Below are positions 1 through 64,000 of a stretch of DNA of 64,000 nt, piece by piece (the first letter of the stretch is position 1; each line of letters opens with the position of its first letter). The DNA lies in NCBI GenBank assembly GCA_030264375.1, contig JASCQW010000098.1, positions 78,917,065-78,981,064 of the forward strand. Reading direction: 5' to 3'. The position numbers and the translations under genes are program-made. Under the pieces are notes generated by a model, which worked only from the letters and a program-made list of their open reading frames with translations, was not told the origin of the DNA and did no database searches. This DNA comes from Carcharhinus longimanus. Its lineage: Eukaryota.

Positions 1-1037
1 AGATCATGGCTGATCTGTCGTGGCTCAGTTCCACATTCCCGCCCTCTCCCCATAACCCTTAATCCCCTCTCTTATTTTTGGTTCACTGTGAATGATAGCA
101 AGTTTGAATTCTTAGATTTGAGGATTTATGGTTTTTCCAATGATTTTAATATAATTCCCACTGCTATTGTATGGTTTCTGAGAACTACACAGTGTAAAGT
201 GGGGAATGGCTTTGGAAGATACACAGGGAGTGTAGAGGTGGCATGGGGAATGTAAGGGGGTGATGGATTGGAATCAAATGAACGAAGGGGCAGAGGAAGT
301 GGGTGGTTTGGAGGTGGGAGGGAAAGACAGCATTGCATGAGGATTAGTAGGCATTGAAATGGTTTTGTGATCTGGGCTGTTGTATTAAAAACCAAGCTGG
401 GACTTCAACCATCCTGTCTCTGCACCCATGTTCCTTACATACACCATAATGGCTCACAAAATGCACTGAGAACTTGACTCCAAAAGACAAAAATCTTTCG
501 TAAAATTACACATGGGTAGCATTGGCAACCCACAAAAAAGTGCACGTTGGGTTTTCTTAGCTCAGACAGAAGGCTGGCCCACTAGATCAAATTTACTTGA
601 TACACCAGTATTGTCCACTAATCTGGGCTGTTTATAGTGAAAACCATATTTAATCATCATGAATAGCTAGACATCTGCTGATGAAGGTACAGGTATCAAT
701 TAATGACTTCCCATATCCAAGTCAACATTCACATTGGTTAGACATTCAATGCCACACTCATTAGAAAAAACAACAATATCCATATTTACTTGTATATGTT
801 ACTATTCAGCCAAAGTTTAATGATTACCTATTAAGAAAATGGACAATAAATATTTCTCACTCCAATTAACTTGGCCTGTTAGGATGATGAAATTAACAAA
901 TTGGCTGTTTCAATTCACAAAATCTGACATTCACAGAAAAGCTATTAAATCAAATATTATTAATATTGAGGGTAAATGTATCAATTAAAATGATAAGCAG
1001 TAAGATCTAGTCTGTTTCAATGTATTCATCCATGTAC

Positions 1038-1197
1038 CTGATCCAGACAGTGGCTCCTGAGATAGCGCATGGCTTGCTGAATGCTCTGAGGAAGAGGTTG
1101 TCCTGTTCTCTGTACATGAACTATCAAAGGTATACCAAAAACATTCTTGTCTTTGTAGTCAGGAACTTTCACCCTCTTCATGAATTTTGGCACTGAC
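1038..1197 (-). CDS. STARD13: STARD13 exon, start of RhoGAP domain
   Basis: Acceptor ttgcag|G, 160 nt, donor CAG|gtacat; encodes (W)SVPKFMKRVKVPDYKDKNVFGIPLIVHVQRTGQPLPQSIQQAMRYLRSHCLDQ; phase 2 to 0. Confidence 0.95.
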
Positions 1198-1627
1198 CTG
1201 CAAGAAACCATGTTACATTACTTGCTGAAGGAGACATGACTGACTTGAGCACCACAATAACACTCACTTGGCCAACATGCACTACATCCGTAATGATGGT
1301 TTCAACAAATGGCAAACCAAGGCCCATAACTTGCAAGATTCAGTGGTTTGGATTTGGGGTATTGCAAAGATATGCTTGGGAACCTGACCACAAGGTTCCT
1401 GGGTGAGGTTTTCTTGGAATTACCTAGGAAGTTTGCACTTCCTACAGACAATTGTTCTGTGCTAGGAGCCATCCAAAAATCTGATTTAAATTGCAAACCT
1501 TGGACTTTTCTGACTGTGTTACATCAGCAGTTACCCAGAAAAAGAATTAAAAAGGAATGGAGGCCAGTGAATCGCACTGAGATCAAGTTTGTTGGGCCTG
1601 AGAAAACACTGAAAATACTGTTACCAT

Positions 1628-2412
1628 AAGATATAGGAGCAGAATTAGGCCATTTGGCCCATCGTCTGCTCTGCTATTCAATCATGGCCGATATGATTCG
1701 CATTCCCATTCTCTTGCCTTCTCTCTACAATCCTTGATCCTTTTATTGATCAAGAACCTCTGTCTTAAAGACTTTCAGTGACCTGGCTGCCACAGCCCTC
1801 TGTAGCAATGAGTTCCATAGATTCACCACCCTCTGGCTGAAGAAACTCCTCCTCATCTCAGTTTTAAAGGATCATCCCTTCACTGTGGTTGTGCCCTCGA
1901 GTTCTGCTTTTTCCCACTAATGGGAACATCTTCTCCACGTCCACTCTATCTAGGCCTCTCGGTACTCTGTAACTATTAGATCCCCCTCTCTTCCTTCCAA
2001 ACACCATTGAGTATTGACTCAGACTCCTGGATCGCTCCCGATGAGAAACTTTTCATTCCTGGGATCATTCTTTTGAACGTCCTCTGGACCATCTCCAAGG
2101 CCAGCACATCCTTCCTTAGGTATGGGGTCCAAAACTGCTCCTAACACTCCAAATGGGGTCTGACTAGAGCATTATACAGCCCCACCAGAAAATCCCTGCC
2201 CTTATATTCTAGCCCTCTCGCCATGAGTGCTAACATTGAATTTGCCTAACTGCCAACCGAACCTGCATATTAATCTCGAGAGTCCTGAACCAGGGCTCCC
2301 AGAGTCCCCTTCTGCTTCAGATTTCCAAAGCCTTTTCCCATTTAGAAAATAGTCTATGCCTCTATTCTTCCCAAAGTGCATTACCTCACATTTTGCCACA
2401 TTGTATTCCATC
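1628..2412 (-). mobile_element. CR1-type LINE 3' fragment
   Basis: Minus-strand MEYNVAKCEVMHFGKNRGIDYFLNG; inverted CR1 tail (ataggagcagaattaggccatttggccc on +). Confidence 0.85.
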
Positions 2413-3039
2413 AGTGCACCTACCTTATGGATGCAGTCCTACTCACTTGCTTTTACTTGCCAGAATTTGAGAGATAAAAGGGAGGCATGATTTTAGAGGC
2501 GGTCCTAAATCCCAAGAGTGGATTGGCCACCTGTCACCCCTTAAAACCACTCTGTTGAAGTGGGTGGATGGTGATAGGTTAGGAGGATCAGGTTTGAGAA
2601 TTTAAAATTTATATCTTTCCACCTGCCCAGAAATTTAAAACCTACCATGTCTAAAAGGAAACATGCCAAGAAACACTCAACAATTTCTGACAACACTGTC
2701 TGCCAAATCCATCTGTGCTTTTGCAGATATCATTTATTTCAAAACGGTATGATGCATTTCTTGAAGAGTTGCGGACCCAATAGGTGGTTGAACTAAAATC
2801 TACTTTACTTTAGGTACACAGATATTAGCTTTGTGCATAAAGCTAATGCTTTGAAAACAATTTCAGTATTAAAAGAAAATGACCCTACAGGAGACTCAGT
2901 CAAATCATGCCATATGCACCAGCTACAAGTTTGCATGTTGGATAAGTGTATAACATTTGGAGAGCTTTTTAGGCAAAGGATGTTTCCAATGCTTTCAACA
3001 ATAACCTGTATTTATAATACTCCGAATGCAGTAAAATCT

Positions 3040-3275
3040 CAAAACATTAAAGGTAAATAAGGAGATGTTAAAGCACAAAAACAAAAAAGTTTGGTACATG
3101 GTACAAGAGTTAGATTGTAAAAGTGTGCATTAAGAGGAAAAGAGGTAGAGAAGAGTGTTTTAGGAAGAGTCCAAAGCCAAGGCTCCATCAACGGTAACAG
3201 AAGGCAAAGCCAACAATGGTGGAATGGCTAAAATCAGGGATAAGAAAAAGGACCAGAATCTGAGGAGTGCCGATA
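3040..3275 (-). mobile_element. L2-like LINE 3' fragment
   Basis: Same purine-rich tail motif as at 10510-10640 (+) and 45310-45480/47000-47135. Confidence 0.4.
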
Positions 3276-4277
3276 CACACAGAAGAAATGGCCCTAATTA
3301 TCAACACTTCTCGGTTATTTTCATTGGCAAAAATACTTGGTGAGGAAGGGAGTAAAGTTCCATAAACTCATTTTACTTGGNNNNNNNNNNNNNNNNNNNN
3401 NNNNNNNNNNNNNNNNNNNNNNNNNNNNNNNNNNNNNNNNNNNNNNNNNNNNNNNNNNNNNNNNNNNNNNNNNNNNNNNNCTTGGGTCTTTCCATTCTTA
3501 TTAGGCCAAACTGATCTAATCAATCCAACCAGTTTCCAAAAGGTTAAAGACAGCACTCTCTTTCAGGCTACTAAATTTAATCTAACATCTCTCATTACTT
3601 ATCTAATAGACCACTGTAAACACCTACATGCTCTTGAACTCAGGCAGGGGAACTCTGATTCAGTTCAATAGGATGTGAAAAGTAGTGACAAATGTCCATC
3701 TTCTACAGGTCTAAGCACAGCACAATTGCTAAACAAAGCTTTTTCTAGGCCACTTTTTCAAACTTTCTTTTTCCCAGCAACTCACTTCTACCAAATGGCT
3801 GTCCCTTGTGACTCACGCCAAGCTCACTTACTACCTGTCTCTCTGGCCCCCTCTTTAGCACAACAAAATGATCCATATCTACAGTTGTCTCACTAGAAAG
3901 GAAAGGGAACGGAAATTGGTGCCAATCTGGTGCTAGGTGCCAAGTTCACATACAGGCCACGGTGACCTGTTGATTTTCACCTCATGCAGTCATGCATCGT
4001 ACTGCAGTGAAAATTTACCCAGAGAGAAAATGGAAGAGCTCAGGCGATCTTTGGGACTCTTTTTTAACATTGAAACACCCACTTTGAAAAACAAGGTCTT
4101 AAATAAATTGTGGGTTCCCAAAAATATTTTGTTTACATTTCAATCCTTGCAGATATGATTAAGCATCAATGCTCTATGGGTATTGTTTTAACTTTAAACA
4201 CTGGTTAATCCTTCATGAAAGTTGAAAAACAAGACAATCTTCCCTTTAATAGATCAAGGGACACCCATGTTTTGTTA

Positions 4278-4445
4278 AAACAAAGGCAAAATTCTGCAGA
4301 TACTGGAACTCTGAGGCAAAAAACAGAAAATGCTGCTAAATCTCAGCAGCTGTGGATAGAGATACAGAATTAATGTTCTGTGTTAATGTCAGCTCTGTCT
4401 CTCTGTGCCAAACCTACCACGTACTTCCAGCATTGTTTTATTCCA
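4278..4445. repeat. Penelope-derived palindromic short repeat
   Basis: tgcagatactggaactctga...aaaacagaaaatgctg...cagcattg; same family as 35670-36045, 52895-53025 and 57888-57980. Confidence 0.6.
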
Positions 4446-4956
4446 ATGCTTTGCTGCTGTAAAGAGTTATTTTTGCAATGGAATATGATTAGAGAAACTG
4501 GTGCCTTAAAAAAGATCAGTAATTAATTCAACGGCAACTATAAAATAGCTTTATTGTACAACCGTTCTTTCACTACATAGTGAAGCCATAGCTAGGAAGA
4601 CTGGATGGTGTGAAGTATCAGCATGCTTACCTTTACATCTCGAGCATTGACTTCATAATTCAAGTGTGCTTATGAAGTCGTTTCTGGTTTATGGTGATTA
4701 CATGGCAATTACGTTCCTTACAGTACAGAGAGATGTTCATGATATGTAAGTGTGCTTTGCAAAATAAGTTTTGACTATCTCAAGCCTGGATCTGGATCTC
4801 CCAAATGTGACCCTAATCTAGTGCTTCAATAATTGGGGGTGCTAAATTCAGGATCTGTTCAGTGTTAATCCCCTGCAAACAAATGAGGAGATTTAAAAGG
4901 AGCCTCAGGTGTTAGTCCTTGAACCTCATCATATGGAAGATAAAGCCTGGTGCTTT

Positions 4957-5402
4957 ATAGAATCTACAGTGCAGGTGGCCACCATTTGGCCCATTGAGCC
5001 TGCACCGCAACAATCCCATCCAGGTCCTATCTTATCCCCATAACCCCACATATTTACCCTTTCAACCCCCTGACATTAAGGGGCANNNNNNNNNNNNNNN
5101 NNNNNNNNNNNNNNNNNNNNNNNNNNNNNNNNNNNNNNNNNNNNNNNNNNNNNNNNNNNNNNNNNNNNNNNNNNNNNNNNNNNNNTATATTTACTCTCCT
5201 AATCCCCCTGACATTAAGGGGCAATTTATCATGGCCAATCAACCTAACCCACACATCTTTGGCATATGGGAGTAAACTGGAGCACCTGGAGAAACCCACA
5301 CAGACACAGGATGAATGTGCAAACTCCACAGTCACCCATGGCCAAAACTGAACCCAGGTCTCTGGTGCTGAGAGGCAGCAGTGCTAACCGATGTGCCACC
5401 CC
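4957..5402 (-). mobile_element. HE1-type V-SINE (tRNA-derived), spans an assembly gap
   Basis: Reverse complement of ggtggcac..gttagcactgctgcctc..ccagagacctgggttc, the central V-domain and a CR1-type tail. Confidence 0.85.
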
Positions 5403-5683
5403 ATTGTGCCTTCTTCAGACATAAACACTGTGCGCAAAAAGCTTCAGACGTAAACAAGACAGGCAATAAGAAACATGTGCCCACTTCCTGCCCACAATTT
5501 TCAAATCCGAAGATTCCAAAGTGATTGACAAATGGGCCCTTGGCATGTAAAGTCAAAAAGTCAATAATAAAAAGAGCTTTATCCATTTCTAATCATACAT
5601 ACAAATTTTCCAGTTTTAAAAACAAACTACTGAACTGTTAAGCTTCACTGTTTGCTTTAATGCTCAATATAACAGTAACTCAC

Positions 5684-5863
5684 CAGGTCCAGCCATGTTT
5701 ATTTGAAAGGGAGTATTTTTCCATTATAGCCGTGAGGCGGAGAAGGGAAAACTTCTGCAGCAGGTTGAGCTGGGCTGCTGACTGGTTGCTGATCTGTAAT
5801 GAAGCTAACGCAAGACTAAGTCGATGTGAAATCTGGAAACTGTGCCACCGTAACCTCTGACGC
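5684..5863 (-). CDS. STARD13: STARD13 exon
   Basis: Acceptor cttatag|G, 180 nt, donor TG|gtgagt; encodes (R)RQRLRWHSFQISHRLSLALASLQISNQSAAQLNLLQKFSLLRLTAIMEKYSLSNKHGWT(W); phase 2 to 2. Confidence 0.95.
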
Positions 5864-5974
5864 CTATAAGAAAGTGAAAAATTACAAGAATTAAGAAAAC
5901 TAAAATAAAGCTGAGGCGTATGAAATGTGGAAATTGGATGCAATAAGAAAAAAAATCAAACTATTTATAGAAAA

Positions 5975-6170
5975 ATATAGGAGTAGCAGCCTATTCAGTC
6001 CTTCGAGCTTGCCCTGCTATTCATTCTGATCATCCAACTCAACAGCCTGATCCTGCCTTCCCCCATATCTTTTGATCCCCTGAGCCAAGAGCTATATCCA
6101 ACTCCTTGAAAACATACGTTTTGGCCTCGACTTCTTTCTGTGGCAGTGAATTCCACAGGCTTACCACTAG
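5975..6170 (-). mobile_element. CR1 3' end fragment
   Basis: ataggagtagcagcctattcagtccttcgagcttgccctgctattca...ggcagtgaattccacagg. Confidence 0.7.
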
Positions 6171-8207
6171 TTGGATGCATGTAGCAATTCCATTATCAAT
6201 GTAATTGTTACATCCTTCACCAAATTCCCTGCCTCATTGAAATAAGACGACATGAACTGAACTGATCCTGACCTAGTAGTGACTGCCTATTGGTTTAGTG
6301 GAGTAATTCTGGTCTATGCACAGATACTGAGCAGTCCAACTTGAATTTATCCCCATGCTTGAATAGAGGTAGAGGTTCAAGACTAGCAACACCAGCCAAA
6401 AGGGCACATTATCCAACGCAACTTGAAAATTATACAAAATTTATAAAACACTGCCAGTTGGATAACCATCAACTTAATTTGTAATAAACCTATAAAATTA
6501 TGATAATCTACTTCATTGCAGGGAAGAAAACTAAAATCTAGTATCAGTTTTTAGAAACAAATCCTTAACTACAAAATATAGCAGCACTCAAGATTAGAGC
6601 AGATATCTATGATACAACAAACAGAGGACATGGGACAATTCTCCCACTCCACTAAATTCAAGCGGCACCCAAGTCACGAGGTCCACAATGGGCATTTGGC
6701 ACTGAGCATAGGATAAGGGGTCTCCCCAGGCATCAGCATCTTGGCAGTGCCAGCCTGGACCCCTGACACTCCAAGGGGCAAAGTGCCTATGCCCAGGGAC
6801 ATTGTGGAACTGCCCATCTTTAAAGCTCAGAACTGGAAACTTGGAATTTGAGGATATCACTGCATCTCCTTTCACTCCTCTTCCTCCAAGCTTTTCACAT
6901 CACTACAATAATTAACTTGACATACTGCTTTTGCAATTGGCCATGTCATAATACTGTCTCATATCACAAACAGCACTGAATCACAATAGAACCAGTAGGC
7001 CATTTGGTCCGTTGGACTTATGACACGTGTGATAAGACCATGGCTGGTCTGATTGGGGCCTCAACTCCATATTGAATTTCATCAGAACATCAAGTTATAC
7101 CAAGGCGGAGTATAATTAGAAGCAGCCAACTGGAATTTAAGCAAAGAAACGTATCATTGACAAGCCCAGTAGAATTTAAGTATGGAGGATAAAGACAAAG
7201 TATAGAAAATGTGGCATTTGTAGACCTTCAGACATTACATAGGACACTACTGGAATAAGTGCAAGGGTAGTTGCAGGATTTCATATCAATAAATAAATCA
7301 TATAATGTCCAAATATTTCAATAATAAATACAACTCAAGATCTCAACTAGGAAAAGAAGATTCACCTTTAATCCTTTCATTTTAGTAACTTTATGTCTGA
7401 AGCAACAGTAACTTCAGTTTTGAAGTGGCTCAAAAATACTGATGGGTTCTAGATTTTAGTTATCTGTGCATCTTAGACACAATCAAAACACAATTAGGTT
7501 TGAGAATGCTTGATGGAATGGTCCAATCCCCCTCAATGGGACAGCTGTTGTTTCATTGTGATTTTCTACATATTTTTTAATTACTCCAACATAAACTATC
7601 TGGGGACAATTTTAATCAAAACTGCCTGATGAGATCAGGTGTGGATTTTACACCCCTTCTAAATCTTGTTCTTAAGCCAATGGAGAGCAATATTGCGCAG
7701 AATCCAAAATCAACATTCTACCTGATCTAGTAGGATTTCCACTTGTCAAACTTGGTTAAAACGAACCAGATTTTTTTGCCTATTATATGATGTTTTTGAT
7801 CATCACAAATGAAGTACCAGGTGGATAAAATTATCAACTGTTACAGCTATTGACAGTTTAACTTAAGTCCCAACTAAAACAGTTTCAGCAGGCCTCGGAT
7901 TTATTATAAAATTGAAAACAAGAGCTTCAGCCTTTTAGTTTGGATTCCCAGGTGACAAAATTCTTCATGTGAAAATATCAGTGCTGATTTAAATATATTA
8001 AGAATCATTACCTACTTTAAAAAATACTCCCTTATGCACCTAACAATCATGTCCACATTGATCAACTTCAGCTGAGTGTGTAAGGTGCTTTAAGTTACCA
8101 GCAGCAAGCAGGTAAGAGAATTTAAGGAAAAAGAGGTGGTTATTTTCTTGATATTTCATCTATGGATTGCTTTATATTGGTTGACATTCTCAGATTGTCA
8201 ATAAATT

Positions 8208-8503
8208 GGGCAGCATGGTGGCAATGGTTAGCACTGCTGCCTCACAGCACCAGAGATCCAGGTTCAATACCTGGCTTGAATCAGTGTCGGTACGGAGTCT
8301 GCACATGTGTGGGGGCTTCCTCCAGGTGCTCCAGTTTTGTCCCACACTCCAAAGATGTGAGAATTAGGGGGATTGTCCATGTGTGTCACGGGGGTTAGCA
8401 GGGTAAATATATGGTGTTATGGGGATAGGGCCTGGGTCTATTTTATTGTTGGTGCAGGCTCGATGGGCTGTATAGTCTCCTTCTGCACTGTAGGGATTCT
8501 ATG
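8208..8503 (+). mobile_element. HE1-type V-SINE
   Basis: gggcagcatggtggcaatggttagcactgctgcctcacagc...ggttcaatacc (B box)...ccttctgcactgtagggattctatg. Confidence 0.9.
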
Positions 8504-8595
8504 AAATTAATTGGTGTACAGACTTCATCAGGCTCACTTTTCATTTACATTAGCAGTGTTCACCTTCTATGCCCAATCAAATTTTAGTTACCAAC

Positions 8596-9974
8596 CTGCT
8601 GGGTCTGGTTAAAGAGGCCCCGACGCCAGAATCTCTGCGATCTCTCAATCCTACGGATTCAGATTCATTAAGGGATTGACCATCTCGATCAAAGTCACTG
8701 GGGGTGGTTTGACCATCTGACACTGAATGCCTTTCTAAATCCAGCATTATTTGATTGGATGTGTGGAATTGGCGTTCACAGACTGAGAGTTCATCATCAT
8801 CCTGTATTTCGGGTAACACGTTTCTTGACCAATGGTCCACAATCTGCTGCAGGCCATTCACATGCTGCAAGATATCATCCAAGTGAGGAAATATGTCCTC
8901 TTTTTCCAGGTCAATCAAGTCACCAGTGCTAGCATATAAATGGGATCCAGGTACATTGTCATAGATACTGATCCTACTTCCTTTTGGGAAGCAGTTCTTG
9001 GGTTTATTAATGCTGCACTTCTGTTTTCCCAGAGAGATACTTCCAGTCCGCCAGTTTACAGGAGTGTAGTTGTCAGTTGGGGAAAGGCTTTCAATGGAAA
9101 GTGCCTTTGGAAAGGTGCCGGGTTTGTGATCCTTCGGAATGTGAACAACAAGGTTTTCCTGGGAGTGAAACTCATTCCTACGGTTCTGATCCTGCTTCAT
9201 TGTTGTTCCTGACATGATGTCGACATCCTCGAGATACATGCCACTCCGCTTGCTATCAAAGCGTCTCTTACGGGATTTCAAACACGGTGTGCTCACAGCG
9301 CTGCCGCTGGTTTCAGAGTGACTGTCACTACTGGACTGAGTTGATGACGAAAATCCGCTCTTGCTTGCGTCTTTTGCTAAACCATTCAAGTTTCCATTGA
9401 CCAACTCTATACATTGCATGGTCCTCAGTGACTCGGGTTCCATTTGCAGCACGGGTGAGCTGATAACCAAGGCTCCAGTTCGCAGACTTCCCTTTAATTT
9501 ACTATGAGAAGCTCTTGGTCGTAATGTTTCCATACGCTTCAATAAATTCTTAGCCTTCGTTTTTGCATTGTTTTCAGGTTTAAGACTAAAGCCGTAGTTT
9601 GTAAAGTCTTTAGGCGTCTGTGGCAGTGAACGATGCAGCGAGGTGGAGTCTGGCATTGCTGTGGTTTCAGCACAGTTCCGTAGAGAGCTTTCTTGGTGTT
9701 CTGCGGTTTCCACAGTTCTACCAGCTAAGCTCCTGTTATCACCTCCTCCGCTGCTTTCACTGTGAATGGAGGAGACCTCCGGTTCACTGAGGTCCGTGAG
9801 TACGCTTTCACTGCTAGTCGTGTTTTTTAGTTTCATGCCACCTGCGGAAAGGTGGCCGTCTTGCCTGGGAAACAGCACATCAATGTCATCCAGTCGTGAC
9901 CATCTCTTACTGCTCCTTTGGAAGGTCCACTTGTCACTAATTGCACACAAATCATCTTCATCAGAATCTTCACT
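8596..9974 (-). CDS. STARD13: STARD13 large exon, serine-rich focal-adhesion-targeting region
   Basis: Lies within the 472-aa ORF; acceptor tttcag|AGT, 1379 nt, donor AG|gttggt; SEDSDEDD...KWTFQRSSKRWSR...HKPGTFPKALS...SIYDNV (tensin-binding motif)...LDDILQHV (LD-like motif)...RDRRDSGVGASLTRPS; phase 0 to 2. Confidence 0.96.
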
Positions 9975-10509
9975 CTGAAAGATCAATGGAAACATAGAAG
10001 TTGTATTTTCTCATTTCACATGGAAGAATAAATTACAGAAACCGTACATTACATTTCTTTCGCCTATTTTGTCATGCTGTAGGATTTAGCAAGATAAGAA
10101 TGCGCTGAGGTTTCAGTCACTTTGCAAGCAGGAAGTTGCGACAGAGAAATGCATCTTACGAAACAACAAAATGACGAATTAGTGTGTGTAAAGAGTTTGC
10201 CCCTGTTGATTTTATAATTCTTCGAACCATTCCACTTAGGCTCAGCACGAGGTCGACAGACACTCAATTTAACAGTAGATTCGAGGATTTCAAATGGTAC
10301 AACTGTGTAGAAAACTGCCAAGGCTTCCTTCCCACCGCACCTCCCCCGTCCTCTCAGGCAGACTGTGGTTCGTTGAGAATAACCTCTATTTCTAACTCTT
10401 GAATGCATTTTGTTCAGTTTGTGCTTCACTGGAAAAATCAATAGCATCAGCAAGAATCTTGCAAGTCATTTGCTAACTGGCCTCCTGTGAATGTGCAATT
10501 TTCATTGCT

Positions 10510-10640
10510 CTACTATTGGCGGTTGTGCCTTCAACTGCATGGCTTTAAGCTCAGAAATTGTCCTTACAACCTTTCCGCACCTCTGCTTCTCTCTCCTTTT
10601 ACTCCTTAAAACCCATCCTTTTCCCCCAATATTTCCTAAT
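10510..10640 (+). mobile_element. L2-like LINE 3' fragment
   Basis: attggcggttgtgccttcaactgc...ctccttaaaaccc. Confidence 0.45.
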
Positions 10641-10666
10641 ATAGCTCGACAAGAAATGTCCGATAA

Positions 10667-10972
10667 CATGGCACAGTGGCAAGCTCCAGGGACCCAGATT
10701 TAACTCCAGTCTTGGGTGACTGCATAGAGTTCGGATATTATCCCTGTGAGGGTTTACTCTGGGGCTCCGGTTTCCTCCCAGATTCCAAAGATGTACAGGT
10801 TAGGTTGACTGATTAGCATTCCAAGATGTGTAGGTTAGGAGGATTAGTGGGGTAAATACTTTGGATTATGGGAATAGAGGGGGATGTGGGTAAGATGCTC
10901 TGAAAGAGTCAGTGAGGACTCAATGAGCTAAATGGCTTCCTTCTACACTTCAGGGATTTTATGATTCTATGA
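10667..10972 (+). mobile_element. HE1-type V-SINE
   Basis: ggcacagtgg...ccagggaccc...ctccggtttcctccca...ccaaagatgt...ggttagg; tail gggattttatgattctatg. Confidence 0.85.
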
Positions 10973-11039
10973 TAATGCTCCCATGTAGTGTTTTGGCTTG
11001 CTTTTCTATTTTTAAAAAAGGTGCTACATAAATATTCTC

Positions 11040-11705
11040 CAAGAATGAATCTAACCAACCCCAATGGTATCATCAAATCTCCCATCATCAGCATCCCATT
11101 GACCAGAATCTGAACTGAACCAGCCATATAAATACTGTGGTCACAAGAACAGGTCAGAGGCTAGGAATCCTGCTGAGTGTAACTCACTTCCTGACTCCCC
11201 AAAGCCTGTCCACCATCTACAATGCTCACTTCAGGAACATTATGGAGTAATTGCCTGCATATGTGCAGCTCCAACAACAAGCAGCTCAACACCATCCAGA
11301 CCAAAGGAAGCAGTATGGCTGGCATCCCATCACCACCTTCAGCATTCAGTCCCTCCCTATTGATGCTCAATGACAGTAGGGTGTACCTGGATGCCCTACA
11401 CCAACTCACCAAGCCTCCTTTGACAGTACCTTCCAAACTAGCAACCTCGACCACCTTGAAGGCAGTAGATGCTCGAAACACTACCACTTGCAAGTTCCCG
11501 TCCAAGCTACACACCATTCTAACTGAGAAATATGTCACCCTTCCTTCACTGTGCTGTGTCAAAACCCTGGAATTCCTTTCCTAACAGCATTGTGGACATA
11601 TCAGCACCACAGGGACTGTGGCGGTTCACCAACACCTTCTCAAGGACAATTAGGGATGGGGAACAAATGCTGGCCTAGCCAGCAATGCCCACATCCCTTG
11701 AACAA
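11040..11705 (+). mobile_element. Non-LTR retrotransposon (CR1/L2 group) 3' fragment
   Basis: Decayed RT C-terminus (IDQNLN*TSHINTVVTRTGQRLGIL...TPQSLSTIY) and tail caattagggatgggg.acaaatgctggcctagccagcaatgcccacatccc. Confidence 0.75.
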
Positions 11706-14534
11706 AAAAGTTTTTGTGACACCTTATTATTCACGTCATTAAAAATCACGTTGCCTTTTAAGCTACAAATGCCCAGAACAGGCAATGTTTTCTTTAAAAA
11801 CAGATCTCATAACAGGAAACAGTAAAAAGATTGTATCGTAACCCTTTAAGCAACACCATCTTTTCCGTTTGTTTGTAATCTGGTGGTCAGGTCAAGCTGC
11901 AAATTTTTTTTTTTACACACTAAATAAAAAAGCAATTTGCCAAAGTGAAGGACTTTGGCAAGTTGGTAGTTGTGCAGGTATTTCACTATTAAAAACTTTG
12001 AGAATCAACAATCACTACAGTTGGGAATGCTTCACAGATTTATTGGGAAACTGATTTTAATCTATTGGTCAAATATTTGATCAAATTTGTTTAAAACAGA
12101 CTCTTCAGTTTTATTTTTTCTCTTGATAATTCATTTCTTTGCCAGTTAATAGACCATCGATCCTTAAATATTTCTCTTGAAATTATGGCCAGGATTTGCA
12201 CCAGGTAGGACGAGTCAGAGCTATTTCAAAATGCTGGGAGGGACCAGATTCTGGCATTCCTGCACCCCTTACCTTTCACTGGCTTGGGCCAAAGGTGCGT
12301 TTAGTGAGCCCACACCCTGCACTGCTGACCTGGTCAGCTAAATTGCCAGGATAGGCAGTTGGACCAACTTCTCTGATTCAGACTTTAGCATCCTTAAGAA
12401 AAGCCCTGAATCATTGAAAAGATCCCTGAATCCGGGCAAAGGCACATTCAAAAAGTCTTTCCCATGACTCCCATACCTCCTTGATGCCCAATCATTCCCC
12501 CAGTCCCTCATTGTTCATACCAAAGCAATGCCAACTCATTTCCCTTCTATACCTATTCACTCCATATCACCAGTGAGCCATACATTAACAAGGGAAAGTA
12601 CAGAACTGCAGAGGGGCTAAGCAAAAAACACCCGTTCAAAAATCATTTGGAAAGAATTCTGTTCCTAGAAATCTAAAAAAAGAGCCGCGAAACTCAATAA
12701 CAGAGGCTCCAAACACTTCACACATTAACACCAATGGGAGATCACAAAGAATTTGTAACCAGTTAAAAGTATCAAAGTGAACAAAACACTAATTTTCAAA
12801 ACAGAACTATATTTACCTCAATCCACTTCAGCCATTGCCCACCCACGTCTGCTGACTTCCTACTCCCAGGATTGGCCGGCCCTACTCTATCTTGCACCCT
12901 TCCCGCAGCAATAAAAGTGTGTCAGTACACTTTTACTCAGGCAGGTCCAGCAAGCTGTCAAAATTCCTGACTTGCACCACACACCTCAATACTGAGTTCA
13001 AACACCCATTTTTACAATAGTAAGAGGCCTTAACCCACTGTGTGAGACTTACACATTTTTAGAGTAGATCTAAACACGGAGTGGAAAAGGTCTGTACAAT
13101 TGCTATGTCATAAAGTTATTTAAATCCCAGCAATTTTAAAAAAAAACCAGACTGCTTATGCCAGAGTTAAAAATTCTGTTCCAACAGTTACAATAGAAGA
13201 TTGTTGAAATTTGCCCAAGGGTCATCATTATGACTGCTTTCTACATAATTTGTACGTTCATCTGCCCATGGTGGATACAGATTGAGGTGACATCAAGGGT
13301 GTAATGGCCAAAGTGGTGGGAGGGTTGGCATGACTTGGCATTGGAGTAGATAGGCAGCATGGCATTAATTTGGCAGGGGACATGAAGAATGGGTAAGGTG
13401 ATTATGGGGCGAGGGACAGAAGGTGAAACAATTGGGTGACCAGCTCTGCAGTCAGGGATGTTGTGCCCAACTCTATGCTGCACCCCTCCAGCAAACATTG
13501 AGTCAGACGGTCAATTTCTAATAGGTCAAGAAATTTCTTGACTTGAACTACTCACCAAGGTAACAGGAAGACAGCCCTGTACAGTGTTACCCAGTATTTG
13601 CTTTCACTTGAATCATAGTATAAACACAATCAGCCTGGAATGATTGCCACAAATAACACTTCCTCTGGACCTTCCTGTCAAACCCCATTCCATTCCATTA
13701 ACTGTTTCCCATTTCTAAATATGTACCGATCTCTGTAATTACATAACGTGACATTGCCTATAGCCATATAAAAACAAAAGTGCAGATATGGGTCATTCAA
13801 ATCAACCGTGTTCCCCTGCAGATCTCAAAACTGTCATCCCAGTCAATTTTATAAATTCAAGTCAAAAGCCAATGCGCCTAGAAGAGCTCCATGCAATCTC
13901 CATCTCGCAGCTTATTTGCACAGCAATTACAGAAGCACCATAAATGCAATGTACAATTTCAATCAAATTCCTGCATCAAAATGAGTCAACCAAGCCCCTC
14001 CCTCACTGCAGTCAGAGAGATTTATATAAAACATTCAAAGCTGAAAAACATGGGTGCTGAAGATCTGCAGGGACCTTACAAACCCTGGATTCCCAGGAGA
14101 GATTGCAGGATGGCAATGGGGAGTGGGCATAATTCAGGTGCGTGCCTTAGAGGGAACAAATAACAAAACAGACTTTTCCTAAGATTAGCTAATGGAAATG
14201 CTCAGCTGAACCTGGGGGGGGAAATCAGGATTCAGCTACTCATTAAATAAATTTGCTGAGCCCATCTGCAAGTAGAGGAAGACAGCCAAACAGTTCCAAG
14301 AGAGAGTGGGCAAATGGGAAAAAGCAATTTTCTTTCTGCTGTACATTACTCTTTCCCTTCACCTTGCTCCTTCTCCAGTTGCCTCTCTCTCCTGACCCTC
14401 TCACCTGTCAGCAGCAACCATTAAAGTACTGATGTTGGAAAGAAGTGATGAAAATGCTCACCACATCTGACAGCATCTGTGGAGAGAAAGTGTTAATGAC
14501 TCAAGTGCAATATGGCTCTTCACAGAATCTGTTG

Positions 14535-15030
14535 TTACAGCACAGAAGGCAGCCATTTGCCCTAGCGTGTCTACACCAGCTCTCCAAATGAGCAACATGA
14601 TTTATTGCCATTCTCCCACCTTTTTCCCCATTCCCCTGCACATTGTTTGAATAGAAATAATGCCCTCTTGAATGCCTCAATTGAAGCGGCCTCCCCCACA
14701 CTTCCAGGCAGAGCATTCCAGACCCAAAGAACTCATTGCAAAAGAAGAAAACAACTTTTTCACAAAGTTTAAAACCATGCCTTCTTGTTCTTGATATCAG
14801 CAGGATCAGTTTCTTCCCAACTACTGTCCTGCCCCTGCATGATTTTGAACATTTCTATCAGCACTTCTCTCCATGGAGAACAGTCACAACCTCTCCAATC
14901 TATCAGAACTGGAAGTTTCTCATCCCTGGAACCATTCTTATAAACATCTTCAGCACTCCCTCCAATGTGTTCACATTCTTCCCATAGTGTGGCACCAGAA
15001 CTACAAATGATATTCCAGCTGAGGCTTGAA
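14535..15030 (-). mobile_element. CR1 3' fragment
   Basis: acagcacagaaggcagccatttgccc...ggcagagcattccaga...ccctggaaccattct. Confidence 0.7.
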
Positions 15031-15229
15031 TAGTGCTTGCATCTGGTCTCTTGCCCAGATTTAATTAAAAGGTGGGAATGTGATGGGTTTTATGCCATTG
15101 AAATGAGGGGGAGGAAGAACAAAAGACAAGGTCCAAGAGGGAGAGAGAGATTAAATAACAAAAGATATTTTGGATCAAAATGTGTGACAATGGTTTCAGT
15201 AAAGAGAAAAGGCGTCTGGCCAAAGTGAG

Positions 15230-15800
15230 TGAAAATAAACTCTGTCCAACCACAAAACATGAAAAACCAGATTCAAACCTGTACATAGAGAAAAAATAGA
15301 ATCAAGATGCAGTCAGAGTTCATGGTCTGAACATGTTAAACTCTAATGTGGTGTCCAGGAAGCTATAAAGTGCCTAATGGGAAAATGATGTGCTGGTATT
15401 GTGTTTCAAAAAGAACCTAGCAGGCCAAGAACAGAAATGAGTGTGACCAATCAAGATGGTGAACTAAAATGGCAAGAAAACAGAAGCCTGGGGTTATGCT
15501 TACAGATTGGGTGGAGGTGTTCTGCACTGGTCACCCCACTGTGGAGCAGACCACACTGAGCAGCAAATGCTGTATTCTAAATTATAAGTAGTACAAACAA
15601 ATCATTGCTTTAGCTGAAAGTCTTGGATGGTGAAGAGAGAGGTGGTAAAGTGGCAGTTGTTATATCTTCTGCAATTAAATGGGGAGCTGCTATGGGAGGG
15701 GGATGATTGAAGAGTAGACCAGGGTCTCAGTGAGCAAATCTTTAGAATACTGACAGGGAAAGAGATGGCATCAAGCTGGAGGTGGGGGAAGTGGCATAGG
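15230..15800 (-). mobile_element. Penelope-like retroelement, GIY-YIG endonuclease remnant
   Basis: Minus strand PFNCRRYNNCHFTTSLFTIQDFQLKQ*FVCTTYNLEYSICCS../CGLL..G...AEHL, matching the PLE CxxC linker plus the GIY-YIG pattern (FTCTSxNxVYCIxCxxCGLxYIGET). Confidence 0.75.
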
Positions 15801-17334
15801 CTCCTCCTTTGAATGTGGAGGTTGGAGGTAGAACCAATCATCCTTTTTGCTCCACAAATTGAATTCAGTTCTCAAGACTACTTGATATTCAAGCCCTAAT
15901 CCTGCAAGGTAAAATGTATTAAAGGAATACAACTATCTAGTTTTTCCGTTACATTAGTCAACGTAGTACAATCTTCCTCAATGCCCATTTATTGCAAAAA
16001 CACATTAGCCATTTTGATAAATCTACAGATGAAAAACAAGTTAGAAAGGCTGGATCGAGCAGTGTTTACACATCAGCGTTGGATGACATCAGTCCAGATG
16101 AATGAATCTTCTAATCCAATCAGCAAGCTACGTAAATGAGTTTGAATAATCTAAAAAGTCGTCTTAGCTCACAGCATGGGCCTGCGGTTAAGTAGCATTC
16201 CGGAGAAGACCTGCAACATCTGTGATCCGCTCTTCTGGGTTTATACTAAAGTTTTCTCCTGTTGCTTTAGTGAGTTGAATTCAGGTTTACAGAATTAAAT
16301 TCTATTGATCTTGATGCCTCAGTATGCATAAAGAGTCATATCATACGCCCTTCAATTATTCTGTGTAATGGCCAAGATGAGAAATGGAAACTAATGGTGT
16401 GTATTCCATGTATTTGTATATTTTGAGCATATAGATGCAGTATATGGTGGTTCAAGAGTACAGGTGCACAGAAATGGATTTGTGATTAGCAAGCAAACTC
16501 CAGTTTGAACGATTTAAGTGGCTCAGGGAAGAATGACAACACTGAAAGCTGTGGCCTAAAAACTGTATTGTGCTGAAATACAGACAAGATGTCAGTGTAG
16601 CTACACTATAAACATGCACACTACAAACATGCAATGCTGCTGGTGACAACTGTGGTGCGTAGGCCTAGTTTATTTACTATCAAGTTGTGAGCGCCAGTCA
16701 TCGACCCAAAGGCAGCTTGCTAACCTGGAAAGAGACCAGGTGCTGGCCAAGGCTGCAAGCAAACCGAGCAGAAGGAGTGGGGCTGCGGCGTGAACTGGGA
16801 TCTGCAGTGGCCGGAGAAATTAACATGGAGCCAACAGGGGCATTTTTGCTCTTTCTACCTCCATAATAAGACAAGTGCCAAAAATAAAACCTTCCTGAAG
16901 CTCTTGAGGAGCTGGTGATTGTGCACACTAATTTTTCTATATAAATCATATCACAATAGGGGAGACAAGGGCATGGTATTAAATGAATCTCCATTGTTAA
17001 GTGGAAAGAGGTAAAATAAGTTCTCTTTTAAAACTTATTGAATTAAAAATTCCATTCTTGCCGGTTCCTCAAGTCAGATCAATTGCAATCTTCATCCATC
17101 CTGCCTAACATGAATAATGCAAGTATGGGTTTGACTCCAATTTTACACTGCAATAAAAGTCAGGCAGGGTGCCTGACCAGTGTCAGGCTGATTGTGCCAG
17201 ACAAATGAGGTTAACATAGGTCTATATGGCTGAACAGCTACACTGAAAACTGTAGGAATAATATGTGAACCTGTGAGAAAGAAGCGTGCTGTTTTAAGTA
17301 ATAATTGTAAATGCAGCTGCTGACATCACCACTT

Positions 17335-17612
17335 CATAGAATTCCCACAGTGAAGGAGGTGGCCATTCAGCCCAGAGTCTTCACCAATCACAATCCCACC
17401 ACCCCTCATTTATGCTGCTAATCCCCTTGACACTAGGGTTAATTTAGCATGGCCAAACAACCTAACTGACACAGCTCTGGACTGTGGGAGCACCCAGAGG
17501 GAACTCACGCGGACACAGAATGTGTAGACTCCACACAGTGACCAGAGGTTTGAATTGAACCCAGGTCTCTGGTGCTGTGAGGCAGCAGTGCTAACCACTG
17601 TGCCCGGCACCA
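17335..17612 (-). mobile_element. HE1-type V-SINE
   Basis: catagaattcccacagtg...gaacccaggtctctggtgctgtgaggcagcagtgctaaccactgtgcc. Confidence 0.88.
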
Positions 17613-17727
17613 ACAGTCTGGTACACAGATTGTATTATTGCAAAATGAAAGATTGATTTGAGAGGCACCAGACATTACCAGAAGCTACGCAAGCAAGTCA
17701 AAAATTAAACAAGAGACATGGCCTTAC

Positions 17728-17791
17728 TTTTTTCCTGGGGAGGTTGATGTCGATTTTCATAGAGGTGCACTTATTCAGAGTATTCAATCGC
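17728..17791 (-). CDS. STARD13: STARD13 exon, end of SAM domain
   Basis: Acceptor tctttccag|G, 64 nt, donor AAA|gtaagg; encodes (R)RLNTLNKCTSMKIDINLPRKK; too short for the ORF track; phase 2 to 0. Confidence 0.94.
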
Positions 17792-19149
17792 CTGGAAAGA
17801 AATCAAAATACAACACAACTTACATTTATCCTCAGCTAATGGCAATCTAGAAATAAGACTTAAAACATTTCTAGGCAATTAATTGCTTTCTTTAAATTGA
17901 AAGAAATATGTTTAAGATTCTAAAGGAGAATTCATCTGGACAGTAATATTTTAAGCTACTGGCTGCTGGAGCCACAGGTCTGCATTATAATCCTGTCAGT
18001 GTAAATCGTGACAATACATCCCATTTGACATTCTGTTCAGGTTCATTCGTTTAAACAGCAGGACCATGTACACCTGTCTGGTTTCTCTAGCCTATCCCTT
18101 CAGCAAACAGTCAGCTGGTCCCTTTGTTGCAAGTGGAACTGCCAAATGCCGTTTACCTACCTAGGTCAGCATAGTAAATTTACTGGATGTTTGCAGAGCA
18201 ATGGTGTTTTATACTGTCTGATAAACATAAGTGATGAATATCTTTCTCACACATACTGGTGTCTTCCTAGGATTCTTAGCACCCAATACAATTTGAATCT
18301 TCTGCCCATTAAAAGCTAGTTAGAGTTTAAATAAACATTGCAGTTCCACAGAACCATACCCCAAGAAAAGGACTTTCATAATTTGCATTTGAAATGTGTG
18401 TAATAAAATTAATTTGAATTCAGGCACTTCAGCTTAATTTGGCACCTATCAGAAGTTTTGGGTTTATTGGTACAAAAAAGGTAAAATGGACAAGATGTTT
18501 AATCCCATTGCAGAACCCACTGTATCAATGATTGATAAAATACAACTAATATACACATCAATAAATCCTGCTGCTACTATAAACCTCACCTTGATTGCCA
18601 TAGGGTTCCACATTGGTGTCTAAATTTATGCTATATGATATGACAGATGAGGGCAAGTAGTTGTGATGGGGAGCTGACTTTTTCCACTGACATCTTGAAT
18701 TTGATTTGTCAGATGTATTAGTTTACAATGAAAAGTATTGTTTCTTCACTCAGTCAGAACCTTTGCTGCTCTATGGCTCTGATTATATTGGCAGGAACCA
18801 TGAACCAGTTGGAGAGAGAATGCCCCTTTCTCCCCAGCAACCTTCCAAAGCATTAATAGTGTAGGTGGAACAGAGGATATTGAGGATTGGTGGAGTATTG
18901 AATGCATCCTGACCATGGCCAGAACACTGGCACAGACATATATCACTTGCTGTTAATGATTAGAAGCCCATTTCAAATCAAAAGCAGCCCTGGGTCCAAT
19001 TGGGGGAATGCAAAGTTACATGATACCCAATATGTTCAGGGATCCAGCAATGTGGACAAAACTGTTTCTTTCTGGTTGCCAGCTTCTGTGAAGAGTGACA
19101 TTCAGACCACTGAGTCAGAAGGTTTTTAATTAAAGTGCCACTTCAAGAG

Positions 19150-19500
19150 GTTTCGGGCTGCCACTCCATGTATTGTTGAGGGATTGCTACACTATTGGAG
19201 GAGCTGCCTTTTGCGTCAGATGTAAACTAAGATCCCATCTACTCTTTCTGGATGACTTAAAAATCTCACGACGCTACTAAAAATGGGAGATGTTCGATTC
19301 TGGCCAACATTCATCCCTCAACCAACACCACTTAAAAACAGGTGATCAGGTTGTATATCGTGTTGCTGTCTGTGCGATCAATCTGTGAACTAATTAGCTG
19401 CCGCACTTATCAACATTACAATAGTGATTACACTTCAAAAAGTAATTGCTTATTCAAAATTGCCTGATGTTGTGAAAGGTAATATATAATACAAGGCTCT
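19150..19500 (+). mobile_element. Deu-domain SINE (SacSINE1/AmnSINE1-like)
   Basis: gagggattgctacact..ggaggagctgccttt..tggccaacattcatccctcaaccaacacca..gctgccgc..acattacaatagtgattacacttcaaaa..gtgaaagg matches the recalled DeuSINE consensus. Confidence 0.7.
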
Positions 19501-20777
19501 CTTTTCAACAATAAGTTGTTACCTCAGAACGAGCACATCAAGACCTGCCTGGTTGCAAATGGAGTAACAATGTTAATATTAACAAGTTTGGAAGGTATAG
19601 AAGTTTCCAGCTGTGGTGAACATTCCTGCATCGGTGTTGGGCTTCAATTGACGGCACAAATAAGAACCGGAGAAATAAGAGCAGCAGTAGGCCACAATAA
19701 CCTGTTCTGCCATTCAATGCAAATCATGGCTGAGCTTCATCTCCATTTCCTCACCTGCTCCCCATGTCCCTCAATTCCCTGAGAGACCAGTCTGCTGCAG
19801 CCTCAATGATTGTCTTTCTGTTGAGACTTCTAGAAAGTCATCCACATTCCATATGGCCTCTCATGCACCTCCTTTATTCAACTTATTCTTGCAGCCACTG
19901 CAGTGCTTTCCCCCTGATTTGGGACCCAGGGGATTAAGCCCAGCTGCTTTCCCTCATTCAGCAAACAGACAGTCAACCTTGACCATCACCAGCATTTCCT
20001 TTGAAAGCATTTTACAATGGAAGCAGTTGGCCAAAAAGAAACTTGGCTCCAAAATACCCTAAACTCTAACCACAGGCTTGCCATTGGATTTTTTTTAGTC
20101 CTTGCAAAGATTGATTCCTGATTGTTGTCACCACAATTTGCTGGGTGGTTTTAGGAAATGCCGTGCAAATTTTCTACATATTTTGCCCGAGAGCAGGGAA
20201 AACATTGAGAAAGCCCTTTAATTAAATTTAAATCCATTCAAATTTACTGAATAGACATTTCCTTATTACATCACCAGCAGAAAGCATGGAAAAATCATGA
20301 AACGATATCTCGATGGCAAGATTCTANNNNNNNNNNCTGGTTTTCTGGCTCATGATATTTGGGACCACGTCATCATTTATGCTGATGGCTAATGTAGGAT
20401 CAAAATCACCCCCATGTATAAATTTCTCAAAGGGGTCCTGATTTCGGCCCAGCAATCTATTAACATATTCTAACAACACCCTTTGTTTCAGGGGAACACC
20501 AGCGATGCTTATTAAGCATCCAAACTAACGTTCTTGCGTATGACATTGCATTACAAATGTTGACTTCACGTTGCCCACTTTGGACCTGCAGATCGGAGAA
20601 TGGGCAAGTGCATTCAAACTCTTACCATGTCTTTGTTTTTACATCACAAATTTGACGCACATCTGAGTTAACAGCTCTGGCAGCATAGCATTTTCAACAA
20701 GGAGGTCATACAATAATTCTACAGAGTGATTACACACTGAGGCCTAAAGATGAAGCCTGTAATTTCAAACTCTCTGG

Positions 20778-21000
20778 AACATGGGACTTAGGAACGCGAG
20801 TACTCCATTTGGCCCTTCAAACCTGTTCTGTTCATCATTCAGTAAAATCACAGCTGTGATCTCAATTCCACTTTCTGGTCTGCTCCCAATAATTTATGAC
20901 TCTCTTGTACATCAAAAATCTAACTCAGCCTTGAATATATTAAATGGCCCAGTCTCCACTGCTCTCTGGGGAAGAGTGCCACAGACCAATGACCCTCAGA
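20778..21000 (-). mobile_element. CR1 3' end fragment
   Basis: ccatttggcccttcaaacctgttctg...ctccactgctctctggggaagag. Confidence 0.7.
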
Positions 21001-22764
21001 GAATAAAAACAGCTTTTGTCAAACTCACAGCAGAACTTGACTCTGTCTATAATCGAAGCTCAAACCTGGGCCACACAATCATTCTTCTCTTGCTTTTTCT
21101 TATACAATTCAGTCATAGAAAGTTGGACAACACAACACAGGGGAAACTAAGTGTTACATTAATGGAAAGAAAAACATCTGATCTTCCACCATGCGAGAAA
21201 ACTGCACTTGGCACCAAATTCTTATGGGTGTTGATTAAGGAAGTGCCTGAACCATGGCCTTAACACTTCCTGGCATGCTATATCAGAGCAGTGGGCCACA
21301 CTGAAGTGATTTTGATGGTGCAACCACCACAATCTTGCAATTACTTTCTCTGGCTAAAAGAAAAAATGTAATATTGATAGCACAAAACATTCTAGTACTG
21401 AAGATTTCTCTATCGATTGCATGGCTGCACATTTCTGTGGGTTGTAAGTGCTAAGAAAAACATGCACGAAATGTGAATTGAAAAAATGCTGCTGCTGAGA
21501 ACACAACAGGTCTTCTAGTTATCACTGAAATTCTGGATTATGCTAATCAAGCTGTGTTTCAAATCTTTTGTCATTCGCCAATATCACCTTTTGCATTTGG
21601 TTTGAAGCAAAGTATAAGGTCACAGCGATATAGCAAGCCAGCTGTTGGGCAGGAGGGAAGCAGTGAGAGGAGCTCAAGAACAGTGGGCCAGTGGTAAATG
21701 AGCAGCATCAAACCAGACTGAGCAGATCAGGCTATCAAAGCTCTTCAGAACCTATAGTGAATTGCATTCCCTTTTATCTAAACCCAGGAGACCCAGTTAC
21801 TACCCACAATCTGATCATTAACTCCATCACAATTTGTGCTGGGACTGTTACCAGCCAGAAATGAATCAGGTAAATTTTAGATTATTGATGTCAATGAGGT
21901 TATACTTGCAAGAAAAGCAGCACACAGTATAGGAGGGAGATCAAAAATATCAATAAGATACTGTCACGCACTTTGCCACTTTACCAGAGTACTTAAGTGT
22001 GGGCAAGCTGCACTTTCAGCTGTCACCTTGAAGACCTTTGCAAGCATTTAAAATGGGAAAAATGTTTGGATGGATGTCAACTTTCCAAACCTCCCCATCA
22101 CTTCTACTGCTGAGAGTTATAGGGCTGGATTAGTCTGGACTGGGGCACCTTGCAGCATATGCCATTAATTAGGCTTATTCACGTACAATTAGTTTTAAAG
22201 CGTGAGTACATAACAGCACAGTGAGGGCAACTGGACATCTGAACAACACATCTTAACCAATGAGTTTGGAGGACTAAAATAAGCCAAGCAAGGAGTCGTC
22301 ATCAAATCAATGGATTCCACTATCTGCAACCCCACCCATACAAAATGTCAAGGAGGGGACTGAGAAGGCTGAGGAAAGACAAGTTGTGTCTCCAAAGCCA
22401 CCTTCTCACATCTGGTAAGATCCAGCCCAAGGATGAGAATTTTCAAATTAATGTGTTGCTGGACTAGGAGTGAATGCAGGCCAGCAAAACACAAGTGATA
22501 GGTGAGTAGGATTTAATGCGAGTTTGAATAATGGGAGAGGCATTTTGCATGTACTAAATTTAATGAAGGGCAGATGAGCAGACTGGCCAGTTCTAATAAT
22601 TGATTCTGGAGGGTACAAAATACACAGGCATAGGGGATATTGTTACTTTTGAGCATTAGAATCTGAGATCTGTTCTTTCATAGGATCCTTATAACCAACA
22701 GAAAGCAAACTTTCAGCTCATCAGTCTGGGCTGTATTTAAACCCAAGGCCAGAATTCTTTGGGA

Positions 22765-23023
22765 CTACATTAACACTGCAATGAAGTTACTGAAAATCCC
22801 CTAGTCACCACACTGCAGCATTCACTATTGTACCCGAGGAATTTAGCATGGCCAATGCACCTAACCAACACATCTTTTGGATTGTGGGAGGAAACCTGAG
22901 CAGTTGAAGGAAAAGCCCACGCAGACAATGTGCAAATTCCACAGACAGTAACCCGAGGCCAGAATTGAACCTGGGTCTCTGGTGCTGTGAAGCAGCAATG
23001 CTAACCACTGTACCATGCTGCCC
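22765..23023 (-). mobile_element. HE1-type V-SINE, alternative-tail subfamily
   Basis: HE1 head and body; tail seen on + as acattaacactgcaatgaagttactgaaaatcccctagtc. Confidence 0.85.
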
Positions 23024-24776
23024 AACTGGGTTGGATGCCCAGGCATTAAGAAATGTTTAAAAACAAAACAGATTGTTATTAGGGTATCAAGTAATCTGGA
23101 GATACAAAGATTGGATGGGAAAGTAGAATTGAGATAGAAGATCAGTCATAATCTTACTGAAAAGGGCCACCTACTCCTATTGCTTATGCAGTTACTTAGC
23201 AGGGTAAATCACACACTGGTTGCTGTACCCGCTCAAGTTCTACTGTCCACTGATTACTGCTGAAGTGATGAAGTTGAAGATGGCTTCCATTAGTCTTTGT
23301 ACATTTTTGTCTTTCCAAAAAAGACTGACTGCAAATGGAGAATGCAGCTACACTTCTGCTCTGATGCAAGGTCACAAACTGAAATCAACTCGGTTTCTCT
23401 CAGTCCAGCTGGTGCCTAGACTGCTGAGTGTTTCTGGTNNNNNNNNNNNNNNNNNNNNTTTCCATTATTCACAGTATTTTGCTTTCAAATAACTGCAAGT
23501 TGTTGCATCAACTTTACACTGTTATATTAAGTTACAGTTTTGACAGCACTAAAAATATAGTCCACTGCCAATCTGCTTGCTATAGCCCACAACTGGAAAG
23601 CTGATTTACTTCAGCTCTTTACAAGCTGGGGGGTTAGCAAAAGAACATAGGATACAGATTTATAGCCATCTCCTGCTAGGCAGACAGCTGGTCACACTCA
23701 AATGACAGGAGCCATCTGAAAAACATGAAAATTCGATTCTCGTTTATTTGCATTTCCAGGTTAATTCCTTCAAAATTACGCACCCTTTTACTCAGTAATG
23801 GGATTCTGTGATCATAGGCTCGGGGGAAGCCAGCAAATGTACAGCATCTCAGCTGTTTATAATCACCTCAACACACTTCCCATTTCTTTTATTCATAGCC
23901 TGATGCTGGGAAGGCTGTGTTTATTGCACAAGCCTAGTTGTCCTGGCAACAGCAATTACATTAGCTCTTAAGGTTTGAAATCAGATGTGGGAAGACTGAT
24001 TTCCGGTTAATTATCATCTTGTATTTCTCCAGGGTACTGGGTTCATGATCCGTAATATACAGGAGAGAAATCACAAAAACTGACACTTTCAGGAGCGTGG
24101 AAGCTAGAGTGACGTCTATAGCCGTGACAAGTAAGTCTCCAGAAGGATTCGTCTCAGTGTTCGTCAAAGCACCCTTGTCGTTTCCATGAATAATAACTGA
24201 TTTATTTTCTTCAGGTTTTTTCTTTAGTGGCAAATATTTAAGGAGCAGCTTGGTGCCTATAGCACTTTGTCTAAAAGCTTTCCCCACACAACAGCCGGAG
24301 GTTTGTTTGGCTTTTAAGATTCTCACCCCAGAAATGTTGCTGCAATTAGGATTTTCATTCACTCACAAGGCTGCACTGTTTACAACAGTGTCTCAACTAA
24401 TCACCGTGCGGTATAAGACTAATAACTCAAGATTGGACATAAATCATTGAGCGACAAAGGCATTATAATCAATTGTAGAGATTGATTATAAAAAAGCCTC
24501 TTTTTGCAATACTCTGGCCTTTAAAAACAACAAAGACAGTGTTTTCAGTCACATTAATCTCTTGAAATCCATTAACATTGCCAGAAATAGACCAAGCAAG
24601 ACATCATGATGGTTGTTATACGGACAAGCAGCAAAATGTGCATTTTATTTCATAAATATTTCAGTTGTTTCAGAATGTAAACTAGTGGTTTTTATGGAAA
24701 TATAGTCACAGAAGACATATTGGCATGAACAAAGGATATTTCTTACTTACAGGCAATATCAATCATGTCATATAAT

Positions 24777-25103
24777 GACATGGTGGCACAGCAGTTATCA
24801 CTGTTGCCTCACAGCTCCAGGGACCTGGTCTGATTCCTGGCTTGGGTCATTTTGTCTGGAGTTTGCACATTCTTTGCATGTCTGTGTGGGTTTCCTCCAG
24901 ATGCTCTGGTTTCCTCCCACAGTCCAAAAGGTGTGTGGGTTACGTTGATTGCACATACTAAATTAACTCTTAGTGTCCTGGGATGTGATAGCTTAGGAGG
25001 GATTAGCAAGGTAGCTGAGCAGGAATAGGACCTGGATGGGATTGATGTTGACATAGACTTGATGGGCCGAATGGCCTCCTCCTGCATTGTAGGGATTCTA
25101 TGA
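24777..25103 (+). mobile_element. HE1-type V-SINE
   Basis: ggtggcacagcagttatcactgttgcctcacagctccagggacc...gggccgaatggcctcctcctgcattgtagggattctatg. Confidence 0.9.
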
Positions 25104-25300
25104 TCTTCTGTCATCTATGATCATATCCATACATGGATTCATGGATAACATTTCTACATGGCTAATTCATCACAGAATGCATATGTGTGTACAACAGCAC
25201 TGCTGTATCTGAGCTGTGATAATGTCATGTGTTTTTTAACTTGAATAAAATGGCAATTCTGTTCTCCATGTCAAAGAGATTTTTGGTTTTCATTCCTTAC

Positions 25301-25382
25301 CTACAAAGTGGTTCGATGAAATCTTTGTCAAGAAAATCATGATCTTTCTTTACAGACACGATGTCAATTGGGAATTGGGAAT
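25301..25382 (-). CDS. STARD13: STARD13 exon, SAM domain
   Basis: Acceptor ctttgcag|AT, 82 nt, donor AG|gtaagg; encodes (D)SQFPIDIVSVKKDHDFLDKDFIEPLC(R); phase 1 to 2. Confidence 0.94.
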
Positions 25383-25699
25383 CTGCAAAGGATCAAAGTA
25401 GCTCAAATTATACATTGGTACAGTATTGTAATAAGTGAACAAACAACAAAAAACTTCCTTCAGGGTAATGAACAATCTGCTGTTTACAGAAAATGTCAAA
25501 ACTGTCCAGCAGGATCATGAGCACTTGACAAGAGTAAAGACATAGTTCACACCAAAACAGGAATCTGCCCTTTTTAAAAAATATTTTCCATTTTCAATAA
25601 ACTGGTTTATTTCCAATATTTTGTTTCTTTTTCAGACAATCAATTCAGCATGATCATGTATAAGGAGGCCATTTGGCCCACTGAATCTGTATTGACAAG

Positions 25700-26046
25700 A
25701 TCATAGAATAGAATCCTACAGTGCAGAAAGAGGCCCTATGGCCCATTGAGTCTGTACCAAACAAAATCCCACCCAGGCCCTACCCCCATATCCCTACCTA
25801 TTGTACCCACTAATCCCTCTAACCTACACATTCCTGGACACTAAGGTGCAATTTCTTAGCATGGCCAATCAACCTAACCCGCACATCTTTGGACTGTGGT
25901 AGGAAACCAGAGTACCTGGAGGAAACCCACGCAGACATGAGGAGAATGTGCAAACTCCACACAGACAGTAACCCAAGCCAGGAATCAAACCCAGGACCCT
26001 GGAGTTGTGAAGCAGCAGTGCTAACCACTGTGCTACCATGCTGCCC
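25700..26046 (-). mobile_element. HE1-type V-SINE, followed by a partial copy at 26050-26190
   Basis: catagaatagaatcctacagtgcag...gcagcagtgctaaccactgtgctaccatgctgccc. Confidence 0.9.
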
Positions 26047-26965
26047 AGTAACAGACAACAAACCCATCCAGGCTCTAATCCTGTAACCTCATGCATTTAC
26101 CCTGCTAATTCTAAGAGGCAATTTAGCATGGTCAATCCACCCAGCCTACACATCTTTGGATTGTGGGAGCATCCAGAGAAAACCCATGTTGACATCTTTA
26201 AGCAGCATCCACTTGAAAGATAGTTAAAAGCTTTAGTGTCACTGGGAAAGTTGGAAAACATTTCACTTGGCGGCTGATGTCATTTTCAGAGCCTTATTCT
26301 ATTGGAAGAGAGAGGAGATGTACAAATGAAACTGGACTGAGAACATGAGAAGCTCATGTCAATAAAAGGAACTCAATATCTGCTCTTTCGTCACAAAAAT
26401 TTTACTCTTCCATCTGTTTGCAATCAGGGAGATCGTGAAATCAGAGATCAGAAGGAATGTTGCGTTCATTTAACAGGTGTGTCAAAATGTGTAGCTGAAG
26501 ATCCAGTGTGCCTCACTGCAGTTTCACTGTCTTACATTATAAATTGTGACTTTGCAATGGCAGTCCTAAAATTCCTGTATAGTCCATTTTGCTTACATTT
26601 CTCTAAAGCTTTGTCTTTAAACAGTCTCCTCTGTCAGATTTCAATTAATCAGCAAAACGATCAACTTGAGATAACATTGAACAGCCTACTAGGTCAAGGA
26701 AGCCAGCCCCTGGTGTTGGATAAACAGCTGAGAGTTTGGTAAACAAGAATATAGAGTACTGCAAACAGGAAATCAACATTTTATATTTCTAAAAATTGGG
26801 TCTTCAGAAGGACAATTGAGATGTATATACACAACACAGTTAAATTAAAACGGATAGAAGATGGTTGGTCTCTCATCTTCAGGCATTCAGCCCTTCTATC
26901 AGCTAATACACAGTTGCATGCATTTCTGTTTCAGATGACGCCCTTTTTAGCCAATCGGCTTTTAA

Positions 26966-27209
26966 GTTTATTAGTCACAAGTAAGGCTTACATTAACACT
27001 GCAATGAAGTTACTGTGAAATTCTCCTTGTGCCACACTCCAGTACCTTTTCAGGTCAATGCACCTAACCAGCTTGTCTTTCAGACCGAGGGGGAAATCGG
27101 AGCACCCAGACATGGGGAGAATGTGCAAACGCCAAATAGTCAAAGCCCCAAATCGAACCCAGGTCCTTGGTGCTGTGAGGCAGCATTGCTAATCACTGTG
27201 CCACCATGC
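26966..27209 (-). mobile_element. HE1-type V-SINE, alternative-tail subfamily
   Basis: tttattagtcacaagtaaggcttacattaacactgcaatgaagttactgtg...tgctaatcactgtgccacc. Confidence 0.8.
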
Positions 27210-27247
27210 TTATTGCAGAATGCATGTTGAAATAAGTCATTAGGCCA

Positions 27248-27375
27248 ACAGTAAGAAGTCTCTCAACAGGCAAGTCACCTGATGAAGGAGCAGCACTCAA
27301 AGCTCATGATACCAAATAAACCTGGTATTGTCAGATTTCTTACTGTCCCCACAACCACCAGCATCTCCACATCAC
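27248..27375 (+). repeat. Penelope-derived short repeat with decayed hammerhead core
   Basis: acagtaagaagtc...cacctgatgaaggagcagcactcaaagct...aaataaacctg...gcatctccacatca; related to 35724-35912. Confidence 0.6.
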
Positions 27376-28622
27376 AGTAATGGTATTAGAGTAATGACCT
27401 CCAAAGTAGGAAGCCTAAACTTTGTATGTCATGTACATTTAACTACAAGGAAGCTCTTGACCAAGTAATCTAGGCAGTGGAAAGCAGACAAAACCGTCCC
27501 TGGATGAATTCTTCACTCCATTTTATCCCTCAATGGCTAGAGCAAGGAATGGAACTAACGTTCAGGATGAAATTATTTGGCTCAACTGTCCTGATCTCCT
27601 GAAAGTGCACAAATACAATTTAAAAGTTTGTACATCAACACACAGATTTCAGCCCATTGTGAATGTAATTTAGATAGCCTACTTAACAGTTTGTTAATAA
27701 GTAATGCTCTAATTAAAAGTTGCAAATTGTTGGCCTGTTTGTACTGTGCATTAACAGATCTGTTTTCATATTGGTGTTTATCCTGCCATCAGAATCATTG
27801 ACCCATGATACATCAGAATAGAAGTCAGATTTCAGAGTGCAAACACTGGGAGCTGGTTCAAGTAATCCAAACACAAACAGCACGAGTCTAAAGTGATTAG
27901 GTGGAGAACAGGAGGAGATGATCAAATGACAGAAGTGATAATAGCACGTGTCAAAAAAAGACATGAGAGAAGTAAAATATCTAAGTTCAACCCAGAGGAA
28001 GAGCAAGTAGTTAAAGCAAAATAGCCAAATTGGGGGTGACAAGGGGAATGAAAACAAAACTCCCCTTGTCTCTAAACAGTTCTCCTATTTCTGAGCATAT
28101 TGGTACTGTACATACGAGAACTCCCAGTAATTTTGGGGAGAATGGAATTGACCAGTACTTGAAATGGGGAAAACAGGTGCACCTTTCTCGCACAGCTGGC
28201 AGGGTGTCCTGCGTGCCTACTGCACACATTATTTCCAGTCCATGATGCACCTTACCTGGGAGTAGGTTATCACAGGTGATCCCAAAGAATTTTATACCTG
28301 GCTTCATAATAAAGCACGCTGACTTTTCCCACAGGCTGAAATGATGAGGGGAGTGTAAAACCATATAATTGCAAGATTTTACAGATTGTCAGTGGGTATA
28401 TTTAAGGAAATTCACAGAATTGTGCTGCAGTTTAAAAAGCTACATTTAGAGATTATTGCTGCTAACTCTCCATTCAGAGGGCCAGCAATTTAATTTTGAC
28501 AGCAGATAAATGGAAATCACAACAAAAAACAGTAGTCCAACAATAAACTCATTTCTCAGTGGAAACAAAATCAATAGAAAATATCAGCCTGTACTTCACA
28601 GCAGGCAACCCGGTAGCCCTTT

Positions 28623-28886
28623 AGGCATAGTGGTGAGCACTGCTGCCTCTCAGCACCAGGGACCCGGGTTCAATTCTGGCTTTGGGTGACTGTGGAGTTT
28701 GCACATTCTGCCCATGTCTGCATGGGTTTCCTCCCACAATCTAAAAATGTACGTCTAGGGGCATTAGCCATGGTAAATGAGCGGGGATTGGGCAAGGGAG
28801 GGGCCCTGGGTAACACACTAACAGAGTCTGTGCAGACTTGATAGGCCAAATGGCCTCTTTCTGCACTATAGGAATTATATGGATTC
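28623..28886 (+). mobile_element. HE1-type V-SINE
   Basis: ggcatagtggtgagcactgctgcctctcagcaccagggacccgggttcaatt...ggcctctttctgcact. Confidence 0.85.
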
Positions 28887-29929
28887 ATTTTTTGGACTCG
28901 TGTGTAACTACAAAGAATAAGCTTCATTTTACAGCTCCTTTAAATTTCAGTTTAAAAGGGGCAGGAGGGCACACAATACAATAGTAGCAAGCCCATCATT
29001 TTCCTGCCCACCCCAGAACTGTCCCTCAAAACCAGCAGAGCTGGACAGGTGCCTAAGTTGATAGCTTGGCTACCATACTTGAATAAAAAAAGGATCAATT
29101 GAACTCATCAGCAAGCCAACTGACCAGATTATTTGCTATGTCCTAATACAGGCTGGTGAGGGCAAGCAGGTTGGGAAGCCATTTTCTTAAAACATTAGAA
29201 TAAAAGTTTGAAAGTAGGAAGGAAGAGGGCGGGAGGCAGAAAAATAGAGATATATCATTTTTGAGGTGCTTCATCTGGGAAACCTAGACTGCAAAATTTT
29301 ACACTCCTCCTCTCACTTAACTCCTCCCCACCCAAAAAGGCCCAACCTACCTGTATCTCCAGTGCCCATCTTCTCTTCCTTGTGAGCTTGCTTCCAGTCC
29401 CAGCAGTGTCCACTACTGAACTATGGCACTGTCAGGACTACCAGAGCTGTCAGTCAATCAGGGTCCACTATCACCCAGTTCAGCCCACCAGAATGTCAAG
29501 GGGTGTGTAAACAGTACAGTATCACCACCCCACATCCCCAGTAAAATCTAGTCCCAAAGCTTTAACATTTGAACTGGTAATCAGTACATGTCATTCTGGT
29601 GAAATTCCCCACACCACAACCTTGTAGTCTTTCTTCTCCCACCACTACCCTGCCCCCCTCTCCCAGGCTTCACTCAGGTGTCCATTTTCCATGCAAGAGC
29701 TTAGCAAGTTTATATCAGCCAGCTCCGCAACCAGAATAAAAGAGGGAACATCAATCTAAGCCTGATTGGAGTGCTGGCAATGCTGAGTCAAAGTCCAGAG
29801 ATTTGAGGCATTTTTGTTTTGTGTTCATGATGCAAATATGTAAAAGCAACATTTAAAATGTCTTGCGTGAATCACACGCACTGACAAAACATTCACGAGT
29901 CATTGGCTGCTGTTCGACTCCTGACCACC

Positions 29930-30690
29930 ATTAGGAACAGGAGTAGATGATTCAGCTTGTCGAGCAGGCTCTGTTATTTAGTACAATCATAGCTGATCAG
30001 ACACGTCAATGCCTTTTGCACCCACTATCCTCGGACTCCTTTACATTAATCTCTGCTTTAAACATACAATGACTTGAGCTTCTACAGTCCTATGGGGTAA
30101 AGAATTCCAAAGGCCGACAACCCTCTAATTTCTCCTCATCCCAGTCCTCTACACTCAAATCAAGAGGATTATGGTGTCTGTAGTTATCCTATCTATTCCT
30201 TTAAGTATTTTGTAGATTTCAAGGAGATCACGTCTTATTCTCCAAAACTCTAAACAATACAGGCTCAATTTGCCCAAGCTCTCTTTGTAAGACAGTCCAA
30301 TTACAAGTCTGGTGAAGCTTTGTTGCACTCTCTATGGCAATAATTTGCTGAGGTAAGGGGGCAGCACAGTGGCTAGCATTGCTGTCTCAGCGCCAGGGAA
30401 CCAAGTCCAATTCTGGCCTCAGTCCACTGTCTGTATGGAGTTTGTACATTCTGCCCATGTCTGTGTGGGTTTCCTCCAGTTTCCTCCCACAGTCCAAAGA
30501 TGTGCAGGTTAGGTTGAATGGCCATGCTAAATTGCCCCTTGGTATCAGGAGGACTAGCTAGGGTAAATACATGAGGTTATGGGGATAAGGGCTGGGTGGC
30601 ATTGTTGTCAGTGCAGGATCAACAGGCCGAATGGTGTCCTTCTGCATTGTTGGGATTCTAAAGGGACTAAAACTGTACACAGAACTCCAG
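29930..30690 (-). mobile_element. CR1 3' fragment interrupted by an HE1 SINE
   Basis: ttaggaacaggagtag...tgcactctctatggcaa...gaggtaaggg[SINE]gggactaaaactgtacacag. Confidence 0.7.
30359..30659 (+). mobile_element. HE1-type V-SINE inserted into CR1
   Basis: Full head, body and tail; flanks taaggg / taaaggg resemble a target-site duplication. Confidence 0.9.
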
Positions 30691-30941
30691 GATTGTCGAA
30701 CACTTCAGCAGTTGGTTCCATATAGTAATCAATAGCAAGAACCCTTGCAAAAAAGGGTTTCTCAACCTGCCCTGGAAATTCTACTGATGCACTGGTTGTC
30801 AACTGATTTAGCACAGAGCAGAAATCAAAGCTGGATTTTCTGGCTCCTTGTGGCTCAATATCACATCATGTGGTGCATCCCTGTATTGCACCTTTAGGAA
30901 GCCATTACATTGGAAAACATTCCCCAAACAGTTTGGATTAA

Positions 30942-31262
30942 TCATAGAATAGCTCAAAGTCCATATAGTGCAGGAGGCCATTCAGCCTGCACCAAAATCA
31001 ATCCCACATAGGCCCTTTCCCTATAACCCCACCCATTTACCCTGTTAAGCCCCCTAACATCAAAGATCAATTAGGCATGGCCAAAGATGTGTAGGTTAGG
31101 TGGATTGGAGTGTGGGAGGAAACTGCAGCACCCAGAATAAACCTATGCAGACACAGGGACAATGTGTAAACTCTATACAGACAGTGGCCCAAGGCTGGAA
31201 TATAGAGCCTGAGCCTGAGTCCCTGGTGCTGTGTGGCAGCAGTACTCACCATTGTGCCACCC
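30942..31262 (-). mobile_element. HE1-type V-SINE with internal micro-inversion
   Basis: Minus-oriented HE1 except 31085-31104, which is plus-oriented. Confidence 0.85.
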
Positions 31263-31472
31263 TCTGCACTTTGTTTGCTGAAATAATCACTCATGTCATA
31301 AGTTGAAACACCTTTTGCCATTAAAAGAAAGCCTGACTTCAAGAGAACGAGATAAACAAGATCTTCTCTGGATCTGTTGTTTGGAAAGAGGTACATTTTT
31401 CTTAGACATGTGTTTATCTACTTTGCATGCATGTGGGGAGGGGTTATTTGTGAAAGCAATATCCAAACCTAC

Positions 31473-31544
31473 CTTCATACAGTTGTGCATACTGAGGAAA
31501 TCCAGCAGCTCTCAACCAGTCACATGCTTCCTTGGCTTCAATCT
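31473..31544 (-). CDS. STARD13: STARD13 first common exon, start of SAM domain
   Basis: Acceptor ctttcag|AG, 72 nt, donor G|gtaggt; encodes IEAKEACDWLRAAGFPQYAQLYE; phase 1 to 1. Confidence 0.95.
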
Positions 31545-32449
31545 CTGAAAGCAAAGATAAGACAGACAACATTAAAATCTTTTCAACCTTCAGACAGACA
31601 CTGCAATTCATTCTTCCTCCCCTCAAAGAAAACGTGCGTCAGACTCCACTGGCAGCTAAACAAGGTGGCTCTCTATGAATAAAGCTTCTTCAATGGATTA
31701 GCTGAACAATGTGAATCAAATGCCAAATTTGGTGACAAGAACTCAATAGTTTTATGCTATTTGGCCAAGGGGCATGCTGGCACAAAATGCACAAGCAAGT
31801 TTGTGAAAACCGAATAACAGACGATTGATCAAAAGTGCACTCTGCCAATTTCCTCCTCTTTTGTTCTAACACCCCAACCATTCTGCAAACACAATGAACT
31901 TTGCAATAACAGTGCAGAACTGCAGGTAACAAAAATGGTCACAGCACTGATAACCAGACACAGTCTAATGCGATGCAAGTATTTCAAATTAGTGTTCCAT
32001 TTGGATGGGTGGCAAGATTAAATTGTGCATTATGGCCTGTGTTGCTTATAGAGACATGATTACACAGCATAAAGATCAATGGTAGTTGATATGGTGAACA
32101 GTATGTCAATAGCTAATTAATCTGTCCGGAGGAAAATAGTAAAACACTAAAGCATTGACTATCTGTTGGTTATAAATGTCTATATTTTGAAATGCACAAA
32201 AATCCTACTCGTCATATGCAGTGTCGCTCTTAAAATGGGAATGGGGGAGGCCTGTGAAGCAAATTCTCAGATGCCTGTTTATTGCCTGGGAGCTGGAGTT
32301 CATAGCAAGTTAGCCTGACCTTTAGTCAATCTAGGCAAGATGAAGTGCTCTGTCACATTCATTCCCATTTCCTTCAAGAGAAGATAATGCAGTAGCCCGA
32401 ATTAAATACTCTTGCACTCCCATTCTACCATGAAACCTGCTCCAGTAGT

Positions 32450-33745
32450 ATTACTACAAATGATCATTAGACCTGCAAGGTGATGGACAAGACGCGAGAG
32501 GCTTAACATTCAGTTATCAATAAAGATAGCAAATATTTTCTGACAATCTGTGCAGATGCCAAAGTTGTTTTAATTTAAAATGAATACCATCATCCTTTTG
32601 AGACAGACTGATACAAGATAAGTACTTCTTCACAAAGAGGGATCTGTACGGTTGTGGAGACAACAATTCTGGCGTCAATCAAGTTGAAGTTAGATGTCAA
32701 GATGGGCAGCCAGGACAGTTTTTATATTCAATGGGATGCATGACCTCCCATATCTGTACTGATCACAGACTGTAAAGGCACCAGGTGCACATCATGGCTT
32801 ATGCAGTGACCTCATTAATGGTGTCTATTTTCACACATTTTAACTAATCATACTTATATCCGAAGGGAATGGGGAGGTGGTGGTGGTGGTGGGGAAGGTG
32901 GAAAGAAGGATAAGAACGGAGGAAATTTTCAAGGACCATATTACTGGAAGATTTCCTGTTGCTGACATAACAGATGTTCAGAAACCATTCCTGGATTTCA
33001 ACTAGTTGGAAAAAGTATTTAATTGCATCAACAATTCTTTTAATAATCAACTACAAGTTGCCTTAAAGAATTTGAACAAAAAGCAAACCTGCACAGCATT
33101 CATAAACATACCTGTGCCACACCTTTTAGAACTTTTTCTGAGAATCTCACAATATAATGAAAACTTAACGAAGATAAACTTCGCAGTCCCTTTTTTTTAA
33201 AAATGGAAAGGCATTTCAAAAGCTAGTGGCAAGTAAATCTTAGATCAAGTAGAATAAATACACATTAAAATGAGTTAGTTGCTTAAAGAATAGAATGTAA
33301 TGGATAAATAATGGTTAATAATTTAATTAATTAGAACTCTGCATTTTTCTCTTGACAATGATAATCAAAACGCAACAAAAAAATCATAAAATGATGCAAG
33401 AGAAACATTAGAATCCAATGAATGAAATCCTTGGCATGAGTCCACATCAACCACACAGCACTGGAGACGTTGATGTATCTGCTAAAAATAAACTCATTGA
33501 GTATCTGGCGGGTGTACTAACAGAGGAAGACAAAATCATTGCCTACTGGAAAGTTTGAGGAGGAAATGGCCGACATTTTGCAGCAATATCTGGAAGAGGA
33601 AGTTGTAACAATTGCAGTCACCTACTGTAAAAAAATCTCAACTTCATGGAAGTCTAACAGGGCTACAGGAGAAATAAGATCCATCTGGGGAGATATTTGA
33701 CCTGAAGATGAAAAGGCATTTATATTTCATTGTAATTTATTATCC
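32450..33745 (+). mobile_element. Probable highly decayed hAT transposase
   Basis: C-terminal dimerisation-like string LIEYLAGVLTEEDKIIAYWKV.../KWPTF near 33500-33580 and a late ...FHCNLL; weaker upstream fragments (YIQWDA*, KPFLDF). Confidence 0.45.
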
Positions 33746-35081
33746 ATAAGCAATGAGTCCACTCTCACCTATTTGGTCATCCCACCCAGAGGCACATTTT
33801 AGATCTTCCTGCAAAAACAGATTCATGCTGTTGAATATTTTCTTCTTGCATTCATTAGGACAGTTGCAAGAAAGCCAAATTGCAATGCGAACAATAAAAG
33901 TGTCGATTGATTGGCAAGCCTACTTAGATTGGAGGAGGCCTTGCCAATGCACAATGGAACAGTTAACTGCCAGGTTTTTGTTTAAATTCAAGCCAAGTTG
34001 ACTCTGATTGGTTCATTCTCATGGCAATATCTTGACCAGTGAATGGCTGTCCTAAGCTTTTATTTAGTTGAAAAAGGCACAGTATATGAACCTGTTCAGT
34101 TTGCAAAGGACAGGGCCTCCAGTGTGAATATATGCTTTCAGTCAGATTTGCGGTGTGGTTAACTTACGCATGCTAGGAGCTACACATTCACAAAAAGCTT
34201 TGACAGCATATTTGAGTGTAAAAATTTAGACAGCATATTTATTTTAGCAATATTCAATTTCTGAGCCAGAAATGCAACTGTTGTCAGGAAAGACACTAAA
34301 TTGCCTAAACAATAAACAAACATTATATCAGTAAAACTTTAAATTTATCAAGTTAAAATAAATCACTGAGCAAATTCACTACACTGACACCAGTCGATTT
34401 TGGTGCAGCTAATTGGCTAAGCTGTCACAAAGACATTGCAAAGCTCTAAAAAACAGACAGGCATTCACGCAAGTGTGGGAAAATGCCTGCAAACATACGT
34501 GCAGTTGCACATTCAGACAGACACACACCTCTGGGCTTGGAATAGGGCCCAAAAAAATTACATTATAACATCCAAAAGAGAGCTTCTACACACAGTGACA
34601 GAGTTGTTGATACTTGTGTTCACAATGAAGGTAAATGGATATTGGATTCTATCCTAGGATTCCAGGATGCAACAGGTACAGTGTTTTGACACCAACTGCT
34701 CTAAAGTTTCCCTTAAATCTGTCAAACGTCTCCACCATATTATTTCATCATCAAGGTGGGAGGGTGTGTACCGGCCTCCCACTTGGTAACCTGCAATAGG
34801 TAGGGCTGCAAGAAGAGGCTAGTATTGTGCTGAGGTAGGTGCCTGATACAAAATTGGTTTCACAGAAAATGGGGGCACAGGACATCAATAAGCCATGGTT
34901 CAACTCTTACCACAACTATATGTTAATAGTACACATTTTTTGACCCAAGTCTGCCAACTCATGCGGCACTTTCAAAGCATTTTGCACTTGCACAAAACTA
35001 GCAAATTGCTTTTCTTTAAAAAAAAAACTTGATCTGGAAAATCCACAATATAAACACACCAATAACTTCTCTCAAATTTGA

Positions 35082-35383
35082 TCGTAGAATCCCTAATAGG
35101 GGTGGAGACCATTCAGCCCATCGAGTCTGCACCAACCACAATCCTACCAGGCCTCAATACCACATATTTACCCCGCTAATCCCCCTGACACTAGGGCCAA
35201 TTTTGCATTCAAACCAAAATCAACCCAATCCACGCATCTTTGGACTGTGGGAGAAAGCCAGAGCTCCCAAAAGGAAACCCACGCAGACATGGAGACAATG
35301 TGCAAACTCCACACAGTGACCCGAGACCAGAACCGAACCTGGGTCCCTGGAGTTGTGAGGCAGCAGTGCTAACCACTGTGCCA
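35082..35383 (-). mobile_element. HE1-type V-SINE
   Basis: cgtagaatccct...gaacctgggtccctggagttgtgaggcagcagtgctaaccactgtgcc. Confidence 0.88.
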
Positions 35384-35400
35384 GGGTTTTTTTTTTAAAG

Positions 35401-35590
35401 CTTTCAAGAGCAGGAGGTAGGTCAGATAATATCTCACCTTCCTCTTATAACTGTAGCATCTGGCATGTGGCTGACAGAGCAATATGCGGCAGCGATATGG
35501 ACAGCTGTTCGGATGCTTTTGCATTCCTGCACTTACTGGTTTCTTTTTGTTAAGTACTGAATTGGCTGTTAGCAGCTAACACGCATTAGA
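35401..35590 (+). repeat. Local duplication, copy 1 (copy 2 at 36542-36709)
   Basis: ctttcaagagcaggaggt.ggtcagataatatctcaccttcctctt..aactgtagcatctggc...ggacagctgt.cggatgcttt...tggctgtta.cagctaacacgc.ttaga present twice. Confidence 0.9.
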
Positions 35591-35669
35591 TCTCACTACT
35601 GTGGTCTCAATTTAAAACAGTAGCAGGGAAATTCTGGATTTCAGAAATTGCTTTATAAAGGCTGCAAGG

Positions 35670-36045
35670 AGAAACAAAGAAAGTGCTGGAAAATCTGAAC
35701 AGCATCTGTGGAAAAAGAAGAGTAACACCAGGTTAAAGTCCAACAGGTTTATTTGTAGCAAATGCCACTAGCTTTCAGAGCTTCCTTCCACCTGAAGGAA
35801 GAACAGCCAGTTCCGAAAGCTAGTGGCGTTTGCTACAAATAAACCTGCTGGACTTTAACCTGGTGTTGAGACTCCTTACTGTGTTTACCCCAGTCCAACA
35901 CCAGAATCTCCACAGAGAAAGAATAGAGCCAATGTTTCAATGTTGGCTCTATTGCCTCTCCACAGATGCTGTCAGACCTGCTGAGATTTTTCAGCATTTT
36001 GTGTTTTGGTTTCAAACTCCAGCATCTGCAGTAATTTGCTTTCAT
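35670..36045. repeat. Nested Penelope-derived palindromic elements
   Basis: Outer element (gtgctggaaaatc..cagcatctgtgga / ctccacagatgctg..ttcagcatttt) encloses an inner 53-bp-arm inverted repeat at 35724-35867. Confidence 0.75.
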
Positions 36046-36541
36046 CCAAGGAGAAACACAGACTGCTTGCAGTGGTGGATTAATAATGTATCATCTGTCT
36101 GATATTTAAAACAGCTCCTGAAATTCATTAATCTCAATTCTGAATTGAGGTTCACTCCTACACCAAGGTTTAAGTATGTCAGGAGGTGCCAGGAGAAGCA
36201 ACTTGCACTGATCAAATTGTTCAGTCCTCTGGTTCTGAAATAAATCTACCTCCTGGAATTTCAATCACGCTAAGGTTTTGAAAAAGTATGCCTTTTTCTT
36301 GCTATATGATTGATTCTGATCAACTTGTGGCAAGAGGTTCCCATTTAGCATCACTGAGTAGGAAAAGGCCAAGAACTGCTCTGTGCCTGCAACTGAATCT
36401 GTAGCTGGATGGAGTGTAACAGTTGTCGTCTGTCAAGGTGCTCTGACAGGAGCCAAGGTGAGCAAACGAAAAGCGTTTGTGTTCCCTCTCGGTTTAGGGT
36501 CAATGAAAATATTGGTTGCTTGAAGCTTTTTTAAAAAAAAA

Positions 36542-36709
36542 CTTTCAAGAGCAGGAGGTGGGTCAGATAATATCTCACCTTCCTCTTCCAACTGTAGCAT
36601 CTGGCTCACAATACAGCAACATGCGGGAGCGATGTGGACAGCTGTACGGATGCTTTGGCTCCTTTTCGTTAAACATTGAACTGGCTGTTAACAGCTAACA
36701 CGCGTTAGA
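36542..36709 (+). repeat. Local duplication, copy 2
   Basis: Direct repeat of 35401-35590 with substitutions and a small indel. Confidence 0.9.
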
Positions 36710-37750
36710 AAAAGTCAACACAAAGTCAAACCAAATGGAAAAACCACGTCATTTGGATCTGTATGAAAGAATCATATTTCACCAGCTCCTCCCCGCGACT
36801 CTGAATACGGAGCAAAGACTGAAATATTTGCTAATGTTACAATTTGGAATGTCTTTCCGCTTCACACAAAATCACTCTCCTGTATTCCTTTCTTGCAGTT
36901 CTACTTGGTTAGTCATCCATTAAACGGACAAGGACAAAATCCCGCGAGTGCTACACTGACAGGGTTGAGAGAGGCTGCATCTAACACACTGACAGTTTAT
37001 TGGGAAACTTTACTGTTTCTTTCTAAAGCACGAAAGGCGCCACTGTCAAAATAAAACCCTTGAAATCATCGGGAAAAAGTCAAGATGTAAAATTAAAATA
37101 CTTACTTGGTAGAATCATGATGGAGCCAGGTTCCTTCGGCATTAAATGGTCTGATTAGGCCAACGTTATTAATGTGGCTACAGTGTCCGGTGTTCAGTGC
37201 CTTCTCAGTGACAGCCCCGAATCTAGTCGGGCTAGTAACTGTCACTCTGTCAATGTTAGCCGATGTCAATAATCCAGATTGTGGTGTTGCCTTCCCAAAT
37301 GAATATTCAAATCAATCTCACGATCCATCAGAAGAGCACAGCTTCTCGCCACATCCTCGTGCAACCAGGACTGAAAATATCCACATACCAGGAAATCCAA
37401 CCCCCAAACTGGAATGGGCTAATTCCTTGGAATCGGTTTGCATTGGGTGGGGCTTCCCAGGCATTACCGCTACATGTCAGCACAGAATGAAAAAATGCTG
37501 AAGGGTGCATCGGTTTTTTCTAAAAAACAGGCCAAGGAATCTGTCTCTGGAATTTTGCAAGATGACTGGAGATTGCTTTTTTATTCTCAGTAACTTTGTG
37601 CTGTACTTGCTTTTCTTGACTTTGCATGCACTGATCACTACTTTCACAGTACCAATAGGAAGGATGGCAAATATTCACTTCAGGCTATCTGGCTGGTTAT
37701 AATAATTGTTGGTGCGTTGTTATGCAGTGTATAACGATTTTTGATTTGAT
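36700..37750 (-). promoter_or_regulatory. Putative promoter/5'UTR region of the short STARD13 isoform
   Basis: Repeat-free, locally CpG-enriched sequence (ccccgcg, cccgcgag, ggcgcc, gtcggg) around the candidate first exon; no clear TATA box identified. Confidence 0.4.
37106..37142 (-). CDS. STARD13: Probable alternative first coding exon of STARD13 (MPKEPGSIMILP/K)
   Basis: ATG at 37142, 37 nt, strong donor A|gtaagt in phase 1, in frame with exon 31544; resembles the DLC1 isoform-2 N-terminus MCRKKPDTMILTQ-IEAKEA; sits in a CpG-enriched, repeat-free region. Confidence 0.75.
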
Positions 37751-39124
37751 TATTGTCACATGTGTTGGGATACAGCGAAAAGTATTTTAGAGATAATAGG
37801 GTTGTAAACCACTAAAATGGCAAATTGTCTCATTCCTAAAACAATGTTTCATATTTTGTGTTTAATCAATTTAAAGAATGCGTGCTAGCAGTGAACATTG
37901 CAACAGGCTTGTATGGTTTTCATCTGTGTGAAACGTTACATTGCCTGTCATCTGGTGCTATCTATAGTAAGCAACATAAAACTGCCAATGAAATGTCACA
38001 GCCAGAAGGACTTGCTCCGTTCATAGACATGAATTTCTAACTTGCAAACCACTAAACCAAATCAGATCAATAGCCTGTCACTTATTGCACTTACACGGTC
38101 GTGCTACTGACGACTAGAAACTGTTTTGCATCAATGTGAAAGTGCTACTTTTGCCTTTGTGCCACAGGCAAAAGTAAAATCAAATGTCACTCAAAAAGGG
38201 GGCAATTCTCAGTTGGCTGATCTGCTGTCAAAGCAGAATGGTGCAAGGTTAAACAATACTTCATTTCACAATTCCATGGGTTAAATGGCCCCGTTTCTGT
38301 TCTATAACTAATGGTAATGTGCTGCAGCGAAATGGGAACATCCTATTACAGGTTCACTTATGTAAAATAAGAATCTCTCTGGAGAACAGGTTTTGTCTCA
38401 TTCCCACTACAAATGGCCAACTTTTCACTTAAAGTACAAAAATCCAGATAACTCCACGATTAACAGCTGCAATATCCTAACGCATGACAGTATAGCAACT
38501 TTACAGGGTAGTTGTAGTTAAAACTAACAAAAAGCAAAAGCAGCTGCTGACTAATTAAGGGGTTGTGAGCAGAAATCATTTTCTCATAGCTCCTTGCTCA
38601 TAATCACAAAGCAGCTGTTTCTCCAATTCATTGTCCTGAAGAGACAGAAGAATGAAGAAATTTCTCAGTAGAGTGGCATTTAAAGGTTTGAGCTGTCAAA
38701 CAGCTTCAGAGATTAAATTGCTACCTCCATAGAGTGGGCTGATTTGAATATGACCCATCAATTTCAACAGAATATTTGATTGATGCTGAAGTGAACAAAA
38801 ATTAAGAGCACTTCAGGATTTGATGTTCTGAGAATGTTAGCCCTCAATCTATTGAATAAATGATTGCTTCTGTTAGTTAGGTTGACAGGTGCTGTTTCAA
38901 GGATTCAGGAAGGGAGCAGGGGCAGTCTAGTTACTAAAGGGGATGGCAGAGACAAGCATTATACATTAGGCAATAAAATGAGTCTTACAGGCAGTTTTCC
39001 TTTTCTGTATTTCTCTATTTTCTGCCCCCAAAATTGTTCATGGGACAACTGCAAATGACTGTTAAGACCTGTTAATTCTAGATTTGTAAGCTGACAAAAA
39101 GGAAGATGTGGCAGTTCTTTCATC

Positions 39125-39455
39125 CTTTAAATGGACAGAGGCTGTAGTTGGCAAGGCCAGCAATTGTTGCTCTTGCCTAAATTTTCTACAGTGTAGTTAA
39201 GTGTCAACTACATTGCTGTTGATCTGGAGTCACAGGTAGGCCAGACAGGTAAGGATTGCAGATTTCCTTCCCTGAAAGGCATTTGTTTCACAATGATCAA
39301 CAGTAGTTATCATTGAGGCTAGCTTTAACTTCAATTAATAAAATTTGGAATTTAAATCCACCATCTGCCATGGTGGGATTTGAACCCGTGTCTCTGGAAC
39401 ATTAGCCTGGATATCTGGATTACCAGTGCACTGCTATTATGCCATCATCTCCCCC
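39125..39455 (-). mobile_element. tRNA-derived SINE (second family)
   Basis: Reverse complement of a head gggggagatgatggc...gtaatccaga...gggttcaaatcccaccatggcag and tail ...gctggccttgcca. Confidence 0.7.
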
Positions 39456-39607
39456 TCTGAGAAACTGGATGGCCAAGTAGTAACCAACTCACTACTCAGC
39501 TAAAGCTCACTTAATGTAACATTGCTATAGCATTTTTCTGCATCATAGGTTCCACTGAAAATGTTTTCTTTATGTCTCCTGATGCACCTTGGGATTTGAC
39601 TTTTAAA

Positions 39608-39885
39608 AGGGGAGATAGTGGTATAGTCACTGGACTAGTAATCCAGAAATTTAGAAGTAAAATTCTAATGATGAGCATGAGGTAGTAGTAAAAAATCCAG
39701 TTCAGGGACATTATTTAGGCAAGGAAATTGGCCATCCTTACCTGGTCTGACCTACGTGCCATTCTAGATTCACAGTAAGGTGGTTGCCTCTTAAATGCTT
39801 GCAACTCGGTTAAAGGGCAATTAGGAATGAGCAATAAATGCTCACCTAGACAGCGATGCCAGCATCTCATGAATGAACAAAAAAT
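39608..39885 (+). mobile_element. tRNA-derived SINE (second family)
   Basis: ggggagatagtggtatagtcactggactagtaatccaga...gccatccttacctggtctg...gggcaattaggaatgagcaataaatgct...atgaatgaacaaaaaa. Confidence 0.7.
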
Positions 39886-42419
39886 AACAGTAGGGTGATA
39901 TTAAGGCACTCTTACATACAAGTGCAAGCTGTTGTTGTTCATTATATTTTATTGGTCAGTACTGTTGTGAAAAAGAAAACCTATCACAGAATGTAGGTTC
40001 CACATCAAAAGACACAACTGAGCTTTTAAAGTTTGCTGCCCACCCATATTTTTAACCAACTGAGCAGCACATGCTCCAGGGGACTTTAAATTCATGAGCA
40101 GAAGCTGTTAAGAGCTTCGCTGCATTGCTCAGCTGTAAATGTCATTCTTCTCAAGAAAAACCCAAAATGTAGAAGGTTTAGATAAAGGGTAATATCAAAA
40201 CTCACCAAAAGTTCATCTAAGTACAATGCATGCAAACGAAAGTGTAAACTATGTTTAAAACATGATTCAAGTCTACGCTGCTTTTCAATATCAAACTTCC
40301 AAGATCAACAATTGAATGCTTTGCTTCTAATCTACAAATCAACCTTTCAAAATCTAGAAATGACTAATTGGTGAATTGGGCTGCAAATATTTGTTGCTCT
40401 ACTTCACTCCCCAGAGCAAGTTTAACATCCTGGACTGGTACTTGAGCAGCTAAGTTACTGTAAGAACACTGGAGGCGCAAAAATGATAACAGCAGATGGG
40501 TCCTGATCACAACTTCCTGTTGGTAAGACCAAGTTTGCATAGATTTAGGCCAGAAAAACTCTGAAGTTTCCTATGTTCCCTAGCTCTTGTCTTGCCAGCA
40601 AGTCTTTGCTACATTTTTCATTTACTTAAATTGGTACTTTTTTTTTTAAAAAGGGATATGTAGCCTCCTTATTCATTTCAATACAGATGTGAGGTTGCAT
40701 ACTTTGAAGTTCACTTGCTAATTGCAGGTTCTGTCCTCCAGATGAATCAACCAAAAATGGTTCAAAGTATAAACTCTGGAGTTTTTTGATGACAGATAAT
40801 GGCACAAAGATAAATTTGGTGACATTGTCAATTAATGATCAATTATCTATAAAAGGATGGATCTATACAATTGGGGCAGGACTGTGGATGCTGGAGTTAA
40901 ACAGCATAGGGCTTCCTGCTGCTCCCTTGATCTGACATATGTGGTAATAACATTTCCAATCTAAATCCTTTCAGAATTATTTACATCCAAATCTGGTTCT
41001 GTTACAGTTAAACATCAATAAGACTCTTCGTTATTAATGAGGAACAAGTCAAAAACCCTATCCAGAATATCTTGATGACAGCTAAATAATTTAGCTGGGC
41101 ATATTTCCAATCTGCTTACTCAAGCAATTCCAATACCACTCCCAAACACTTTTTTAAAAGCAAATCGGTATAAAGAAATATTCCTCAACCAGTCTAAAGT
41201 TGCTTACTTGTCTGTTTTCTTGTTACTACCTTATTTGTTTATTTTGGCGAGAAAATACATGTCTGTTCTAGGCATTCACTCCAACAAAGCAGACAGGATA
41301 ATTTTAACCAAGTTGTAATTCCCCTGCTGAATTACTCATAAGGCTCCTCTACTGGGAAAACAGTGATATCAACTCATCAGTTTAATTATTATACTGTACC
41401 AATATTATTTCCCTGCAATCAACTGTTAATTGTTTCTTTTGCAGTGATTTTCTGACAGCAGCCATCAATCTTTCAGTGAATAGCAAAGAGAACTTAGATT
41501 TAAATAAAGCTGACATACAAAAAGGTCAATTCTTGCATTAAATAATAAAACACTGCAATGAATTTGAAAGGCTCATTTAACAGTATTGATGTAATCCTAT
41601 CAAATCTACTACTATCTAAAATCAATTCAAAAGGTACCCATTAGTCCAGGCACAGTTTACCTGGTCATCTCCTATAGTCCTCACGAGACCATTTACAGCC
41701 TCCTTTGGAATATTGGAGAGCTGTTATTTGTGAAATAAATCAAAATTGAATGCCGTTCCAAATGTATGGGGGCAAGATAGGGATGGAGAGAGGAAGACAG
41801 AGGGGATTGTGCATGCATGTTGTGCATTAAAATCTGATAAGATTTTAATTTCTGTAATTCACCCACATTGAATGAGTTATTTGACAAAAACACTCCAATA
41901 CTTCTGCCACTTTGGATGTGGCAATAGTGTTTGAGGGGTGGTGGCATGGCAAGATTTGGGGCTATCTAGTACAATCCATTTCAGTTCTGAACCATACCCA
42001 TACTTCAAAATCCAGGCTGGTGTGTTAATGGCTTAACATCTGATTTGTAGCAACACAGGAAAATTGGCTCTTCAATATAAAAGAAAATCACACAAAGTCT
42101 GACTTAAGTGCTAACTGATAAGCCCAGCTCCTTCCTCCAAGTTTCCTGTAACTAAAGTACAAGTGTAACTGAACTATGCAGGAAACAATGGAGCTTCTTA
42201 CTATTAATAAGCACTTGGGAAAATACACTTCTTCCCCTTACCAAAATTTAAACGACAAACTCAGGTCAGGTTTTATGTAGTCAACTGTTAAAAGCCCACC
42301 ACTCCCCTCAAGGTTTCCATCCCAACTAATTTTCTTACTTTGAATGTTGGTTTTATTATCACTCGCAAGTTTAATTCAATTTTTAATTTGTTAATTTTGG
42401 CAGAAAATGCAAATATGAA

Positions 42420-43420
42420 GGTTACTGGTAAAATAGAAACTAAAGAGGAGACAACCATTTGACCCAACAAGCCTGCTCCACCATTCAGTATCCTCTATTT
42501 CAATATTTTATTTCCACTTTCTCAATGGCATCACAATCTAAGCGATCTCCTTCTCAAATACTTTGTGTGACTTGGCCTCCACAGCCTTCTGTGGTAGAGC
42601 GTTCCATAGATTCACTTGCCTTTGAATGAAGAAATGTTTCATCATCTCAGTCCTAAATGGTCCACCCCAAATTCTAAGGCTGTGTCCCCTGGTTCTAGAT
42701 TTCCCAACTAAGGGAAACATCCTTTGTGAATTTAGTCTGTTGGAATTTTATATTTTTCAATCAGCTCTCCTCTCATCCTTTTCAAATCTAGTGAAGACAG
42801 GCCCAGTTGAGTCAATCTCTCCTCATAGGACAGTTCCAACTACCCCAGTATCAATCTAGCAAACCTCCACTGCACTCCCTCTATGGCAAGTATATCCTTT
42901 CAGATAGGGAGACAAAAATTACATACAAATACCCCAGGTGGGGGTCTCTCAAAGATCCTGTATAACTACAGTAAGACAACCCTACTTCTGGACTCAAATC
43001 TTCTGGCAAAAGGCTAACATATTATTTGCCTGCCTAATTGTTTACTGCACTTGCCTCTCCTTCATTGACTGGACACCCAGATTCCTTTGTACATCCACAC
43101 TTAACATAGCACTATTTAAATAACTCTTCCTTTCCGCTTTTCAACTTCACATTTAGCTACTTTGTACTGCACTTGTTGTTTGTGCACTCATTCAACTTGT
43201 CTAAATCACCTTGAAGCCTCCTTACAACTCAATTCCACCCAGGTTTTGTGTCGTGAGCAAAACTGGAAATGTTACATTTGATTTCCTCATCCAGGTAATT
43301 TATATTTTGTGAACAGCTGGTGTCCAAACACTAGACCCAAGCACTGAACTTTAGTACCCCACTAATCACTGCCTGCCACTTGGAAAAAGACCCATTCATT
43401 CTCACTGTATCCTGTCAACT
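42420..43420 (-). mobile_element. CR1-type LINE 3' fragment
   Basis: Minus-strand MFPLVGKSRTRGHSLRIWGGPFRTEMMKHFF...VNLWNALPQKAVEA. Confidence 0.88.
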
Positions 43421-44011
43421 AATTTTCAATTCTAGATATTGTATCAAACTCACCTGTTCTTTAAGACCCAAGGACTTAGATACCCTGTAATGCTATTTTC
43501 TGACAATTCTCTTCAAATAGGGAAATGGTGAAAGCGTTTTTATAAACATGCTTTCATGCATATATGCATAATCACATATCTATTTACTGCTTAATGAATG
43601 TTACATCTCAAACTAACCAATGCTGTGAAAATATTCTAGAAAATTGCAGGCTGTTTATAATTCATTTAATGCCAGATTCAATGTGGTAAGTGTCTAAAAA
43701 GGCTCTATCCAGCACACAGCCAAATGTCCATTTCCCTTTCAAAAAGGTTTTCTGTTAGTATCAGCATCCTTAATGAGAAATCAAACTACACTGGCATTCT
43801 GCAAAGTATCAGATAGTAAATTCTCCACGAGTGATTATTCAGATAAAAATAAACTCTTACATCTGCACAAATTGGATTACATGCATTCCAGTGAAATACA
43901 TCAATTCAGATTTTGCAGTCAGTGGTGACTAAATGGCGCTAACTACTCATGGGACTTGCCTACAATCTTTAGATAAGAATTAATGTTCCTCCAAGAGTGA
44001 AGCTACATGGT

Positions 44012-44283
44012 TTATTTATTCTGGTCACAAGTAGGCTTACATTAACACTGCAATGAAGTTACAATGAAAATCCCCTAGTCACCACATTTAGCACCTGTTT
44101 GGGTACACTGAAGGAGAATTTAGAATGGCCAATGCACCTAACTAGCATGTCTTTCAGACTGTGGGAGGAAACCCCCACAGACATGGGGAGAACATGCAGA
44201 CTCCACACAGACAATCATCCAAGTCTGGAATTGAATCCAGTCCTTGGCACTGAGAGGTAGCAGTGCTAAACACTGTGCCACCC
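44012..44283 (-). mobile_element. HE1-type V-SINE, alternative-tail subfamily
   Basis: ttatttatt..gtcacaagtaggcttacattaacactgcaatgaagtt...cagtgctaaacactgtgccacc. Confidence 0.88.
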
Positions 44284-45489
44284 TTAATTCTTCCAATAAT
44301 GGGGGGAGCACACACCGTCAGGCATACCTTGGTGAGCTGTCTGCGGGTTACTGAGAATCAAGGAATGACGGGGAGTATTTGTGGACTCTTGAACAGGCAC
44401 CGACTCCCTGAAAGGTTCTTCTGAAAGCTCACTCCATTCCAATCTCTCTGGCTCTCTTGCCAGGCAGAAACTGCTTGATTAATCTTGACAAGCACAGCCC
44501 ATTCCCCTTCTAAAGCCTCCATCACTTGCTTCCAGTTCAGGGCTTCTGCAATCCCAGCAGTAGTCACCAATCCCAGGGTGCTGCAAGACTGATGAGTTGT
44601 TGGCACCTGGGATTGCTGGTAGTTCCTGTAGATGGACTCTTCATGTTCAAAGCCTAGAATCCTGACTGTGGCAACAGACTGCTTGTTGGTCATTTGACTT
44701 AAGTTAGTGGTGCTGGGCCAATTTACTATTAAGGATAGTGGCTTCTACTGTTAAAGTAAAGAGGAGACAGGGCAAAGTGTCCAGGAGAAAAGGTAAAGGG
44801 AGGCAGAAATATCATCATTGGGGCAGCTTCCTAAATGAAGACACGCGTGGACATTGGAGGGAGCTTGCATTACAAAAAATGAGATGAGACCTCTCCAAGT
44901 CATAAATGGGAAATGGGGGAAATGATACAAGCCTTTTCATGTTCAGGTCAGAGGTCCAATAGCAGCATGAAGTTTTATTTATAGGCAGGACAGTCAGCTT
45001 GAAGCATCACTGAAAGTTTAATACTAAATGAAAACTGTGCCAACATTACAAAGACTGAAATAATTTATATAGAATCTTTCACAATCTGGAGACTCAAAGC
45101 AGTTTACATCAATAAAAGGAGACTTATGAAATACAGTCTGTTACTATGCAGGACATGGTAGCAGCCATGCAAGGTCCGCAAACAGCAAACAAATCACTGA
45201 CTGTTGATCGGAAAACCGGCAGTCAGGTCATCAAAAAAGTTAATCCTTCTGTTTCAAACAATACCATAAAACGTGGATTTGTTACGTCACCTAAAGTGGT
45301 GGTTACCACAACTACTATTTATATCATGCTTCTCTTGTAGAAAAACATCCCAAGGCGCTTCACAGGACTATTAAACATAATTACTACTGAGTCACACAAG
45401 AAGATTTTAGAACCAATCACCCAAAAGCTTTGTTGAAAAAGTAGGTTTTAAAGAGCGTCTCAAGAGGAAAGGGTCTAAGGGTTAGGCCA

Positions 45490-46998
45490 GAAAACTATAG
45501 GTCCTCAGTTTGACAGTGATAAAATTATTGGAAACAATTCCAAGAGACAGAAGACACTGTCACTTAAAAAGGCACAGATTGATCAAGGATAGTCAGCATG
45601 GTTTTGTTAGAAGATTGTGTCTTATTAACTTATACTGCTCTACCCTCAACAATCCTCCTTGCTACTTCCTCAAAAAAGTCTATGTTGTCTACACGGATTT
45701 CAGCAAGGCATCTGACAAGGTCCACATGGCAGACTGGTCAGAAAAGTGAGATCTCAAGGGATACAGGGGAAGGTGGGAGGTTGGATCCAAAACTGGCTCA
45801 GTAATAGGAAACAATGGTCGAAGGATGTTTTAGTGAATGGGAAACAGTTTCCACAGGGCTGAGTCTAGGGGCCATTGCTACTTTATATCATATTGATTTA
45901 GACTTGTGTGTGAGAGCATGATTGGGAAATTTGCAGATGACATGACAATTGGCCCTGTAGTTGATAGTGAAAAGGATAGCTGTTGACTTCAAATGATATC
46001 AATAGTTTGGCCGAGTGGTTAGCAAAGCGACAAATGGAATTCAATCCAGAGGGATAGGTAATGCATTTGGGGAGGGAAAACTCTAAACTCAATATCGAGG
46101 GGCGTTGAGGGATAGAAACCATAGAAAATTATAGCTCATAAATAGGCCTTTTGGCCCTTGTCTGTGCTGAACCATTTCTCGCCTAGTCCCACTGACCTGC
46201 ACTTGGACCACATCCATCCACGAACCCATCCAAGTTTTTTTTAAAATGTTAAAAGTAACTTCGCATTTACCACTTTATCCGGCAGCTCATTCCACACTCC
46301 CACCACTCTGTGTGAAGAAGCCCCCCCCCTATCTTGGGGTGTATGTCCACAGATTCCTGAAGGTGGAAATCCTTCTCAAGAAAGCATACAAAATGCTTTC
46401 CTTTATTGGGCAAGATATTGAATACAAAAGCAGGAATGTAATGATGGAACTTTATAAAACATGGTTAGGCCACAGCTGGAATTTTCTGGTCACCACGTTA
46501 CAGGAAGAACTTAATTGCTCTGGAAAGAGTGCAGAGGAGATTTACATGAATATTGCCAGAAATAGCTCAGAGATTAGATAGAGTAGGATTGTTTTCCTTA
46601 GAAAGGGGAAGAATCAATGGTGACTTAATGAGGTATAGGATATTATGAGGGCCTTGATAGGGTAGACAGAAAATACTTTTTCCTAGCTGAGGGATCAATT
46701 ATAAAAGGGGCATCAATTTGAGTTGACTTGTAGAAGGATTAGTGGGCATGAAGAAAAGTTTTTTTTAACCCAAAGAACAGTGGGCATCTGGAATTCATTG
46801 CCTAAATTGGTGATTGAAGCCGACGTGCTCAACTCATTTAAAAATGGTACTTGGATCTGCATCTGAAGTGCTGTGACCTACAAGGCCAAGGAACAGATGC
46901 TGGAAAGTGGGATCAATGTGCAGCTAATTTATTTTTTCTCTTTGGCTGGTGCAAACAATGGGATAAATGGCCTCTTTCTGCACCATAACTTTATGCTC
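45490..46998 (+). mobile_element. CR1-type LINE (RT region and 3' end) with a nested inverted CR1 tail at about 46115-46330
   Basis: LIKDSQHGFV, VVYTDFSKASDKVH, KFADD, KKAYKMLSFIGQDIEYKS; tail aatggcctctttctgcacc. Confidence 0.88.
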
Positions 46999-47197
46999 CT
47001 ACGGGAAGGGAGATTTAGGGAGAGAATTCCAGAGTTTAAGAATAGGCAGCTGAAATTATGATTGCAATGATGTAGTGATCAAAACTGGGCTTGTTCAAAA
47101 TGTCAGAATCTTAAGAGCACAAAAATTTCAGAGGGTTGTACAACTTGAGTTTTTCAACTGATGCAAAAGACAAGACAAAATACATGGCTTAAATGTA

Positions 47198-47500
47198 CAA
47201 AGAACAAAGAACAACCCAGCACGGGAAACAGGCCCTTCGGCCCAATAAGCCCACACCACCATTTCAACAAAGCATTTTCCTACACCTACTCTGCCCCGTG
47301 TGTATGTGAATGGTACCCCTAATGTAGCCAGATTCAGGGGAGAATAGTGTAGGGTCAATTTGGTACACCAATCAGCCTAAGAGCACATCTTTGGGGTGTG
47401 GGAGGAAACCGGAGCGCCCGGAGGAAACCCACGCAACCACTGGGAGAATGCGCAAACTCCCACAGACACAGGCCCAAAATCCATGTATCTGCACAGCTAG
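47198..47500 (-). mobile_element. HE1-type SINE body with CR1 tail (head lost)
   Basis: caaagaacaaagaacaa...ggcccttcggccca...cacatctttggggtgtgggaggaaaccggagcgcccggaggaaacccacgca. Confidence 0.75.
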
Positions 47501-47535
47501 CAGTGATAGTCACTGAGCTGTTGTGGTGCCCATCG

Positions 47536-48212
47536 TTCGTTGCTATTGCGGGGATGCCTAACATACAGGGGGCCATTGACTGCACACGTTGCCCTCAAGG
47601 CCCTGCTACAGAATTTGTGGAAATTCAGCAACGGAAAGGGATTCAGCTCCGAGTGTTCAACTCGTGTGCGATCACAACATGAACATTATGCATGTCTGCA
47701 CAAGACATCCAGGTAGTGTGCATGACAGCTTCATTGTCAGGAGCTCAGACATCCCGGAGACATCTGAGTGGGAGCCCAGGCTGCGGGGGTGGTTCCTCGG
47801 TGATATGGGTTACCCACTTCGGACATGGCGGATGACGCCTGCGCAGAAGCCTGTGACTGAGCTGGAGATTCACTATAATGAGGCTCCTGTAGCCACCCAG
47901 GCAATAGTGGAGAAGTACATTGGGCTGCTCAAAATGTCATTCCGATGCCTAGACCAGTTTGGTGAGGCCCTTCAATACAACCCAGTGATCTCTTCCCACT
48001 TAGTGGTCATGTAATGTGCCTTGCACAATCTGGCTCTGTACAGAGGTGACATATTGGAGGACATGGAGGCTGACCAGGCAGGCGTTGCTGGGGAGGATGA
48101 CCAGCAGAAGGAGGAAGAACACGCTGAGTAACACCAAACAGACGCTGGAGGGCTGGCCTTCCAAATGAAACATGCAAGGGAGGGCCTGATCACCAGGCAG
48201 TTCACTCCGTAG
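47536..48212 (+). mobile_element. PIF/Harbinger (HARBI1-like) DDE transposase relic
   Basis: FVAIAGMPNIQGAIDCT...VQLVCDH...HPGSVHDSFI...WFLGDMGYPL...YNEA...VEKYIGLLKMSFRCLD...CALHNLA...AREGLITRQF, with frameshifts and stops; 5' part missing. Confidence 0.9.
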
Positions 48213-48699
48213 AGGTTTGTGTCGAGAGGTTTCAACCCCCCCTTCCCAAATTCCTTCTATATCCTGTAATATTGTGTCACACCAGTGTGGTGGGGACTCT
48301 GTTGCTGAGTTTTTGGCAGCAGGAGGGTGATGACTCTAAGCATCATTATGATGATGCCCTGGTGAAAACTAGTGTGACTCCTACCTGAGCTTTGCATGCA
48401 TGCTGGTACCTGGGCCCAATTCTGTGTAGTGGGTAAAGGATCTGAAACCCCCATACTGGGCCCTAGGGTGGGGAACGGGAGGGAATCACTCGTGGAGTCT
48501 AGGGAACCAATGACTTTCTTTTCTCAATGACACAGCTTTGAGGGCCCTCCCCAACTAACATCAATATGAAACATCTCTTAGGTGATCATCAATGGAAGAG
48601 GATTCCTGGTCAAGACAAATTAGTCACAGATGGTTGGTGAAAAAAACATGTAACTGCAATAAAGCTGTTTAAAAAAAGATGCTCTAAATAAAAACTTGT

Positions 48700-49330
48700 G
48701 AGCAGAAAACGTTAAGGTGCTTAAATATCTTTCTAACTAGTGCAGCCCTTCACCTGTGCCATCTCAGTGCAACTACAACTTCCTGACCTTACATGACTTA
48801 CCCCGACGTCTCAGTGACTCTCCAGAATGTACATCGGAGGTGGATGGGGCCAGCTGCCTACCGTGACCCATGGCCTGTGATCAGCATGATGGGCGTCCTT
48901 TGGAGGCCCTGAACCTTGAGGACCCTGCCTGCTTCTAGGTGTCTCAGATGTTTCCATGATACTCTCTTCATCTGCCCATGGGATGCCCCTGTATCAGGAA
49001 GGGGGGAGTAAGAAGGTGTAGCCACAGCCACAGTCTTCTAGCTGGAAGGCCCTGGCATGGGTTTGAGCCCTTCCTCCTCCCTTGGGGTTCCTGTGGGCAC
49101 TTGGATCATTCCATGGCACGGTGGTGCTTCTGCAATGAGCTCTGATGTCACCTGGCACTGCCCATCCTGGAGGTCCACCGGCATCCTACCCATGGTGGTC
49201 GAACCCTCTGCAATGGCCACGAGTCAGGGGCCACCTCTCAATGGCCGCAGCAGGTGCCCTCTATCAAGGAAATGCATCTACTCTTGATTGGACTTGAGGG
49301 AGCTAAGCAGGTACTGATGAGACTCCATAC
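48700..49330 (-). mobile_element. Probable decayed second (Myb/SANT-type accessory) gene of the Harbinger element
   Basis: GC-rich, convergent with the transposase; low-complexity Pro/Gly/Ser-rich fragments (ORF 49038-49220); Myb domain itself not seen. Confidence 0.4.
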
Positions 49331-49929
49331 TTCCAATTGATGGAAGCAATATTCAGTATAACATGTTCTGTGTTGTGGTCAGGACGATATAGAAAATATT
49401 TATGCGATTAATTTATCCACTTTATTGCAAATGCTCCACACATTTAGGCATAATGCCTTAAGGCTTGTTTTTTTAACATTCCTTGTTCCATTTCCATTTT
49501 TATTGTAGTCCTATTTGATTCTGGCCCTTGATTTCGCTGCCTATCACATTTCTTATTTCCCTTTCCCTCTTTTGTTCTTGTGCCCCTGACTCCTTGCATA
49601 AATTCCTATCTCCCTGCCATTTTAGTTTAAACCCTCTCCAACCACTCTGGCAAATACACTCCCTAGGACATCAGTCCCTGTCCTGCCCAGGTGCAACCTG
49701 TCCAGTTTGTACTGGTCTTACCTCCCCTAGAAAATATGCTATACTTCCCTGTTTCCCAAAAGTCCCTTAATTTTTCATAACTCTGCTTAAAAATCTTATC
49801 TCAACCTTGCTGTTTTTCAAAATTGTATCTCTCTCTCTTTGTCCCATTTGATTTTGGATTTTCCAGTAGTGCATGAGAACTGTTTTCGCTGACCTCAGCA
49901 AGTTAACACATTGCTTTAGAAGAACATTA

Positions 49930-50780
49930 AAAAAATAGAATCTCAAGTAGGCAACTTATTCCTTCGAGCCTGCTCTACTACTCGATAAGATTATGGTTGA
50001 TTTGATTGTGGCTTTAATTCCACTTTCCTGACCCCACCTACCTGCCCCCTTGTGGATCAAAAATCTGTCTTATTGAGCCTGGATTTTATTCAGTGACTCA
50101 GTCTTCACTACTCTCTGTGAAAGAGAATTCCAATGACTAACAAAGAATAAATTCCTCCTCATTTCAGTCTTAACTCAGCAATCCTTTATTTTTAAACAGT
50201 GCCCTCTAATTTTAGATTCCCCACAAGGGAAAACATCTTTTTGGCACCTACCTTGTCAAAGCCCCTCAGAATCTCTCACGTTTCAATAAGATCACCTCTG
50301 GTTCTTTTAAACTCCACTAATATAGGCCCAACCTGCTCAACGTTTCTCAATAAAATGACCCCTTCATCTCAGAAATCTGCTTAGTGAGCCTTCTCTAAAC
50401 TGTTTCCAATGCAATTAGATCTGTCCATAAGCAAGGAGAACAAATAAATATCTGTACTCGGTATGGTCTCATCAACCCTCCATCCCCCTGCAGTAAAGGC
50501 CAACATTCCATTTGCTTTCCTAATTACTTGTATCTTAGTTATTTGTGAGTCATGTACAAGGATACCCAGATCTCTTTACATTGCAGAATTCCAGTCTCTT
50601 TCCCTTCATTCTACTTTTCCATTTTTTTCTTATACAAATTCACATTTTAACAAATTATATTTCCCCCTGCCCAATATTTGCCCATTCACCTAACTTGTAA
50701 GTCTTTTGTATTTTCCTCACTTATATTTGTATCATCAGCAAATTTTGCAACAATACTGTTAGTCCACTATCCAAATCATT
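49930..50780 (-). mobile_element. CR1-type LINE 3' fragment
   Basis: ccttcgagcctgctct...aaggccaacattccatttgctttcctaattacttg...gtatcatcagcaaatt (reverse of KFADDT). Confidence 0.85.
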
Positions 50781-51299
50781 AAGTAAAATCCTGATGAGTT
50801 GAACTTCAAGGGATCTGCCTGCAAATCTGTGTTAAGTGGAGCTTTGTGATAGCCTAAGTGGCCACTTTGCCACATTAATGCATCTCAATGGAACCTGATA
50901 TGCTTATAAATTCATATCAATGGGAAAAAAAATTGAAAAGCCAAATGAAAATATAGTAAAGAAGTAAATGTGAGATAAAGATCTATGTTCAAATTGTTCA
51001 CACCTTAGAACAGACTCTATGAAAGTCAGAGTTTTGCATTGTAAAATGCCAGGAGTTAGCTCCAGATAAACTAATTGTTTTCTGCTTAACATGCTGTTTT
51101 CAGACGCATGCCATGTCGTCCACCATAACATTAATGCAGTCAGGCAGATTCTCAGTATTTAGTGTTGCAATGCAAAATCCCTGAGCATCCCTTCAGCCTT
51201 TGCAGTATCACCTAGCGAAACGTAGGTAGGTATTCATCAGACTCTTTAGGATCATCAGCGTCCTCAGTTGAAGGAAGCATTGTATCTATAATGGCATCA

Positions 51300-52405
51300 T
51301 TTCAGTTCTGCCGTGCAGCACGTGGCATCTTTCCATCTGTGCACACGTTTCAACAGTTGGCTCTGCTGGAATTTTCATGCCAGCCTCCCACAGGCGATTG
51401 AAAATTGTCCCATCATTGTGATAATAGGTCTCAGGCTTCTCCTGGTTCTCCGCTCGTACGCAGTCGTAACCTGTTTAGACCTCGTGTGGTGGAAACAGTT
51501 AGCAATTATTGTTTCCTTCACCATCTTCCACACCACCTTCATGAACATGGCCTTTAGAACGGTTAGATTATACTCCTCTTTATCGATGGCCTCGATAACT
51601 TGAGAGATCAGCAGGTGTCAGTAGTTGTTTTTCAGGCTTCCAATTACCCCTAATCCATTGGCTGGAACTTAGCTGTGATGCTGAGAGGCAAGAGTATCAG
51701 TTTAATGTTCAAGGCTAACAATGTCAGGATGTGTGGAGCAACTATCTATAATGATGAAAAATCTTCTTGTCCACTTCCCAGAATTAAGCTTCAAAAATGC
51801 TGAAGGACATCGAAATAGTTTTGTTAGCCTCACACTGTGAAGGTAGCATCTTTTCATTCATGAAACAATGTTGCCTCTTGTAATTTCCTATCACAAGAAG
51901 TGGCAGCTTTTCCATGCCGTCCAAATTAACGCAGAGCAAAGCAGTGACATGTTCCTTGCCCCGCTTTCCACCATTACATTGTCACATTTAAATATCAAAG
52001 AGTTCTCTGGCAGAAGTTGGTAAATCGGTCCAGTTTAATTCCCATTAAAAATATATTGTGGTGCATACTCATTCAAGGAATGGGCGAGACTATTTTGAAG
52101 TCAATCATGTCATGTTACCACTGCTTACATCACAAAAGATGAAGCCGTGCCTTGCATGGTCCAGCCATTCATTGCTGAAGGTGAACAGCATCAGCCATCT
52201 TCTTCTTCTTCCTTGCTGCAGAGAATGCCCGTTTGTTGCACTATTTCAAGATGTTCACCTTGTGTTCCATAATGGTGGTCAAACACAATTGTGATGCTCC
52301 CACTCCTTCACTTTGTCCACTTCCTGCTTTGGGCCACTGTTTCCACTTGCTGCGTCAACTTCAACTTCTCTCTGATCGACAACACTTTTAACTTTCTGAC
52401 ATGCT
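51300..52405 (-). mobile_element. Tigger/pogo (CENP-B/TIGD-like) transposase relic, near full length
   Basis: Minus-strand fragments in order: RKLKVLSIREKLKL (HTH), FSNEWLD..RHGFIF, CNGGKRGKEHVTALLCVNLDGMEKLPLLVIG, IIDSCSTHP, LILLPLSITAKFQPMD*GVIGSLKNNY, VWKMVKETIIANCFHH (DDE_1); many lesions. Confidence 0.88.
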
Positions 52406-52539
52406 TATATACTCACTTATTTGTAGGTTTTGCACATCCCTTGACAGGGAGATCTCAATGTCAAGGTTGGCTTGCCCAACACTTCATGACTTTGCGTTTT
52501 GGTGTCATCCAACTCTGCTGATTGAATGGATGGATTGAT

Positions 52540-54280
52540 AACACAAATAGTGAGTCCGATATGACAGCCATTTCAAGTCTTTGACTGCAAAATAACTACG
52601 GCTGGGACCTGAATATTCAAGGACCAAGGAAAAAAATTAATGATGGGATCAGTAAGTGAGAAGTGATCTAGGCGTGGAGGGTCAAAATGTAGAATCAGTT
52701 TGGATGGAGATAAGAAAGGCAGTGGTAGTCATGATTTACAAACACACTGACAGTAGCTACACTGTGAGCAGGACATAAGAAATAAATGAGACTTTTAAGA
52801 AAGGGACTGCAATAATAGTGGGAGATTTTAATCTTCATATAGATTGGACAAGTCAAATGGCAATGGTAGCTATGGAGATTAGTTCATTGGTCATATGATG
52901 AAGGTTCACCTAGACTCAAAATATTGGCTCTATTTTCACCCCACAGATGCTGTCAGCTCCGCTGAGATTTTCCAGCATTTTCTGTTTTTGCTTCAGATTC
53001 CAGCATCCGCAGTATTTTGCTTTTATCTCAGAGTCAAAGGGTAATTGTGTTAGGTATGTTTATTTGAGTTCTTTGAGGATGTAACAAGCAGGGTGGATAA
53101 AGTAGTATCAGATGTGGTGTATTTCAATTTCCAAGAGGCAGTTGATAAAATGCCACATAAGAGATTGTGATCTTGGGCATGATCTAGTAGTGAATAGAGG
53201 ATTGGTTAATGCAGAGGAAACAGACAGTTGGGATAAATGAATCATTTTTAGGTTGGCAAATTATAACCAGTCCAGTGCACAGCAACTGGTGCTGGTGTTT
53301 CAACAATTTACAATTTACAATCTATCTTAATGACTGATGGGACCAACTTTTTGAAGACATATTTGCTGTTGATACAAACATAGGTAGGAAAGCAAGTTGT
53401 GAGGATGATATGTAGAGTTTGCAAAGGGATATGAATAGGTTAAGTGGGGGAGTCATATTTGGCTGCATAATATGGGGAAAAAGTGAGGTTGTCTACTTTG
53501 GCAGAAATAAAGGAAAAGCAGAATATTATTTAAATGGAGAAAGACTGCAGATGGATGTAAGTAGCCTTATAACTGAATTACAAAAGGTCCGTAGGCATGT
53601 ACAGCAAGTAATTAGGAAGGCAAATGGAATGTTAGCCTTTATTGCAAGGGAAATGAAGTATTAAAGAGGGATTTTTTGCTATAATTATACAGGGCATTGG
53701 TGAGATTTTGAGTGCTCAGTGCAGTTTTGTTCTCCTTATTTAAAAGATATACTTGTATTGGAAGTAGTTTTGAAAAGGCTCAGTTAGCTGATTCCTGGAT
53801 TTAAGGTTTGATATGTGAGGAAAGATTGCGGAAGTAGGGTCTTTACTCTTTAGGGCTTCGAAAAATGAGAGGTGAACTGAAACTGAAGATTCTGAAACAT
53901 AGAAGATTCTAAGGGGCTTAACAGGGCAGAAGCTTAGAGGATATTTCCTTTCAATAGGGATTCCAGAACTAGGGAGCACAGTTTAAAAATAAGGCATTTC
54001 CTATTTAAGATGGAGATGAGGGGCAACTTTTTCTCTCTTCAGATCATTACTAATCTTTGGAATTCTCTCTCTCAGTAGAGGATTGATCATTAGTACATTT
54101 AGGGCTGAGTTAGACCAAATTTTTGACTGTCAAGAATCAAAGATTATTGGTGGTGGGGGGAGGAGCGGTAGGTGAAATAGTGGAGATAAGGCCACAATCA
54201 GATTAGCCACAATCTTATTGAATGGTAGAGCAAGTTTAATGAGCCAAATGGCCACCTTCTGCTCCTATTTTTTATGATCT
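52540..54280 (+). mobile_element. CR1-type LINE ORF2 relic (endonuclease and RT, internally deleted)
   Basis: WDLNIQG, VESVWMEIR, IIVGDFNLHIDW, FFEDVTSRVD, QQVIRKANGMLAFIAR; tail gagccaaatggcc.ccttctgctcctat; palindromic repeat inserted at 52895-53025. Confidence 0.88.
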
Positions 54281-57056
54281 TAGGACAAAAATCAATTGAA
54301 TCCAGGGCATTAGGAACAGAGCATGAGAGTGGATTAATTTATCCTTTGTCTCAGATGAGGTGCGTCTTCAGATATAGCTAAGTTTGGGAGCTCATCCACT
54401 GGGAACTCACATTCTGTTCTCAGAGAGCATTGACAGCAACTCTTAGAAGTTAGAATTAAGTGCATGAAGGGATTGATTCAAAACTTGGCCCATTAGGGAA
54501 AAGACGCAGTAAACATGCTACTTGTTTCAAAATGATGGAAATGTGCAGTGTACCAGCACAAATGTAATGTTTGTGAACAAAGGTCAAATGTCTGAAATAT
54601 TGTTGGCAGATTATTAAAGTTTCCTTTCACTCCAGATGTTTGAAATCATAGTTGGCCAACTGCTGGTGGTAAAATCCTGCTTGACTGTGGATCTGATTGT
54701 TAAAAGTCCCCTGAGACAGCTTAAGATAAATTGCTGGTTTAAAAAAATTAAAAATAACTGCAGCTTTTGTTAGTCCCAATTGCTGTGTTCCCACAATCCA
54801 ATTTGCTGGGAAAATCATTCCCTTTCGAAGCTCTCTGTACAGTGTTAGTTGACTGTTGGAATTCAGCCATGACTGCCAATGTCATTAGTTTAGTGTTTAA
54901 AAAATGTTTGCTACGTTTTAAGGAAACATTCCATCATAAATGGGGTCCAGACACAAATACCTTAATACCAATTTGTACATAAGCATATATAATTGAGTGT
55001 AGAATAGCTTGAGGACAATTGCTACAAAACATAACCACAAATCATCTTCCATTGCTATGTTCACTTTGTATGCTGTCTTCATACTGTGTTTAATACCAAC
55101 TCTGTGTTCAATCAGAATATTATCATTTTCCTCATTGCATTGCCACTTTTGAAAATCAGAAACAATGATTTTGAAGGGCACACTGCTAAATATTTTTATT
55201 TTTAACAATTAAATGAACATCTTTTAAATAGGCCATTAGAGGACCTGTTGCAAGAGGTTGTTATGCAGAAGTTATTTTTTCCCTCTAATCGATTAAGAAA
55301 GACTCCACAAATGAGCTGATGCCTCAATGTTACGAATTCAATGGGTTATACCTTATTACCTTTAAAACAAATAGGCAAGTATAGGAACTAGCAAGTACAG
55401 AATTTGAATGAGCAGTGGCAGCAGGGGAGGGGAGGTGGTAGTAGGGTGCTTTGAAGGGGTACATCCGATTCAATATGCTTCTTTGTTAGGAATCCAGTTA
55501 TCAGTCATGCTTGTAAACCCTACGGGATAGTGCTGGATGACAGCTTTAAACAGTATGAATAAAAAGAAGCAATGGAGAGGAATATTAAGCACATAGACGC
55601 ATCTCCAGCCATCACGCATTTGGTTCCCGACCAGGTAGCCTTTTGCTCTGAATCCTGTCTGGCCAGTTAATATTTGAAGTCTGCAATCTTCTCTTGGAAA
55701 GATTCCCAGCATGATGATTAAATGGAGGAGGAAGAAGAAAGGGAGGGGTAGAGGAGGGGATAGGAGCACTTTCTGGACTGTTGACTGATAATACAGCCTC
55801 GCAAGCAATGGCCTACCTGTCCAAATTTGGCAGATCAAATTGGGAACTCAGGAAGAATAAAATTTTTACCTGGAATTATTTTCTGATTCACAAAGAATAA
55901 TAATTCCTGAAACAGTAACCAGAACAGTAAAGAAAAGGAACAAGTCACTTGGAGTGAAGAACTAGGAACACACATAAAGGAATACATATATTACACTTTT
56001 AAAAATCCAAAATGTTGCTCTACCACATCAATTCTTTATACATAGACTGTATACCAACAGTATATAAAATATTACTGTAATCTTTGCTGGCAGAATAGAT
56101 GATTTGCTTATGGTGAATCCCAATTATCAACCTTTTTGCCTTTTATATCACAGACATTCATTCCATCCATTCTTCACTGCAACAAGTATAAATTTCTACC
56201 CATGACAACTTTGCCATTTTGATCTCTGTGCCATGTATTTAGTTTATAATATATTGGCATTTCTACTAGCATTGTGTTTTTTCTTATTTCAACTTTGGGA
56301 TGCCAGGGGTGATCTATTAACTTTATTTTAGAAAATATTTTATGATTTTTATTCTACTTAATGGGCAGAATTGGGAGCAGTGTAGAATCAAAGAGAAGGT
56401 GAAAGAATGGACTAGAGAAAAGGGGAAGATTGATGTGAGGAAGGTTGGTGTGATGAAGGGGATTGGCTAAGATGTAAGTGATCCATGGTCGCACCATGAG
56501 CAGCTTGCTAATCTTTTCAGATTGCCCATTCTCCCTCCGATTCAATCAGGGGGCAGGAAGCGTTGAGGATGGCCTTCCTGTCTGGAAGCCCTTTGAGGTC
56601 TTAAGTGGGCATTGCAGAATTAGAAATTTGCTCTGATTTTTGGACGCAGTTTACGTGATTTCCATTGTGCCCATGCCTGTTCAGATTGAGATGGGTAACA
56701 GGCAACATGAAATCAGAAGTGGGATCGTTCGCTGATGACTGTACAGTGTACTGTACCATTAGCAACTCCTCATGCTGCATGCCTCAAGACTTGGGCAACA
56801 TTCAGGCTTGGGCAGATAGGTGGCAAATAAATTTATGATAGGCAATAAACATCCTCAACAAGAGAGAATGTAACCCATGGAGGATGAAAGAATCGTCCCA
56901 TCTAAACACTCAGCTTGCCTGCAATCTGAGAGGTTCAGCAAGCTGATAATGGTGTGACCATGGACCTCTTACATCTTAGCCAACTCCCTTCTTCACAAAA
57001 ATCTTCCCCTTTTTTTCTAGTATTTGCTTTCTGGCACACATGAACTGAGTTTAAGT

Positions 57057-57347
57057 TTATTTTAGTGTCTCAAGTAGACTTACATTAACACTGCAATGAA
57101 GTTTCTGTGAAAATCCCCTAGTCGCTACACTCTGACGCTTGTTCGGGAACACTGAAGGAGAATTTGGCATGGTCAATGCATGTAACCAGCATGTCTTTTG
57201 TACTGTAGGAGGAAAGCGGAGTACCCAGAGGAAACCCATACAGACAAGGGGAGAATGTCTCTGCAGAGTTTGCACAATGACCCAAGCTGGGAATCGAACC
57301 CAGGTTCCTGGTGCTGTGGGGCATCAGTGCTAACCACTGTGCCACCC
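57057..57347 (-). mobile_element. HE1-type V-SINE, alternative-tail subfamily
   Basis: tttattttagtgtctcaagtagacttacattaacactgcaatgaag...gggaatcgaacccaggttcctggtgctgtg...gtgccaccc. Confidence 0.88.
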
Positions 57348-57981
57348 TGCTGGTCAGAGGAGCCCCAGAAAGAGGAAGGAGAGCTACAGTTCAACAGTGA
57401 ATAGGCCCAATAATGTGATGTAACACTCACAGGTCCATCTTTCTGTTGTATTGCAGACAGAAACTTTGGGTGGGATGTTATGGCCTCGCTCTTCCGGAAA
57501 CCAGAAATTCCTGTCCAAGGTCAACAGACTTTCCCATTATTTGCCCCTCGACCGCTCCAATTCCCATACCTGTTGCAGCTTTTGTGCGGTTGGGACACCA
57601 TCTCCTTGAGGATGTTGCAATATTTTCTAGTTGGGTGGGATTGTAGTCAGTATAGACTTATGGGCCGAATGGCCTCCTTCTACACTGTAGGGATTCTATG
57701 GATCTCACCAAACACATCTCCAAAACTTCTGAACTATCTTTAGGCTCTTCCACAGGAAATGTTCCAAAAATGTACTTCCCTGTAATCAGGGTGCCCATCC
57801 CTTTAAATAATGCTACAGCAAGGCCCCTCGTGCTTCTTTTTCAGAATTGGCAATGCAGGTATTGCCAGTATATGTGTTGTCCCAAATGAAAGCATTGCAG
57901 ATGCTGGAAATCTGAAGTAAAAACAGAGAATGCTGGAAATATCATGTCAGACAACATCCATGGAGAGAGAAACAGAGTTAA

Positions 57982-58107
57982 TGGGTGGAATTTGCCGGCG
58001 GTGCTTATCCTGAAAGCGAAAAATCCTGCCCAAGCTCAAAAGATCTTTCCATAGTCTGCCCCTTGCCACTTTGATTCCCGTGGTGGGCGGAACGGGAAAA
58101 TTCGCCC
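57982..58107. mobile_element. Short non-autonomous DNA transposon (MITE, Harbinger-like); partial sister copy at 57467-57580
   Basis: Imperfect terminal inverted repeats gggtggaattt ... aaaattcgccc; internal sequence shared with 57467-57580. Confidence 0.55.
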
Positions 58108-58229
58108 TGATGTTTAAGATTAGAACTGAGAAAATACAGAAATGTAATCGAAATTTGGGAAAGCTAAACGGAGCATTTTCAAATTGGCAGGCCATAATTA
58201 GTGGAGTACCAGCATTTAAGGTTCAGTAC

Positions 58230-58523
58230 TAACAATCTTGACCAATGACTTAGATAAGGAGAGAGAGTAACGAATACAAAGTTAGGTGAGAAGGTAAGCT
58301 TTGGAGAGAACAGAAAGGATGCAAAGTGATATAGACAAGTTAAGTGAGTGGGCAATGAGATGGCCGATTAAACATAATGCAAGGAAGTGTGAAGATTCAC
58401 TTTGGTTAAGAATAAAAAAGCAGAACATTTTTTAAAAGGTGTGAAACTTGTAAATGTTGATGTTCAGAGAGATTTGGTTACAAGGAATACAGAAAGTTAG
58501 CATGCAGGATACAGCAAGCAATT
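58230..58523 (+). mobile_element. CR1 RT fragment
   Basis: aatgacttagat...gatatagacaagttaagtgagtgggca...aagtgtga...tacagcaagcaatt. Confidence 0.75.
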
Positions 58524-58959
58524 TCAAATGAAAATTAGGACAACTGGTCCAGTTAAACTTGTCCCAGTTGGCTGGGCACACTTGTTTCTAGTTGGGGCTA
58601 GTTAACTCTGCTGCAGCTGCCCCTAGCCTACTTTGGGACCAGTTAGACTGGCTAAAACTCCTGGTCAGCTGGTTCCATTTGAGACTAGCTAAATATTCAA
58701 AACTTGTGAAAGGGAAAATCTAAAACAAATTCACCTGCTACATTCACATAAGTACCACTAATAAGTGTAAAAAAAAGGTGTCTGTTTGCGCTGAGGGGTC
58801 AGTGAATCATAAAACACTCTTGATTGGGCTGTGCTGCAAATTTCAAATTTTGTGATGCAGAAAAGCACAAACCATGTGAAACAAAAACTAAATAAATGGC
58901 GGAGATCAAAAAAAAACAATGTAGAATGTTAAATTACAGCTATCATAGCACCAAACTTA

Positions 58960-61332
58960 AACAGTATTTACATCACTGAATCGGGATACTTCCTTTGATT
59001 TCAATCTTCTGTTTTTCTCCGAGATGCTAAGACTCTTGATTTCCCTGTAATGAAAGAAATAAGCACAGAAGCCAGAAAACAGTTAATCATGTAAAGTGCA
59101 CAAACCAAAAACAGTCATAATGCAGAAATGTTAAACTGCAGCTGTTCATCAAAACACAGAACTTAAGCATTAGGCACAAGATGGGTTGCTGGATTTCTTT
59201 TTGAGGTCCTGGATTTTCTCAGAGATTTAATTGTTCATTTTAGCAAGCTCTTTCTCAAAACCCTGTTTACTCAGACTCTGGTGTTAGAGGTGGCGGGTGA
59301 AACATGTTGTAAATAAGAGAAAAAGTTTAAGCTTGAAATTAAAAGTTCGGGTGACAAGAAGCCTCCAAGTCAACCTCCTGTCGTATGAAATTCAATCTTC
59401 TATGCTGCCTGCAACAAAATAGCCTTTGAAAAGCTCACTATTTATCCTTCTTACAGTTCATCCCCTTGAAAGAGGTTGCTGCCTGTGATAAAACAGCTTG
59501 GAGGCACCCCCATTTGTTAACTTACTGCTTCTTAGCAGTTCATCCCCATGGCAACCCTAGGTCATCTGAGCCAGGCTTGGGACCTAAGGGTGTCATAATT
59601 AGGAAAACAATTAACTCCTTCTCAATACTCCGACAAAGAGGACATTGCATCTCACAAAGATAAAACACGCCTTTCATATGGTTACCTTTGATAGCATTTA
59701 ACTCCTCTGGTGAGAGTGAAGGCTTTGCAGTGCCTCCAGCTTTGACAAATTGTGGACACACCCTCCCACCGACAGACCTGTTCCTCAGTTGTTTGGGTCC
59801 CTAGATGACAATAGTCAAGCTCTGGATGAATAATGAATTTGACTTGGGCTGGGTGCTTTATTCCACTCTCTCTCTGTTGTCTCAATACCACCTGACAGTT
59901 GTACCTGTAAGTACAATCAGCAACATATTTAGCATCCTACATATAAAATTGGAATATATTGCAGAACGAGGTTAATGGCAGATGTTATGTCAGGTTATTC
60001 AATAGTTCAATCACACTCAATGAATAGCAATGGAGACAAATCTGATGCTGCACCTACTGTCATAATAATACATCTTTGCTGAAAACAACAATCAACATCA
60101 TGTATTTTTTAAATTAATCGTAAGAATCATGATCTTGCCATCAATTGCAGAGTACAACAACTTACTGGCCTCATTGTCCTCCATCTTGGGGGACTTGTTG
60201 ACTCTGCCTGAGTTGTGTTGGGGTGCAGGCATGTTCGACACTGCTCACGTTATGATGAAGGTGCATCACCTTGCCTGAGATTGTCCAACCTTCTTGCTGC
60301 AATGTGATGAAAACTAATTGGCATCATTCATATATCAGACTTGGGAAGCCATTCACGCAACTCCAATTTAATCTATTGTCTTCTTCCGATCAAAAGGAGC
60401 TGTATTTATCATCGAAAGAGGCGTACCACGTGTGTTAAGGTAACAGTTGTATCTCACCTATTTTTGACAGTTCAACTTCAAGCTGTAGCTTGAAATTCAT
60501 AGCCTCCAGATTCTCCACTTTCTTTCCCAGATTCGCTACCTTTCGGGGGGGCTGCCCTCTCTTCTTTGAGCTTCTTGGTTATTTTCTTCCCTTGGGACGG
60601 GGAAGGTAGATGGTCAGAGAGGCAAGGCTCAGAAGTTTTCATCTTCAGCTGCTTCTTCTTGGATTTATTATCCTNNNNNNNNNNNNNNNNNNNNNNNNNN
60701 NNNNNNNNNNNNNNNNNNNNNNNNNNNNNNNNNNNNNNNNNNNNNNNNNNNNNNNNNNNNNNNNNNNNNNNNNNTTTGACAACAAGGTGGACCGACACCT
60801 GTGGATTAAAAGAGACAAAACATTAACATGTAATATTACATTTCCAGTGTCATCCCGAGGCTCTGACCCTTTTTAATACCGTCTACTATAACCCTCCATC
60901 CCTGTTTTGCTCATGTGTCTAAGTAAACCTTAAACAAGTCCAATGTGCCTGCCTCCACCACCTTACTTGGTAGCGCATTCCATACCCCCACGGCACTCTG
61001 CGTGTATTAGGATGTTCCTCCAGATAATGGAATTCTGAACTGGATGCACAACTGGAATGCCTGTTTGACCAATTAATGAGCTGGCAAGTCATTATGTACA
61101 ACACCATATGGGGACAAGACTTCCTCTGTTGGCTATTTTTGGTGAAACTGTAAACATATTCCCAAGGCAATTAAAGTCTGCAAGGCATCTGTGTTGGTTG
61201 CCTCAGCACTGGAAGAGGCTATGAAAATAGTTCCACTCATTTGCGCACTCTCAACCAAATATCCAAAGCACCAATATAAAGCCAAAAGTAATAGAATAAA
61301 TATACTTACTGATCAACAGCCATGTTTATCAT
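58960..61332 (-). pseudogene. Decayed multi-exon coiled-coil + BEN-domain (BEND5/BEND6-like) gene
   Basis: Exon 59904-59686 (ttacag|...G|gtaacc) reads VQLSGGIETTEREWNKA/.NSLFIQSLTIVI*GPKQLRNRSVGGRVCPQFVKAGGTAKPSLSPEELNAIK with one frameshift and a TGG>TAG change. An upstream exon ending at 60458 (G|gtgaga) gives a coiled coil KVANLGKKVENLEAMNFKLQLEVELSKI. Further small exon-like units at 60296-60166, 60078 and 59044. Confidence 0.7.
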
Positions 61333-61597
61333 CTCAATAAAACACGCTAGACAAACAAAGCCCAGTGCGTACCAAAACCAAATCTTAAAAATAACAGGCA
61401 CATTGACATGAATCAACATGGTGGGGTGGCACTTCATGCTTTATGATGGCCCTTATAAGCTGTATTTTATCCCTCTAGCATTCAATTACTTTCTATATGG
61501 CAAATATATTTTGGTGAATGGTATTTAGACAAACACTTAACTCACTTGCTTCTGGAGTTATTGCATCAGTTTATTAAGATAATTTCAACTGTTCACG

Positions 61598-62855
61598 CAC
61601 ATAGAACAGAACAGCACAGGCCCTTCGGTCCCCAGTGCTGTGCCAAGCCATGTCCGAACCCAAGATCAAGCTATTCACTCCATCATTCTGGTGTGCTCCA
61701 TGTGCCTATCTAATAACCGCTTGAAAGTTCCTAAAGTGTCTGACTCCACTATCACAGTAGGCAGGTGCATTCCACACTCCAAACACTGAGTAAAGAATCT
61801 ACCTTGGACATTCCTCCTACATCTCCCACAATGAACCTATGGTCATGCCCCCTAGTAGCAGCTACATCTACTGAGGAAAAAGTCTCTGCACGTCCGTTCT
61901 ATCCCCCTCATCATCTTATAAACCTCCAAGTCACCTCTCATCCCCCTCCACTCTAAAGAGAAAAGCCCCAGCTCCCTCAACCTTTCCTCAAGACCTACCC
62001 TCCAAAACAGGCAGCATCCTGGTAAATCTCCTCTGCACTCTCTCCAATGCTTCCACATCCTTCTTATAGTGAGGTGACCAGAACNNNNNNNNNNNNNNNN
62101 NNNNNNNNNNNNNNNNNNNNNNNNNNNNNNNNNNNNNNNNNNNNNNNNNNNNNNNNNNNNNNNNNNNNNNNNNNNNNNNNNNNNNNNNNNNNNNNNNNNN
62201 NNNNNNNNNNNNNNNNNNNNNNNNNNNNNNNNNNNNNNNNNNNNNNNNNNNNNNNNNNNNNNNNNNNNNNNNNNNNNNNNNNNNNNNNNNNNNNNNNNNN
62301 NNNNNNNNNNNNNNNNNNNNNNNNNNNNNNNNNNNNNNNNNNNNNNNNNNNNNNNNNNNNNNNNNNNNNNNNNNNNNNNNNNNNNNNNNNNNNNNNNNNN
62401 NNNNNNNNNNNNNNNNNNNNNNNNNNNNNNNNNNNNNNNNNNNNNNNNNNNNNNNNNNNNNNNNNNNNNNNNNNNNNNNNNNNNNNNNNNNNNNNNNNNN
62501 NNNNNNNNNNNNNNNNNNNNNNNNNNNNNNNNNNNNNNNNNNNNNNNNNNNNNNNNNNNNNNNNNNNNNNNNNNNNNNNNNNNNNNNNNNNNNNNNNNNN
62601 NNNNCCACACCTCCTTACTTTCTTCATGAGCCTACCATGGGGAACCTTAAACACCTTACTAAAATCCATGTATACAACATTAACTACTCTACCTTCATCT
62701 ACACACTCAGTTACCTCCTCAAAGAAATCAAATTTGTGAGGCAGAACCTACCCCTCTCAAAACCACACTGACTATCCTGGATGAAAACTGCATCTTTCCA
62801 ACTGGTCATAAATCCTATCTCTCAGGACCCTTTCCATTAACTTACCGACCACCGA
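61598..62855 (-). mobile_element. CR1-type LINE 3' fragment (spans a gap)
   Basis: MDFSKVFKVPHGRLMKKVR and FWSPHYKKDVEALERVQRRFTRMLP on the minus strand; tail catagaacagaacagcacaggcccttcgg on +. Confidence 0.9.
62085..62604. other. Assembly gap (other gaps at 3381-3480, 5086-5185, 20327-20336, 23439-23458, 60675-60774)
   Basis: Runs of N. Confidence 1.
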
Positions 62856-63003
62856 AGTATATTCATGCAAAATCCTAAGTCCCAAGTCTTAAGATGTTAA
62901 GCATAAACTGAACATATTGACCCAATACTCAAACTGTAAACCACTAACACAGCAGTAATAATTTAAAAATCAAAATTCACTTAAATATGCCTTAATAGGT
63001 TGT

Positions 63004-63319
63004 GGGCAGCATGGTGAAACAGTGGTTAGCACTGTTGCCTCACAGCACCAGGGACCCTAGTTCAATTCCCAGCTTGGGTCACTGTGGAATCTGCATGTTC
63101 TCCGTGTCTGCATGGGTTTCCTCTGGGTGCTCGTTTCCTCCCACAGTCCAAAGATGTGTGGGTTAAGTGGACTGGCTGTGCTAAAATTGCCCCTTAGCGT
63201 CAAGTGGATTAGCTAGGGTAAATGCATAGGATTATGGGGATAGATCTTGGGTGGGTTTGTGGTTGGTGTAGACTCGATGGGCCGAATGGCCTCATTCTGC
63301 ACTACGGGGATTCTATGAT
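63004..63319 (+). mobile_element. HE1-type V-SINE
   Basis: gggcagcatggtgaaacagtggttagcactgttgcctcacagcaccagggacc...gggccgaatggcc...gggattctatg. Confidence 0.9.
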
Positions 63320-64000
63320 TTATTTGAAACGCCACTTAAAACCTAGGGACATTTATGCTTCAATGATATTCTTAAAACTACTTAAAAACATGGCTCCAAA
63401 ATGTTTGTTATGTAACACTTCTGTCCTGCTGTACTCAAGGAAAACACCCATTGTCCTTCACATTTTAAATGTTAAGAATTTAAGGCCTTCTCTTTCAGCA
63501 ATTCTCAACTCCATTAATAGGTGTTCTTGACAGGAAAATGAAACCATATCTTTGTACCTCCGACATTTTAGCAACTTTAGACAGAACAAATGCAGGGTTA
63601 CAATAAAATTCCTTCTCATTGCCTACCAGATACCATGGAAAATAAATCGAGGTCATCCTCACGTAATTCACATAGCTATTCAGGCTACTGCAGCCAAGTT
63701 TTCATCTGAAGTGTCAGGAGACTTAAAAATACTTTAGAATGTCATTGAATATCCTGGCAACCAAACTAAAGTAGTGAGGGGAGGGGGAAATTTAAGGCTT
63801 TTCTTGGGTTCTCTTATATAGAAAGGAAAGTGAACAGAGTTTGATCATATTCCATAGACAATTCCTTTTGTGTAATATTTCAGAGGTTAATAAAGTTTGC
63901 ATACACTATTTTACATATTGTTATTACAGTATAATGTTGGAATTTTACTCTTTGTTGCTATTTGGATGTCCACCATAACACATTGTTAAAAGTATTCACA

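Follow-up and report, generated by a model that had tools for sequence, protein, structure and literature searches.

The window, by which we mean the whole stretch of 64,000 nucleotides of Carcharhinus longimanus DNA analysed here, carries at positions 58523 to 60674 (minus strand) a relic that is best explained as the broken 3' half of an old transposase-less element, whose BEND5-like gene was probably an accessory gene of a CACTA/EnSpm transposon of the TRC type. The limits of the whole detectable relic are given by profile matches (E34, GB and RE3, in family order) and by dispersed copies. It comprises the 3' half of the element gene, the 3' UTR and the right subterminal array. On its 5' side it meets an assembly gap written as 100 Ns (60675 to 60774), which may hide some left part of the element; a profile search of the window and of the next 40 kb detected neither the start-codon exon of the family nor its left end. 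An ATG exon that the preliminary description had suggested at 61323 to 61310 is unsupported, positions 61030 to 61590 matching no fetched locus. At the other extremity a high-copy LINE-like fragment (58300 to 58522, plus strand) adjoins the relic and truncates its right end. The right array is kept, the last few dozen bases were lost to the LINE at 58522, and the terminal inverted repeat, cut by the LINE, is missing from this copy. Further away in the window, an open minus-strand frame of 477 codons (10010 to 8580) is probably a large exon of the host gene. It looks like the large exon of a DLC-family gene, possibly STARD13; Pfam and Atlas searches gave no match that would bear out this name.

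Four exons of the gene are recognisable with the intact relative P0001 as guide: coiled coil, linker, first BEN and last. P0001 is the named full-length protein XP_078063628 of Mustelus (342 amino acids), reached via an open-exon copy on contig C182 (L032). The window gene is damaged by frameshifts and by four or more stops, and one of its donors and one of its acceptors are lost. The coiled-coil exon (60458 to 60674, minus strand like the other exons, the 3' UTR and the right array) gives tblastn matches to P0001, P0171 and P0172; it is frameshifted, its 5' end is hidden by the N gap, and its intact donor at 60458 is common to other copies in the alignment. The linker exon (60134 to 60296) ends in ...DGK, has an internal stop and has lost the family donor at 60133. 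The donor proposed earlier at 60166 is a GT found only in the window and absent from the 13 other aligned rows, the linker running past it to 60134, and the acceptor proposed at 60078 falls inside an intron of the gene model of the intact relative. The first BEN exon (59686 to 59904) is full length in the window copy, unlike in most copies, and has one frameshift near 59845 and a TAG at 59801 to 59803. In these exons the other features of the preliminary description stand: its peptides, the frameshift, the TAG, the donors at 60458 and 59686 and the acceptors at 60296 and 59904 are present and common to other copies.

The last intron contains a short interspersed repeat (59515 to 59631, strand not assigned). 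The last coding exon (59170 to 59306), which holds the second half of BEN and has 56% identity over 36 amino acids to P0001, has two internal stops and has lost its acceptor. This is the true last exon, which the preliminary description had missed; the end that it saw is the unit starting at the 59044 acceptor (58940 to 59044). That unit and its own acceptor are real and recur in two other copies, C81 and L163, but the unit is a diverged repeat of the 3' half of the last exon plus UTR, about 200 bp downstream of it (score 72 versus a shuffle maximum of 44). This old internal repeat is possibly an alternative last exon. The 3' UTR region of the element gene (58687 to 59169) is common to other copies. 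The right subterminal array (58523 to 58686) is made of CCAGTT, AACTGG and CCAGCT words, of which there are 5 in 168 bp versus 5 in 8400 bp of control.

Taken alone, the BEN half-exon of the window stays below the Pfam threshold. BEN (PF10523) is its sole match, with 14 bits (E 0.058) for a cut-off of 23.2, and the C182 exon reaches 21.4 bits; both fall short because an intron splits the BEN domain. The BEN assignment made in the preliminary description is nevertheless borne out by a comparison of the window half-exon to a profile of 21 BEND5-like sequences (hhalign probability 98.5, E 1.7e-15) and by the intact relative P0001, which scores 28.9 bits, above the cut-off, and has a predicted BEN fold. 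Foldseek with the AlphaFold model of P0001 (mean pLDDT 73) brings first the BEN structures of Bsg25A, Insv, NACC1, BEND6 and BANP, with E values of 8e-5 to 5e-4 for Bsg25A and Insv; a PDB sequence search with P0001 gave no match. The predicted coiled coil upstream of BEN is a helix at residues 135 to 184 of the model (pLDDT about 90 to 97), to which the coiled-coil exon of the window aligns. Introns, whose loss would mark a processed retrocopy, are present and common to the copies. Sequence comparison thus confirms the earlier view of a spliced BEND5-like BEN gene that is not a retrocopy.

Besides the self-match, a DNA search of the genome with the relic gave at least 46 matches on 19 contigs with 64 to 88% identity, a lower bound from 40 of 42 candidates scored. 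The matches span introns and UTR; 18 of the 46 consist only of the short intronic repeat. The element is about 4 to 5 kb long and has one spliced gene that codes for an N-terminal domain, the coiled coil and BEN. The unit starts with a left end of about 500 bp rich in CCAGTT/AACTGG repeats, followed by a spacer and by a promoter-like block that contains CCAAT-like words. Then come the start exon, the other exons, the 3' UTR and, on the right, a repeat array of about 180 bp. The succession of left end, promoter-like block, start exon, coiled coil, BEN and right end is found in 28 of 29 stretches, these being fetched loci with at least two element parts, and the profiles were built partly from those same copies. 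A reading of the upstream block as the tail of a minus-strand transposase was ruled out, the block being in fact, on the plus strand, the start exon of the gene itself. In copy L172 both ends lie 5.1 kb apart, SINE and LINE insertions included, so that there is no room for a transposase. Pfam searches of the largest gap of L172 and of the sequence upstream of the window copy found no family, and no extra interior was found in common among ten full-BEN or divergent copies. A search of the genome for Transposase_21 gave 0 matches, as did its control search, so that partners which are decayed or lie in gaps may exist.

The ends of the element are inverted. A 12-nt core is matched at 10 to 12 of its positions in 10 of 12 left ends and, reversed, at 9 to 11 positions in six of seven right ends. 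The termini can be written CCCAG..GAAAAATCAGTT. An exact CCC start is seen in three of the 12 left ends and in one of the seven right ends, two of them reading CCCAG; the others are decayed, and two further left ends are one letter off CCC. The subterminal repeats occur in direct and inverted orientation, their words reaching 11 to 30 per kb in the ends versus 0.6 per kb in the control for a motif chosen after the ends had been seen. No target-site duplication (TSD) is readable among the copies, none of which has both termini intact. These features of the sequence support the assignment of the relic to a dispersed, non-autonomous cut-and-paste DNA element that has no transposase, has inverted termini and carries repeats next to them. 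The cargo of a DNA transposon that the preliminary description had suspected is in this sense recovered, with the copy number and the link to terminal inverted repeats (TIRs) that it proposed to look for; no linked transposase was found.

A first TIR pattern search gave 8 matches, none with element sequence. A second one gave 35 matches versus 0 in the control, and most of its 30 loci are a look-alike inside a CR1-type LINE. Among its other loci, one is a left end already known, and a few have similar ends but different interiors; the 10 to 20 kb flanking these few contained no partner end or element parts. Loci L209, L219, L225 and L233 have, at 1501, ends nearly identical to the element TIR with different interiors, and are possibly sister non-autonomous families. 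In L233 an inverted partner lies about 140 bp away, flanked on either side by TT; this one case is ambiguous.

Animal CACTA (TRC) elements are described as having TIRs that start with CCC, like CCCAGTCAAC in Aedes and CCCAGCCAAC... in Hydra, and 2-bp TSDs (PMC1636069, PMC4298943). The shark element resembles members of this group (SmTRC1 of Schistosoma, the TRCs of Aedes and Tribolium, Spongebob/EnSpm-4N1_HM of Hydra) by the CCC start of those few TIRs that keep one, CCCAG in two of ours, and by the general plan of an element of about 4.5 to 9 kb with a spliced internal gene and many non-autonomous copies. It is unlike them in that it has no Transposase_21 frame, that its only gene is BEND5-like and that a 2-bp TSD is not readable. 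The CA..TG ends reported in most cases for CMCT elements (PMC12730594) also count against the CACTA reading.

A decayed piece of a PIF/Harbinger transposase (72 bits to Pfam DDE_Tnp_4) lies at 47580 to 48011 (plus strand) of the window; no link between it and the BEN element was found. The gene could be a native accessory gene of a DNA transposon superfamily other than CACTA/EnSpm, for instance PIF/Harbinger-related or undescribed. Neither transposase nor TSD was obtained, and the Harbinger fragment is 10.5 kb away from the relic, which would both suit this explanation. We hold it to be distinctly improbable: the CCC(AG) termini and the subterminal arrays fit TRC-type CACTA, and the Harbinger fragment is situated beyond the right end of the element, with nothing similar common to the copies.

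The copies have a median identity of 80% to the column majority, in exons and introns alike. Differences pooled by codon position over 20 copies are 0.214/0.197/0.234, and those of the window copy from the family majority (20/67, 11/66 and 14/67) have no third-position excess. Decay of the copies is neutral, equal across the three codon positions and introns, and the window copy compared to the majority gives no sign of selection on the element's own protein. The DNA tree of the copies, with 21 of 23 rows after stretches of fewer than 300 aligned bases were dropped, is star-like with end branches of about 0.2.

Most copies also have a deletion in common. Fourteen of the 17 copies spanning both BEN exons lack one and the same stretch, made up of the second half of the first of these exons and of the intron; the half-exon is present in 9 of 46 stretches scanned. 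The deletion needs one change on the DNA tree (support 61/60), and 0 of 500 shuffles were as low. Between the 3' UTR and the right end, a MITE of about 300 bp, with the same start and at the same site, is found in six of the ten copies with a full 3' end; its ends presumably resemble those of hAT elements. The carriers (L053, L172, L173, L162, L164 and L174) belong to the deleted subfamily. The window copy, whose BEN exon is full and which has no MITE, is of the minority type. The deletion and the MITE common to most copies indicate that the unit moved as DNA without its own protein. Since a master unable to encode BEN made most copies, enzymes acting in trans were required.

The relic stretch is present in contigs of 22 runs from 11 studies. 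Orthologous contigs from four runs cover it with about 94 to 98% identity, and two of them cross the LINE junction. Their BEN exons keep the TAG in three cases and the frameshift in two, and a frame-breaking change is present in all four; no intact syntenic orthologue, proposed earlier as a check in other sharks, was found. The two most distant orthologues differ by 7/5/3 and 5/5/5 over the three codon positions, with no third-position excess; the two nearest lean to third positions (0/2/4 and 0/2/3) on very few changes. The alignments indicate that the insertion predates the split of the compared lineages and that no protein selection acts on the relic.

Host BEND5 is located elsewhere, at G000:C61:118.71-118.74 Mb (L042, L142, L143 and L200). 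It is intact, single-copy and conserved, its first BEN exon being identical to the catshark Scyliorhinus protein XP_038665702 (P0052), and no element ends are found within 30 kb of it. The genome has in addition a host BEN gene with four BEN in one 761-amino-acid frame (G000:C27:24845817-24847454, L037-L040) and a host single BEN exon (C130:47774378, L041). Vertebrate BEND5 is like the element gene in having a coiled coil (PMC9233729) followed by BEN, and three introns of the C-terminal half have position and phase in common between host BEND5 and the element gene. It differs by its BEN region, 35 to 42% identical, and by being single-copy and conserved.

The orthologous sequence in other organisms (92 to 98% identity) and the three matching intron positions would agree with a lost single-copy host gene nested at the locus, or with a segmental duplicate of BEND5. 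Such an origin is at odds with many dispersed copies that have sharp common ends, with BEN exons that are broken in all four orthologues compared, and with host BEND5, which is intact on C61 and whose DNA matches the family only in one weak 85-bp exon stretch. This explanation is largely refuted and highly improbable. At the protein level, the window and C182 peptides have 40 to 59% identity to sea-cucumber proteins versus 35 to 42% to host BEND5. In the protein tree (54 rows; proteins below 250 amino acids excluded, except P0002 and P0004) they group with shark BEND5-like proteins inside the echinoderm set, away from BEND5, although a topology that unites the shark family and vertebrate BEND5 in one clade is not rejected by the AU test (p 0.083). 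The family, multi-copy and placed with echinoderm proteins in the best tree, does not appear to be an orthologue of BEND5.

An intact sister gene with open exons lies elsewhere in the genome, at G000:C182:3066500-3067350 (L032, L043-L044). In the BEN region its exons are 97% identical to Mustelus XP_078063628 and 86 to 88% identical to the Cetorhinus XP_078390906/7 and Carcharodon XP_041036331-4 proteins. From the family majority C182 diverges by 26% in its exons and 38% in its introns, the latter still being alignable to the family (62% to the majority), and forms the longest branch of the DNA tree, outside the other copies with midpoint rooting. No element ends were detected in its 70 kb of flanks, of which 28 kb are N. 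Together with C182, the shark BEND5-like RefSeq genes code for the nearest proteins, with about 60% identity to the window peptide and the same exon borders; unlike the relic, they are intact and conserved. This makes C182 a candidate shark-specific domesticated gene.

Because the C182 sister is intact and conserved, host-gene capture stays as the main rival. A non-coding TIR element of the Pack-CACTA type would then have taken the whole C182 host gene with its introns and spread it as passive cargo, whose protein would at no time have served the element. Such a capture would be in line with the C182 conservation among sharks, with its alignable introns and outer branch and with the lack of visible selection on the element branches, and capture of host fragments by CACTA elements is on record (PMC8195511). 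We consider it unlikely, although not negligibly so, on three grounds. The element gene is complete, with promoter-like block, all exons and UTR, and is not made of chimeric fragments. Near-identical dispersed BEND5-like genes are found in insects, ticks, echinoderms and teleosts. Lastly, close full-length relatives of P0001 are found only in sharks (four of five matches), nested among echinoderm proteins, which is the pattern of a young domestication.

BEND5-like proteins at least 90% alike are encoded on four different contigs of the damselfly Ischnura, and near-identical ones on several contigs of the tick Ixodes and at several loci in the teleosts Megalobrama, Brachyhypopomus and Pagothenia. 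Such several near-identical loci are as mobile genes would behave. In the gene models P0018 (Hyalomma) and P0019 a BEND5-like BEN is joined to sequence that is SAMD3-like or unrelated (Atlas lead 0.83); as a lead only, the two models hint at neighbouring element genes in invertebrates. No BEN-transposase fusion was predicted among the longer proteins. A metagenome scan gave three short contigs with single BEN exons and no context, and the viral contigs scanned had no BEN relatives.

We favour the hypothesis of an accessory gene of a TRC-type CACTA transposon. Subterminal repeats bound by TnpA are a described trait of CACTA elements, those of plants needing TnpA (PMC8195511), and BEN domains bind as dimers to short words that are often palindromic (PMC4281564). 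The BEND5-like protein, composed of a small N-terminal domain, the coiled coil and BEN, would have dimerised and bound the CCAGTT/AACTGG subterminal arrays. In this position it could have helped the transposase of an autonomous partner to pair the ends, by analogy to TnpA of maize Spm. The likeness to the plant En/Spm TnpA-TnpD system lies in the arrays with two orientations and in a multi-exon DNA-binding gene whose product could bind them. However, plant TnpA is described as a Transposase_24 protein that shares its transcription unit with TnpD (PMC8195511, PMC1636069), whereas the shark candidate is a BEN protein. Loss of the transposase gene, and at a later stage of half the BEN exon, would have left derivatives that were moved in trans in one ancient burst. 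The window copy would have been a pseudogene ever since, and one sister copy, C182, would have been retained by the host.

A broader proposal, to which we give slightly less than even credence, is that BEND5-type genes are TnpA-equivalent accessory genes of animal CACTA elements that vertebrates might have tamed twice, as BEND5 and as galeomorph C182, with the fossil family as bridge. A BEN-CACTA link was not found in the literature searched, but the surveys of Abhiman 2008 and Pan 2023 and Repbase entries may already state it. A survey of metazoan transcription factors derived from transposons (PMC10027918) mentions none of BEN, CACTA, EnSpm and CMC. What this analysis adds is a fossil family in a vertebrate, the introns that it has in common with BEND5, and a candidate case of domestication in sharks.

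The locus as such is a dead pseudogene. Its family ties a human chromatin regulator family, that of BEND5, to a DNA transposon through the same introns, the same domain order and a second, shark-specific intact gene whose introns, too, can still be aligned to those of the mobile copies. Should the accessory-gene reading be true, the counterpart of TnpA that has long been missing for animal CACTA elements would have a name, and BEN would join the DNA-binding domains acquired by hosts from transposons.
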